The notes under the pieces were generated by a model that did no database searches, was not told the origin of the DNA, and saw nothing but the letters and a program-made list of their open reading frames with translations. Shown piece by piece: positions 1-52,677 of a DNA stretch of 52,677 bases (the first letter of the stretch is position 1; each line of letters starts with the position of its first letter). A program made the position numbers and the translations under genes. Source of the DNA: a virus (lineage: Duplodnaviria; Caudoviricetes); IMG/VR virus record IMGVR_UViG_3300010157_000085, positions 1 to 52,677 of that record. The stretch is one strand, 5' to 3'.

Positions 1-592
1 GAAGTCTTTGCTGCAGAAAGATGACATTCATTCCAGTGTCACCCTGAGCAATCGTAGGCCGTACCTTTGCTGGAGGCTGGACGACTGGCTTTGGTGGGGT
101 AGCAGGGCTAGCAATAACCTGCTTGACGTCATAAACAATATTAAGACCAGGACACATTGGGTGGTTTCCACCATCTGTACCCAACAGGCCATGACTGGTT
201 ACACCGGCAGGACCATAACCGTCATTACGCCACTCCAGAGGAATCTTGTAGTGACCACTAATCCATTCGAGCAGTGGCTTCAGAGTCTTCTTCTGAGCAT
301 CCGTAAGGTGATCACCGCTCATGCCACAGTGTTCGATACTAATTGCCCGATCATTCCAGTTCATTTCAGCATAGGCAGTCTGATCAGTGTCTACGTACTG
401 GTGAACTGCTCCGTCCTTGCCAATGCTAAAGTGGGCGGAAACAATAGCGGCGGGGTTGTTGAACCAACCGTCTACACCGGCCTGGTTGTTGCCCTGAGTA
501 ACGTGGACCACAATGTACTTGGGTGTGATCTTTCTCGTGCTGAAATTGTTAGGGTGTGCACCCTTCCAGGTAGCGCCGGGGTAACGTGCCAT
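1..592 (-). CDS. Endolysin, N-acetylmuramoyl-L-alanine amidase (Amidase_2) with start of a C-terminal peptidoglycan-binding domain; runs off the window edge
   Basis: Not in ORF track (no stop in window). My translation from ATG 592: MARYPGATWKGAHPNNFSTRKITPKYIVVHVTQG...VSAHFSIGKDGAVHQYVD...AISIEH...SHG...HPMCPG, a Pro-rich linker, then TIAQGDTGMNVIFLQQRL. AAGGA SD upstream. Confidence 0.88.
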   Translation of the reverse strand, partial: MARYPGATWKGAHPNNFSTRKITPKYIVVHVTQGNNQAGVDGWFNNPAAIVSAHFSIGKDGAVHQYVDTDQTAYAEMNWNDRAISIEHCGMSGDHLTDAQKKTLKPLLEWISGHYKIPLEWRNDGYGPAGVTSHGLLGTDGGNHPMCPGLNIVYDVKQVIASPATPPKPVVQPPAKVRPTIAQGDTGMNVIFLQQRL

Positions 593-619
593 GATATCGT
601 CCTTGTCTTTCTGTACTAT

Positions 620-646
620 CTAGTATGAACTCAGCGAGGTTTTACA
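620..646 (-). promoter_or_regulatory. Putative late promoter TGTAAA-N16-ACTAG upstream of endolysin
   Basis: One of 7 equally spaced copies of this motif upstream of minus-strand genes. Confidence 0.55.
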
Positions 647-647
647 T

Positions 648-1172
648 TCAGGTCGGGACAGTATCGCCACCGGCTGGGTAATTTGGTTCAGCGTAATCTT
701 CTGGTACGGTTTGTTCTGTGTTGGTACGGTTGAGCATCTCAGTGATTAGTTCTACTGAGAAGTCACCGGATGGCAAGTCATACTCATTGGTAATATTACC
801 AACCGTGTCAACATTATTCTGCACTGTATAACCACCAACAGGAACTGCCAGGATGCTTATATTCTTTGTAGGGTTGGTAGTCTTGATCTTGAATGAGAAG
901 ATCAAGGTCTTACTAGCAAAATCGGTCAGCTTGAACAGCTCGTTAAGCTTGACAATAAGCTTTGATTTTGTCCTTACGCTATCTACCAGGATGAGCTCAT
1001 CGCTTGTAAAAGTCTGTAGGTGCTGTACTTTTATAAAGCTAGCAGAGTCAGGAACAGGAATGTTAAATCGTTGGCCACCCAGCTTGAATGAGCCCAGTGG
1101 TGTAAGCCCTATCTGTGGTGTGACTGGCCTGCCACCGGTCAGGTAGTCATTGGTTCTTCTGCTAGTGCTCAT
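648..1172 (-). CDS. Hypothetical protein
   Basis: 174-aa ORF, co-directional, fills the gap between fibre and lysin. Confidence 0.75.
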   Translation of the reverse strand: MSTSRRTNDYLTGGRPVTPQIGLTPLGSFKLGGQRFNIPVPDSASFIKVQHLQTFTSDELILVDSVRTKSKLIVKLNELFKLTDFASKTLIFSFKIKTTNPTKNISILAVPVGGYTVQNNVDTVGNITNEYDLPSGDFSVELITEMLNRTNTEQTVPEDYAEPNYPAGGDTVPT

Positions 1173-1193
1173 AATTTTCTACCAGCATGACCA

Positions 1194-3509
1194 TTAGTAA
1201 TTACCAGTTAGAGTCATATAAACTTGGGGAGACCAGTCTAGCACATTAAAACTAGTGTTAAATAATTGGCCTGATGGAGTCACTGCATAAGTGGGAAGTC
1301 CACTTGCTTGAGAGTCAACATAGATGCAGCAACCGTTTGCTGCAGGACCAGTAGTAGTACCAGGATCAAAATTAGGTACAAGAGGGTCAATCCCAGTAAG
1401 CGCAGCTACTCGTAGGTTTGTTGAAGTAGTTGAAGAGCCTATAAGGTACATTGCCATCCAATAGACTCCAGGGGTAGAGATTTCAATTGGGTCTGGACAA
1501 GTAACACTCTTATTAAGAGTGGTATTATTAGAGGTAGTACCAGCATCGTATATTAGGTTTCCAGGTAGTCCAAGCCAGTCATAGTATAGTCCAAATCCTG
1601 TAGAACCCGCCGTAGCTGCTGCATTGCTTACACAAGTAAACTTTGTTATAGTGCAAGGTTCTACAATTTTTACTGGTATAAGATATGTAGTCAGTCCTCT
1701 TGGTGCTAAATACTGTGGGCTAAAACTACTTACATTTGATGTGGTGCTCCAAGTACCCAAGGGAGTTACACCGGTTTGGCCTAGCACCAGGGATTTAGTT
1801 GTAGTGCTACCATGGTTTCTAGTCATTCTAAAGTTGGCCATTGGGTATGTAGATAGACCAGACTTTATATTACTAGAAGATGAAGATATGAAGCTTCTTA
1901 ATGGTACACTCATACGAGTGTATGATTTACGTATCTCTTCGGCTATATAGATACCACCTAGTTCACTGGGGTGTATACCATCATTGGATCTAGCGAATCC
2001 ATAACCGTAAAGTAGATCTTGTATGTTGGCTACGATTATTGGCTGTGGAAACTCGCTGACTACACCACTGATTGCAGTATTCCATGCTTGTATACTGGCA
2101 TAATCACTAGATGATATACTGGCAATATTGGCTATGATTACAGGGTTTGGGAATGAACTCTCTATTTGCCAAGAATCAAAGTCCATTTGATTACTTGTAC
2201 TAACTGTACAAGTGAGTGTGTGCGGCCCAGTATAAATATTAGTGCTAGTTAGTCCAGTAATTCTAGCAACTTGCCCTACTCGTGGAGTATTACCACTATA
2301 ATTTAACCCGTACCCGCTAGCTGTGAATTGGTTGGTGGCTACTCCGTTGATTGTAAACGAGTTATTAAGACTGTCTTGTATTGTTACCGTACCACCAACA
2401 TTCGTTCCACCACCAATGAAGTTGAGCGCTACGGGCCCCCCATCGTAGTCACTGGGGAGCGTAATAGAAAAGATGTTTCCGTTGGTAAATGACTTATAAC
2501 TAGTTCCCGTATTTATTTGAATTTGAGTGTTTCCACTTACGGTTATTCCATCACCAGTTGTTGTCTTTGATACTGTAGAAGCTCTAAAACGAGAGATTGT
2601 AGTGCGTAGAGCGTCAATAAAGGGTGGCAACCAAACAGTGCCTGCCCATGCAGAACTTAAAGCATTAGTATTTACTACAAGTCCAGGTTGACTAGTATTT
2701 AATATAGTAAAACTAGAAGTAGAGAGTATGGTGTCAATAGTGTAGGAACCATCATAGTTTCCTATTAGATTGTTGGGAGAGCTAAGTATAACTCTTTGCC
2801 CAGCTTGTAGTGATAGAGCTTTGGTAAGAGTAACAGTCCAGTATGCACCATTAGTTGTAATGCTAGAGATAGACCCGCTACCCATCATATCATTGATGCC
2901 CCACATACCAATACATAGACCATTATCGTTAGTGTATGGAGCGCGCGCTCTACTCGGAGTAAGCGCTCTAAGTATACTGACCCACCCGCCAATACCGTTG
3001 CTAACTGAATTAAAACTAAGGTCATACTGTAGTACAGTGCCAGCAACTCCAAGATAGTTGACATTACCAGAATCAAAACCTAGTGCACTTACAATATGGC
3101 TATATGTGGACTGATCAGTGTTGTAGTAACCACCATTGGTTGATGTAGTGGAGTCTTTGTAACCTGAAAAATTGTCAGTATATGAGTGCCCACCGATAGT
3201 AAGTTTTTGTATATTAACTTGACCGGGAAAATAACCAATACCAGTACTAGAAGACGGCATTGCAACTATTGATTCACCCTCATTCCCTACAGGCAGTCGT
3301 GCTTGAGTCGTAGAGAATGTGTATACATCACCCTTAGTAGTAAGCGGTGATATTGTTCCAGGTGTTCCACTAATGCCCTGGTAACCTTGAGGGCCTTGGT
3401 ATCCTTGTGGTCCTTGAGCACCCTGATAGCCTTGTACTCCTATGATTGCAGGTACCCATGCACCTGCACCACCACTTGCTGTAGCGTCCCAAACATTTGC
3501 TATTGGCAT
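1194..3509 (-). CDS. Tail fibre/spike-like protein with short collagen-like repeat and SGNH/GDSL hydrolase-like domain
   Basis: GxQ repeat; TTKGD..RLPVG fibre motif; SGNH blocks GGHSY, WGIND, DGIHP. Start placed at ATG 3509 (GGAG SD); ORF track start is 3521. Confidence 0.7.
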   Translation of the reverse strand: MPIANVWDATASGGAGAWVPAIIGVQGYQGAQGPQGYQGPQGYQGISGTPGTISPLTTKGDVYTFSTTQARLPVGNEGESIVAMPSSSTGIGYFPGQVNIQKLTIGGHSYTDNFSGYKDSTTSTNGGYYNTDQSTYSHIVSALGFDSGNVNYLGVAGTVLQYDLSFNSVSNGIGGWVSILRALTPSRARAPYTNDNGLCIGMWGINDMMGSGSISSITTNGAYWTVTLTKALSLQAGQRVILSSPNNLIGNYDGSYTIDTILSTSSFTILNTSQPGLVVNTNALSSAWAGTVWLPPFIDALRTTISRFRASTVSKTTTGDGITVSGNTQIQINTGTSYKSFTNGNIFSITLPSDYDGGPVALNFIGGGTNVGGTVTIQDSLNNSFTINGVATNQFTASGYGLNYSGNTPRVGQVARITGLTSTNIYTGPHTLTCTVSTSNQMDFDSWQIESSFPNPVIIANIASISSSDYASIQAWNTAISGVVSEFPQPIIVANIQDLLYGYGFARSNDGIHPSELGGIYIAEEIRKSYTRMSVPLRSFISSSSSNIKSGLSTYPMANFRMTRNHGSTTTKSLVLGQTGVTPLGTWSTTSNVSSFSPQYLAPRGLTTYLIPVKIVEPCTITKFTCVSNAAATAGSTGFGLYYDWLGLPGNLIYDAGTTSNNTTLNKSVTCPDPIEISTPGVYWMAMYLIGSSTTSTNLRVAALTGIDPLVPNFDPGTTTGPAANGCCIYVDSQASGLPTYAVTPSGQLFNTSFNVLDWSPQVYMTLTGNY

Positions 3510-3524
3510 TGGTTGCTCCATATA

Positions 3525-3551
3525 CTATTTTGACATTTTTTAAGTTTTATC
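3525..3551 (-). promoter_or_regulatory. Putative late promoter variant GATAAA-N16-AATAG
   Basis: Same spacing as the other copies but a weaker match. Confidence 0.35.
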
Positions 3552-3552
3552 A

Positions 3553-4818
3553 CTAGTTGATACCCACTGCACTTATTTGTATATTGTTAATCACCATATT
3601 ACCCGTAGTATTTTTGAGTATATCTAGATAGATCGTGACATTAGAGGTAGTACCAGGGTTGACAATCCAGCTGCCCGAAAATGCATATGTTTGACCACTG
3701 GGGACTACGGTAGTCAAGAATGGATTAGGCGGGAAGAATGGACCCCCACCTGTACTGCTAGTGGTCATTGTGTGAGTAATAATACTAGTAGTTGTAGGAG
3801 CAGTAGTGATATTAAAGTTCCAAGTAACTAGGTAGTTACTAAACCCACTTACTGCTATACTATTAACTATATTGGGTATTCCAAACCCACCAGAAGTACC
3901 ACCAGTTACTGTAACATTAGTCGGAACAGGAAGAGTGCCACTAAAGCCTAAGTTACTAATACCAGCTGATCCCTGTACACCCTGGTAGCCTTGAACACCA
4001 GATTGATATCCCTGATTACCCTGATTTCCTTGCGACCCCTGTGGGCCTATAAAGCTTTGAGTGGTAGCACTGGTGTTAACCCAAATAGATGAGGTGGGGA
4101 CCCCAGATGAAGTTGAAGAGTAGACAACTCCCTGATTACCTTGGGTACCTTGCCTACCCTGTGAGCCCTGAAAACCCTGGTAGCCCTGAGTTCCTTGGTA
4201 GCCCTGGTATCCTTGGAATCCCTGAGTTCCTTGGTAACCTTGGTAGCCTTGATACCCCTGGTTGCCCTGGTAGCCCTGGGAACCAATAACGCCTTGGTAA
4301 CCTTGAAAACCTTGGAAACCTTGGTTTCCCTGGTAGCCTTGTGACCCTTGAACACTTGATTGATAACCTTGTGAACCCTGGTAACCCTGACTGCCCTGAT
4401 AGCCAGATGGGATACCAAAGTAAAGCAGTGCATTACCCGGGCTACCAGAATTGTTTACGTAGGCTTGGGATCCTGGCGGTAGGGTAGCTGTACTGATTAC
4501 GGATAGACCACCTTGTGGGCCTTGGTTCCCTTGAGCACCGGCTGCAGTGCCTTGAGGGCCTTGGGCTCCTACCACGGCACTTACCCAAGTACCTATGGTT
4601 AGAGGTGTGCTAGTGGTTATACCTGCAGCATTTGCGACTATGAATGAATTGGGATTTACTACACTAGCAACCGTAGTGTTAACATTAGAATTATAGTTAA
4701 TAACTGACATGCCCTGGACTACAGCAACTGTACCAGGAAAAGTTATAGTAGTACCACTAACTGTTAGTGGAGTAGTGGGGCTACCGGTTGTTGGTTGGAA
4801 GTATTTGAGTTGTGTCAT
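3553..4818 (-). CDS. Collagen-like (Gly-X-Gln) tail fibre protein
   Basis: Long GYQ/GFQ/GSQ/GNQ runs; C-terminal domain paralogous to that of 4818..7520. Confidence 0.8.
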   Translation of the reverse strand: MTQLKYFQPTTGSPTTPLTVSGTTITFPGTVAVVQGMSVINYNSNVNTTVASVVNPNSFIVANAAGITTSTPLTIGTWVSAVVGAQGPQGTAAGAQGNQGPQGGLSVISTATLPPGSQAYVNNSGSPGNALLYFGIPSGYQGSQGYQGSQGYQSSVQGSQGYQGNQGFQGFQGYQGVIGSQGYQGNQGYQGYQGYQGTQGFQGYQGYQGTQGYQGFQGSQGRQGTQGNQGVVYSSTSSGVPTSSIWVNTSATTQSFIGPQGSQGNQGNQGYQSGVQGYQGVQGSAGISNLGFSGTLPVPTNVTVTGGTSGGFGIPNIVNSIAVSGFSNYLVTWNFNITTAPTTTSIITHTMTTSSTGGGPFFPPNPFLTTVVPSGQTYAFSGSWIVNPGTTSNVTIYLDILKNTTGNMVINNIQISAVGIN

Positions 4819-7520
4819 TAGTTCAAACCGACTGCGTTCATCTGTATATTATTAATTACAATATTGCCATTAGTATTTTTTAGAACATCTAAATATAGCG
4901 TTACGTTCCCAGTGGTGCCAGGAGAAACAATCCAGTTTCCAGAGAATCCGTAAGTCTGGCCGCTTGGGACGGTAACAGTTAGATATGGGTAAGGCGGGTA
5001 GTATGGGCCACCACCTGCGCTTGTACTGCACAGTGTATGTGTAATCAAACTAGCACTTGTAGGAGCAGTAGTAATACTAAAGTTCCAAGTAACTAGGTAT
5101 GTATTAAACCCAGTCACTGATATGTTATTTACTATGTTTGCGGGTGGCGAGATGCTATTGCCAGTTACAGTAACATTAGTAGCAACAGTGCCAGAAAAAA
5201 CGCTATTAGTAACTGGTAGCTGACCAAATGCTGCAGCATCTGTACTAGCTGTACCATTAGCAAGGCCAGTGATCTTGTTGGATCCCATGGCAATAGCTCC
5301 GGCCATGGTCCCACCGGCCAGTGGAAGCTTGGTAGTGTCTGTGGCTGCACCGGATGTAACTGCTGTTACTCGACCCTTTGTATCCGTAGTTATGATGGGA
5401 ACGTATGTAGAAGAACCATATGTACCTGCAGTACCAGCTGTGGTAAGAGTCGGATTAGGGTAAGTTCCCGTTAGATCTCCACTGGCAGTGTAACCACTAG
5501 TCAGCACAGCATTACCACTGACGCTCACTGTACCACTAAAAGTAGTATTACCTATCAGTGTACTAGTACCCGTGACCGTAAGGTTACCCTGGTTAGTAAG
5601 ACCGCTAACTGTTGTGGCTCCACTAACTGTGAGCGTTCCAGTTACTGTAGTATTACCTTGGGTAGATGTACCACTAATGGTTTCATTGCCCTGATTGATT
5701 ACACCACTAACAGTTGTAGTTCCAGCTACAGTTAGTGTACCACTAATGGTCTCATTGCCTCTATTAGTAACACCACTTACAGTAGTTGAGCCACTGACTG
5801 TTAGACCACTGGCCACTGTAAAGTTGCCACTTGCACTTACTACAGTTGCTGCTCCGGTAGGCCCAACAGTTACATCACCAGTCATTATTTGAGGACTAAT
5901 CATTGTAGCATAAATGTTGTTGTTGCTAATAGCAGTATAAGACATCGAAGTACCCGGAGCAAGTGTGTACGATGATGAACTACTGATAGCAGTTGTTCCA
6001 ACATAAAGAGTTGCACCAGTTGGTGGTGCAATGGTTATATTATATGCCGAAGCATTAGTGATAGAATGTGCAACACCAATATTATTGGCTGTAGAAGAGT
6101 TCATTGTTAGTGCTGAAGTAGAACTCCCAGTATATATTGCTTTATAGCCTAGTGAAAGTGTGGCTGTAGATGTTGTTATAATTTGGGTAGTTGTGAGATA
6201 TCCAGCAGCTGTAAAGTTTCCTGCTGCGATTGGTACTTCTACGTAGTAATTACTAGCACCATCAGTCCAAACAATTGCCGGTAACTGTGTTGGAATATAG
6301 TAGTTAGTACTGGTTACACCGTTTAACCTGGCTGGTGAAGTAGCAGATAATACTAGTGTACCACTGCTTGTATAGGTGGAGAGCCAAGGAGCTGCTGGTG
6401 GAGTTGCTGGTAAAGTAACTGTTGCTCCACTAGAAAAGTTTATCATCTTTCCATTGTCAGCAGATGAGGCTGTCCAAGTACCAGATGAAGAAGTAGCTAC
6501 AGTTCCAGCTATCTGTACGGCCCCCTGGTAACCTTGAAAGCCCTGGTAGCCTTGACTGCCTTGGAATCCTTGACTGCCTTGGAAACCTTGGTAGCCCTGA
6601 CTACCCTGAGCACCACTAATTCCTGTTAATCCTTGATAGCCTTGATAGCCCTGGTAGCCTTGACTGCCTTGATAGCCCTGTGGTCCTTGTGTTCCATAGC
6701 CGCTAGCGGTAGTATCTAGCCATAGTATACTAGTGTCAGTAGGAGAAACAGTACCCGATACTACTCCTTGAGTACCTTGAGCACCCAGTACTCCTTGATA
6801 TCCTTGATAGCCTTGGTATCCCTGATACCCCTGATATCCCTGCACACCTGATTGGAACCCTTGGGAGCCTTGGCTGCCTTGTGTACCTTGGAAGCCTTGG
6901 CTGCCCTGCATTCCCTGGTTGCCCTGGTTGCCTTGATTGCCTTGGAATCCTTGCGTGCCTTGGGTGCCTTGAAACCCCTGACTGCCTTGGGAACCCTGAT
7001 ATCCTTGTACACCCTGAGTTCCTTGTGGACCAGGTATTGGCACAAAGATAGCTGTCTTGTCTGTATACCAGGTATTATTAGTAGCAGTGAAAGCAGCGGC
7101 GCCGGGCACATAGATCTCACCGATCAGCATTGCCCCTGATGGCACAGCTGGCTTGACAGGAGGATCAGTGACGCTACCGTTATTCCATCCAGCCAGAGTA
7201 ATGGCTGTACCCTGGACTACTGATACTGTTGTGCCACTGGCAACTACAATATCGCGTCGGTCTCCGGTGCTAGCAGCAACTGTTTGAAAGCCTGCTGCTG
7301 ATACATTGGTGTATGTTCCACTGATGGAATATGTTCCTGATGTTATATTGCCACTGATAACCGTACTACTGGGGTTGGTCAGGTTGCCGGATAGCTGGAA
7401 GCCGCTGATAACACCTGTAGCCTGACCCAGCAGGTACAGAGAATTAAGGTCAGTGTTATCCAGTACAGCCTGAGCTGGCCAGGTGGGATTATTCTGTGAT
7501 TCAGGGATTATCAGAGCCAT
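4818..7520 (-). CDS. Long collagen-like tail fibre protein
   Basis: 900 aa; two GxQ blocks, TVSG/GNETISGT repeats, GDLTGTYPNPTL and LPLAGGTM..I.MG.NKITGLA fibre motifs. Confidence 0.82.
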   Translation of the reverse strand: MALIIPESQNNPTWPAQAVLDNTDLNSLYLLGQATGVISGFQLSGNLTNPSSTVISGNITSGTYSISGTYTNVSAAGFQTVAASTGDRRDIVVASGTTVSVVQGTAITLAGWNNGSVTDPPVKPAVPSGAMLIGEIYVPGAAAFTATNNTWYTDKTAIFVPIPGPQGTQGVQGYQGSQGSQGFQGTQGTQGFQGNQGNQGNQGMQGSQGFQGTQGSQGSQGFQSGVQGYQGYQGYQGYQGYQGVLGAQGTQGVVSGTVSPTDTSILWLDTTASGYGTQGPQGYQGSQGYQGYQGYQGLTGISGAQGSQGYQGFQGSQGFQGSQGYQGFQGYQGAVQIAGTVATSSSGTWTASSADNGKMINFSSGATVTLPATPPAAPWLSTYTSSGTLVLSATSPARLNGVTSTNYYIPTQLPAIVWTDGASNYYVEVPIAAGNFTAAGYLTTTQIITTSTATLSLGYKAIYTGSSTSALTMNSSTANNIGVAHSITNASAYNITIAPPTGATLYVGTTAISSSSSYTLAPGTSMSYTAISNNNIYATMISPQIMTGDVTVGPTGAATVVSASGNFTVASGLTVSGSTTVSGVTNRGNETISGTLTVAGTTTVSGVINQGNETISGTSTQGNTTVTGTLTVSGATTVSGLTNQGNLTVTGTSTLIGNTTFSGTVSVSGNAVLTSGYTASGDLTGTYPNPTLTTAGTAGTYGSSTYVPIITTDTKGRVTAVTSGAATDTTKLPLAGGTMAGAIAMGSNKITGLANGTASTDAAAFGQLPVTNSVFSGTVATNVTVTGNSISPPANIVNNISVTGFNTYLVTWNFSITTAPTSASLITHTLCSTSAGGGPYYPPYPYLTVTVPSGQTYGFSGNWIVSPGTTGNVTLYLDVLKNTNGNIVINNIQMNAVGLN

Positions 7521-7522
7521 AC

Positions 7523-8251
7523 CTATGGTCCAGTAATCTGCTCGGTTACTGTTATCTGGTCACCAATCGAGCTCAGGTTAGCACTAGTACTAAAAGGTGT
7601 AGCAAACATAAGCCCGGTATAACCGGTGCCGGATGCTGTGCCACGAGTATTGAAGATGCCAACACCATTGATAGTCGCTGGTATAGTATCGGATGCACCG
7701 ACTGTGAACACGCTTGTAAGCGTTACAACAGTGCTACCACTGGTCGCTGTAGTGGTTGGAGCAGCACTGATTGCAACCACACTAGGCCTGCGCTTCAATC
7801 CACTGGTTGTGATCTCACCGGGTAAGTTGGTAGTGCTGTTAGTCACAGCATTCATGTTGCCACTACCCAGTGCCATGTACCAGCTTGGAGTTGTGCCGGT
7901 GAACAACATATAGTTGCTAGTTGCTCCAGGTGTGCTGCCGGGAGTACTACCATCTGTGCCAGGCGTGTACCACTGGTCAATCGCTAGTAGACAAGAAGTA
8001 CCAATAGCAGTTGGATTGTTAACAACATTTGCATAAACAACTGCACCGGTTCCAGATGTTACTACCATCAGTGTATAACCCTGTAGAGCTCCACTGGTAA
8101 CAACAATATTATTAATAGTATAGCTATTAGATGTTGTAGTGCTACCAGCACCAGCCCATGAAATTGGAGTGCCACCAGATACAGTTGTACTCCAGCTGCC
8201 AGCACCGAATAGCCCACGTGCCCACATCAAACGACCTTGATTAACAATCAT
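7523..8251 (-). CDS. Putative virion structural (tail-associated) protein
   Basis: Thr/Ser/Gly-rich beta protein, YMALGSG..EI..GL.R and GVGIFN motifs; structural context. Confidence 0.6.
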   Translation of the reverse strand: MIVNQGRLMWARGLFGAGSWSTTVSGGTPISWAGAGSTTTSNSYTINNIVVTSGALQGYTLMVVTSGTGAVVYANVVNNPTAIGTSCLLAIDQWYTPGTDGSTPGSTPGATSNYMLFTGTTPSWYMALGSGNMNAVTNSTTNLPGEITTSGLKRRPSVVAISAAPTTTATSGSTVVTLTSVFTVGASDTIPATINGVGIFNTRGTASGTGYTGLMFATPFSTSANLSSIGDQITVTEQITGP

Positions 8252-8619
8252 TGTTGCCCCTCAAAGACTGGACCACTGTCTAGTGTGTAGTGAGTCTGTT
8301 CGTAATCAAGTGGACGACCACCTACACCATAGAAATCCTGCAACTGCTTTTGCAAGATAGCATTGTCGCTCCATACCCAGGTAGGAGTACCATATCCATG
8401 AGTATCCCAAGCACCGCTACCATGGATAATAGCGATAAACGCTTCATGCCCAGGTAGCTGAGTAATATCAGGGTTCCTAGCAAACTCTAGGGCGATGTCG
8501 CGAGCATCTTCAGCTGTAACTGTATAGCTATCAGGGACTGTTATGTAAGTTACTGTTGCTGCAGAGTCGTTAGGGATAGCGGCGAATTTTGGGTACTGGT
8601 TTCCTAGTTGTACCTGCAT
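8248..8619 (-). CDS. Hypothetical protein
   Basis: 123-aa ORF; ATGA overlap with downstream gene. Confidence 0.7.
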   Translation of the reverse strand: MQVQLGNQYPKFAAIPNDSAATVTYITVPDSYTVTAEDARDIALEFARNPDITQLPGHEAFIAIIHGSGAWDTHGYGTPTWVWSDNAILQKQLQDFYGVGGRPLDYEQTHYTLDSGPVFEGQQ

Positions 8620-8627
8620 CTTCCACC

Positions 8628-9251
8628 TTAAATAAACTCAATACTGGCACTGATAACCATGGTATCACCAGGGTTAAGCACTACCCCATCTGTAAAACTC
8701 GACTTAAGAAACAATTTGCCATTAGCAGTATTGTTCCCACCTACTACGCGAGTTCCAGCGGGTATTACATTGGTGCTCACTGGGCTATCATTGCTGGCAC
8801 GCTGTACGGTCCAGGTGTTACCAGTACCTGTTACAACAGTGATAACTTCGCTAAATGCTTGTACAAAGAATGGATATGAACTAGGAAAGCTACTAGCGTC
8901 TGTTACCACCAGAGTTGTAGCGCCAGGGTTCAGCTGAGACGCCAGCATTGTATCCGCAGAACTGGCTTGGCCATTAAACAGACCAATGTTAGTTATAACC
9001 TGTGGCCCATTGCTTGTAAGAGCAGCAGTTAGCACCAGTGTATCGTTAGTTGTTAGAGTGCTTGCAAACGTTCCGGATACTGCAACGCGGTTACCAGCGG
9101 GGCTACTAATTGTTACGTCTGTTCCTAGTGCTGGTGATATGCCAGTTCCCCACTGCATGTAACGTGGTTGAGCTGCTGTGTATCCACTTCCAACTATAAC
9201 TGCAGCCAGATTATTTCTCACCTGGCTGGTCAAGGCTGTTGTTATCATCAT
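8628..9251 (-). CDS. Putative virion structural protein
   Basis: YMQWGTG / ITNIGLFN motifs similar in style to 7523..8251; start at ATG 9251 with AAGGA SD. Confidence 0.6.
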   Translation of the reverse strand: MMITTALTSQVRNNLAAVIVGSGYTAAQPRYMQWGTGISPALGTDVTISSPAGNRVAVSGTFASTLTTNDTLVLTAALTSNGPQVITNIGLFNGQASSADTMLASQLNPGATTLVVTDASSFPSSYPFFVQAFSEVITVVTGTGNTWTVQRASNDSPVSTNVIPAGTRVVGGNNTANGKLFLKSSFTDGVVLNPGDTMVISASIEFI

Positions 9252-9350
9252 CTTCCTTTGATAAAGTAACGGCACCCAGGATTTCCCGAGTACCGTCACT
9301 TCTTATTATTTCAATTGATACGACGCTTACGTTCGCAACTATGTCATTCA

Positions 9351-10100
9351 TTAGTTCTGCTGACGGTAGGTTCTTTTCTGTGTTGTCTGAAACAGGTTAC
9401 CACTGTAGGTAGCAAAGTATCCATCATATTCCTGGGTCTCACTGGCCTGGGTAATAATCTGACGAACCTGTTGCTGTCCAGTAATTGTACCAGTTGTAGT
9501 AACCGTTGTGCCACCTGTTAGGATGGTAGAGTTGGAAATCATTCCACCAAAACCAACAACGTAGGTGTGAACTGTTACGTCATCGATCCAATTGGGTGTT
9601 GCATTAGGCGTGCCAACATAGTTAGGATAAGTAGTGCCAAGAGCACCAGTGATTGTTACAGCTGTAAGCGTAGGAGCCGTACCGCTACCACTTACAACTG
9701 ATAGCACGATACCGCTAGGGACAATGATATCTACTACAGCACCACCGTTAGCTGCACCAGTGTTACCCTTGAGAAGCTGAGCAGGGCCAGCATTGACAAA
9801 GAATGTACTTGAGCTGAGTGGCCCAGCACCGAGAGCTGTTACCAGGTCACTAACCTTACCGGTGCTACCAGTAATCGTAGCGGTTTTAACGCCAGTGCCA
9901 GTACCACTGATTGTAAATGTACTACCACTAAGAACACCCGTTAGTCGAAGAATACCACTAGCCTGAGCAAAGGCATTTACCAGAAAGGCTTCATCAATTG
10001 GTGGGTCGGGGTTGGCAGGAGTAACACCAGCACGCGTCTGAGCACGTAGTAGCGCCTTGTTACCCTGCTCCTGTGGTACGTTAGGAGTTGGAATTGCCAT
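9351..10100 (-). CDS. Putative structural protein
   Basis: 249 aa, T/G-rich, AGGTG SD. Confidence 0.65.
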   Translation of the reverse strand: MAIPTPNVPQEQGNKALLRAQTRAGVTPANPDPPIDEAFLVNAFAQASGILRLTGVLSGSTFTISGTGTGVKTATITGSTGKVSDLVTALGAGPLSSSTFFVNAGPAQLLKGNTGAANGGAVVDIIVPSGIVLSVVSGSGTAPTLTAVTITGALGTTYPNYVGTPNATPNWIDDVTVHTYVVGFGGMISNSTILTGGTTVTTTGTITGQQQVRQIITQASETQEYDGYFATYSGNLFQTTQKRTYRQQN

Positions 10101-10154
10101 TGTATTTCACCTATTCTTTTAAGATATTTTCCGTATTAGTAAGGACTCTATAAG

Positions 10155-10433
10155 TTAGAAGCCGCGAGTAGTGGTGTTGTACTGGTCATTCTGGAATACA
10201 AAACCATTGTTATTACTACCGGCCCAACCGTTACCACTCAAAGTTGGGGTAGCGTAACCACTAACAACAGCACCTGCAAAAGTCTGAGGAAGCCAGACGT
10301 TGTAAAGTGCTGAGCTGGTTGGTGAAAGGCCACTAAGCGTGGTATTTGGAGGCAGAACTGCCTTGACTGCTGGCTGGCTAGTTACAACTTCATCCTCTAC
10401 GGGGGCTGCTGCTTGTGATGTCTTGTCGCTCAT
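10155..10433 (-). CDS. Hypothetical protein
   Basis: AAGGAG SD before ATG 10433. Confidence 0.7.
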   Translation of the reverse strand: MSDKTSQAAAPVEDEVVTSQPAVKAVLPPNTTLSGLSPTSSALYNVWLPQTFAGAVVSGYATPTLSGNGWAGSNNNGFVFQNDQYNTTTRGF

Positions 10434-10472
10434 TTGTGCTCCTTGATATAAGTAGAGCAACAGCCCTACTAT

Positions 10473-11039
10473 CTACTTGGTCGGTTTAGGCTTTGAGTTA
10501 CTAGTGCTATTGTTCCAAACTTGCTCCCAGCTCTGGCTTGGGCCCTTGGGCTCAGCCTCGTCTGGCAGATCAATCTTGTACATTCCGTTGTTATCGCTAG
10601 CACCAGCATTCAGGCTCTCACGGAGTCGGTCTGCATGGCTTTCGTTTGCATCGCTCTCATCCACAAGAGTAGAGATCTTGTCCATGGCATCGTCTTCACT
10701 GAGAAAAGCGATCTTGCCACGTTGTACGGCACGCAGAAGATATGGGTCCTGACGGATATCATCTGAAATAGGTTGAACACTGCCGTGATAACCAGCTGCT
10801 GTAAGCTTGAAGCTGCCTTTTGCACTGGTAAAAACTGTACTGCTTGTCATCATGTTTTCGATCCAGTCATTTGTCTGGATACTCTTGAGGCCCTGAAAGT
10901 TAACAGCTGATGATGTCCTTGCAGCACTAAGGTCTGCGGGGTCTGCATGGTGTTCTTCATAGTGACCACCCAGATCAACTACTGGTACTGCTGTGCTCTC
11001 GCTGCTGACATCGCTTGATTTTGATACTGTTCTTGCCAT
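10473..11039 (-). CDS. Hypothetical protein downstream of major capsid (possible head completion protein)
   Basis: 188 aa, AAGGAG SD, position directly after capsid gene. Confidence 0.7.
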   Translation of the reverse strand: MARTVSKSSDVSSESTAVPVVDLGGHYEEHHADPADLSAARTSSAVNFQGLKSIQTNDWIENMMTSSTVFTSAKGSFKLTAAGYHGSVQPISDDIRQDPYLLRAVQRGKIAFLSEDDAMDKISTLVDESDANESHADRLRESLNAGASDNNGMYKIDLPDEAEPKGPSQSWEQVWNNSTSNSKPKPTK

Positions 11040-11115
11040 TTTATTCTCCTTGTTTCAAGGGGCTATTTGCCCTAACAGATCTAGGAATTCTAGATGTGCT
11101 TTATAATTTAGAAAT

Positions 11116-11152
11116 GATCTGGGCCCCATACCGGCAGGCGGTAGCCCAGATC
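11116..11152 (-). terminator. Stem-loop after major capsid gene (terminator or mRNA-stabilising hairpin)
   Basis: GATCTGGGC/GCCCAGATC outer stem with inner TACCG/CGGTA, 15 nt after the stop; poor U-tract. Confidence 0.5.
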
Positions 11153-11167
11153 CTATCTAGGTTAATA

Positions 11168-12178
11168 CTAAGCCTTGACGATCTTGCCGAGGCCACGTGG
11201 GTTAAGAACAATCTCTGAAACGAGTTCGTCCATGACCCAACCCTTGTGGAACTTCTCAGGGGTGTGGTTCTCTTCGACGTCGAGGGAGTACATGACTGGG
11301 AATACACCGAGGAATTCGGGGCTTGGGGTCATGTAAACAGTGCCCTGAGGAACTTCGATCGAACGTTGGACTTGGAATCCACCGAACTGAACGATGCGCT
11401 CACCAGCGACAACGCGGTCCTTGAAGGCCCAACCGGTCTGGTTGATGTCCCACTTGTAAAGGTCACGGTAGTCAATTGGGTTGAACAGCAAACGGCTGGC
11501 TTCCAACTGGTGAACTTCGATGAGGGCAACAAGGTCGTACATCGAGTCAGGGGTGATGTAACCCGACAACTCGTTGACAACGTGGTTAGGGCTAACCGTG
11601 TGGTTAGGGTCAACAGCGTAGTTGTTGATAGCAGCTTCAAGAACAGTGATAAGACGAGCGTCTTCCTGCATCATGATGGCTTGCTTGCTCATGTCCTGAG
11701 CATATTCTACGATGTTAACTCGCAGGTACCAAAGGTCTTCCTTCTTGATCTGTGGGAAGGTGGCAATACGGAACAGGCGGACCGGAACCTTCTTACCTTC
11801 GAAAGGAGTCACACGGACTTCACCTTCGTTACCCGACAGGATGTAGGCCTGACCGTACTCGTCCAAGACGTCGTACATGACAGGGACACCCGGGGTTAGT
11901 GGGTCTTCCAAAAGAACGTTACGGGTCATACCCTGGTAACGAAGCTTCAATTGGATAGGACCAATCATACCCTGGCCCAAACGGACCATGTAGTTGTCCT
12001 TGTCAGCAAGGATACCAGCAAGACGACGTTGCTTCTCTTCACGTGTTGCAGTCTTACGACCGGTTGCAGAAGCGAGACGCTCTTGAGCCTCTACGATTCC
12101 GGCGACATAGTCGTCCGACTTACGAGCTGTGCGAGGAGCCAGGTGGTCCGCTACAGCGCCATTAGGTGAAATACTCAT
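11168..12178 (-). CDS. Major capsid protein (Bxz1/Myrna-like)
   Basis: LGQGMIGPIQLKLRYQG..RNVLLED.L.PG...YDVLD..GQAY..G.EGEVR.TPFEGK..V.LFRIA.FP.IKKEDL, recalled from cluster C mycobacteriophage capsids; strongly biased codons. Confidence 0.9.
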   Translation of the reverse strand: MSISPNGAVADHLAPRTARKSDDYVAGIVEAQERLASATGRKTATREEKQRRLAGILADKDNYMVRLGQGMIGPIQLKLRYQGMTRNVLLEDPLTPGVPVMYDVLDEYGQAYILSGNEGEVRVTPFEGKKVPVRLFRIATFPQIKKEDLWYLRVNIVEYAQDMSKQAIMMQEDARLITVLEAAINNYAVDPNHTVSPNHVVNELSGYITPDSMYDLVALIEVHQLEASRLLFNPIDYRDLYKWDINQTGWAFKDRVVAGERIVQFGGFQVQRSIEVPQGTVYMTPSPEFLGVFPVMYSLDVEENHTPEKFHKGWVMDELVSEIVLNPRGLGKIVKA

Positions 12179-12197
12179 GATTAATTTACCTTTCTAA

Positions 12198-12731
12198 TTA
12201 GTTGGCGGTAGCCAGGCCATTGGCTAGACGGACAACAATTTGTGTTGGGCTGATGACGTCGATCAGCTCAGCGACTGGAACGGCACAGATCGTACCTGTA
12301 GAGGCGCTGGTGTCAGATTTCGAGGTTAGCTGACCAGTACCACTAGTGGTGTAAAGGTAGTTACGGGTGCCGCTTGTGCTGACCGTGTACGCCTGAGTGG
12401 TGTCAAATGCAGGAGCCGTGATGGTGAAGAAGGCATTGCTGCCACCCAGCCATACTGCCCAGCTGTTGATACCAACCTGGGTTACATCGTCAATGTTGGG
12501 GTTGCGGTCAAGTGCGCTAAGGCCAAAAGGCTTTGCACCATTTACCGTAGCAACGCTACCAGCATTGGCAACTGTGTCAGGTCCACTGCGGTACATAACC
12601 ATGCCCGAGTAGATGTTGGTCGTGTCACTGGGGTCCAGGAACGTGTTGTATGGAGTAGCCTCATACTTTTCGTACAATGGGGTGCACGTACGGTGTACCC
12701 CAACGTTTGCTACGCTATTGAGTTGCAGCAT
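12198..12731 (-). CDS. Capsid-associated (decoration/minor head) protein
   Basis: RT..PLY...ATPY..FLDP..IYSGMVM motif; immediately upstream of capsid; AAGGAG SD. Confidence 0.65.
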   Translation of the reverse strand: MLQLNSVANVGVHRTCTPLYEKYEATPYNTFLDPSDTTNIYSGMVMYRSGPDTVANAGSVATVNGAKPFGLSALDRNPNIDDVTQVGINSWAVWLGGSNAFFTITAPAFDTTQAYTVSTSGTRNYLYTTSGTGQLTSKSDTSASTGTICAVPVAELIDVISPTQIVVRLANGLATAN

Positions 12732-12758
12732 CTTTCTTTCTCCTTGTAGGGGGTTTGG

Positions 12759-14198
12759 TTAAAGTGTCATCAGCCAGTCGTCAGAAGCAATGTCCTGACG
12801 AGTAACTGTTGAGGCCGTTGTCAACCGACCCATCTCTGGCAGGCGGCTGTTGCCACTTGCCAATTTTTGGCTCCGGGGTTGACGTGCCCCAGACTCTTCA
12901 AACAGGTCCAGGCTAGCTACAAAACCTGCTAGCTTTGCACTGTCCATCTGCTCGAACTTTGCCAGGTGCTTGGCACGGTCATCTTCTTGGACCATGCCTA
13001 GCTTCTCCAGGCGCTCAACGAGAGCCAGGCTCTCAAAGATCTTCTCACGGCTAGCTTGAACAGCACCGAGAGCATTCTGATAGGGAACGAATGCCGGGTT
13101 AGTGGCGTCCATGGGGAAAACCTCCTGCTTGTGTGGCTCTTGGCCGGGGACGATCCCCGTACCGCTGCCATCGTTGTAATAGGGAACATAACCAGCGTCT
13201 TCAGCGTTAAGCTCTTCGCCTTCAAGTACGTTAGTTGTGAAGTCAGGCATCATTGCCCGAGCGCGGTCCCAGACACCAGCCTGGTCATCAAGGTCGCGAA
13301 CGTCAACAGTTACACCAGTTTCCTGGTTACCATTCGTGGCTTCCTTCTTGCCCTTGCCCTTCTTTTTCTTGTTCAACCAGGGTGGCTTGCCATCGCTGTC
13401 TTCGTCATCCTTGTCTTCGTCCTTCTCGTCCTTCTCTTCCTTCTTGCAGCTCTTGCAGCCCTTGCCCTTGCAGTCCTTGCAGTTCTTCTTGGCAGCAAAC
13501 TTGTTAATCTCATCTAGCAAGCCTTCAAGCTGCTCAAGGTCAGCACTGGCCTGCTTGTAGTCACCGGTGTTGACCAGGTCGTTCTCGATGTCAAGAACAA
13601 TAGAAGCGACAGTACCAACAACCTCATTGACATCACTATCGGTGTTAGCAAACTTGCTAACCGTTGAGGCTTCGTTGCTAGCAGTGATAATGTTGGAAAA
13701 GTCGAAGTCGACTTCTTCCTTGATAGCGGTACGGATATCACGACTGGCCTTGTAAACCTGGTACAAGCTCTCATCGATGGGGTCAATGCTTGCAGCTCGT
13801 GTTAGCTTAGGAGCACCAAGACTACCCTCTGGTAGGCCCTCAATATTGCCACCAAATCCAGTGCTAGGAGCTAGTGTGCCTGGACCATTTTCTGGGTCTG
13901 GGCCACCGAGAGCATAAACCTGACTCATGCCTGGCATGCCAACAATTTCTCCAGGCTGTCCACCGCTTGGGTCAGCAGCTTCAAGGTCAGCAACCTGAAG
14001 CTGGCGCTTCATCGGGTTAGAAAGATTACCAACCTGGTTGATAACAGGAACTTCTGCGGGTACCATTGCATCGGCATATGGTTGAATATTTTGCAGGTGT
14101 GGCAACTGGCGAGCAGGGGTTGCACTGGTACCTGATAGGCCGTTCATCTGGAAAGCATTGTCTGCTTCCTTGATCAGCTCATTATCGAAACGACTCAT
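12759..14198 (-). CDS. Scaffolding-like head assembly protein
   Basis: 479 aa, acidic/low complexity, helical C-terminus, CKDCKGKGCKSC, many K-x-A sites; lies between protease and capsid. Confidence 0.55.
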   Translation of the reverse strand: MSRFDNELIKEADNAFQMNGLSGTSATPARQLPHLQNIQPYADAMVPAEVPVINQVGNLSNPMKRQLQVADLEAADPSGGQPGEIVGMPGMSQVYALGGPDPENGPGTLAPSTGFGGNIEGLPEGSLGAPKLTRAASIDPIDESLYQVYKASRDIRTAIKEEVDFDFSNIITASNEASTVSKFANTDSDVNEVVGTVASIVLDIENDLVNTGDYKQASADLEQLEGLLDEINKFAAKKNCKDCKGKGCKSCKKEEKDEKDEDKDDEDSDGKPPWLNKKKKGKGKKEATNGNQETGVTVDVRDLDDQAGVWDRARAMMPDFTTNVLEGEELNAEDAGYVPYYNDGSGTGIVPGQEPHKQEVFPMDATNPAFVPYQNALGAVQASREKIFESLALVERLEKLGMVQEDDRAKHLAKFEQMDSAKLAGFVASLDLFEESGARQPRSQKLASGNSRLPEMGRLTTASTVTRQDIASDDWLMTL

Positions 14199-15022
14199 TG
14201 TAGCTCCTCGCTAGTTTTCTTGTCGGTGTTATCTTGATCAGTAGCATCGCCCATTGCACCTTCTGTTTTCATGGTTGCATCGAGCTGTAATGCTTGTTGC
14301 ATTCGAACTACTGGTTGTTTTGGTAGAATCATTTGACTATCTAAAAACATTCCAGGGCTTGCTTGCATCTGTGGTTGTTGTGGCTTTTCCGCTAAAGCAA
14401 GTCTTTGTATCGTTGCTTGAACTTTTTTTGTAGGTTTGTTTTTATTAGGATTGCTATTCTTAGACTTGCTATTATATACTTCAAAAGTTTGTGGTATGTT
14501 AAATGGCACACTAGCAAGGCCATCAAGTTTAAATCGTTTAAGATCAATTCCCGTTGCTGGTGCTGCTGGAGTTCTAAAAGCTTTTGGTGGCAAAGTGCCA
14601 TAGCATGCCTGTGTGGTACAAGTACCATCTACTATACTCGTGTTACCACATACTTTACATTTCTCTTTTTCAACTTTTTCTGAATTTGGAGAAAATTGAT
14701 CAATTATAGCAACAGGTGTCTGACCATCAACAAAAGCTTTTTTCTTGGTCTTCTTCTTTTGATCAGGAGCGCCACCCATTGCATCATTGGCAGCATCAGC
14801 AATTGCAGCATTTTGAACCATTGTTGCCATAGCGTATTCCTGGTAGGCTTGCTCTAGCCTGGGATCAAGGTAGTTGCAGGCAGCATTAGCACAGATTCCA
14901 TCACGGTAGCCACCGGATCCACATTGTGGGCAGTTGTCAATAGGCTGGCTGACAACGGGCAAGCGCATTCCGCTGTAACCCTGCTTTGGATCCAGGGCTT
15001 CACTTACCTTGAGGATTGGCAT
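14195..15022 (-). CDS. Head assembly protein with Zn-ribbon motifs
   Basis: CPQCG..C..C and CKVCG..C..C; TAATG overlap with the protease stop places the start at 15022 (MPILKVS). Confidence 0.65.
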   Translation of the reverse strand: MPILKVSEALDPKQGYSGMRLPVVSQPIDNCPQCGSGGYRDGICANAACNYLDPRLEQAYQEYAMATMVQNAAIADAANDAMGGAPDQKKKTKKKAFVDGQTPVAIIDQFSPNSEKVEKEKCKVCGNTSIVDGTCTTQACYGTLPPKAFRTPAAPATGIDLKRFKLDGLASVPFNIPQTFEVYNSKSKNSNPNKNKPTKKVQATIQRLALAEKPQQPQMQASPGMFLDSQMILPKQPVVRMQQALQLDATMKTEGAMGDATDQDNTDKKTSEELQ

Positions 15023-15693
15023 TAGTAGCGCCTCTTGTCTGTAAGCCAAGCGCTCTCATCTGCTGGATCAAATACAAAACTAAGTTCGAAGAAGTTTGGC
15101 TTGATGCAGCTTTCGAATACCAGGCTCTCACTGCGGCTACCCTCTTTATAGACGGTAACTGTACGGCCCTTCATGCGTGGGATGTGAACACAGTACTCAC
15201 TGGGCTTGCTAGCATACTTACCGCATGCACTGCACTGAGTGCCTTCTACGTCAGCTCCCATGCTTACAGCCTTTAGCTTGCCATCCATGATTGCGCTAGC
15301 TAGCTTGGGGAATGACTGAGCGTCAACTTCCATCAAGCAGTAAACACTGGCATCGATAACGCCACTGTCCAGCTTGGCTTCTTTGTACATGGCATCCAGG
15401 ATCACTCCACGAGCACGATCTGGGTCACTGTTGTTGTGCTCAACATAGATAGGGCGACCAATAAAGGTCTTATAACCCTTCTTGATCTGATCTACAGGCC
15501 AGCCATCATAGTTTGCATTAACACGGCTACTGATAGCACGGCTAGCAGCGTAAACGTAACCTTTTTCAGGTTTAAAGTTTGGGAAGTCTTCTAGCTTGAC
15601 CTGAGCAAGGTCAATGCTTTGAGTGCGTGCAGACAGAGACATCAGGCTGCTACGTCCCATAAGTCCAACAGTTGGTGCGCTATACTTTATCAT
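15022..15693 (-). CDS. Capsid maturation (prohead) protease
   Basis: RAISSRVN.NYDGWP, GRPIYVEHNN, ARGVI, VSMG, CSAC..YCVH, FFELS.V.DPAD; between portal and capsid. Confidence 0.8.
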   Translation of the reverse strand: MIKYSAPTVGLMGRSSLMSLSARTQSIDLAQVKLEDFPNFKPEKGYVYAASRAISSRVNANYDGWPVDQIKKGYKTFIGRPIYVEHNNSDPDRARGVILDAMYKEAKLDSGVIDASVYCLMEVDAQSFPKLASAIMDGKLKAVSMGADVEGTQCSACGKYASKPSEYCVHIPRMKGRTVTVYKEGSRSESLVFESCIKPNFFELSFVFDPADESAWLTDKRRY

Positions 15694-15702
15694 ATTCAAC
15701 GC

Positions 15703-15729
15703 CTAGTTTATTCAAAGAAGCATTTTACA
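15703..15729 (-). promoter_or_regulatory. Putative late promoter TGTAAA-N16-ACTAG upstream of protease
   Basis: Exact consensus copy. Confidence 0.55.
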
Positions 15730-15751
15730 TTGTTTTAATGTTTATTTTGTG

Positions 15752-16144
15752 TTAAATCTTCTGATTGTTTTGATTTTTTAGAATCTGAGTTAGGTCCTCA
15801 AGAATAATCTTGTGCTCTTCACTGACATACAGATGGTACTCTGCTAGCTCAGCGGCTATCCTGTCAGCACGCTTGGCTGCAATAAGCAGGATTGCCCCCT
15901 GCAGGCCAGCCAGTGTAGATAGACATAGGTTAAGAAGGATATAAGGATAAGGATCAAAATGATGTTGATTCGCTCCGTTATATACCATCCATACCGCCAT
16001 AAAAAAACAGAAAGCAGCAACAAAAGGCCAGCTGCCCATGCTACGGCGCATAACATCAGCACTTTTTTCTCCGAACGTTCTTTGGTCACCACTACGTACG
16101 TTGGGATGAAAGTCCCAGTGACCAACACGTTTTACAACGCGCAT
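15752..16144 (-). CDS. DUF1003-family membrane protein
   Basis: TFGEKSAD...MGSWPFV...FDPYPYILLNL.LS..A..Q...L signature; 2 predicted TM segments. Confidence 0.8.
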   Translation of the reverse strand: MRVVKRVGHWDFHPNVRSGDQRTFGEKSADVMRRSMGSWPFVAAFCFFMAVWMVYNGANQHHFDPYPYILLNLCLSTLAGLQGAILLIAAKRADRIAAELAEYHLYVSEEHKIILEDLTQILKNQNNQKI

Positions 16145-16500
16145 CAGTCTTCTCCGTCTATTAAACCCTTGTGATAACCCTTGTGCTCTGCAAAATCTTC
16201 TTTGATAGTATCAATACGCATGTTGAGTATGTCCTGGCCATGCTTTAGATCATCCACTGATCGTTCTATCCGGTTCATCTGGTCCTTGACACTGCTTCCA
16301 CCGTTGGGCTTGTACTGTGCCAGTATCTCGGTGAAGCGCTCTCCCTGAGCCTCAATGATCTCATCAACCTTGTTATCATAGTGTTTGGTGATTAGTTTAT
16401 ATACTAACCTGCCCAACACTGAGAAGAAGGTTGCGGCAAAAAAGAAGTTGGCAATATATCCAAACCAACTGTTACTGGTATCAAAGAAGCTGGCCAACAT
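16144..16500 (-). CDS. Single-pass membrane protein with coiled coil (holin-like accessory)
   Basis: N-terminal TM; PNGGSSVKDQMNRIE motif typical of actinophage membrane proteins. Confidence 0.65.
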   Translation of the reverse strand: MLASFFDTSNSWFGYIANFFFAATFFSVLGRLVYKLITKHYDNKVDEIIEAQGERFTEILAQYKPNGGSSVKDQMNRIERSVDDLKHGQDILNMRIDTIKEDFAEHKGYHKGLIDGED

Positions 16501-16501
16501 A

Positions 16502-16696
16502 TTAGAACTCTTCGTCTATCTTCTCATAGATACTGTTCTCAAGGTTGAGCTTGTGGGCATTGCGTGCCTTTACGCCTTCACCTTCTTTGATAATATCTAT
16601 CTTGACAAGGGGGCTAACAATATCCAAGAAGCTTGTCTTGTTGAAAGATACCTTGGGAAGGATGCTGGGTGAACGATCATCAAACAATCTGCTCAT
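16502..16696 (-). CDS. Hypothetical protein
   Basis: 64 aa, ATGA overlap with portal stop. Confidence 0.6.
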   Translation of the reverse strand: MSRLFDDRSPSILPKVSFNKTSFLDIVSPLVKIDIIKEGEGVKARNAHKLNLENSIYEKIDEEF

Positions 16697-19053
16697 AGGT
16701 TTTCCTCTTTAGTGGGATCGATATGTGTTTTACGTGCTGGTTGATCCATACCACCCTCACCACTGCTGTGCTCATCCATGTTCGTTGGAGTAGGAATCAT
16801 TGCATCATCGCTAGCTTCTATAAGTGCCGCAAGGTGCTTTTTAAACTCATCTTCATCAAACTTTTCATAACTATCATCAAGTGTTACCTTGATGCCATGA
16901 GCCAGCTTCATCTTCTTGCGTTTACGACTTTCTGAAGGTGTAGCAAACTTCATACGGCCACCATACTCAACACGTTCAGGAATAACACTTCCATCGCCAA
17001 AGCTCGTGCTTAGGATTTCATCTTCATTACCAGCTGTTTTCTTTTGTGGGCCATTCTTTGGTCCCTGCTTGCTGGGCTTGGGTTGCGTCTTTTTCTGGTC
17101 GTATGATTCGCTAGGACGCTGACGCTCTGTTCCACGCTGAGTCTGTTGCTGCTGCTGTGCTTGCTGGTTTATCATTGGGAATATCTGAGCACCCAGGGCA
17201 GCATCGCTGTTCTGCGCTGGTACGCCTGTCATGTTAGGAGCAGCTGGTGGTGTTACAAGGCCAGCAATTGCTCCAGGGGCTAGCTGTGCAGCAAGTCCTG
17301 GGTTCTCTAGGATGGACAGGTATGCCTGATATTCCTGAATGTATTCTGCTGGAATTGGTAGCTGTTGCACTAATAGCTGTTGAAATAGTTCGCGCTTGAA
17401 CTGCTGTTCAGCTACAACTGTCTTGACCTTTTCTTCACGACGAGTTTCAAGCTCATCATCAAAGTCAATAGGAATGTTGACTGCAAGTGTCCCCAGGCTG
17501 ATTGGGAATCCTGCTCCCATAAGGTTCTGCAAGAAGCCACGCTCAATGCTTTCATCGCGTAGGTTCATGCTGCGGAAGCGTACTTCTGGGATTGCTAGCT
17601 TTGGGCGTTCTTCAATGTACTCAGCACCGGTTTCTTCATCAACCATGAGCACTGTTTCCATGATTGGCATGGTACGACCATTTACGGTGCGCATCTCATA
17701 GTGACCCTGTCGTTCAGCTACAGGCTCCATACGACTACGGATAAAGTCATTGATCTTGTGCTGGTAGGTAGAGAGCATTTGAGTGATGAGCTCACGGTTA
17801 AGAGCACCACTAGCATAAGTTCCACCGTTACCACCCTGCAGTAGGTCAGAACCAATACCGAATACCTGCATGACCTTGCTCTCTACTCGCATAAAGTCCT
17901 GGTCCAAGCGAGGCATACTCTCTCGCCCAAAAGCATTCTGGATCTGTAGGCCATGGTGGTAGGTCATCAATCGGAAGTCCGAGTTGATTGCCATACTAAG
18001 GTCGTCTCTCAGGGCTTGTAGCTCAGTAGCATCAGGAATCCATGGCCCGTCTTGATCGACATCAGGAAGACCAAGTGTTGCAAGAATAAGAGGAGAATAA
18101 AGTCTGTCAGCAATAGCATCCTGAGCAGCGTTGAGGCTCTCCTCCAGCATAAGCATACGAAAAGCACGAAGAAGAATAGGAGTGCCATGCTCGCTCCAAG
18201 GGTTAGTCTTAAACTTGATCTGCTTCATGATCACATCACTAACAGGGATCTCCTTGTCTTGACGTGCCCAGGCTACAACATCAGGGTACATCTGCATGAG
18301 CATCTGGTATTCCTGTGATGGATCACGAGTCTCAATAAGTTTTTTGATCTCCTGAGGAACCTTGATGTGGTACTGGTAGGTTCGAAGCGCACGGTTCTTT
18401 GCAACGATAACATCGTTGGGGTTGATGATCTCATCATCTTCCCATGCGCCAATACCATCGTGCCAGCTGCCCATTGCAAATACTTCGCCTACGGTCCAGT
18501 GCTCACGGCCCAGGTCAAACAAGAATTCTTGATAGTTTAGTCCATCAAAGAATAGTTCGTTATAGAAGTCACTGATTCGCTTGTCATGATGAACTAGCTC
18601 AATGTCCAGAAGTGGAAAACGAGTATAGATATCAATCAGACCCGGGACCAGGTAGTGAGTTGTATAAAGCAAACGAGCCCAGTCGCGAATCTTACGCGTC
18701 TGCTCATCTGGGTCCTCCATGTTGAACCACCAGGTACGCTCACGCCAGTACTCGAATGGGTCATGTAGTTTTGGCATAGCCCACTGGGCATCGCTACCGT
18801 GAGCAGCACCAGTCTTACGTCCAACGGTGCGTGACATACGGTTTTCACCAAGGAAGTCACTGCCACTCAAGTTATTGAGCCTCTGACGGCCTTCTGGTGG
18901 CATACCAGAGACGTCACCGGTCAGAGAACCGGTACGAACATTCCGTAGCATCTCCTGGGTCTCAAGCCGATGGCGCAGTGGGTTACTAGAGCCGGTAATA
19001 CCAGCCGTGCGCATACGGTTGAGCTCTGCTGAAGCGCTCCAGTCATTGGACAT
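16693..19053 (-). CDS. Portal protein
   Basis: 786 aa; IR.W.RL.Y.TH.LV..LIDIY..FP, GTP.LLR.FR.LM.EESLNAAQDA.ADRLYSP..LA.LG, recalled from Bxz1-like portals; position in head module. Confidence 0.85.
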   Translation of the reverse strand: MSNDWSASAELNRMRTAGITGSSNPLRHRLETQEMLRNVRTGSLTGDVSGMPPEGRQRLNNLSGSDFLGENRMSRTVGRKTGAAHGSDAQWAMPKLHDPFEYWRERTWWFNMEDPDEQTRKIRDWARLLYTTHYLVPGLIDIYTRFPLLDIELVHHDKRISDFYNELFFDGLNYQEFLFDLGREHWTVGEVFAMGSWHDGIGAWEDDEIINPNDVIVAKNRALRTYQYHIKVPQEIKKLIETRDPSQEYQMLMQMYPDVVAWARQDKEIPVSDVIMKQIKFKTNPWSEHGTPILLRAFRMLMLEESLNAAQDAIADRLYSPLILATLGLPDVDQDGPWIPDATELQALRDDLSMAINSDFRLMTYHHGLQIQNAFGRESMPRLDQDFMRVESKVMQVFGIGSDLLQGGNGGTYASGALNRELITQMLSTYQHKINDFIRSRMEPVAERQGHYEMRTVNGRTMPIMETVLMVDEETGAEYIEERPKLAIPEVRFRSMNLRDESIERGFLQNLMGAGFPISLGTLAVNIPIDFDDELETRREEKVKTVVAEQQFKRELFQQLLVQQLPIPAEYIQEYQAYLSILENPGLAAQLAPGAIAGLVTPPAAPNMTGVPAQNSDAALGAQIFPMINQQAQQQQQTQRGTERQRPSESYDQKKTQPKPSKQGPKNGPQKKTAGNEDEILSTSFGDGSVIPERVEYGGRMKFATPSESRKRKKMKLAHGIKVTLDDSYEKFDEDEFKKHLAALIEASDDAMIPTPTNMDEHSSGEGGMDQPARKTHIDPTKEENL

Positions 19054-19063
19054 TATTTGTTCC

Positions 19064-19255
19064 TTAGAAGGCTACACAGCTGCAAGAGTTAATACCGCTA
19101 CCAACTTTTTGGTGACCACATGAGTAAAACTCAAGACTATTACTAAAGCGGATAACACCACCGCTGTCGTTCTGGTCGATAGGATTGCCATTGAAATCAA
19201 AGTTAGCAGCAACATGACGAGTACGAGCTGTTCTGATGTTTTGTGATCTTTCCAT
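19064..19255 (-). CDS. Small hypothetical Cys-containing protein
   Basis: 63 aa, MERSQNIRTARTRHVA..., SD present. Confidence 0.6.
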   Translation of the reverse strand: MERSQNIRTARTRHVAANFDFNGNPIDQNDSGGVIRFSNSLEFYSCGHQKVGSGINSCSCVAF

Positions 19256-19266
19256 AGTATTACCCT

Positions 19267-20010
19267 TTAGCCGTAGTAGTCAACATTATTCTTGGTTGCT
19301 GTGTAAGGAACGCTGCCATTAACTGTGTTAGTGACCTGTCCACTCGAGATCGTCAGATAACGAGGCCCTTGGATGCTGATCTGTCCGATGCTACCGTTAG
19401 CATCTGCTGCATTAGTACCAATGCCCATGGCGTTGTAGTCAACGAACAAGCCTGGGATAGCCCAGTCAACAATGCCACTGGTTGTAGTGGTACCACTAGC
19501 AATAACACGATATGCTAGTTTTGGGTACTCTGCAATGCTTACAGAGTTATTAAGCGTGAAAGATTGACCTACGCCTGTGCTGGTGGCTGTTCCGCTGAGG
19601 ATAGTTATCCAGTTGGATGCTGGATAGGTAGTATTGTTCTGAAATCTGTTGTTGCTACCTTGCAGCTCAAGATATACAGTGCCAGAGAATGTTGGGTTTA
19701 GCCAGAAGTCAACAAACATGGTTTCCATGTCTTGCACGCTCAAGCTTGGGCTTGGTGCACAGACAAACCCAACATCAATCTTACCATTACCATTAACATT
19801 GATATTAAGACCGGGGACAACGCTACCAACCTGACCACCATTCCAGGTTTGGCCGCTAATAGTGACAGCACCTTGAACAGCTGTGTAATTACTGCCAGTA
19901 AATGCAGCAGCACCACCTGGAACGCCATCATAAGCGTATATGGTCTGGAAGTTGCCAAGCACGTATGGCTTCTTTACCTGCTTTGGTCCTTTGCCTTCTG
20001 CTGATTGCAT
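19267..20010 (-). CDS. Putative structural protein
   Basis: 247 aa beta-rich, GGAG SD. Confidence 0.65.
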   Translation of the reverse strand: MQSAEGKGPKQVKKPYVLGNFQTIYAYDGVPGGAAAFTGSNYTAVQGAVTISGQTWNGGQVGSVVPGLNINVNGNGKIDVGFVCAPSPSLSVQDMETMFVDFWLNPTFSGTVYLELQGSNNRFQNNTTYPASNWITILSGTATSTGVGQSFTLNNSVSIAEYPKLAYRVIASGTTTTSGIVDWAIPGLFVDYNAMGIGTNAADANGSIGQISIQGPRYLTISSGQVTNTVNGSVPYTATKNNVDYYG

Positions 20011-20018
20011 TTTATCTC

Positions 20019-20597
20019 CTATAGGCTCATATAATCTATGCCAAGATCTGGTACGCTTGATTGTTGTAAGTATCTCATTGCATTGGCACTGATATCATCA
20101 TCAGCAACACTTATAGCCGGTACGTCGCTTGAAGGAACTGACTGAACCGACTGCGGCCTTGGAGCTGACTGCTGTGGAGCGGGTGCTGGCTTGCTGTTGA
20201 TTCTATTTTCTAAAGATTTGATAGAGCCAACGATTGGTGCTAGTGCTACTTTTAATGCTTCTGCAATTTTTAATTCAACTGGTATTTCTGTTGCTTTTGG
20301 TTCTGGCCGCACCCAGTACTTTGTTAGTACAGTGCTGCACAGCTCCCAGATCAAGCTATCAACTCTTTCTCCAGCTAGAGTTTCGATGCGCTTTATCTTT
20401 TTATCCCAAACGTATTCATATTCTTTACCATACCCATCAATCAAAGTCCCATAAGCATGACTATCTGTTTGATTAATCACAGTTAGCTGCTGTAGGTTTG
20501 ATACTGTTTGTAGTTCTGGCTCTGGTTCTTGAACAATAACCTCAAGGACCTCTTCGGCTGGCACCGAGACGATCTTGGTTCTGCGTGTTTTAAACAT
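20019..20597 (-). CDS. Hypothetical protein
   Basis: 192-aa ORF in operon. Confidence 0.7.
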   Translation of the reverse strand: MFKTRRTKIVSVPAEEVLEVIVQEPEPELQTVSNLQQLTVINQTDSHAYGTLIDGYGKEYEYVWDKKIKRIETLAGERVDSLIWELCSTVLTKYWVRPEPKATEIPVELKIAEALKVALAPIVGSIKSLENRINSKPAPAPQQSAPRPQSVQSVPSSDVPAISVADDDISANAMRYLQQSSVPDLGIDYMSL

Positions 20598-20602
20598 ATT
20601 TT

Positions 20603-21178
20603 TTACTCAGCAAATACCAGTTCGTAGTCGGCCTTGCGCTCAACGCTAGCAGTGCGGTCATCCCAGACAACAGCAAATTCGTTATCACCGACAGCTAGAA
20701 CTGTTCCAGCAATCTTGGTGCTAGGTGTTTCAACGACAACTCGCGATTGAACAAGCGTTCCACGGTTAACATTAGCTACAACACCCATGGTAAATTCAGC
20801 ATGTGGTTGAGTGGTGTTAAAACCACCAGCTTGATTTTGGATCTTGCGAGCAGCACGTTGCAACTGTGGTGGCATGTTCATCTCAGCCAGGTCTGGAGTG
20901 CCAGCTACTTCTGGCTCCATGACCATAAGCGCACGGTCTTGTGCAGGGTTTGGAGTGCTACTAAACCCCGTGTTCTGAGCATTGTTGTCTAGGTGAGCGC
21001 CAATACCCTGTTGCTGTTCCAGGTATGCCCGCATGTTGCGTTCATAGTCGCTTTTCTCATTAAGATAGTCACCGACCCATTGTTCTCCTGGCTGGATGAA
21101 GTTTGGGTCAGCACCCATCTCATTGCCCTCGGCTGCCTCAAAGATCTGAGAAATTTTAATATTCAAACGGGGTTCCAT
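20603..21178 (-). CDS. Hypothetical protein with C-terminal SH3-like motif
   Basis: GTVLAV...FAVVWDD; AGGAG SD before ATG 21178. Confidence 0.7.
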   Translation of the reverse strand: MEPRLNIKISQIFEAAEGNEMGADPNFIQPGEQWVGDYLNEKSDYERNMRAYLEQQQGIGAHLDNNAQNTGFSSTPNPAQDRALMVMEPEVAGTPDLAEMNMPPQLQRAARKIQNQAGGFNTTQPHAEFTMGVVANVNRGTLVQSRVVVETPSTKIAGTVLAVGDNEFAVVWDDRTASVERKADYELVFAE

Positions 21179-21193
21179 AAACACTCCTGTTTA

Positions 21194-21221
21194 TCAAGTA
21201 CATACACTCAAGTACATACAC
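21194..21221. repeat. 14-nt tandem repeat x2 (TCAAGTACATACAC)
   Basis: Exact duplication read from the sequence. Confidence 0.9.
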
Positions 21222-21247
21222 TACTGTATATACAGTCTATTATTACA
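21221..21247 (-). promoter_or_regulatory. Putative late promoter TGTAAT-N16-AGTAG
   Basis: Same spacing as consensus; intergenic. Confidence 0.5.
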
Positions 21248-21255
21248 TTGTCCTG

Positions 21256-21630
21256 CTAGAAAGGCTTGGGTGGCACTGGCGCACCATCGCTAGACTTTTG
21301 TTTTACTTCTGTTGTCATCGCTGGTTCTTCTTTTGGCATGTCAACGCTAGGGAATGTTTCTTGCACAGTTGGCTCTGGACTTTCTGAATTCATTGTATTG
21401 GCATAGTACTTAAACTTGCTAGCAAATGCCCAGATGTTTTCAGCACTACTTTGCCTTGGTTCAATATACATACAGCGCGCATGAACAAAATTAACCCTAC
21501 CACTATTATCTATTCTTTTACTGACAGGCATTAGCCTGCCTCGATCGCCTTGACCAGTAACGTCCTCACAAATCATGCAAGTGGCATCTGATGGTACTGC
21601 TTCAGTTACTTCTGTGTAGTGAGATTCCAT
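21256..21630 (-). CDS. Hypothetical protein with PHD/zinc-finger-like CxxC...HxxC
   Basis: CMIC...FVHARC; GAGGA SD before ATG 21630. Confidence 0.65.
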   Translation of the reverse strand: MESHYTEVTEAVPSDATCMICEDVTGQGDRGRLMPVSKRIDNSGRVNFVHARCMYIEPRQSSAENIWAFASKFKYYANTMNSESPEPTVQETFPSVDMPKEEPAMTTEVKQKSSDGAPVPPKPF

Positions 21631-21631
21631 T

Positions 21632-23731
21632 TTATTCCTCGTCCCATATGTCATCGCCATGCCCAATAGCGCTTGGATCAATTGCTTGATGGGCTTTTTC
21701 TAGGTCCTTAGTCCTAGCAAAAACATCTTTGAAAGTTTCAAACTCTCCAGGTTTCAGCGCACGGTCCATTCTTGAAGTAAGAACTTGTCGCAAGTAATCT
21801 TCATGCTCTGGCGATAACAACTTTTCACTAACGCTGCTAGCATCTGCTGGTTCTTTAGCTTCTCTATCTGTTTTTATACCAAGGTTTTTCAATGTACTGT
21901 TTAGCTCTGAGCTCGCACGCTCAGCATTAAGCTGCTTGACATTTGATGGCAATATAAATGTGCTGTTAGAACGAACCAGGACTGTTCCAATGTTTTGTGT
22001 TTGTGGGACCAGGTTCAGTGGGTGATCATACTGAGGAGCATCAGAGTTGATACTACTGCTCGGCACCCCATTCCTACGGTTCATTGAAGATAGAGTCTCC
22101 ATCAACTTGTTCTTTGAATCTGCATCTTTCATATTGTGGAATGCTTCATGCAGATTAGACAAACTCCATGGGTTTGCACCACGATAGAATTTAACAACTC
22201 TTTCGCTTTTTGCATAGGTTGAATCAGCATATGGCTTGCCGGTTCTTTGCAGCATGCGGTTGCCTCTATGATCAAGAATATCACCATAGGGTGCTGTTTG
22301 ATATATATGGCCACGAAATTGCAGGTGTGGTTCAATAATTGGATTTAGTTTAGACACTCTATCTCCACCAATGTTTTCCACCCAACGCATTTCAGTGGGT
22401 TTACGATCAACTGTAGTGATGTGGACTGCACTGGCTCGACGGTTAGCACCCGCTGCTGTACTAAGACGCTTGCCAAATGTGTCTACCAGACTATTAGATA
22501 AATCTTGGTCTTCTGGGCTGGTTGCTATTGAACTAAAGCTATTTTTAGGATCAGAATGCATCAGCTCAAGTGATAGCCCAGGCTTGCCGTTGACATCAAC
22601 GCCTCTGGATCGATCTCTACGATCTTGAATTTCTGCATCTGCAGAAGCAAAACTTATTGCGTGATAGTGTCCATTCAAGCTACCATCAGAATTAACTGAA
22701 TGCACAAGCATGGTTGCGCCAGGGTCAATGCCTACACCATGAACACTAACAAGATCACCGGGTCGTATGTTATGAGTGAGTGCGCCTTCAAGATTTGTAT
22801 GCGTTGAATGAGCACGGATACCCGGAGCAGTAGGCTCCCAGCGGTCTTCTACAACAATAGGTGCTAGTATTCGCCTTAGCGCTTCACCATATCCGCTTGC
22901 TTCACCATATCTGCCATGCTGATATTTAATATGGTGATCTTTTACCGTGTGGCCTCTTTCAGTTAAATCTTCTCTGATGTGCCTTACATGTGGTTCAACA
23001 GCACAGCCAGCAAAGCAACTTGGTCCGGTGCAATAAAAGTTATGCGCATGTAGTGCAGCGTTCCACGCACCGGCAGAGTGCTTTAATCCTGCCATACCAG
23101 TATGCCCAGTAGTATCAAAAATTGTATGCCCACGGCCTTCACAACCGGCACATGGCATCGGGTTGCCGTTCTTATCAACAAGGCCTGAACCTTTGCATTC
23201 ATCATGCGCATGGTCTGTAAGCGTTGGCGCAATATTCATTGCCAGCGTTAGTGCCTTGGTAGCAGCATGATTGGAATTTACTATAGGTTGAGAGCGGGCA
23301 TACTCCATGGTATGGCGACGATCATGTTCTTCATCACTTAATGCTGGCATGAGTGATGAAAGATCAGTTCCACTTGTTGGTAGATAAAGCGGTGCTATTG
23401 GACGAGTGAAATCCGGCTTGCCAAATTCTTCTTCACTCTCTTCATGCCGATTACGACGAAGAATTGTATCAATATTATTAGTATGTATAATATCTGTTGG
23501 TTTTATACCCGATAGATCAACATCATCAGGATGAACACCATATATTTCTGCATAGCCTTCAAGGATTTTTGATGAAGGCGCTTGAAGGAAAAATGGGTCT
23601 GGTTCTTCTGAATCTGGTTCTTCTGAATTGGTAAAACTACTGAAGTCACCGGGTGGGTAGATTTGCCCACTGTCATCAGCAGCAGTTTTTGAGTTAAAAG
23701 TTTTTTTAAGCATTGTATGTTGATTTCTCAT
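21632..23731 (-). CDS. Large hypothetical protein, putative internal virion protein
   Basis: About 700 aa; leader TFNSKTA; DnaJ-like CKGSG..CAGCEGRG; alternative start 23713. Confidence 0.75.
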   Translation of the reverse strand: MRNQHTMLKKTFNSKTAADDSGQIYPPGDFSSFTNSEEPDSEEPDPFFLQAPSSKILEGYAEIYGVHPDDVDLSGIKPTDIIHTNNIDTILRRNRHEESEEEFGKPDFTRPIAPLYLPTSGTDLSSLMPALSDEEHDRRHTMEYARSQPIVNSNHAATKALTLAMNIAPTLTDHAHDECKGSGLVDKNGNPMPCAGCEGRGHTIFDTTGHTGMAGLKHSAGAWNAALHAHNFYCTGPSCFAGCAVEPHVRHIREDLTERGHTVKDHHIKYQHGRYGEASGYGEALRRILAPIVVEDRWEPTAPGIRAHSTHTNLEGALTHNIRPGDLVSVHGVGIDPGATMLVHSVNSDGSLNGHYHAISFASADAEIQDRRDRSRGVDVNGKPGLSLELMHSDPKNSFSSIATSPEDQDLSNSLVDTFGKRLSTAAGANRRASAVHITTVDRKPTEMRWVENIGGDRVSKLNPIIEPHLQFRGHIYQTAPYGDILDHRGNRMLQRTGKPYADSTYAKSERVVKFYRGANPWSLSNLHEAFHNMKDADSKNKLMETLSSMNRRNGVPSSSINSDAPQYDHPLNLVPQTQNIGTVLVRSNSTFILPSNVKQLNAERASSELNSTLKNLGIKTDREAKEPADASSVSEKLLSPEHEDYLRQVLTSRMDRALKPGEFETFKDVFARTKDLEKAHQAIDPSAIGHGDDIWDEE

Positions 23732-23735
23732 TTGA

Positions 23736-26321
23736 TCAAGCATTCATCTTATTAGTACTCTGGATATAAGGTGATACCATTTCTGCAATGGGTCGCATTA
23801 CTATCTTTGCAGTGTCTTCACCATAGGTCTTGGCCACATGTTGTGCAAGCCCGACTGCGTTCTTGAATAGCACACTAGAAGTTCCTCCGGAGTCAACAGA
23901 GATAGAACCAAAATTGTGCATGTCTCGTGCTGACTGCGATGACCCCTCATAAATATTTTTTAGTAGTTTATTAAAATGTTCATCTGATGGATTGATAATG
24001 TTACGCTTTTTTAATTTATTTACTTTATCTTCGATACCAGCAATATGTGGCAAAACAAATTCATGGTAACCAATGAAGGCTGGTGAGTCAATATCTACAT
24101 CTGGGCTTGACAGAAATTTTTGTGCGACATACTTCAATCGGTTTGGCATCCTGATAGCCCTGCTAGGTATGTCTGGTAGTGCTCCAGCAGTTGGTGCAAG
24201 GTTATCCAAGCTGTTTTGAAGAAAGGTAGAAATAGCTGACAGCTGTTCAGAATGAGCACATTCTTTAGCATTTGGTGATGAATTAATCTGAGCACGTATC
24301 TTTTTGAATTGCTCTCGTTGATCTGGTGACATAACAACACCAGATGGTATGCTGGCAGCAACACTATTTTGTTGTTGGTCATTCAATGCTGGTTTTCCAT
24401 TAGAAAGCACCCAGCTGGACCAGGTGCCAAACTTTCCTCTAAAGCGCTGGATCCCTCGCTTTCTATCAGCAGCATTGTTGTTCTCTGTAACAATAAATTC
24501 AGGTTTGCCTGATGACAGCTGTTCATTTGGCAAGATTTTTTCGCTGTTGGCACGATACTCTTTAAATAGGTCCGGTGCTTCTTTGCCTTGAGATTTATAA
24601 ATCCCTCTGAGCAGCTCTAGCGGTACATGAAGATTGCCTTCTTCGTCAATTGGCTCTTGCTGAGTGCCGGGTATTGCTACTGGATTGTTAACATCAAGAT
24701 GGCTGGGGTCAGCTATTCTGCAATCACATGGTTTGCCATCATCACGATGTTCATGAGAACCTCCACATGTGGTGCAATTTGGATCAGGTTTTCCATACGC
24801 CACGCCAGCATCATCTGGAACAGCACCGGCTAGATATACTGGGTTGCCGGGTTGATGATCAATCATTTGCCTTACAAAAGCAACGTCACGAGTTCTTTTT
24901 GGTTTTCCAACGCGTAGCTTTTTACCAGGGTTTTGTCTGAGTGATTCCACAACTTCTTCAGGAGTAATATTACCCTTCCTGTAGTTTTTAATAAATTCTT
25001 GTACGTCTGATTCTGATACATTTCTATGGTCACAAACTGGACAAATGTTTGGCGATGTACCGCGTGAAGCCCATTCATTTGCATTCTTGCCACTGGTTTG
25101 TTTTAGAGTGAGTTCTCCAGTCTCTGGATCTATATCATCTTCATAGCCATGCATACCATCAAGCATTGTTGGATTATCTAAAACACCTACTCTTGCTTGA
25201 TGAATTTTACCTGTTGCATCGCAGGCTGTACATTTAACAAAATCTGACCCTATAGCTGCTAGCGTAGTAGATTGTGCTTTTCTATTCAATGTTAGAGTTA
25301 GCTTATTATTAATTCTCTGGTTAAAAGGTGTTTGGTCACTAATAAAAACCATGGGGACATGTTTTGCAGGGTCAGCTTCATTAGAAACAAAAATGTCTGG
25401 ATGATCTTCACGGTAAACACCCTCAAGAGCATGCTGCAGAGTATCCTCTTGCATTCCTGGCATTGCGCGTAACGGTGATTGACTGGCACGATATTGATTG
25501 CCATTAACATAGTTACCAGAACTGTCTGCTACAGTAATGGGCAAAAAATTACGGCAGCTGGTATTGCTATGGTTGTTACGATGCTGCCCACAAACACAAT
25601 AGTCAACACCAGTTCTTGTAGTGTTTAATGTTTGTGGTTTTTCACTATAGAAGGATTGAACCGCAGTGGTTAAAGGATTTGGCTCAATGAGCATCCTCAT
25701 AGCAGGGTCGTCAACATCACGGATGCTATCCGATGTAAACTCATGGCCAGCGGCGGCAGCGGCGGCAAGATTCTTGTGAAGTTCTTCCTCGTTCACATGG
25801 CGAGTGAATGGTTGGAACATTCTATCAAGCATGTTTTTGTGTTCACTACTAACATATACTGGCAACGAGCTCATACCGTTTGCTCGTAAGAACTTTTGCA
25901 CTCTGGGTTCACCCGCCAGTTCAGACATCGGGTGATCCATTATAGTATATTTCCCAGACTCTACCAGATTATCCAGGCTTTGCCTGTAGGCTGCTGCCTT
26001 GGGGCGTCCAACCTCATCGATGTCGAGTTTACCATCACCGTCCATGTCACTCGTAATAACACGAATGTTCCCACCAAACGATCCAGGGCTAGCACTGGTA
26101 TGTGGTTGATAGCTATTCAGATCAAAAACACCGTAAGGTGCTTGCTTTAGCTTTTGTTCACGTTTTTGCTGTGTTATCTCACCAACGTTTTTTAAAAGCT
26201 GCTCAGCCTGGCTGGTGGCACCCTGCTGTTGTGCAGTTTGCACTGATCGAACAAATTCAGGCAGTGAGTCTTCAACCTGATCTGAAGCTACCCTTATGAG
26301 TGTTTTGCTGTTAAAAATCAT
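23736..26321 (-). CDS. Large hypothetical protein with several Zn-binding motifs, putative internal virion protein
   Basis: 861 aa; leader MIFNSKTLIRVAS; CVCGQH, CTACDATG, CPVC, CTTCGG. Confidence 0.8.
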   Translation of the reverse strand: MIFNSKTLIRVASDQVEDSLPEFVRSVQTAQQQGATSQAEQLLKNVGEITQQKREQKLKQAPYGVFDLNSYQPHTSASPGSFGGNIRVITSDMDGDGKLDIDEVGRPKAAAYRQSLDNLVESGKYTIMDHPMSELAGEPRVQKFLRANGMSSLPVYVSSEHKNMLDRMFQPFTRHVNEEELHKNLAAAAAAGHEFTSDSIRDVDDPAMRMLIEPNPLTTAVQSFYSEKPQTLNTTRTGVDYCVCGQHRNNHSNTSCRNFLPITVADSSGNYVNGNQYRASQSPLRAMPGMQEDTLQHALEGVYREDHPDIFVSNEADPAKHVPMVFISDQTPFNQRINNKLTLTLNRKAQSTTLAAIGSDFVKCTACDATGKIHQARVGVLDNPTMLDGMHGYEDDIDPETGELTLKQTSGKNANEWASRGTSPNICPVCDHRNVSESDVQEFIKNYRKGNITPEEVVESLRQNPGKKLRVGKPKRTRDVAFVRQMIDHQPGNPVYLAGAVPDDAGVAYGKPDPNCTTCGGSHEHRDDGKPCDCRIADPSHLDVNNPVAIPGTQQEPIDEEGNLHVPLELLRGIYKSQGKEAPDLFKEYRANSEKILPNEQLSSGKPEFIVTENNNAADRKRGIQRFRGKFGTWSSWVLSNGKPALNDQQQNSVAASIPSGVVMSPDQREQFKKIRAQINSSPNAKECAHSEQLSAISTFLQNSLDNLAPTAGALPDIPSRAIRMPNRLKYVAQKFLSSPDVDIDSPAFIGYHEFVLPHIAGIEDKVNKLKKRNIINPSDEHFNKLLKNIYEGSSQSARDMHNFGSISVDSGGTSSVLFKNAVGLAQHVAKTYGEDTAKIVMRPIAEMVSPYIQSTNKMNA

Positions 26322-26926
26322 AGTCCAACCTGCTCAAAACCTGAAAAAAACTCGCCGTCATCTGGTCCGCTAGAGCCAATGTCTAAACGTTGCAAATCTT
26401 CTCTATCACGATTGCCAGCTGCAATTTCTCTATGATGAGCTTTCATTAGATCACTTGGCTCAACCATTTCAGCATTTTTTCGTGCTTTTTCATAAGCTGC
26501 TACATGCTCTGCAGGAATTGGGTTGGTCAAAGTAACCATTTTATCCATCAAGATCTGTAACAAACGATGAGTCCTTACATGATTAGCTCTGTGCCTGATA
26601 CAATTAACTGCTATTGGATTATTCCACAGATTAGAGATTGTAAGCTTTGGGATGCCATCATTGTCATCCGAGCTATCAGCAGTTGATGATTTACCTGTTC
26701 CTGATCCAAATACATCTTCTGGTGACAGGCTGACGCCAATAGAATCGTCAGATGACATGGTGTCATCACTGTGTTCATGGTTAGAACAGTCTAAATCTTC
26801 CATGATTGCATGATCACCAAGATAAGCTTTCAATGCTTTTGCTGGATCTGCTTGGCCTTGAATGAAGTCTTTTAGTATGGCTTTATCACAGGCCATTCGA
26901 TTGTATGATACTGAACTACCACTCAT
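26318..26926 (-). CDS. Hypothetical protein
   Basis: 202-aa ORF, ATGA overlap. Confidence 0.7.
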   Translation of the reverse strand: MSGSSVSYNRMACDKAILKDFIQGQADPAKALKAYLGDHAIMEDLDCSNHEHSDDTMSSDDSIGVSLSPEDVFGSGTGKSSTADSSDDNDGIPKLTISNLWNNPIAVNCIRHRANHVRTHRLLQILMDKMVTLTNPIPAEHVAAYEKARKNAEMVEPSDLMKAHHREIAAGNRDREDLQRLDIGSSGPDDGEFFSGFEQVGL

Positions 26927-26932
26927 AGCGTT

Positions 26933-28360
26933 TTAACCTTCATCTGCTAGATCTGGGCAACGATAGAACTGTTGATTGATTTCATTGACCAGCCTTTTTA
27001 AGTAACCTGGGCGTGATCGTTGGTTTTTCAATTGACTAACTTGTTTTTGCGCTAGTTGAATAGCAGCAAGGCGCTCTGGGCTGTTGTTCATTGTTTTTAT
27101 TTGCTGACGTGCTTTGCTGTTTGATGAACCGATAATTGATCCATTAACACACCCGTATGAACATTTTTTTGAATGGTCCGCACGAGTTTGCACCGTAATC
27201 GGTTGTTGTTCAAATACATCTTCTGGTCCTGGTTGTTCCTCACCCTGCAACTCTTCGCTGGTGACTTCTTCTTCTTCTGGTTGTTCTTCTTCTTTGCCTT
27301 CTTCGCCAGGCTCTACAATTGGTTGATGGTTTTTTGCTAGCTCTGTAACAAAGTCTCCAAAGTTAACCTCATCTGGGTTTGTATCAAACTCTCCAGGTTT
27401 ACCTTCAATAACCTTCTCATAGTTATCGGGTCTTTTATCAACAACAACTCCAGGGTTAGAAATACCTTGTGCTACTGTGTCAATTATACCACTATCTATC
27501 TTAATAGCATCAGGATCATATGTTTGTGGCTCAGATTTTATTTGATCTGCAGATAGTGTACCGTTACGACCACATGTTGAGCAAGACTTTCCCTTTGCCA
27601 TGGGTAGATTTTCACAAGATGAGCATACCATTTCATTTTTATCACAACGTTTTTGTGATAGCATGTCAGGATCAACCCATTTTAATTCTGCCATGAGGTC
27701 TGACATGTTATGGCTGCAGTCAGCATGGTTGCAAGGTTTTTTAGCAGGAGCATCATCTACTATCCTGGATTTCAAACGATTCTTTGAATTTGGATCGTTC
27801 GGTAGCAAGATTGAAATATCTGGCGTCTCTGTGATCAACTTGCCAGGGTTCTGAATGCCCAGGCCTCGCAGCTTGTTTTCCCAGCTTGATAAAGTATCTT
27901 CGTTAAAATTAGTTGTGTCAAGAGCATCAGCAGCATCTGCTTCTGCATAATTATCATCAGGATCAGATACGTTATTCCAGTTAACGCTTCCGTCTTCATT
28001 ATACTGAGAAGCTTTGAATACAATTCTGGAAGCAGTGCGCTTGGCATTACGTTGATCATGGCGAACCTGCTCTGCCTTGCGTTTTTCAGCTTGCGCAGCT
28101 GGGCCACTCAACTCAATGATGTCAAGCATGCGCTTGAGCACGTCAGCGTTTTGCCCTGGCATAGCAGCAATGGCTTCTACCAATGAGCTAAGAGACCTAC
28201 CATCAGTAAGATGAGGTGTGGTGCGAAACTGTTCGTCTGCAGTCCCATACAATCTATCGGCTGAAAGAACAGATGGATCCATTGGTGGTGGAGCATCTGG
28301 TATATCATTGCTTTCTGCCAATACTGTTCTGGCTGTTCTACTATTAAATATAGTTGCCAT
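26933..28360 (-). CDS. Hypothetical acidic protein, putative internal virion protein
   Basis: 475 aa; leader MATIFNSRTARTVLA; CSSC/CSTCG motifs. Confidence 0.78.
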   Translation of the reverse strand: MATIFNSRTARTVLAESNDIPDAPPPMDPSVLSADRLYGTADEQFRTTPHLTDGRSLSSLVEAIAAMPGQNADVLKRMLDIIELSGPAAQAEKRKAEQVRHDQRNAKRTASRIVFKASQYNEDGSVNWNNVSDPDDNYAEADAADALDTTNFNEDTLSSWENKLRGLGIQNPGKLITETPDISILLPNDPNSKNRLKSRIVDDAPAKKPCNHADCSHNMSDLMAELKWVDPDMLSQKRCDKNEMVCSSCENLPMAKGKSCSTCGRNGTLSADQIKSEPQTYDPDAIKIDSGIIDTVAQGISNPGVVVDKRPDNYEKVIEGKPGEFDTNPDEVNFGDFVTELAKNHQPIVEPGEEGKEEEQPEEEEVTSEELQGEEQPGPEDVFEQQPITVQTRADHSKKCSYGCVNGSIIGSSNSKARQQIKTMNNSPERLAAIQLAQKQVSQLKNQRSRPGYLKRLVNEINQQFYRCPDLADEG

Positions 28361-28384
28361 TTTATTAGTCAGTATCTAATAGTA

Positions 28385-28972
28385 TTAGTTGGTTGGCCCG
28401 CTGCCATGAGGGAAATCTTGATTATGATAAATAGATGTTTCATCAAACTTCGTAGGCGAGGTAGTGTGCGGTTGCATAGGCTTCTTGTTAGTCTTTGCTT
28501 CACAACCAGAGCAGATTGTCTTGCCGGTGTGCAAAGTTGGATTACCACATTGTGTGCAATCTGGTGACTTTGGTTTTTCAAAGATTAGACCATCATGAGG
28601 GTTAACAGGCTTAACATTCAAGATGTCGCGTTGTGGACCCTTTGGTTCTTTTGAATTTGAGTAATCAATCTCTGGGCCTGCGACCTTGCACATCTCACAG
28701 CTGGCGTGTCGCAGCTTCCATTCATCGTATGCAGCGTGAACAAGCTTGGCCTTGCTGTCACTGACACTGGCAAGACGACGGAAAGCAACCTTTTCAATGT
28801 CCCGTTCAACCATCTGGCAGCGGAGTGCGAACTCACGATCGGTGTGAGCTAGGAACAAGAAGTCACCAGTCTGATTAAGCAAATCATGCTTTGCATTAAC
28901 AAGGCTCTTACCGGCTTCCTTGGCCTTGTAAGCCAGATTGACCGAGTCATCGTAATCGAACATTGAAGCCAT
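28385..28972 (-). CDS. Hypothetical protein with Zn ribbon
   Basis: Start moved to ATG 28972 (GGAG SD) because the upstream extension runs through a tRNA; CEMC, CTQCG..CSGC. Confidence 0.75.
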   Translation of the reverse strand: MASMFDYDDSVNLAYKAKEAGKSLVNAKHDLLNQTGDFLFLAHTDREFALRCQMVERDIEKVAFRRLASVSDSKAKLVHAAYDEWKLRHASCEMCKVAGPEIDYSNSKEPKGPQRDILNVKPVNPHDGLIFEKPKSPDCTQCGNPTLHTGKTICSGCEAKTNKKPMQPHTTSPTKFDETSIYHNQDFPHGSGPTN

Positions 28973-29054
28973 CGTTATCTCCGTATTCTGCCCGTAGGGC
29001 GCTGGACATGTAGAAGTATCTACACTATCTAGGTGATACTGGAGGGGTTTTAAA

Positions 29055-29133
29055 TGGTCCGGGGAACAGGAATTGAACCTGTGACCACGAAGATATAAGC
29101 TTCGCTGCCGCAACCAACGCAGCACCTCTCCGG
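29055..29133 (-). tRNA. trnI: tRNA-Ile (anticodon TAT), atypical D-arm
   Basis: Manual cloverleaf: acceptor CCGGAGA/TCCCCGG (one A:C), anticodon stem CGAAG/CTTCG with loop CT-TAT-AT, T-arm ACAGG-TTCAATT-CCTGT, A73, encoded CCA. Confidence 0.75.
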
Positions 29134-29138
29134 CTATA

Positions 29139-29227
29139 TAGGAAGGAGTCAGCACCCTGTTTGTAGAGGTCTCCTGCGCATTGATCAAACAGACTCCCTG
29201 CTCTCACGATACAGGGCATCCTTCCTA
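29139..29227 (-). ncRNA. Candidate structured RNA/spacer between the two tRNAs
   Basis: Closing stem TAGGAAGGA/TCCTTCCTA with two internal stems (CTGTTTG/CAAACAG and CCCTG/CAGGG). Confidence 0.3.
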
Positions 29228-29230
29228 AGG

Positions 29231-29303
29231 CTCCCTAGCCTGGACTCGAACCAGGAACCAGCTGATTAACAGTCAGCTGCTCTGCCAATTGAGCTACCAG
29301 GGA
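29231..29303 (-). tRNA. trnN: tRNA-Asn (GTT)
   Basis: TCCCTGG TAGCTCAATTGGCAGAGCA GCTGA-CTGTTAA-TCAGC TGGTT CCTGG-TTCGAGT-CCAGG CTAGGGA G; canonical; CCA not encoded. Confidence 0.95.
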
Positions 29304-29310
29304 AAAACTA

Positions 29311-29694
29311 CTACTTGCCTGTTCTCTTTGGAATTACCTTCTTAACAGGAGCAGCCTTCTTTGCGGCTGTTGCCTTCTTGACCGGTGCCTTGGCAGCAGC
29401 TGGTTCATTTTCCTTGACAGGCACAGGAGGAGCAACCTTTGCAACTACAAGAACCTTTTGAGGAAGCATGCCAAGCAGCCATCCAGCCTTTGGATACTGC
29501 ACTTCAATCACATGAATAAGGCTGAAGTACAGGGACGAGATGATTGGAACAAGGTACGACAGGCTGCTTTCATTAAGGCTAGCCCATTGTACTGTTCCCC
29601 ATGAGACTAGTGCTCCAACGATTGTTGATACAGCAGCACGAGCAATATTACGTGCAGTTGTGGTTTGAAAGATTTGGTTGATGTTCAATGACAT
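29311..29694 (-). CDS. Membrane protein (holin-like, 2 TM) with Lys/Ala-rich C-terminal tail
   Basis: Two hydrophobic helices, YPKAGWLLG, AKAPVKKATAAKKAAPVKK tail. Confidence 0.65.
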   Translation of the reverse strand: MSLNINQIFQTTTARNIARAAVSTIVGALVSWGTVQWASLNESSLSYLVPIISSLYFSLIHVIEVQYPKAGWLLGMLPQKVLVVAKVAPPVPVKENEPAAAKAPVKKATAAKKAAPVKKVIPKRTGK

Positions 29695-29705
29695 GGTTCT
29701 ATCCT

Positions 29706-29864
29706 TTAATTTTGGAACTTGACTGTTACTTGAGCATTATTGACTTGAGTACGCAGGCTATTCATCAAAGCACTGATGGTCTCGCTGATCTCCTGGCTAG
29801 CAAGTTCGTCACTTTGATTGTTTCTTGCGTCATAGCTAATAACTACAGTTATCTTCTTTTTCAT
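29706..29864 (-). CDS. Small hypothetical protein (52 aa), probably leaderless
   Basis: Not in ORF track; MKKKITVVISYDARNNQSDELASQEISETISALMNSLRTQVNNAQVTVKFQN fills the gap. Confidence 0.65.
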   Translation of the reverse strand: MKKKITVVISYDARNNQSDELASQEISETISALMNSLRTQVNNAQVTVKFQN

Positions 29865-29871
29865 GATTTTC

Positions 29872-29900
29872 ATCATAATTCAAGAAACTGGCTCAGTCAA
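29872..29900 (-). promoter_or_regulatory. Sigma70/SigA-type promoter TTGACT-N17-TATGAT
   Basis: Near-consensus boxes, 17-nt spacer, ATG 7 nt after the -10 box. Confidence 0.6.
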
Positions 29901-30439
29901 GCTTTTTTTATTTTTATGTCAAACGCGCATGCAAGGTCTGCTGGCATCATCTGGTAAGGGTTACTATCAAAGATAATACCACCAGCCCACAGGCTCTGTC
30001 CGACCAGTGAGCTACATATCATAGTGCTAGATTGAGTAACCTGTACCTTGACGCCAGTGAGCAACTCTATAGCAATACTAATGATAGTCATCCATGAGTA
30101 CTTGTCTTTTAAAAAACTATTTGCTGATGCAACAGCTTGCTCACGGCTTTGTTTGTTTAACTTGGTACTAACATAGTAGTACTCAACGTCGCTGTAGTCC
30201 TCAATCTTGCTGATAACAACACCACGACCGATTGCTTCGATTATCTCTCCAGATTCACTAATAATCATAGCGGTGTGGTTCCAGTAAGAATATGGACGCA
30301 TCTTTCCATGGTATCGTATGAACTGACCAAAGCGAATTAGCTTTGCAAGGATGCCCTTTGATGATACCAGTATAAAGTCTCCAGGAACATACTTGACAGG
30401 CGCTTCGCCAGATTCATATACTTTAAAACTCGTAGTCAT
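29897..30439 (-). CDS. Permuted papain-like (YaeF/YiiX, NlpC/P60 superfamily) amidase
   Basis: PGDFILV...WNHTAM...IIEA..RGV...Y.W...MICSSLV: His-before-Cys order. Confidence 0.75.
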   Translation of the reverse strand: MTTSFKVYESGEAPVKYVPGDFILVSSKGILAKLIRFGQFIRYHGKMRPYSYWNHTAMIISESGEIIEAIGRGVVISKIEDYSDVEYYYVSTKLNKQSREQAVASANSFLKDKYSWMTIISIAIELLTGVKVQVTQSSTMICSSLVGQSLWAGGIIFDSNPYQMMPADLACAFDIKIKKA

Positions 30440-31457
30440 CCTGATCACCCAGATAATCGTATGTTTCGTTTAGTCCAAAGTTATTAGCGTACCAGCCTTC
30501 TACTTGGCCACCGTCTGGCACAGCTTGACCGCCACCTCTGGCCTGTGGTATTGCTGTTGTACTTTCTTCATCTTCTGTAACTGGCTCATCTGCTTTGTTC
30601 GCACCAAATATGAGTGGCGCAGAGGTTGTTTCATCACCTCGCGATTCAGTTTCGACACCAGTTCTTGTGCCACGCTCAGTCTCTATATCAGTATTGAAAA
30701 AGTTACCCTTTGGTAGCATCGCAAGATCTTGATTGGTACGTTTCAGCTGATGCACATCATTTATATCAACACCATACTGATTGCCATTGTTTGGTGTGAA
30801 TGAGCCACCAGTATCGCTTTGAAATGATACTACTCTGAACCCCATAACGCGTTTTCCAGTTGCAAGCTCATCATTCGGTCCTGTAACCAGCTCGGTTGCA
30901 TCACTACTAAGACCTTCAGGGGTTAGACCCTTTACAAAAGCTTGCCCTTCAGAATTCATATCTGTTTTGTCAGCATAATGAACGATAGCAGTTTCGCCTA
31001 GCGTTGTTGGATCAGCGCCACCATCGATCTTATATTTAGCAGGGTGGTCTTGTGGCGTATCCAATTTTTCATTGACACCTGTGTCACCAACAATGGGATC
31101 AACATCCGGACCAAAGCCACCAACGCTACCCTTGCCTTCGATCCTACCGCCAAAGTCCATAAGGCCAGCCTGTGGGAGCCTGATGATTTGTATCTTACGT
31201 ATGGCATCCTGTGTGGTGACACGCTCGACGTAACGGTTCCAGAGGATCTTATCTCGCACCATCGTACTAGTTAGCTCAGAGCTTAAATTCAACGATAGAA
31301 CAAACCCACGGTCTATAATTGTAACTTCTGGTTCAGCAAAGTAACCTTGGAACTGTGAGATGATTGATTGAACAACTGAATCACGGTTATCCGTTGTGAT
31401 GTAATCGTTGAAGATACATTTAAAATTCTTGCGGCCAGAGCTTTTTATAGTATCCAT
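30423..31457 (-). CDS. Hypothetical protein
   Basis: 344-aa ORF, acidic C-terminal half. Confidence 0.75.
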   Translation of the reverse strand: MDTIKSSGRKNFKCIFNDYITTDNRDSVVQSIISQFQGYFAEPEVTIIDRGFVLSLNLSSELTSTMVRDKILWNRYVERVTTQDAIRKIQIIRLPQAGLMDFGGRIEGKGSVGGFGPDVDPIVGDTGVNEKLDTPQDHPAKYKIDGGADPTTLGETAIVHYADKTDMNSEGQAFVKGLTPEGLSSDATELVTGPNDELATGKRVMGFRVVSFQSDTGGSFTPNNGNQYGVDINDVHQLKRTNQDLAMLPKGNFFNTDIETERGTRTGVETESRGDETTSAPLIFGANKADEPVTEDEESTTAIPQARGGGQAVPDGGQVEGWYANNFGLNETYDYLGDQDDYEF

Positions 31458-31460
31458 ATA

Positions 31461-32294
31461 CTACATATGTGGATACTTGAGCTTTTTAAACCGTTCCAAG
31501 CTGGTTCCTTCATATCGCCTGCACAGATAGTCAAGGCTTACAAACATTGGATCATAGCTTCCATCAATGACCTGATGTTTCACAATGATGCCACGCCAGT
31601 GCGCATTGCCCTGTGGGCCCTTGTAATCTTCATCGTGCAAGTAACATGCTCCAGCTACAAGACCATGCTGGCTCTTGCCAGCAACGAATCGCAAGCCATA
31701 CATGAGTGTCTGTTGATGACCCATGGTGAATGAGTGGCCGACTGTCTTAAGACGCGTTTCGATATTACCACCGTATGGCATCCCACTCATTGGGTTATAG
31801 AAGAAGTGGCTGTATGCCACTCCATCCAGCCAAAGGATCTCCTTAAACTTAGAGACCTTCCAACCGGTGTGAGCATACTCTAGGTCATCTGTGCTGAACA
31901 ACCCATCAATCTGAGCATCATTCTCAGTAGCTCGATTGATACGATCTTCATGGTTACCCAGTAGGATATGACGCTCTGGGTTCCAGATAGCATGCTTTGT
32001 CCTACGACGATTATCATTGTAATCATACAGTGGCTTGTTCAGTACTTCCCAAGCTGCATTAGCTGCATCGATATCAGCCCGTACTCTACGGCCTTCCATG
32101 CTGCGCTTGCCCTTGTCATACATTGATAGGCTAGGCATATCGGCATGATCACCCAGGTGAACAATCTTGATATTCTTATTGTGGTACTCGTCAACGATAT
32201 ACTGACCTACCCAGGTAAGATGATCTGTTGGAACACCATCTTTTGATTGGGTATCAGGAATAACGATGTGTACTACTGGCTCTTGCTCGGCCAC
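31461..32294 (-). CDS. Calcineurin-like metallophosphoesterase
   Basis: IPDTQ, LGDHAD, LGNHE, SHFF, GHQQ motifs; common phage family. Confidence 0.85.
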   Translation of the reverse strand: MAEQEPVVHIVIPDTQSKDGVPTDHLTWVGQYIVDEYHNKNIKIVHLGDHADMPSLSMYDKGKRSMEGRRVRADIDAANAAWEVLNKPLYDYNDNRRRTKHAIWNPERHILLGNHEDRINRATENDAQIDGLFSTDDLEYAHTGWKVSKFKEILWLDGVAYSHFFYNPMSGMPYGGNIETRLKTVGHSFTMGHQQTLMYGLRFVAGKSQHGLVAGACYLHDEDYKGPQGNAHWRGIIVKHQVIDGSYDPMFVSLDYLCRRYEGTSLERFKKLKYPHM

Positions 32295-32303
32295 TATAGT
32301 CCT

Positions 32304-32444
32304 TTAGTTGTCATTAGCGTCTTCAGCATCAAGATCTAGCGCATCTTTTGCTTCAACACCGCCGCCTGTTGTTTTCATTGGCGCCGTTGGGCTGTTAGTA
32401 ATTGCTTTTGCTTCTGGTGATGGGTTAGTACTGTACTTAATCAT
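32304..32444 (-). CDS. Small hypothetical protein (46 aa) beginning MIKYS
   Basis: Not in ORF track; fills the gap and overlaps the upstream stop; same first five residues as the prohead protease. Confidence 0.55.
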   Translation of the reverse strand: MIKYSTNPSPEAKAITNSPTAPMKTTGGGVEAKDALDLDAEDANDN

Positions 32445-32751
32445 TGTGCATCATCTTTCCGTGCATGTCAACCTTTTTAACAAGAGCTTCATTGAGAAGA
32501 TTGATTGAACGCACTCTGTCTTTTGGCATGGAGCTCTTCCAGGCTGGTGATGGGTTGCCAATTACCCTTATAACGCCTTCATTTTTCCCACTAGCAAACT
32601 TCACAAGCACACTTTCGAATGCCATGCTACAAATACTACAAGTTGTGCTGTTTGTTATTTCTTCTTCCATATCTAGAATGATTGATTCATTACTAGTGGT
32701 ATTAAAACTAATACCATCTGGTAGCTGCTCTAAACATTGATCAATATTCAT
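32437..32751 (-). CDS. Hypothetical protein
   Basis: 104 aa, CSIC motif. Confidence 0.65.
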   Translation of the reverse strand: MNIDQCLEQLPDGISFNTTSNESIILDMEEEITNSTTCSICSMAFESVLVKFASGKNEGVIRVIGNPSPAWKSSMPKDRVRSINLLNEALVKKVDMHGKMMHND

Positions 32752-32983
32752 TTTTTAATGCTATTCTACCAAGCTCTTGTAGGTATTGTTCTACTGTTAG
32801 GCCACTGCTATCTGACAACCGGCCAAGAACACCCAGCAAAACACCTGTTATGGCACTGAACAGCTCAATTGGGTCTGACTCAAGTACCATTTCATAAGCA
32901 ATCTCTTCTTGATTGCTTAGAACGGCTGTTAGTAGTGCAACAATCTTAGAAATATTTGCTGCGGTTGAATCCATCGATTTCAT
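32741..32983 (-). CDS. Hypothetical protein
   Basis: ATGA overlap with dps stop gives start 32983. Confidence 0.65.
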   Translation of the reverse strand: MKSMDSTAANISKIVALLTAVLSNQEEIAYEMVLESDPIELFSAITGVLLGVLGRLSDSSGLTVEQYLQELGRIALKNEY

Positions 32984-33507
32984 CCTGTCGATGCCTCTAG
33001 GAACCATTGCCATTTCTGATGTGAATCAATTCTTTCAGCGATAAAGTTTGCTACACCCTGTTCATTATCAGAGTTTGCTTTATCAAACACTCGTTTTAGT
33101 TCATTAATAATAGTTTTGTTCAAACTACCAAGTGTTGCTGCTAGTGCAACAGCATTATCTGTTTTGATGTCATTATCTGGCAGTGTTGATTGCTTGAACA
33201 GCTCAGACATTCTGTATGCAGATTTTGCTCCAAGCTTACGGATGTTTTCTGCTATTGGATCAATGCTATTATATACGTCTTCAACAATCTCATCAAAGAA
33301 CTTGTGATACTGATAAAAATCAGCACCTGTTACATTCCAGTGAGCTTCATGAACAATATGATAAAAAGATGATACATCTGCTAGCAGCTGTTGTAATAAA
33401 GCTGGCAATGATGTGCTACCAGAATGTTCTGGCTGTTCTGTTTCTACCGCTCCAACAAATCTAAATTTTGTTAGGCTAGCAACATTGAGGTTATCAAGTT
33501 CTGACAT
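32980..33507 (-). CDS. dps: Dps-family (mini-ferritin) DNA protection protein
   Basis: HEAHWNVTG.DF...HKFFDE......D..AE.IR.LG and H.K..WFL ferroxidase signature. Confidence 0.9.
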   Translation of the reverse strand: MSELDNLNVASLTKFRFVGAVETEQPEHSGSTSLPALLQQLLADVSSFYHIVHEAHWNVTGADFYQYHKFFDEIVEDVYNSIDPIAENIRKLGAKSAYRMSELFKQSTLPDNDIKTDNAVALAATLGSLNKTIINELKRVFDKANSDNEQGVANFIAERIDSHQKWQWFLEASTG

Positions 33508-33508
33508 A

Positions 33509-34219
33509 TTAGAACCAGTTTATATTATCCCCGAATGAGTCGTCAAGAGCATCTTGTACAAAATTAGCCTTAAGCTTGCTAGAGCTAGCTACCTTGAGCT
33601 GACGGAAGCTGTTGCCAGCTGTCTTGGCACGACGGCAAATCTCTACGTTATCAACAAAGTTGTCAATGATAGCAGCACGCTTGGCAACGTCAAGGATAGG
33701 CAGGGTTTTCTTTTCAACGTAAAACACGGCTGCTTCTCTGGTATTAGTCTGACTGTCTAGCAACTGGTTGAACTGATCTTCTGTCCATACTTCTGCACCA
33801 GCAGTTACAAAGTTAATCCAGTCAGCATCATCGTATTCGGATTGAACTGCAGAAGCTGTCTTGAACAACAAGCTACCATCATCTTCGCCTAGATCATAGG
33901 TGCCAGCGCTGCTCAAACGGTACTCTTTAGCAACTGTTCCACCAGGGAGGCTGTTCAAGTAGTCATCAACGTCAAAGTCAACGTACTCTGATGCAATCTT
34001 TTCTAGCTGCTCTTTTTCGGCTGCTAGCTCAGTTATTGTGCTGGCATAACGCTCTAGGTCACCATCAGCAACATTTGGGTCACTAGCAGCAGTGCGTGTT
34101 CTGCTGAGCAGGTCCTCTAGGATGTCAAGACGATTAAAGATGCTTTCTGAAGTGCCGTTGAACCAGGACACGTTAGATGCAGCCGTCTTTATGTTTTGTT
34201 CAAAACTGTCGTATGTCAT
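33509..34219 (-). CDS. Hypothetical protein with many [KR]-x-A(S) sites
   Basis: 236 aa; IKTAAS, RTAAS, KIAS, KTAS, KTAG, KVAS. Confidence 0.75.
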   Translation of the reverse strand: MTYDSFEQNIKTAASNVSWFNGTSESIFNRLDILEDLLSRTRTAASDPNVADGDLERYASTITELAAEKEQLEKIASEYVDFDVDDYLNSLPGGTVAKEYRLSSAGTYDLGEDDGSLLFKTASAVQSEYDDADWINFVTAGAEVWTEDQFNQLLDSQTNTREAAVFYVEKKTLPILDVAKRAAIIDNFVDNVEICRRAKTAGNSFRQLKVASSSKLKANFVQDALDDSFGDNINWF

Positions 34220-34244
34220 AGTAAGTTCTTTCTGTTACTAGTTA

Positions 34245-34271
34245 CTAATACGGTTGGTCGACTATTTTACA
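34245..34271 (-). promoter_or_regulatory. Putative late promoter TGTAAA-N16-ATTAG
   Basis: Same spacing; overlaps the end of the upstream gene. Confidence 0.45.
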
Positions 34272-34898
34272 TTCGCCATAGTGATGTGAATTACATGAGG
34301 TACACAATGGCACACCCATATAATCACTAAACTCTCTGTCATTAGGATTGAGTTCTTGGAATAACGCAATCACAGTTTTGCTAACTCTTTTATTGAGATC
34401 GCTAGTAGGCTGGACTCCACTGGGTGCTGCTGCATTATCAATATTAATAATGCCTTGATCTGCTGCACTAGCTGGCCCTCCACCGGCGCTTGATAGCGTG
34501 GTAGGTGATCCAGTTCCACGGTCACGCTCACCAATTAAGTTGTAGCCAGGGTCAGCTAGATTAAACCCACTAGCATTAATAATCTTTGAGGCTCCCTTGC
34601 GGTGCTGGCTGCTGTAAGCAGAGTTCTTAGCACGTTGCATGGCATAATCTTTTTGCTTGTCATCACCTGGATCATAAAGATGACACTTTGCACGCTTGCC
34701 AGGTCCTTTATACCCTGGGCGCGGGTCAGAATCAGGACCTTTACACTCTTCTACGCCATCATCACCTGTGGCTGTAAATATAAAACCAAGAGTAGCACTG
34801 GCTACAATTCGACGGCATCCACTGCAGAAAGATTCTTCACCAGCGCTACTGGTCTTAACAACCAGCTCTCCAGTATCACAGATAGGACAGTTACTCAT
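34245..34898 (-). CDS. Hypothetical Zn-ribbon protein
   Basis: CPIC..CSGC, CTSC..H..C; GAGG SD. Confidence 0.72.
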   Translation of the reverse strand: MSNCPICDTGELVVKTSSAGEESFCSGCRRIVASATLGFIFTATGDDGVEECKGPDSDPRPGYKGPGKRAKCHLYDPGDDKQKDYAMQRAKNSAYSSQHRKGASKIINASGFNLADPGYNLIGERDRGTGSPTTLSSAGGGPASAADQGIINIDNAAAPSGVQPTSDLNKRVSKTVIALFQELNPNDREFSDYMGVPLCTSCNSHHYGECKIVDQPY

Positions 34899-34900
34899 GG

Positions 34901-35764
34901 TTATACCTCAAAGAAGTTTTTAACAACGTCTACTGGGAATGGCAACTTGCTAGATACAGCTGCACGGCCTATCCCATCAGTAAGTTGAAGTGGCCCAGCA
35001 TCAACTTTTCCTGGGGTTAGCTGGCCTTCCCAGTTGCGTGGAATCAAGTTGCTATTAGGTTTCATGTCATGCAGCTGTTGACCAATACTCTGTTGTGGTG
35101 TTTTGTTATAGAACTTACGCTGTTCATAACCATTAAAGTAGTCACCACTGAGAAGAGCTAGGTCTTCATCTAGTTCTTGACCATTCATTGCTTCCATGTA
35201 ACCACGATTATAGTTGTCACTGTCTGTAGCAATTTTTTCTTTAAACAAATCCATGTAGTCTTCAGTGGTAGCTAGACCATTAGATGCTGCTCGTGTGGTC
35301 TTGATGATATCACGATCACCATCTTCATCGGTTACAGTTTCACCCTCTACATGTGAAAGATCTTTATCATTCGATCCACATTTTGCACAAGCAACTGTTC
35401 CAATGCTAACTGGCAGGTAGTAATCTTCACAGCTGTTGCAGAATGGCTGACCATTTTCCATAACGTATGCGATTCTTGCAGATAAACTCATTTTTTTTCC
35501 TTCACTTATTATTTTAGACAGTGATCCTGGGATAACACTGGCAAGCCCTTCATTTTTCACCATACCAGGTTCTTTTGTAAGATCCGTTTGACCAGTGCCA
35601 GTTGGGGCAGTTACTTCAGTAGGGTTTTCATCTTGAGTGGATATATTAGCTAGCAAAGTCTTAGCAGGAACAGTTAATGTCCATGGAAGATCTTCATTCT
35701 CAATGCTTTTCAGGTCATCATCAAGACCATGGTTGCCAGTTCCGGTTTCAGTCGCGTATTTCAT
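34901..35764 (-). CDS. Hypothetical Zn-ribbon protein
   Basis: Start likely ATG 35764 (MKYA; GAGG SD); CNSC..CAKCGS. Confidence 0.72.
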   Translation of the reverse strand: MKYATETGTGNHGLDDDLKSIENEDLPWTLTVPAKTLLANISTQDENPTEVTAPTGTGQTDLTKEPGMVKNEGLASVIPGSLSKIISEGKKMSLSARIAYVMENGQPFCNSCEDYYLPVSIGTVACAKCGSNDKDLSHVEGETVTDEDGDRDIIKTTRAASNGLATTEDYMDLFKEKIATDSDNYNRGYMEAMNGQELDEDLALLSGDYFNGYEQRKFYNKTPQQSIGQQLHDMKPNSNLIPRNWEGQLTPGKVDAGPLQLTDGIGRAAVSSKLPFPVDVVKNFFEV

Positions 35765-35796
35765 CAATACCTCATACAACTTGTAATCATTTTTAG

Positions 35797-37107
35797 TTAT
35801 CGCCAGCTGGTTAAGCTGTGTTTTATATCTTCAGGGTACAATCCAAACTGCTCTACCAGGTCTAGTATTGTTGATGGTGAGCGTTTTTTGCTAGCAGTTG
35901 GCAACGGCATCTGGCCGATACTCATTGGATCTGTAGCCGTTGTTGAAGCTTCAGGAATTGGCACTGGTTGCACTGTTGGCTGAATTACAAGAGGTTTTGA
36001 TTCAGCTGCTTGATCTGCTCCAGGGGCACCTTGGCCTTGCAGGGTAGCATCAGTTTGAACTGGTGCGTAATTCGTTTGTGGCATGGTTGGTGGTGGTGGT
36101 GGTGGCGGCTCTGGTGCAGCAGGAGCATCAGGAGCATTCAAAGTTTGTACACCTTCAGCAGTTGCAGCCATTGGCGCTACTTTTTTGACTGTTTGTGCAC
36201 CAGGAACTTTATTCAAAAGATCTTTAGCCTTTTGAAATTTGCTGACATTACTTGCAGCACCAGCCGCATCTTCAGTAACTGCTGCAGCATCAGTAGTGGC
36301 TGCTGCAGCATCACTTTCTATCGCAGCAGGCAATGTGCTCTTAAAAGGAACTAACTCCATACCTTTAGTAACACCACTGGCTGCTCCACTTGCGGCATCG
36401 CTCTCTGCTGCAACTGGCAATGTGCTTTTAAAAGGAACCAGTTCTTTGCCCTTAGCAACACCTCTGGCTGCACCTCCAGCAAGATCTGTGGCTGTTGAGC
36501 CAGCACCTTCTACCGCAGCACCTTCTGCTCCTGCTGCTTCTGCTGCTCCTGCTGTTCCTGCTGCTTCTGCAGCACCGGCTGTTCCTGCTGCTTCTGCAGC
36601 ACCGGCTGCACCGGCTGCACCCTCAGCAAGAGCTGTTCCACCGGCTACAGCTGCGCCCTCAGCAGCACCGGCTGCTCCTGCAGCAGCAGCGCCTTCTGCA
36701 AGAGCTGCTCCACCTACACCGGCAGCAATGCCAGCATCAGCAAGCAGGCCAACACCCGTTAGTGCAAGTGCACCCATACCAACACCGATAGCAATGGGTT
36801 TCCAGTTATTCTTTACAAAGTTACCAGTTGCCTTTGCAGCTTGACCAACGTCATGTATGCCCTCATCTACAGATTTATTTACAGATCTGGCTGTACTCTT
36901 GACATCTTTACCAACATTAGAAAAATTACCGGTAGCAACATCTCCAACGATCTTACCAACGCCAGTAACCGAGTTCCAGGCATCTCCCCAGAATCCAGCT
37001 TCTCTAATGTCTATATAATCCCAGCTGGTTGCTCCGGCAACATGAACAGACTCAACCTCCATATCAGGCTGGTCATCAAACTCTTCAAATCTTTTTGGAA
37101 TACTCAT
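35797..37107 (-). CDS. Ala/Gly-rich membrane-segment protein with internal repeats
   Basis: Hydrophobic glycine-zipper-like segment, AGAAEAAGT repeats, KG[KM]ELVPFKSTLP x2, poly-Pro. Confidence 0.75.
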   Translation of the reverse strand: MSIPKRFEEFDDQPDMEVESVHVAGATSWDYIDIREAGFWGDAWNSVTGVGKIVGDVATGNFSNVGKDVKSTARSVNKSVDEGIHDVGQAAKATGNFVKNNWKPIAIGVGMGALALTGVGLLADAGIAAGVGGAALAEGAAAAGAAGAAEGAAVAGGTALAEGAAGAAGAAEAAGTAGAAEAAGTAGAAEAAGAEGAAVEGAGSTATDLAGGAARGVAKGKELVPFKSTLPVAAESDAASGAASGVTKGMELVPFKSTLPAAIESDAAAATTDAAAVTEDAAGAASNVSKFQKAKDLLNKVPGAQTVKKVAPMAATAEGVQTLNAPDAPAAPEPPPPPPPTMPQTNYAPVQTDATLQGQGAPGADQAAESKPLVIQPTVQPVPIPEASTTATDPMSIGQMPLPTASKKRSPSTILDLVEQFGLYPEDIKHSLTSWR

Positions 37108-37838
37108 TATAGTTTCTCCAGGTCAGCATACAGCTCGGCAAGGCGCATATCACCATATTTTCCAGCGGTTACTATTTCAGGCGTTATCAGAGCCCAACTC
37201 TCTTCCATATAGCTACGCAACCAGTCCCAGCTGATCGCTTGGACTTTACCCCAGGAGATTGAGTAGGCATAATCACTGTCATAACCTACAATCACAACGC
37301 AGTGACCACCTTCGATCTGATCGTCAGCAGGAGTACCGGTCAAAGCCCAGGGTTGGTTGTTAATAAACTGATCCTGGTATGTAACGGGCAATCTCACACC
37401 GATATAAGCCAGTCCAAAGCTTGCAACCACGCTTTTTAGCTCATCAAAGTCAGCATGGTCACTGGGAGCATAAGCAGCCAGCTTGCTACCAAAAATATCG
37501 TTCTGTTGCCAGTATTTGAGCAGGTCTGCCTCTACTGCACCCGCATCTTGACCATTTGTATAGCTCAGATAGGCTTGAACCACTTCATCATCGGTTGGCC
37601 AGGTCTCTGTGAGACCCAGGACAGCACTGGTAGCCATTCTGGCATGAACAATGCCAGCAAACGTACAATCACCGTACTTATCGTTAGCTAACATCCTCCA
37701 GTCACCAAAATTAGGCACATCGACTGACTCTGGAGCCGCTGGAAGAGGGTTAGTCTGATAGAACGCCAGCATGTGCAAACCAGCTGGGCGAGCTGGTGCA
37801 AGTTTACCTAGTTTACCTACGATTCGTTCTTCTGTCAT
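37107..37838 (-). CDS. Papain-fold cysteine peptidase (C1/C39-like)
   Basis: ND.YGDCT.AG, GGHCVVIVGYD, ISWG. Confidence 0.72.
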   Translation of the reverse strand: MTEERIVGKLGKLAPARPAGLHMLAFYQTNPLPAAPESVDVPNFGDWRMLANDKYGDCTFAGIVHARMATSAVLGLTETWPTDDEVVQAYLSYTNGQDAGAVEADLLKYWQQNDIFGSKLAAYAPSDHADFDELKSVVASFGLAYIGVRLPVTYQDQFINNQPWALTGTPADDQIEGGHCVVIVGYDSDYAYSISWGKVQAISWDWLRSYMEESWALITPEIVTAGKYGDMRLAELYADLEKL

Positions 37839-38237
37839 CTAATTATCCCAGTTTATGATTGGAGGGGCTGTACTTGTTGATTTTTCCTCTGGCCAACCGT
37901 ATAGTTCTGGATGTGCTCCACGCTCTTCATCCAGCTGTTGCAATTCTTCTATTGAATCTGTGTGATGCTTAACACGTTTTTTAAATGTATTGAAATGGTT
38001 TAGATACTCTGGACGCCTGGCCTTGCCATTTTTAAAATCGCACATCTGACCACTAACCCTTCTGCCCCTATCAGCTATTTCAAGCATGGTTTTATGGGAT
38101 GCAACGCTGTCAGAGTCATGTTTTACCAGATTGTCGCGATATTCTCCATCAATAATTTCTGCCTGGTTTGAGCCAGGGGTGGTATAGCTAGAGACCCTTG
38201 GAGTTTTGCTCTCAGCGTATCTGACGGCCCAGTTCAT
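37839..38237 (-). CDS. Hypothetical protein
   Basis: 132 aa, leader MNWAVRYA. Confidence 0.7.
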   Translation of the reverse strand: MNWAVRYAESKTPRVSSYTTPGSNQAEIIDGEYRDNLVKHDSDSVASHKTMLEIADRGRRVSGQMCDFKNGKARRPEYLNHFNTFKKRVKHHTDSIEELQQLDEERGAHPELYGWPEEKSTSTAPPIINWDN

Positions 38238-38584
38238 TTGACCGACAGGTATTGCTCAGGATGCAAGAGCTCTATTTTATCTTGCATGGTACTTGCAGCA
38301 TCAGAAAGCGCTATAGCTCTACCAGAGTACAAGATTGCGTCATCATTACCAGTTTTATGAGCTGTCGCAGCTGTTGAGTGAGCAGCAATAGCTTTGCCAT
38401 GAAGTTTTTCAGCGATGGCAACCAGATCATGTAAGGGATGACTGGGATGCAGGCCATCAATTGCTTGAACGTTCCTGGCAATTGCTCGTCCATGAGCATA
38501 TGTGCTCTGAGTATGACCGATTTCCGGTGAACCGTTAGAGTAATCATCACTAGAGTAGCGAAAATTCCAGTTTTTACTAGTCAT
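38234..38584 (-). CDS. Hypothetical His/Ala-rich helical protein
   Basis: Leader MTSKNWNFRYS; alternative GTG start 38590. Confidence 0.7.
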   Translation of the reverse strand: MTSKNWNFRYSSDDYSNGSPEIGHTQSTYAHGRAIARNVQAIDGLHPSHPLHDLVAIAEKLHGKAIAAHSTAATAHKTGNDDAILYSGRAIALSDAASTMQDKIELLHPEQYLSVK

Positions 38585-38592
38585 ACTCACTC

Positions 38593-38644
38593 AATCCTGG
38601 AAACTGAGCAGAATCTGACTGTCTGCAGTGTAAGTTATGTCCAT
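38593..38644. repeat. 52-nt direct repeat, copy 1 (duplicate of the 3' end of 39198..39476)
   Basis: Identical to 39200..39251. Confidence 0.92.
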
Positions 38645-38648
38645 GGTT

Positions 38649-38711
38649 CTATGCCCACTCTGTAGAGTACTTGGTATTCCAAACGCTTGGGATCCAATTG
38701 TTCTCTGTCAT
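38649..38711 (-). pseudogene. 20-aa leader-only ORF / truncated gene (MTENNWIPSVWNTKYSTEWA)
   Basis: AAGGAA SD; resembles the N-terminus MGWIPDMWSRKTA of 41079..42563; abuts the duplicated fragment. Confidence 0.45.
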
Positions 38712-38754
38712 GTTTGTTCCTTAAACTAAATTGTTTGTCTTAGTTCAAAAAGTC

Positions 38755-39129
38755 TTATCTCCAAAAAGGTTTTAGTTCATGACCAAACACACTGGCGTGC
38801 TCTGGTAGATTAGGACTGTATTTGGCATGATCAGGGCCAATGAAACCAGTTGTACCACAGCTCTTACAGAATGACCCAGCACCCTTACAATCTGGACAAA
38901 CTCTTTGTTTGTCGTTGACTCTTGGGTATGGATCCATACGAAGAGTTTTTTGTATGTCAGTTTGTTCGTGTTGTTCGCCTGGGCCATTCTGGCTCAACAA
39001 TGGTTTTGTTAGCGGGCTAAGCAAGCCACGTACAACACCCTTGCCAACTTCTTTGACGCCATCCCAGATCATGCCTGATTCTTTAATGTATCGTTGTTCC
39101 CAGGCTGACAGCTTGATATTTCCTGACAT
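38755..39129 (-). CDS. Hypothetical protein with DnaJ-type Zn finger
   Basis: CPDCKGAG..CKSCGTTG; leader WEQRYIKES; AAGGAG SD. Confidence 0.72.
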   Translation of the reverse strand: MSGNIKLSAWEQRYIKESGMIWDGVKEVGKGVVRGLLSPLTKPLLSQNGPGEQHEQTDIQKTLRMDPYPRVNDKQRVCPDCKGAGSFCKSCGTTGFIGPDHAKYSPNLPEHASVFGHELKPFWR

Positions 39130-39197
39130 GTTTACTCCTTAAGTGTTCATAATATGGTATAGACTGATTGCATCATTAAATTGCCAGAGGATTTTGC

Positions 39198-39476
39198 TTA
39201 ATCCTGGAAACTGAGCAGAATCTGACTGTCTGCAGTGTAAGTTATGTCCATTGGAGCACCAGAAAACATCTTTATTAGTCTGGCAAAGTCAGAAATCACT
39301 ACATTATTGGAAAAACGCACTGAATAACCGTTGCTATCAGCATTATCACTCATGATGATGGTATATTCACGGGATTTTTGGGCAAAATCCTGCTTAAACC
39401 CTGTTGTTTTAGCTGTTTTTATAGCTTTTGTATTGTTTTTATCAGTTATAAAACTGAAATCATACTCTTTTTGCAT
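39198..39476 (-). CDS. Hypothetical protein
   Basis: Start moved to ATG 39476 (AAGGA SD) because the upstream extension contains a promoter. Confidence 0.65.
   Translation of the reverse strand: MQKEYDFSFITDKNNTKAIKTAKTTGFKQDFAQKSREYTIIMSDNADSNGYSVRFSNNVVISDFARLIKMFSGAPMDITYTADSQILLSFQD
39200..39251. repeat. 52-nt direct repeat, copy 2
   Basis: Identical to 38593..38644. Confidence 0.92.
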
Positions 39477-39494
39477 GATTATCCTTAATGTTAT

Positions 39495-39524
39495 ATAATA
39501 TAAGAAGATTTTTTTGGCTGTCAA
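39495..39524 (-). promoter_or_regulatory. Sigma70/SigA-type promoter TTGACA-N18-TATTAT
   Basis: Perfect -35, AT-rich -10, upstream of the SD of 39476. Confidence 0.55.
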
Positions 39525-39550
39525 GCTCATTCATGTTAACAGATTGTTAA

Positions 39551-40918
39551 TTAGTAGTACTGTTGACCACCAAACATACCCTTTTCAGTGTTCATTTCTA
39601 ATTCACCATCACCAGCTGGTCGTCGTGTGAGTACTGGAATATTAGATTCTTGTACATCATTGATCCTCTGCTGAGTGACTGGACCATAGTTACCAAGTCC
39701 TGGCATGATCATCTTGATACCCGCTGAACCATGTTCCTTCATAACATTGAAAGTCTTTCTCATCTGGCTGAGTGTTGACTGGTTTGCACCGCTATCCCAA
39801 GCAAGCTTGCCCAGTGTGGCACTGCTTCTGGGTGTCATGCCAGTGAAATCAATCGATCCAGTGTTGTTTTCGGACTGACGGTAGTAACGGTGAGCTAGCT
39901 CTCTAACAACAGGGTCAGAACTTTCAAGAGCACGGAACACATGCTGGTAATCACGCACCATAAAGTTAGGGTTACCCTGGTGGTGAACAAAGTTCACAGG
40001 CGAAGTGTCAACAGCAAAACGTGCAGTTTGAGCAGCACGTGCCAGGTACTGTTCATAGCGACCGGTGTCACCCGTACTCCTGTTAGGATCAATCATGAGT
40101 CCAGAGTTACGAGGGTGGAAGATGTTCTTCAAGGTTGTTTCTACAGCAACATGCAGTGGGATGGGATTCTTGATTGAATCATATGCACTGCTGGTATTAT
40201 GAGATTGATATCCTCCGGAGCCATCACCGGCTGGTTCCCACATTGGTGCAACAGTATCAACTGCACCGGTGTATACCTGTCCGGAGTTTTCCGGTGTGTA
40301 GTCATCTCTTGAGAACTCACGTACGAGTGGGCTTACAATAAGACTATGCATCTGATCAATGTGAGCTTTGGGATCAAGGACTGTTCCCTCTAGGGATTGA
40401 AGGCCACTGGCGTTGGGTAACATGTGGTGACCAGCAGCAATATAAATGTCCTTATCTTTCCCAATCGGAACTTTGTGCACTGCCATGCTGCTATCATTAA
40501 ACCAGTGTTGCACAGCAGCATTAGGTGGTGAAGCCTGTCCAGCCAGACTGCCACTGGGATTAACAGCAAGTGGAATGCTCATCCAGTCCTGGAGAGGTGT
40601 ACCGGTGTGAGCCAGTAGTCCATGTTCTGGACGAACTGTGTGCTGTCCCGTTTGTGAGTCAGTGGTGATACCGTACAGCTCTCTGGCATCCTGGCTGGGC
40701 TGTGCACCGGTACGGTCCAGGTGCTCCATGTACTCTTCTGCTTGTAGTCGTGCAACCTGGCTGCGTTCACCCCCGGGGTTATAGGGGTTACCACTCAGGC
40801 CCATGTTTCCCATGCTGTCAATAATCGTACGAACAGTATGAAGCCCACTGGGACGTTGTTCAGCAGTACGCACCCGGTGCTTGCTATTAAAGGATTTTAC
40901 AGGGCTCACGCGTGTCAT
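39551..40918 (-). CDS. Hypothetical protein, putative internal virion protein
   Basis: 455 aa; leader ...SFNSKHRVRTA; GAAAGG SD. Confidence 0.78.
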   Translation of the reverse strand: MTRVSPVKSFNSKHRVRTAEQRPSGLHTVRTIIDSMGNMGLSGNPYNPGGERSQVARLQAEEYMEHLDRTGAQPSQDARELYGITTDSQTGQHTVRPEHGLLAHTGTPLQDWMSIPLAVNPSGSLAGQASPPNAAVQHWFNDSSMAVHKVPIGKDKDIYIAAGHHMLPNASGLQSLEGTVLDPKAHIDQMHSLIVSPLVREFSRDDYTPENSGQVYTGAVDTVAPMWEPAGDGSGGYQSHNTSSAYDSIKNPIPLHVAVETTLKNIFHPRNSGLMIDPNRSTGDTGRYEQYLARAAQTARFAVDTSPVNFVHHQGNPNFMVRDYQHVFRALESSDPVVRELAHRYYRQSENNTGSIDFTGMTPRSSATLGKLAWDSGANQSTLSQMRKTFNVMKEHGSAGIKMIMPGLGNYGPVTQQRINDVQESNIPVLTRRPAGDGELEMNTEKGMFGGQQYY

Positions 40919-40955
40919 GCCTTTCCATTCCCGTAAGGGACGAAACTTCTATCTT

Positions 40956-40982
40956 CTAGTGCAGTAAACGGACCAGTTTACA
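40956..40982 (-). promoter_or_regulatory. Putative late promoter TGTAAA-N16-ACTAG
   Basis: Exact consensus; shares ACTGCACTAGA with the 42754 copy. Confidence 0.55.
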
Positions 40983-41078
40983 GCCCCCAGGGCACACAGG
41001 GTTTGGAAATTTTTGATATGAGCTTTCGCTGAGAACCTGCGCCAGACTGATAAAGGTTTAGAAAATCCCGTTAGGGAG

Positions 41079-42563
41079 TTATTCGTAAGCAGTCCAACTG
41101 GAAAATGGTACAGGGTTCTGTAGTTCTCCAAACAGGTTTCCTATAATATCCAGGTGAGCATGCATGTGATCCCGGTGTGATTCACTAACCGGTGATCCAC
41201 GGTGGATTTCATCCCCGTGTTCATCACTGGCTCGGGTGTGCATGAGTATCAAGTTGTTTATGCCGGTGCGTACGTGCTCATTGTGCTCGGGGAATTCTGG
41301 GTGTTCGGGTTCATACAGGCTGCGATGGTCCAGAAGGCCTGTGAGGGTCTTACCGGCTCTTTGGATGCTTGCGCCCTGCCCGCAGGGGCAGTCCAGCACT
41401 CCCGCGATTTTGCTGGTTGCATATCTGGTGGCCCAACTGCTGCCCAGCTTGTCGGTACGGGCACCTGGATAGGCGGCTCTCAGCTCTTCATCTGTAGGGG
41501 TTCTCATGGCCCGGTCCAGAAACTCTCGGTGTTCCGGACTGCGAACTCCTTCTTCACCCAAGAGCACTCGTGCACCTTCACTGTGTTCGTTGGGCCAGTC
41601 ATATTCATCTTGTACCAGTGGTGATAGTCGAGACCAGGCTTCGTTCCTGGTCCGATCGCATTCCTGGTGATTACTGTGACGATCCGGCACGGCATTCTCA
41701 TTGGGTTTCAGGCAGATGTTACAAATGCTCGGCACCTTGCCAGCAATTTCGCTTTCATCTCGCAGTTTTGCACCCTGTTGATCAAGACTTGCTTGTTCTC
41801 TGGGGGTGGGTAACATGTTACTGGGATCTTCCATGTTCTTCTTGAGTGTGTCACGAATAAAACCGACCATATCTCGTGCCTGCTCTTCGGCACTCTTGGG
41901 TTTTGGACGATCCTCCGGATGCTCTTTATAGTGACGCTCAAGTTCAGCACGAACGTCGTGTTCATGGCAGGCTGGATTGCCGAGTGCGTCTTTGCCGCTA
42001 GCCTGATTGCCACAACCACAAACCTCACCGGTAGGAGATCTGTACTCGGGCCGTCCTGGTACGTAGGGGTACCAGCTCGGGTGCATTGCGTCTACTTCGG
42101 GATCTTCGGGATCTTTGGGGTCTTCACTGGCGGTCTTGCTGCCGAGATAGGTTGGCTTGTAGCCGTGCTGGATCTTGGCCGTTTCAAACTCTGTTGGAGT
42201 GAGAAAATGGTAGGCATCCAGGCTGTCATTATGGCTGTAACCACTAGTAAGACCATTTAGAGCTCGCATGTGATCGCTCATGCTGTTCTCGTTAGGATGG
42301 GTACGGTTGTGGATGCCTCGCAGTATCTGTCCCAGCTGATTCAGCATCTCAGGGTTGTTTGCAAACTGCTTGCCCAGCTGCTCGGCACGACGAGCTATCG
42401 CATCCATACCGGGATTAATACTACTAAAATCGCTAGCGATTTCTTCTGTAAGAGGTTTTGATCGTTCCAGATTCTGCTCCAGGCCATCCCCATCACCCGA
42501 CAGGTTGAAGTTTATTTCTGGACTGGCAGTCTTACGCGACCACATATCTGGTATCCAACCCAT
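41079..42563 (-). CDS. Hypothetical multi-module protein, putative internal virion polyprotein
   Basis: 494 aa; RKTAS, LGSKTAS, LGSSWATRYATSKIAG; Cys/His clusters. Confidence 0.78.
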   Translation of the reverse strand: MGWIPDMWSRKTASPEINFNLSGDGDGLEQNLERSKPLTEEIASDFSSINPGMDAIARRAEQLGKQFANNPEMLNQLGQILRGIHNRTHPNENSMSDHMRALNGLTSGYSHNDSLDAYHFLTPTEFETAKIQHGYKPTYLGSKTASEDPKDPEDPEVDAMHPSWYPYVPGRPEYRSPTGEVCGCGNQASGKDALGNPACHEHDVRAELERHYKEHPEDRPKPKSAEEQARDMVGFIRDTLKKNMEDPSNMLPTPREQASLDQQGAKLRDESEIAGKVPSICNICLKPNENAVPDRHSNHQECDRTRNEAWSRLSPLVQDEYDWPNEHSEGARVLLGEEGVRSPEHREFLDRAMRTPTDEELRAAYPGARTDKLGSSWATRYATSKIAGVLDCPCGQGASIQRAGKTLTGLLDHRSLYEPEHPEFPEHNEHVRTGINNLILMHTRASDEHGDEIHRGSPVSESHRDHMHAHLDIIGNLFGELQNPVPFSSWTAYE

Positions 42564-42574
42564 ATTAGTTCCTT

Positions 42575-42721
42575 TTATTTATTTGCGTGTTGCTTGCAAC
42601 TAGGCTCGTCAATGCCATCCCGGTGTTCATTGCAGCCTTTTACGTTGCATTTTCCATACTGTTCATACATGTTAACGTCAGGGCGTTTACTGGCAATTCT
42701 AAAAAAATTCTCATATTGCAT
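42575..42721 (-). CDS. Small Cys/His protein (48 aa)
   Basis: Not in ORF track; MQYENFFRIASKRPDVNMYEQYGKCNVKGCNEHRDGIDEPSCKQHANK; AAGGAA SD. Confidence 0.65.
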   Translation of the reverse strand: MQYENFFRIASKRPDVNMYEQYGKCNVKGCNEHRDGIDEPSCKQHANK

Positions 42722-42753
42722 AAGTGTTCCTTAGAGACTTGTACTAACAACCT

Positions 42754-42780
42754 CTAGTGCAGTCTACTAGAACCTTTAAA
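42754..42780 (-). promoter_or_regulatory. Putative late promoter TTTAAA-N16-ACTAG at the head of the left arm
   Basis: Same spacing as consensus; first position of the minus-strand arm. Confidence 0.5.
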
Positions 42781-42976
42781 ACCCCAGGGTTTCAGAAAAT
42801 GACCAGCCCCCTGGCCCCGTTTTTTTAAAGAGCGGCTTTTCCACAGCAATGGGTCCCCTTTACGGTTAAAAACAGCTGACATCAGGCCGTTTAATGTGAG
42901 ACAGGTTTAACCGTATCGCCCCCCTCGTAAAAACCCAGTAGTTCAGAAAGTGCCAGGGCCTGTCTGCCGTTTTTAC
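42777..42976. repeat. Imperfect ~50-nt direct repeats in the divergence region
   Basis: TAAAACCCCAGGGTTTCAGAAAATGACCAG...CCGTTTTT (42777) vs TAAAAACCCAGTAGTTCAGAAAGTGCCAG...CCGTTTTT (42928). Confidence 0.6.
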
Positions 42977-43300
42977 GCCTTAGATGAGGCCGTGCAGGCC
43001 ACTCGTTTGTAGATTATGAACTTGTGGCAGAGTCTGCGTGGCTTCTCTGGGCTCGGTAGCGGAAGTTACCGGCTCAGCAGCACAACGGGCTAGCAAAGTC
43101 AGGAGTGCAGCAGCACAGGCGTGTGCGGCAAAGTGAGTACCACGGGCCAGCAGCTCGCGAATGCTCACGGACACTCGCACGCCGGTTGTTTCTTGTGTGT
43201 TGTGCAGAGGTACAGCACGCAAGCAACTCGATGCTTGATGGAGTGGTTGGTCAAGCAAAACATCGGGTCCTACAACTCAGCCACAGAATGAGGTAGTGCA

Positions 43301-43549
43301 ATGCAAAGGATTGCCGTACGCACTCAAAGCGGTGCTGTTTATGTCATCGACCGAGAGAAGAAGTTGTTCGCTAGGACTGAACACATCCCAGGCACGACGA
43401 AGTACAAGTTCGACTCCTGGTACCGCTACCACAACGATGTGCAGATCAGGATTGGCCAATGGTTGCTGTTCACCTCAGAACCCAACGAGAACGGTGTGGT
43501 TGAGCTGCTCGCACGATCAACCCCGGTTGTTCGAGTGAAAGCAATCTAG
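43301..43549 (+). CDS. Hypothetical protein
   Basis: GAGG SD; TQSGAVYVID motif. Confidence 0.7.
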   Translation: MQRIAVRTQSGAVYVIDREKKLFARTEHIPGTTKYKFDSWYRYHNDVQIRIGQWLLFTSEPNENGVVELLARSTPVVRVKAI

Positions 43550-43554
43550 CTCAA

Positions 43555-43582
43555 GCATCACTCACTCTACGGAGTGGGTGGT
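43555..43582 (+). repeat. 28-nt intergenic repeat/hairpin copy 1 (C-UACG-G tetraloop)
   Basis: GCATCACTCACTCTACGGAGTGGGTGGT, identical at 43858..43885. Confidence 0.88.
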
Positions 43583-43610
43583 ATCTACGCCTTGAAAGGA
43601 GGTGATAACA

Positions 43611-43844
43611 ATGGCAAGCAGACACGACGAAGTCACCACGATGCCCAACCTCACGTTGAGACAGTGGGAGCACATCAAGATAGCTTTGTTGGAACGCTAC
43701 ATGCGTCTGTCCAATGAAGCTCGTGAGGCGGAGCAACCCCGTAAAAAGGAGATGCTCAAAAAGATGAGCGATGACTGCATGGAGATCCGTGCGATCATTC
43801 GCCCAGTAATCGATGAGCTCGAGGAACAAATATTCTGGGGTTAA
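43611..43844 (+). CDS. Hypothetical protein
   Basis: GAAAGGAGGTG SD before ATG 43611. Confidence 0.78.
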   Translation: MASRHDEVTTMPNLTLRQWEHIKIALLERYMRLSNEAREAEQPRKKEMLKKMSDDCMEIRAIIRPVIDELEEQIFWG

Positions 43845-43857
43845 CTCACTCCAGCTG

Positions 43858-43885
43858 GCATCACTCACTCTACGGAGTGGGTGGT
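43858..43885 (+). repeat. 28-nt intergenic repeat/hairpin copy 2
   Basis: Identical to 43555..43582. Confidence 0.88.
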
Positions 43886-43978
43886 GTAGGGGTCACAGGC
43901 TAACTCCCCCCCCAAGGTCTGTGGCTCCTACACCATCCACACTGGATGGTAACTACACCACGAAAGGAGGTGAATAAC

Positions 43979-44305
43979 ATGCAGAACCAATCCAACAGCA
44001 ACTCTGAGGAGATGACTGATCAGGAGCTGGCCGACGCCATGGCGACGTCGTTCAATCCTGACATGGCCAAGGCTGAGTTCAAGGCCAAGCCCAAGGCAAG
44101 AGCTAAGGGTAAGCGCAAGCGCGCAAGCACCATCAGTGATGATGAGCTATTCGCTCGGATCCTTGACGACCTGCACCGTCAGTCCGTTGTCAAGCAGGGC
44201 AAGGCCAAGCTCAAGCAGCACACTGATGCTACTGCTCGGTACACAGATGTACCACGTACCAACAACAGCATGGCTGCTGCTTTACGCAAGGCTGGCATCA
44301 AGTAG
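43979..44305 (+). CDS. Hypothetical basic protein
   Basis: GAAAGGAGGTG SD; Lys-rich; ends NNSMAAALRKAGIK. Confidence 0.78.
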   Translation: MQNQSNSNSEEMTDQELADAMATSFNPDMAKAEFKAKPKARAKGKRKRASTISDDELFARILDDLHRQSVVKQGKAKLKQHTDATARYTDVPRTNNSMAAALRKAGIK

Positions 44306-44398
44306 TGCCACCCATCCATATCCGTAGTGGAGTAGCTAGAGACCTAGCACCGGGGTACTCCACCCCTGCAGTATCCATCTAGTCCCTGAGGAGGGAAC

Positions 44399-44854
44399 AT
44401 GCAGAAGTTGCCGTTCGAAGTTAAGGATCTGAATGAGGGCATGCAATTGTACATGCTGGGGTTTAACCACAGCAAGGATGGGTACAGAGACATGGCTGTG
44501 AGCCACAATCGTAGCTATCTCATGGCTCTAGCCCAGCAGGAGAATGACCATCCAATCAAGTGGGTGTGTGATGCCAGTGGTGACAACTGGAAGGGCTGGA
44601 GCGAGTATCACTCTGAGTTCTACATCGATGTGGTCAGTGAAACCGATGTGAAGAACTATGGCTACATCAAGCTCACCTGGCACAAGGTACACATCCTTGA
44701 GGAGTATCTGGGCATGGATGAGGACACCTACGCTCCCATCATTGGTCACAAGCCAGGCATTGAGCTCAAGAGTGTGTGGGCAAAGCCTAGTGGCATCTCC
44801 AATGTGATCTCTGGTCCATGTTGGGATGCAGATCTTCTCTACAACTCGCTGTAA
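44399..44854 (+). CDS. Hypothetical protein
   Basis: GAGGAGG SD, 151 aa. Confidence 0.75.
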   Translation: MQKLPFEVKDLNEGMQLYMLGFNHSKDGYRDMAVSHNRSYLMALAQQENDHPIKWVCDASGDNWKGWSEYHSEFYIDVVSETDVKNYGYIKLTWHKVHILEEYLGMDEDTYAPIIGHKPGIELKSVWAKPSGISNVISGPCWDADLLYNSL

Positions 44855-45033
44855 GTACTAGCTGATCATGGGCTCAGTCCGTGGTCAGTCATGTGCGTAT
44901 AGCACACAGTTCTCCCTACTCATTGAAGAGCTGGGAGTTGCAGCAACCGAATGCTGGGAAGCATGCGGTGCAGTACCGCCACACTTGTGGCATTGGCGCA
45001 TCAGCAGTCTGATGCACGATCAGGAGTCATACA

Positions 45034-45882
45034 TTGACGAACGGTCAGCCTACGGGCACCCAGAACGGAAGCACGATTGCTTCCACTGACTCGGCAGCCA
45101 CCGAGAACAACACCGCAGCTGAGGCTATGATTGCAGATGCAATCGCAGCAGCGACGTGGGTCCGTGAGCACCTCGGAGAGATGCCACGCTCAGTCAGAGT
45201 CAGCCGTGTGCCGATTGACACAGTTGAGCTCTTTGCCACAGCAGGCATTGACTTCAACCGGGTGCTCCGCGACAGCATCAGTGCTGTCAACGGTATCGCA
45301 GTCGGTGAGGTGTACGAGCTGATCGACCACGATCTGCTGTCGTACTCACGGTCAGTTGCAGAACGCATGACTCGTGTCAAGCAGCTGCCAGCCGATGCGA
45401 CTGTGGGTGCGAGCTTCGCATACCGCAAGTCGTACCTCAAGCAGCGTCAGCTTGTCAAGGTTGTTGACAGCCTGCAGACCAACTCCAAGGGCGATCAGTA
45501 CTACGTGGTCCACACGGGTACTCTCGACCCAGAGCGTCCGCTTGACGAGCCAGTCTGGCGTACCCAAGAGATGGTTGCCAAGCAGGCTGTTGAGATGCGT
45601 CTCTACCTGCTTGAGACCCCCAAGGGTACTGCACTCTGGCGCTGGCACAACGGCAACAAGCAACCAGTTGGTCTGGGCAGCAGCAAGGTGTTTGCTGACA
45701 AGATCATGGACTGCCTGGAGAGCGAGCAGTACAAGCAGCTGCAACTGCTCGGTGCCAGCAGCCCTGAGCTCAAGGAAGACGACATCTGTCGCTTCCACGA
45801 GGGTCAGCTTGTGTTCTGGAAGGCTACCCACCTTGCAGTGCATGCAACGCAGGCTCTCAAGCCAGCACCATCAGCTAGCTAA
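45034..45882 (+). CDS. Hypothetical protein
   Basis: 282 aa, strong GC3 codon bias, AGGAG SD before TTG; alternative ATG 45128. Confidence 0.75.
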   Translation: MTNGQPTGTQNGSTIASTDSAATENNTAAEAMIADAIAAATWVREHLGEMPRSVRVSRVPIDTVELFATAGIDFNRVLRDSISAVNGIAVGEVYELIDHDLLSYSRSVAERMTRVKQLPADATVGASFAYRKSYLKQRQLVKVVDSLQTNSKGDQYYVVHTGTLDPERPLDEPVWRTQEMVAKQAVEMRLYLLETPKGTALWRWHNGNKQPVGLGSSKVFADKIMDCLESEQYKQLQLLGASSPELKEDDICRFHEGQLVFWKATHLAVHATQALKPAPSAS

Positions 45883-45977
45883 TCACTAGCACTGTTTCCC
45901 TGTATCACTAACAACAGGGTCCAGCTGGCATACCTGGGTCAACAGTATGCCACCCATCTATCCCTTAAGGAGGGGCC

Positions 45978-46415
45978 ATGAAGTATCCGTTTGACAGCAT
46001 GCCAGACTCAGCACAGATAGTTGAATACTATCGTGGGCTGCACTGTCCTCGCTACATCCCAGAGGATGAGAACACACTCTGGCGCAGTGAGGACAACAGT
46101 CAATACCTGTACATCGAGGTAGATACCTATGTTGACTGGGACCTGACGAACATTGCCATGCTGGACGTGCGCATCGACGACGGCAACAGTGAGATGCGTC
46201 ATAAGTTATACATTCAGAGTGGCTGCTACGAAAGAGCCTGGGAACAGTGCCAGATCACCATACCATTCTTTTGTGAGCACGGGTGCACAACAGGTCCCTG
46301 TGCTCATGAAGGACAGCGGATGCAGTTGATGGCCGCTGAGTACCGCTGGTTTGTCAGCATGATTGAGAAGCATGCTCTACCAGTTCCTACAACCAACATC
46401 CCAGAGGAGGGATAG
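45978..46415 (+). CDS. Hypothetical protein
   Basis: AAGGAGG SD, 145 aa. Confidence 0.75.
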   Translation: MKYPFDSMPDSAQIVEYYRGLHCPRYIPEDENTLWRSEDNSQYLYIEVDTYVDWDLTNIAMLDVRIDDGNSEMRHKLYIQSGCYERAWEQCQITIPFFCEHGCTTGPCAHEGQRMQLMAAEYRWFVSMIEKHALPVPTTNIPEEG

Positions 46416-46417
46416 CC

Positions 46418-46561
46418 ATGCTGATATTCAGCAAGTGTAAGCATTGCGGGCAGAGCATCTGCAACCGTGATGAGGTCAATTGGATCCATCTCACACCACA
46501 ACTACGTTACTGTAGTCGGAATGGTGTGGCACTGGACACCGTGGCAGAGCCGGTGGTCTAG
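46418..46561 (+). CDS. Small Zn-finger-like protein (47 aa)
   Basis: Not in ORF track; MLIFSKCKHCGQSI...WIH...YC; GAGGAGG SD. Confidence 0.6.
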   Translation: MLIFSKCKHCGQSICNRDEVNWIHLTPQLRYCSRNGVALDTVAEPVV

Positions 46562-46563
46562 AG

Positions 46564-46755
46564 ATGAAACCAATTAAGTTAGTTTGTAGATACTGTCACA
46601 AACAGATAGAGAATGACGTGGACGTACCACTCCTGTGGACTCATACTGCCACCAGTGATCCATTCTGTGGTAAAGATAACTTATCTACATTCCACCTGGC
46701 AGACTACCAGGGCACACTTAGCTACGAACAGATCATTGAAAGGATGAGCCGATGA
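46564..46755 (+). CDS. Small Zn-finger-like protein
   Basis: CRYCHKQI...WTH...FC; same pattern as the upstream ORF. Confidence 0.65.
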   Translation: MKPIKLVCRYCHKQIENDVDVPLLWTHTATSDPFCGKDNLSTFHLADYQGTLSYEQIIERMSR

Positions 46756-46985
46756 ATGTTTCACGTGAAACAATTGAAGGCCAGATAACAATCTGTAACC
46801 TGCTGGTTAACCAGATCGCAGGCATGTTCATACCCCTGCGAGAGACCTGTGAGAAACACACCTCAGAGTGGTGGGAGTATCAGGAGATGATTGATCGCAA
46901 CATGAAGATGATTCGAAAGTGTCAGGAATCTATCAAACATCTACAGGAAAATGTTTCACGTGAAACATCGGAGCCTGCGGATTAA
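46752..46985 (+). CDS. Hypothetical protein carrying two parS sites in frame (NVSRET x2)
   Basis: ATGA overlap with the upstream gene. Confidence 0.6.
   Translation: MNVSRETIEGQITICNLLVNQIAGMFIPLRETCEKHTSEWWEYQEMIDRNMKMIRKCQESIKHLQENVSRETSEPAD
46757..46772. promoter_or_regulatory. parS: parS centromere-like site (ParB loading)
   Basis: Perfect palindrome TGTTTCACGTGAAACA, matching the bacterial chromosomal parS consensus. Confidence 0.85.
46952..46967. promoter_or_regulatory. parS: parS centromere-like site (ParB loading)
   Basis: Second perfect TGTTTCACGTGAAACA, 195 bp from the first. Confidence 0.85.
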
Positions 46986-47173
46986 GTTAATCGGGTCCTT
47001 GTTTATTACACAAACAAGTCCAAGGTTCTGGCTAGCTGTTATAAGTTAGCCTCATATATGTCTAGTGATTAACTATCACTGGATGCAACAAGGATCTAAC
47101 TGCAAGATGCGGTTGGATCATTGACCCCTGTGGATCGTCCACTCGGTCATCACTCAAACCCCTGGAGGTTATC

Positions 47174-47707
47174 GTGAGTGCTAGTAAGCGTAGTACCTGG
47201 AGCAGCAACGCTAGTTCCAATTCACAACAGGTTGAGATCCCCGTGTGGAATCTCATGGCTGACTGCTGGTCAGGTTATACCGCGCATGCTCTTGAGTATG
47301 TTCGTGCCGGTCGACCTGTTCACTACGGTCAGGGTCGTATCCATATCCACTGGGGTATCTTGTGGGCTTCCCGCCCAAGTTTATTCCAGCTGGAGGTAGT
47401 CACCAGTGCTCGTGGATCCAATGACTGGACTCCTGGCAGATTCAACTTTGCCAGTGTTGATAGCTGTCCGCCACTGGATGAGCTTGGCATCGTTCAGCAG
47501 CAAAAGATAGTCACTGGTCTCGTGGAACTGTACACCCTGCAGTGGGATCTTATCGATGAAAGCACTGAGAGTGGTGAGTGGGTTGCTGACACTCATGCTC
47601 TGCGCGATGGCACCAGTGAGCGTCGTGAGTGTCCCGCGCACAAGATCACTCGCTCTCTTGCTCACCTGTTCGAGACCAACAAGCTTGACAGGCAGGTACT
47701 CTCATGA
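47174..47707 (+). CDS. Hypothetical protein
   Basis: GGAGG SD before GTG. Confidence 0.7.
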   Translation: MSASKRSTWSSNASSNSQQVEIPVWNLMADCWSGYTAHALEYVRAGRPVHYGQGRIHIHWGILWASRPSLFQLEVVTSARGSNDWTPGRFNFASVDSCPPLDELGIVQQQKIVTGLVELYTLQWDLIDESTESGEWVADTHALRDGTSERRECPAHKITRSLAHLFETNKLDRQVLS

Positions 47708-48162
47708 ATGAATCCAGCGGTTACAGCATCGGTATGTTTGTCAAGGATCGTATCCGTGCCCGGTTCGAAGTGGGTGAACTGGTACTCCTTGGCAAGTGGC
47801 GAGAGGAACTCTGCATGGTGATGGGTTATAAATACACATTCACCAGTGAGATCGGAACCACCAAAGAATTATCTGTTGGTGATGCCTATGAGAATGCCCG
47901 TATCGATCAAGGTGCTATCGAGTATCGGATTGCAAGCCTGAATGATCCTAGCAGAGGTCTCTTCTATCTCAATAGCAATCCGTTACGTGGCTTGTGCACC
48001 TGCCATCAGATTGAACTGCCGGAGGGCTGGACTGACTTTCGTCACTGCCCTGTCTGTGGTGATGTGATCACCCGCCATGTTCCCAACCTGCTGATCAAGT
48101 GCGAGAAGGCTATTAAATACTGGCGCGCTAACCCTGAAGACTGGTGGAGGTGCAGACCATGA
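47704..48162 (+). CDS. Hypothetical protein with Zn ribbon
   Basis: CTCH...HCPVCG; ATGA overlap. Confidence 0.7.
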   Translation: MNESSGYSIGMFVKDRIRARFEVGELVLLGKWREELCMVMGYKYTFTSEIGTTKELSVGDAYENARIDQGAIEYRIASLNDPSRGLFYLNSNPLRGLCTCHQIELPEGWTDFRHCPVCGDVITRHVPNLLIKCEKAIKYWRANPEDWWRCRP

Positions 48163-48443
48163 AGCGTTTCAAGAGCTGGTTGGTTGATGAGATTGATAGT
48201 ATCAGTTGTGCCTTGCGCAACAGATTCAACCGTCGCAAGCATCATGCCTGGCAACAGGGATATGATGCCGGTTATCTGCAGCACGAGCACGACACCGATC
48301 CACAGACAGCCATTGATCGCATGGTGTTGTACGGCAGGCCTGGGGTGGGAAAGAACTTACAACCACCCACAGATCTACCAACAGAACTGGTCTGGAAGCT
48401 TGAGCTTCCTGACTCCGATCAACAACAAGGAGAACAACAGTGA
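48159..48443 (+). CDS. Hypothetical protein
   Basis: GGAGG SD before ATG 48159. Confidence 0.65.
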   Translation: MKRFKSWLVDEIDSISCALRNRFNRRKHHAWQQGYDAGYLQHEHDTDPQTAIDRMVLYGRPGVGKNLQPPTDLPTELVWKLELPDSDQQQGEQQ

Positions 48444-48832
48444 ATACTGTACATGTTATCACACTGAATGATCAGTTGCATGAGACTGAAGGTCATTTCA
48501 TTGCTGTCACTGACAGCCTGCAGTCAGCTCTTGAATGGATGCGCGCCCAGTTTCAAGGCGAACCATACAAGCAGGTATGGGATACCGGTCATGACTACAC
48601 CAGCTGCTGGATGCCTGATCTGGGATGGGAGTACGTGATCAACGAGCGCCCAGTGTATGATTTCAACACTGCCAGCATGCATCCCCTGCTGGATTACGAG
48701 AACAGACTGGAGCGTGGCACCTACACTCGCCACCTGGTCAACCTGGTGAAAAGTAATCAATTGAAGCGCAAGCGATTGGTTACTGCACCCGGTGGTAGAA
48801 ACAACCGATCCAACCAAGGAGAACAGCCATGA
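48440..48832 (+). CDS. Hypothetical protein
   Basis: AAGGAG SD, GTGA overlap. Confidence 0.7.
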   Translation: MNTVHVITLNDQLHETEGHFIAVTDSLQSALEWMRAQFQGEPYKQVWDTGHDYTSCWMPDLGWEYVINERPVYDFNTASMHPLLDYENRLERGTYTRHLVNLVKSNQLKRKRLVTAPGGRNNRSNQGEQP

Positions 48833-49296
48833 ACCATTCAACATGCAGCGTGTGTGAGCAGCCGGTAGAGCTCATGACAGATGATCCATACCATGTGGAC
48901 ACCGGCTTGCAGATCACAATCAACACCGGATACGGTATGTTCGCTGACGGTGATGCACTGGACCTGATCACCTGTCACTCCTGCAGCATTCGCTTGCTGG
49001 AATTGTTCCCCGAAGGTGTACGCAATCACTACCGTGGCGGTCATGACCACGACTACCCGGGTGCTATCTGTCAGGGTTGTGAGTACAATGAACCTGTGGT
49101 AATCCCTTCGGAGTTCTCACTAGAAGAACTCTGGCAGGAAGCCGATAAGCTCATGCAGACAATGGACATCCCCGAGCAACGGCGCAGGGATCACCGCTGG
49201 ATCGCACGTAATGCTCATGCCAATAACCGTGAGAACCCCGATCTACTTGCACTATGCATGCTGCTGGTAGAGATCAATGAACTGGAGAAACCATGA
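48829..49296 (+). CDS. Hypothetical Cys-rich protein
   Basis: CSVC, GYGMF.D, CHSC; AAGGAG SD. Confidence 0.7.
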   Translation: MNHSTCSVCEQPVELMTDDPYHVDTGLQITINTGYGMFADGDALDLITCHSCSIRLLELFPEGVRNHYRGGHDHDYPGAICQGCEYNEPVVIPSEFSLEELWQEADKLMQTMDIPEQRRRDHRWIARNAHANNRENPDLLALCMLLVEINELEKP

Positions 49297-49604
49297 CAGA
49301 ACAAACAGACACCCGCAAGCTACCAGTAGAACTAGGACAGGTGGTGATCACCAGCAACCTGTACAACCAGCTGGAAGCTGCTCACACACCTGCTGAGATC
49401 CTGCGAGAGATCGCAAGCCTTATCCTTCGTCATCAGCGGGGTGACTGGGGTGACGTTCACCCAGAGGATACTGGTGCTAACGATCAAGCACTAGAAGATG
49501 GCACACGCTTGTTGAGTGTGTATCCCTTGTTCGATTTTAAAGTGTGGATCATCACTGAAGCCGATCGAGGTGTGACCACTGTGCTCTTACCCGAAGACTA
49601 CTAG
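49293..49604 (+). CDS. Conserved mobile-element hypothetical protein (GDWG...WIITEADR family)
   Basis: RH..GDWGDV..ED...N..AL..G.RLLS.Y...VWIITEADR..TTVLLPEDY. Confidence 0.75.
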   Translation: MTEQTDTRKLPVELGQVVITSNLYNQLEAAHTPAEILREIASLILRHQRGDWGDVHPEDTGANDQALEDGTRLLSVYPLFDFKVWIITEADRGVTTVLLPEDY

Positions 49605-49617
49605 CGAGGAAACAGCA

Positions 49618-49917
49618 ATGATCAAAGAAGATCCAAGCCCAGACCCACGGGGCGGCACAAGGAAAAAGGGTACAAGGAATGTGGCTACCCTGGAAAAGAT
49701 CAAGCAGCTGCATGAGAATCCGGGTGAATGGTTTGTCTGGTGTACAACCACGGGCAGAGGAGTGCAGAGCTCGCTCAAGTATGCTCTGCTGGGTAAAGCA
49801 CGAGGCGAGTCACTGGACTGGCAGAATGCTCCCTATGAGATAACCAGTCGTTCTCAACCCGGTGGGCTTCACCGGGTTTACGTTCGCTACCTGCCAGAAA
49901 AGGAGCAACACTCATAA
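49618..49917 (+). CDS. Hypothetical protein (possible DNA-binding)
   Basis: NPGEW...VYVRY pattern; GAGG SD. Confidence 0.7.
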   Translation: MIKEDPSPDPRGGTRKKGTRNVATLEKIKQLHENPGEWFVWCTTTGRGVQSSLKYALLGKARGESLDWQNAPYEITSRSQPGGLHRVYVRYLPEKEQHS

Positions 49918-50070
49918 ACCAACACTGGTCCAAACGCATGCCTGTGTGATGAATTGCCTGCTTGGCGCGTGGGCTGCGCGTATCTGATTGAATGACCGCC
50001 GAAAAATTTTTTACTGTCCTGGTTAGCTTACTAGCCTGGGCAGTAATCAATCCATACAAGGAGCAATAAC

Positions 50071-50406
50071 ATGAACAACAATGAAACCCTCTGCTACACA
50101 GAGTACTACGATTGCCAGTGTCACGGTCACGTACTGACTGTTGATATTGAAGCATATGACAATGAGTTCTATGTGTCACTGGTGATGTACGAGCAGAGCT
50201 ACCGAGATGCTGGACGCTTGACCCGTGCCTGGCGTGCCCTGCGTGGTAAGGATCAGCTTGTGAGCGATGTTGTGCTTGATTCTATGAGTTCAGCAAAGCT
50301 TGCCAATCAAATCCAGGAAGCCTTGCGCATTGCTAACAGCAAGAAAGACCTGACCGGTGAAGGTTTGGCCTACATCCACAGCTACCCCGACATTGAACCA
50401 ATCTAG
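50071..50406 (+). CDS. Hypothetical protein, paralog of 51154..51462
   Basis: CQCHGH and RLTRAWRALRG; AAGGAG SD. Confidence 0.72.
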   Translation: MNNNETLCYTEYYDCQCHGHVLTVDIEAYDNEFYVSLVMYEQSYRDAGRLTRAWRALRGKDQLVSDVVLDSMSSAKLANQIQEALRIANSKKDLTGEGLAYIHSYPDIEPI

Positions 50407-50414
50407 GAGGCATC

Positions 50415-50624
50415 ATGCCAACTCAAGACTACAAGACTCCTAAGCTACTAGCGCTTTGGGATCAGATGCAAGCTACATTCAAAGAAATCTTCTTTGAAAT
50501 GAAAGCAATCAATGATGCAAAAGAAGCTGATGGCATTGCAACCAGTGATGCTGGTGCAATACCTGATTGGTTCTATCAAATCTGTCATCACGTTGCTGCA
50601 ACAAACCCCAAGGAGGAATTATGA
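50415..50624 (+). CDS. Hypothetical protein
   Basis: AGGAGG SD; IPDWFYQIC resembles the C-terminus of 51464..51973 (VPEWFASMC). Confidence 0.7.
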   Translation: MPTQDYKTPKLLALWDQMQATFKEIFFEMKAINDAKEADGIATSDAGAIPDWFYQICHHVAATNPKEEL

Positions 50625-51139
50625 GTGACACGTTGACCCCCGAAGAGCTGGCTATTGTAGAACAGCTCACTGCTGACATGGATGCTGCATCCAAAGCATG
50701 GGATGAGGCTCGGTTTAAGTTACCAGAGTATTCAGCCATGCAAGCAGCATCAGCAGCTTTAAAGGCTGCCTCAAAAGATCCTCGCACAGAATTGATCACA
50801 CGCATGCGCAAGCAGGTTCAAGAGTGGTTGAATGAGTATGAGAGTCTTACCGATGATCTTGATTATGATCCTGATGATGATGATGATGAAGATGCTTGGT
50901 ATTCTGACAACTACCAAGATAACTTTGACAGCATGGAAGAAGCTGTGGCTGATCTTGAAGCAATCATTGAAGAGAGCCACCCTCTTGCAAAGGAATTCAA
51001 CAAGGCAAGAATTGCATTCTTCGATGCTGAACGAGCACTCCCAGAGTACGAGCTGTACAATGAGGCAACAGACGCCTGGTCAGATAGACCTGGTGCGCCG
51101 TACGGTTTCGGATCACGCAATGGTTGCGTAATACCTTAA
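50621..51139 (+). CDS. Hypothetical acidic helical protein
   Basis: AAGGAGG SD before ATG 50621; LPEY x2, poly-Asp. Confidence 0.72.
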   Translation: MSDTLTPEELAIVEQLTADMDAASKAWDEARFKLPEYSAMQAASAALKAASKDPRTELITRMRKQVQEWLNEYESLTDDLDYDPDDDDDEDAWYSDNYQDNFDSMEEAVADLEAIIEESHPLAKEFNKARIAFFDAERALPEYELYNEATDAWSDRPGAPYGFGSRNGCVIP

Positions 51140-51153
51140 GAAAGGACAGTAAC

Positions 51154-51462
51154 ATGAGTAAGAAAAACCTTGCCAGGCTTGGTACTACCACTGTGGTTGA
51201 ATGCCACTGTGGTTGCCACTTCTACAAGTTCACCTTGTATGATACCGGATATGATGAGGACAACCCTGAACTGATCATTGATTTCCTTGAGCCGAATGAC
51301 GGTAAGATCAGGGGCAGAATCGGATGGGCATGGCGTATCCTGCGCCGTGGCTATTACGGCAAGGCAAGTATTGAACTCACACTGGAAGACCGTGATCTTC
51401 TTGTTGAGCACTTGCAAAACCCAGTAACCTGGGGTGAAAACTTCTACGAGAAGGAGCAGTAA
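51154..51462 (+). CDS. Hypothetical protein, paralog of 50071..50406
   Basis: CHCGCH and RIGWAWRILRRG; AAAGGA SD. Confidence 0.72.
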   Translation: MSKKNLARLGTTTVVECHCGCHFYKFTLYDTGYDEDNPELIIDFLEPNDGKIRGRIGWAWRILRRGYYGKASIELTLEDRDLLVEHLQNPVTWGENFYEKEQ

Positions 51463-51463
51463 G

Positions 51464-51973
51464 ATGAAAGCAGTAATCATTCGTGCCGATGACTCACGTG
51501 AACTGGTTGAGTTCACCCGTGAGACCGAGTATGAAACAATCAGTGGTGCAGTCGATGGTTACATCGAGCGTATCCCTCTTCCCAGCCGTGGTGCTGACAT
51601 GTGGGTGAACGAGGAAGGCAAGCTCAAACACCTGCCACTCAACCACGGTGCCACTCGGTTGTGGGAAGAGAACTACGGCTGCACCGATTACACAGCTGGT
51701 GATGCCATTGTCACTGGTGCTGCTGATGGTGAAGGCTACATGACTGGTCTGTCTGATACACAGATTGAACAGTTGATGCCAGCTGCACCGGCAGTTGAAC
51801 TGCCAGAGGATGAATACATTCACCCGGACCTAGAACCACTTTGGAATGATGTTCTTCAAGCAGTACAACGTGTGCTGCAGGAAAGCGCCAAGCTTGAACC
51901 TGAAGAGTTCATTGTACCCGAATGGTTCGCAAGCATGTGTGAAGTGATCTTATCAAAGAAAGAGGAGGGCTAG
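51464..51973 (+). CDS. DUF3846-domain protein
   Basis: MKAVII...AVDGYIE...MWVNEEGKL..LPLN..AT...AGDAIVTG. Confidence 0.75.
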   Translation: MKAVIIRADDSRELVEFTRETEYETISGAVDGYIERIPLPSRGADMWVNEEGKLKHLPLNHGATRLWEENYGCTDYTAGDAIVTGAADGEGYMTGLSDTQIEQLMPAAPAVELPEDEYIHPDLEPLWNDVLQAVQRVLQESAKLEPEEFIVPEWFASMCEVILSKKEEG

Positions 51974-51977
51974 TCAG

Positions 51978-52364
51978 ATGACTATCCAATCAATCAGTAC
52001 CCGGTATGCATACACTACCCTGATGTATCAGGACAGTGAACTGCCTATCTACCGTAGCTACACCACGGATGACCTGCTGCTTTCAGTGGCAGGTCGTTAT
52101 TGTTCAGACCGTGACAAGTCACTCAGTCTGATTCAGCCTAACCTGTACGGTTGGCGAGAGAACACCCGCACCATCTGTCTTCAGCCTGAGGACACAAACA
52201 TTGAGCGAATGGTTGAGATCATTCACCTGGTGTCTGATGAGATCGAATCGGTTACCGTGCTTGACAACAACTCACTGCGTGAAGTATTCGTTGTGATCAA
52301 CAAGGTTGAGGCCACGCCTGAAAATGAGATCGAGATCTACATCATGGAGAGAGAGGAAGACTAA
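51978..52364 (+). CDS. Hypothetical protein
   Basis: GAGGAGG SD, 128 aa. Confidence 0.7.
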   Translation: MTIQSISTRYAYTTLMYQDSELPIYRSYTTDDLLLSVAGRYCSDRDKSLSLIQPNLYGWRENTRTICLQPEDTNIERMVEIIHLVSDEIESVTVLDNNSLREVFVVINKVEATPENEIEIYIMEREED

Positions 52365-52560
52365 TTAACTAAGTTATCCGTACACTATATCATGTAACAA
52401 TCGTACTGCATGCAATGATTCTCATGCTTGTAGCCCTGATAGATATTATATATATCAGACACGCAGCCACTGAAGCATCTATCATCAAGAGGTGATTGAT
52501 GTTATCAAGCATGCTGTACAAGTCCCAGTAAGAATAGTACCTACAACAGGAGATAATCTA

Positions 52561-52677
52561 ATGAGTAAGATGACTGACACCATCAAGAAGGTCCAAGCCG
52601 CAGCAGAAGCAGTGCTCGAGCGCACTATCAATCCTGAAGAAGTTATTCAGGCCATCGAAGCCATCGAAGTATTGGTA
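52561..52677 (+). CDS. Hypothetical protein (partial, runs off the window)
   Basis: AGGAG SD, MSKMTDTIKKVQAAAEAVLE..., open to the end. Confidence 0.6.
   Translation, partial: MSKMTDTIKKVQAAAEAVLERTINPEEVIQAIEAIEVLV

Follow-up and report, generated by a model that had tools for sequence, protein, structure and literature searches.

Why would a phage of lytic appearance carry perfect copies of a bacterial chromosomal centromere site at both ends of one small early gene, and which protein would read them? The question arises from a linear stretch of 52,677 bp (hereafter the window), which is a complete IMG/VR record with a CheckV completeness of 36%; at that completeness, what is missing from the window is not necessarily missing from the phage. 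The phage is a Bixzunavirus-like myovirus with a genome of roughly 125-145 kb, 64% of which lies outside the record, and the runs containing the sequence are labelled freshwater metagenomes. Table 1 presents an overview of the features discussed.

Table 1. Positions of features in the window and, where named, in related records
Feature	Position	Strand	Description
Structural block	648-42563	-	major head protein, portal, cement protein, collagen-like tail fibres
tRNA-Ile(TAT)	29055-29133	-	within minus-strand block
tRNA-Asn(GTT)	29229-29303	-	within minus-strand block
Ferritin-like domain protein	32980-33507	-	Pfam PF00210, E 4.8e-18
NW(N/A)xRY(A/S) proteins, window	37839-38237, 38234-38590	-	shared N-terminal motif
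NW(N/A)xRY(A/S) proteins, L249 (G040)	1417-1836, 2027-2371	-	shared N-terminal motif
Early block	from 43946	+	small ORFs without known families
Upstream anchor gene	45034..45882	+	282 aa, no assigned function
Upstream CxxC ORF, first	46418-46561	+	47 aa
Upstream CxxC ORF, second	46564-46755	+	63 aa, weak zf-BED match; directly before ORF77
ORF77	46752..46985	+	77 aa, small early gene
parS-1	46757..46772	.	exact TGTTTCACGTGAAACA; codons 2-7 of ORF77, read N-VSRET
parS-2	46952..46967	.	exact TGTTTCACGTGAAACA; codons 67-72 of ORF77, read N-VSRET
Conserved non-coding element	46982..47087	+	between parS cassette and 177-aa gene; two hairpins
Downstream anchor gene	47174..47707	+	177 aa, no assigned function
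ParB_N/Srx-like stand-alone protein	L249 1417-1836 = G040:73719-74138	-	139 aa, DGHHR motif
Long portal matches	loci L199-L202, L206, L207, L209, L215, L218-L222, L224-L229		in relatives

The phage, the sites and the gene that holds them

The portal protein offers the best guide to the affiliation of the phage. It is 40.7% identical to that of the cluster C mycobacteriophages (Bixzunavirus), and 223 of its 227 tblastn matches are, judged by record name, phages of Mycobacterium, Mycolicibacterium, Gordonia or Rhodococcus. This similarity to actinophages hints, indirectly, at an actinobacterial host range. The phage looks lytic, given that integrase, repressor and partition genes are all missing among the 70 ORFs of the window. 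By megablast the region gave no match to cultured phages, and the genes neighboring the 77-aa ORF with the two sites (ORF77), each used alone as query, retrieved no IMG/VR relatives; the portal query did retrieve them. The ferritin-like gene was considered as a host marker and proved uninformative: its closest genome match is 35% identical, on a Haliscomenobacter MAG contig, and there is only one other match, at 28%, also on a Bacteroidota MAG contig.

The divergent region that separates the structural block from the early block contains two sets of repeats. One is an exact 28-nt direct repeat (43555-43582 and 43858-43885), and the other a 31-nt repeat, 84% identical, that ends in GAAAGGAGGTGA (43575-43605 and 43943-43973). 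Both are candidate early promoter or operator elements, or duplicated leader sequences. Elsewhere, in the window as well as in the relative G040, adjacent and otherwise unrelated small proteins have the N-terminal motif NW(N/A)xRY(A/S) in common, which may be a targeting or processing signal.

An earlier note on this DNA had placed two exact copies of the 16-mer TGTTTCACGTGAAACA in one shared frame of ORF77, and both were re-found at the coordinates that it gave (Table 1). Each agrees with the consensus TGTTNCACGTGAAACA at 16 of 16 positions, this being the 16-bp palindrome of chromosomal-type parS, the centromere site of ParB/Spo0J; the consensus matched is the general chromosomal one. From the base composition of the window, 1.5e-5 exact sites would be expected by chance. 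The two that are present lie within 211 bp, and with up to three mismatches allowed no third parS was found in the 52,677 bp. The direct repeat around the sites extends to 18 nt (AATGTTTCACGTGAAACA, starting at 46755 and 46950, a spacing of 195 nt start to start), and it belongs to no larger repeat family. DnaA boxes are not enriched (9 observed, 15 expected), and scans for promoters and terminators returned background levels.

Both sites are intact in variant contigs, of which some differ from the window at 46949 and 46970 and others have 6 nt inserted just upstream of parS-2. Since these contigs are near-identical (6 differences in 453 nt), they have little power to test selection. The read-depth peaks seen at both sites derive from unrelated contigs that have just the 16-mer in common with the window. 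An abundant contig from a freshwater metagenome, unrelated to the phage (run X4 record 15, 3,270 nt, depth 54.8), contains the 16-mer twice, about 172 nt apart.

By its sequence, ORF77 is a real gene. Its start codon overlaps the stop codon of the preceding ORF (ATGA), and its product runs from MNVSRET to ENVSRETSEPAD, the peptide ending in NVSRETSEPAD. Two protein searches recovered five homologs (P0002-P0006), with P0003 encoded on a 118-kb contig, and the family is defined by the conserved core FIPLRE..KHT.EWW.YQEMIDRNMK.IR.CQ. AlphaFold2 models ORF77 as a single long helix over residues 5-73 with a mean pLDDT of 86.4, so the product is predicted to be coiled-coil-like. No Pfam or PHROG family was matched, and DNA relatives of the ORF77 locus were not found in viral contigs or metagenome contigs. 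A tblastn match of ORF77 to Ruegeria phages at E 0.08 was dismissed as noise.

Both peptide ends of ORF77 vary within this family. While VSRET is present at the N-terminus of five of the six members, only three carry NVSRETSE at the C-terminus. P0004 stops short of the C-terminal position, P0006 reads VSRLP there, and P0005 has STSTM and VSPDT in place of both motifs. Since P0005 and P0006 nevertheless keep the core, the protein can do without the motifs. The best explanation, tentative when taken as a whole, is that ORF77 tolerates parS at its dispensable ends and is a separate gene rather than the reason for the sites.

Recurrence of the sites in relatives and in other viral records

To place the sites in an evolutionary context, 77 IMG/VR records retrieved by the portal protein, at 54-91% identity, served as relatives. 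The 50 larger ones comprise 3.19 Mb, in which 9e-4 perfect sites would be expected. Twelve were found, all of them tightly clustered, in four records (four sites in G040, three each in G014 and G037, and two in G044), with cluster sizes of two to four sites within 52-635 bp. Two further records, G031 and G032, have one site each with one mismatch. The other 44 of the 50 are free of parS, including the complete G052, the 82-84% complete G016, G020 and G036, and G024 at 79%. The 27 short portal-centered relatives hold no parS, but their sequence stops before the locus. The clusters are therefore sporadic in the lineage, occurring in 4 of the 77 portal relatives, and their absence from most relatives, complete and near-complete genomes included, makes the trait dispensable. 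In many relatives the portal match itself extends over about 2.8-3.5 kb of DNA rather than about 2.3 kb; the extra length suggests that an intein, a homing element or another kind of insertion interrupts the gene.

Two of the four parS-bearing records, G040 (59% complete) and G014 (38% complete), allow the locus itself to be compared. Among the 50 larger relatives, the downstream 177-aa anchor gene has homologs in these two only (53% aa identity), and both lie beside parS clusters. Homologs of the upstream 282-aa gene are also found near the clusters (41% aa identity in G040, 36% in G014), with weaker ones in G024 and G049, both parS-free. In G014 and G040 the cluster sits between the two anchor genes, such that perfect sites recur at the syntenic locus in both of the relatives that have it.

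The gene enclosed by the sites is another matter. In G014 and G040 the ORF enclosed by two sites, which are 105 bp apart, is Cys-rich and 50-61 aa long, MNVSRET-SANWCDLCDHPVEWHVEPCTSWLCACVRT-NVSRETSEE; it is read in the same frame as ORF77 and has an unrelated interior. DNA matches between ORF77 and these two records are limited to nucleotides 1-26 and 197-222, with none in the interior. BLASTP gave no alignment between the Cys-rich ORF of G014 and the 63-aa CxxC ORF of the window, and hhalign assigned a probability of 8% to a relationship between the ORF77 family and the 70-aa ORF beside the G014 cassette. Around parS-1, the stretch of 26 nt that begins with the ATG recurs unchanged at a site in G040. 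That genome also has a stump of 12 codons, MNVSRETIEPHE*, which opens with the same 26 nt as ORF77, and this suggests an exchange or a deletion between sites.

What persists while the genes change is the palindrome. The serine codon directly after the distal site is TCG in the window, TCT in G040 and TCA in G014, and the residue preceding the distal site core is N or H, both encoded by codons ending in the T with which the site begins. Across the codon comparison of these three genomes, the site itself is the same at every base. NVSRET written with codons that break the palindrome, which the earlier note had named as the finding that would speak against selection on the DNA, occurs at none of the six ORF-embedded sites read as DNA (two each in the window, G014 and G040). 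G014 and G040 carry a further, non-coding site 15 nt upstream of a start codon, and those of G037 and G044 lie largely outside coding sequence. Since perfect sites surround another ORF and also occur in non-coding DNA, with the adjacent serine codon varying, selection acts on the palindrome itself, whichever gene holds it. On this comparison the parS sites are conserved as DNA beyond coding need, and the pattern offers a clear case from nature of selection on a protein-binding site within a coding sequence, the site staying perfect while the surrounding and intervening genes turn over.

Conservation at the DNA level is also seen downstream of the cassette. The non-coding element matches G040 over 107 nt and G014 over 80 nt, in both cases at about 90% identity, while the flanking proteins are just 36-53% identical. 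Both hairpins are conserved, with variation solely in the second loop, and are followed by TCATATATGTC. In G040 an extra gene precedes the element and the homolog of the 177-aa gene follows it immediately, an arrangement that ties the element to the downstream gene and not to parS. It may be a promoter or operator, a terminator or a small RNA. Rfam returned no credible match around the locus, the sole match being to mir-344 (19.1 bits against a gathering score of 52.5 bits, E 0.39).

Across IMG/VR as a whole, exact parS is present in at least 137 stretches. Among the matches listed, 29 of the 149 loci examined contain more than one site, GC content ranges from 28% to 72%, and 88 of 196 distinct sites lie outside any ORF of at least 70 aa; across the same 196 sites, A is favored at the two positions flanking the site. 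A pair of sites 170-190 nt apart occurs in 12 stretches from 11 records, and ParB_N was found in none of the 11, which include a complete 66.9-kb genome with direct terminal repeats. When 34 records of at least 14.6 kb were chosen from 80 rows among the matches listed, two had ParB_N, one of them above the cut-off, and 10 of the 11 parS records that are at least 90% complete lacked it; these counts refer to a single Pfam model, and IMG/VR may include misclassified plasmids. Several of the parS records are complete 15-17-kb genomes with inverted terminal repeats. The record G006 (17,037 bp; ends L008 and L013) has a perfect pair, 194 bp apart, in each inverted terminal repeat and no ParB_N. G074, G079, G090 and G094, complete at 15-16 kb with inverted terminal repeats, likewise have parS, and ParB_N was not found in them.

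Candidate binders and the use of the sites

By virtue of their sequence, the sites should be read by a ParB, and the question becomes whose. The absence of a recognizable parA or parB from the window, noted earlier from the letters alone, holds up in Pfam scans of its 70 ORFs (42 + 28), which contain no ParA, ParB, integrase or repressor, and in six-frame searches with ParB_N (PF02195) and HTH_ParB (PF17762) at E <= 1. The ORFs at 43946-52364 that flank parS have no ParA or ParB domains. ParB_N is above its family cut-off in none of the 50 larger relatives, the complete G052 among them, HTH_ParB is found in none of the four parS-bearing relatives, and both parS and ParB_N are absent from Cali and Tonenili, two relatives in culture. 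An exact host consensus with no canonical ParB makes the ParB of the host the most economical candidate, and it is probable that host ParB binds the sites, whatever the purpose.

The preferred reading goes one step further and is tentative, its chances lying a little short of even: the sites would be functional chromosomal-type parS, an orphan cluster that loads host ParB for the hitch-hiking or organization of phage DNA. The two 16-mers, kept by selection on DNA, would make up a small cluster, akin to a centromere, within the early region of a large lytic-type myovirus. After entry, host ParB would recognize the sites, load as CTP-dependent clamps and spread over the neighboring early genes. 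Treated from then on like origin-proximal host DNA, the phage genome could be picked up by ParA and/or SMC and, whenever lytic growth is delayed, reach daughter or resting cells, in the way that phi29 does through Spo0J.

The earlier note had proposed that the phage may recruit a ParB and SMC to position, compact or segregate its genome, or may titrate ParB away from the host origin. Its premise stands at the level of sequence, in that real parS sites kept for their DNA sequence occur in a phage without visible partition genes. The novelty that it implied was set too high, since lytic phi29 is known to carry five host-type parS sites used through Spo0J (PMC2731898).

If host ParB does load at the sites, a large lytic-type freshwater phage would be exploiting host chromosome segregation with none of the machinery encoded in its own DNA. 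The spore-entrapment paradigm of phi29 and Spo0J would then cover another phage family and, probably, hosts that form no spores. In such hosts, unreplicated phage genomes might be inherited through division as a carrier state or pseudolysogeny, or the organization of the host chromosome might be disturbed. The 211-bp fragment is a compact and directly testable reagent for these possibilities.

An unlikely variant of the preferred reading keeps host ParB as the binder and places the benefit in takeover or regulation. The cluster might act as a sink that draws ParB, and with it SMC loading, away from the host origin, or spreading might silence early genes in a manner that depends on host state. 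The location of the sites would suit such a role, as they lie within an early operon, with parS-1 overlapping codons 2-7 of ORF77 and a site in G014 and G040 close upstream of a start codon. So would the lytic appearance of the phage, and repression of parS-adjacent promoters by ParB has been reported for P. aeruginosa and S. pneumoniae. However, two sites per genome would make a weak sink early in infection, most relatives lack the trait, and the sole studied precedent, phi29, points to segregation (PMC2731898).

A binder encoded by the phage itself is a quite unlikely alternative. In this case a ParB- or KorB-type clamp, or a helix-turn-helix protein copying the host specificity, would be encoded in the other 64% of the genome and the system would be self-contained. 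The incompleteness of the record leaves room for it; with G040 and G014 also partial, a phage ParB could be elsewhere. One conceivable candidate is the stand-alone ParB_N/Srx-like protein of G040 (Table 1), encoded about 8 kb from the parS cluster, to which comparable sub-threshold ParB_N frames of 149 and 156 aa correspond in G012 (3670-3858) and, more weakly, G014. The G040 protein, however, falls below the Pfam and TIGR00180 cut-offs and has no HTH_ParB or other HTH, and it was not found in the window, where an unrelated gene occupies the syntenic slot. A dedicated phage ParB would also have to be reconciled with the lack of an above-threshold ParB_N in the 50 larger relatives, one of them complete, with the lack of both parS and ParB_N in Cali and Tonenili, and with a site that is the exact host consensus and no private variant of it.

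That the palindromes have no ParB role, being instead recombination junctions or relics for the swapping of small early genes, RNA hairpins or an NVSRET peptide motif, is highly unlikely: identical end sequences do enclose different ORFs in the window and in G014/G040, and the G040 stump does resemble an exchange or deletion, but a junction or hairpin needs no 16/16 identity to the ParB consensus, compensatory or single-base variation was not seen among 14 perfect sites in five genomes, some sites are non-coding, and homologs without the peptide motif retain the core. Recombination at the sites is moreover compatible with ParB binding and no substitute for it. Returning to host ParB, a broader proposal, possible and with the odds somewhat against it, combines the two: orphan host-type centromeres may be a widespread and largely undescribed phage strategy, and the 16-mer may have two uses here. 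It may be a landing pad for host ParB, letting the phage hitch-hike on the ParABS/SMC machinery of freshwater hosts that do not sporulate, for instance in delayed or carrier-state infections, and it may also be the junction at which cassettes are swapped.

Comparison with known systems

Centromere-like sites on phage genomes are familiar from self-contained partition cassettes. P1, N15 and the parABS prophages of actinobacteriophages each supply ParA and ParB themselves and rely on parS sequences private to the element; these prophages are presumably phages of the host range hinted at for the window phage. The present sites resemble those of such cassettes in being centromere-like and phage-borne. 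They differ in that neither parA nor parB was found near the sites or elsewhere in the window and in that their sequence is the general chromosomal consensus. In KorB-OB of RK2, palindromic docking sites are likewise written into the genes of a mobile element. There, tens of sites genome-wide serve an element-encoded clamp, whereas here a host-type site forms one tight cluster.

The ParABS clusters of Firmicutes, Actinobacteria and many other phyla present a closer likeness in the sites themselves. Chromosomal parS is an origin-proximal 16-bp palindrome, clustered and often located inside coding sequence, that loads ParB-CTP clamps recruiting ParA and SMC (PMC12704722, PMC10197239). The window has the same palindrome, also clustered and within coding sequence, but on a virus rather than beside oriC and with no cognate parAB nearby.

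The closest precedent in kind is provided by the virulent Bacillus phages phi29 and Nf, which combine several host-type chromosomal parS sites with a lytic lifestyle and no parAB, as the window phage appears to do within its 36% record. PMC2731898 reports five parS sites in phi29 and the involvement of Spo0J in segregating the phage genome into the prespore. A scan of the phi29 genome recovered four one-mismatch sites, TGTTCCACGTGAAACA, and one three-mismatch site, dispersed between 3.5 and 18.8 kb. Full-text searching of the literature found host-type parS in no phages other than phi29 and Nf. The differences are considerable. The 19-kb phi29 is a podovirus that replicates by protein priming and infects a spore former. 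The window phage is a large freshwater myovirus whose two perfect sites, spaced by 195 bp, occupy both ends of one small ORF, and partner sites of the Spo0A type are not known for it. What is new is the occurrence of phi29-like, apparently orphan host-type parS in a different phage family and habitat, and what is distinctive is the layout, a tight cluster that occupies the ends of small, interchangeable early genes and is confined to some members of the lineage.
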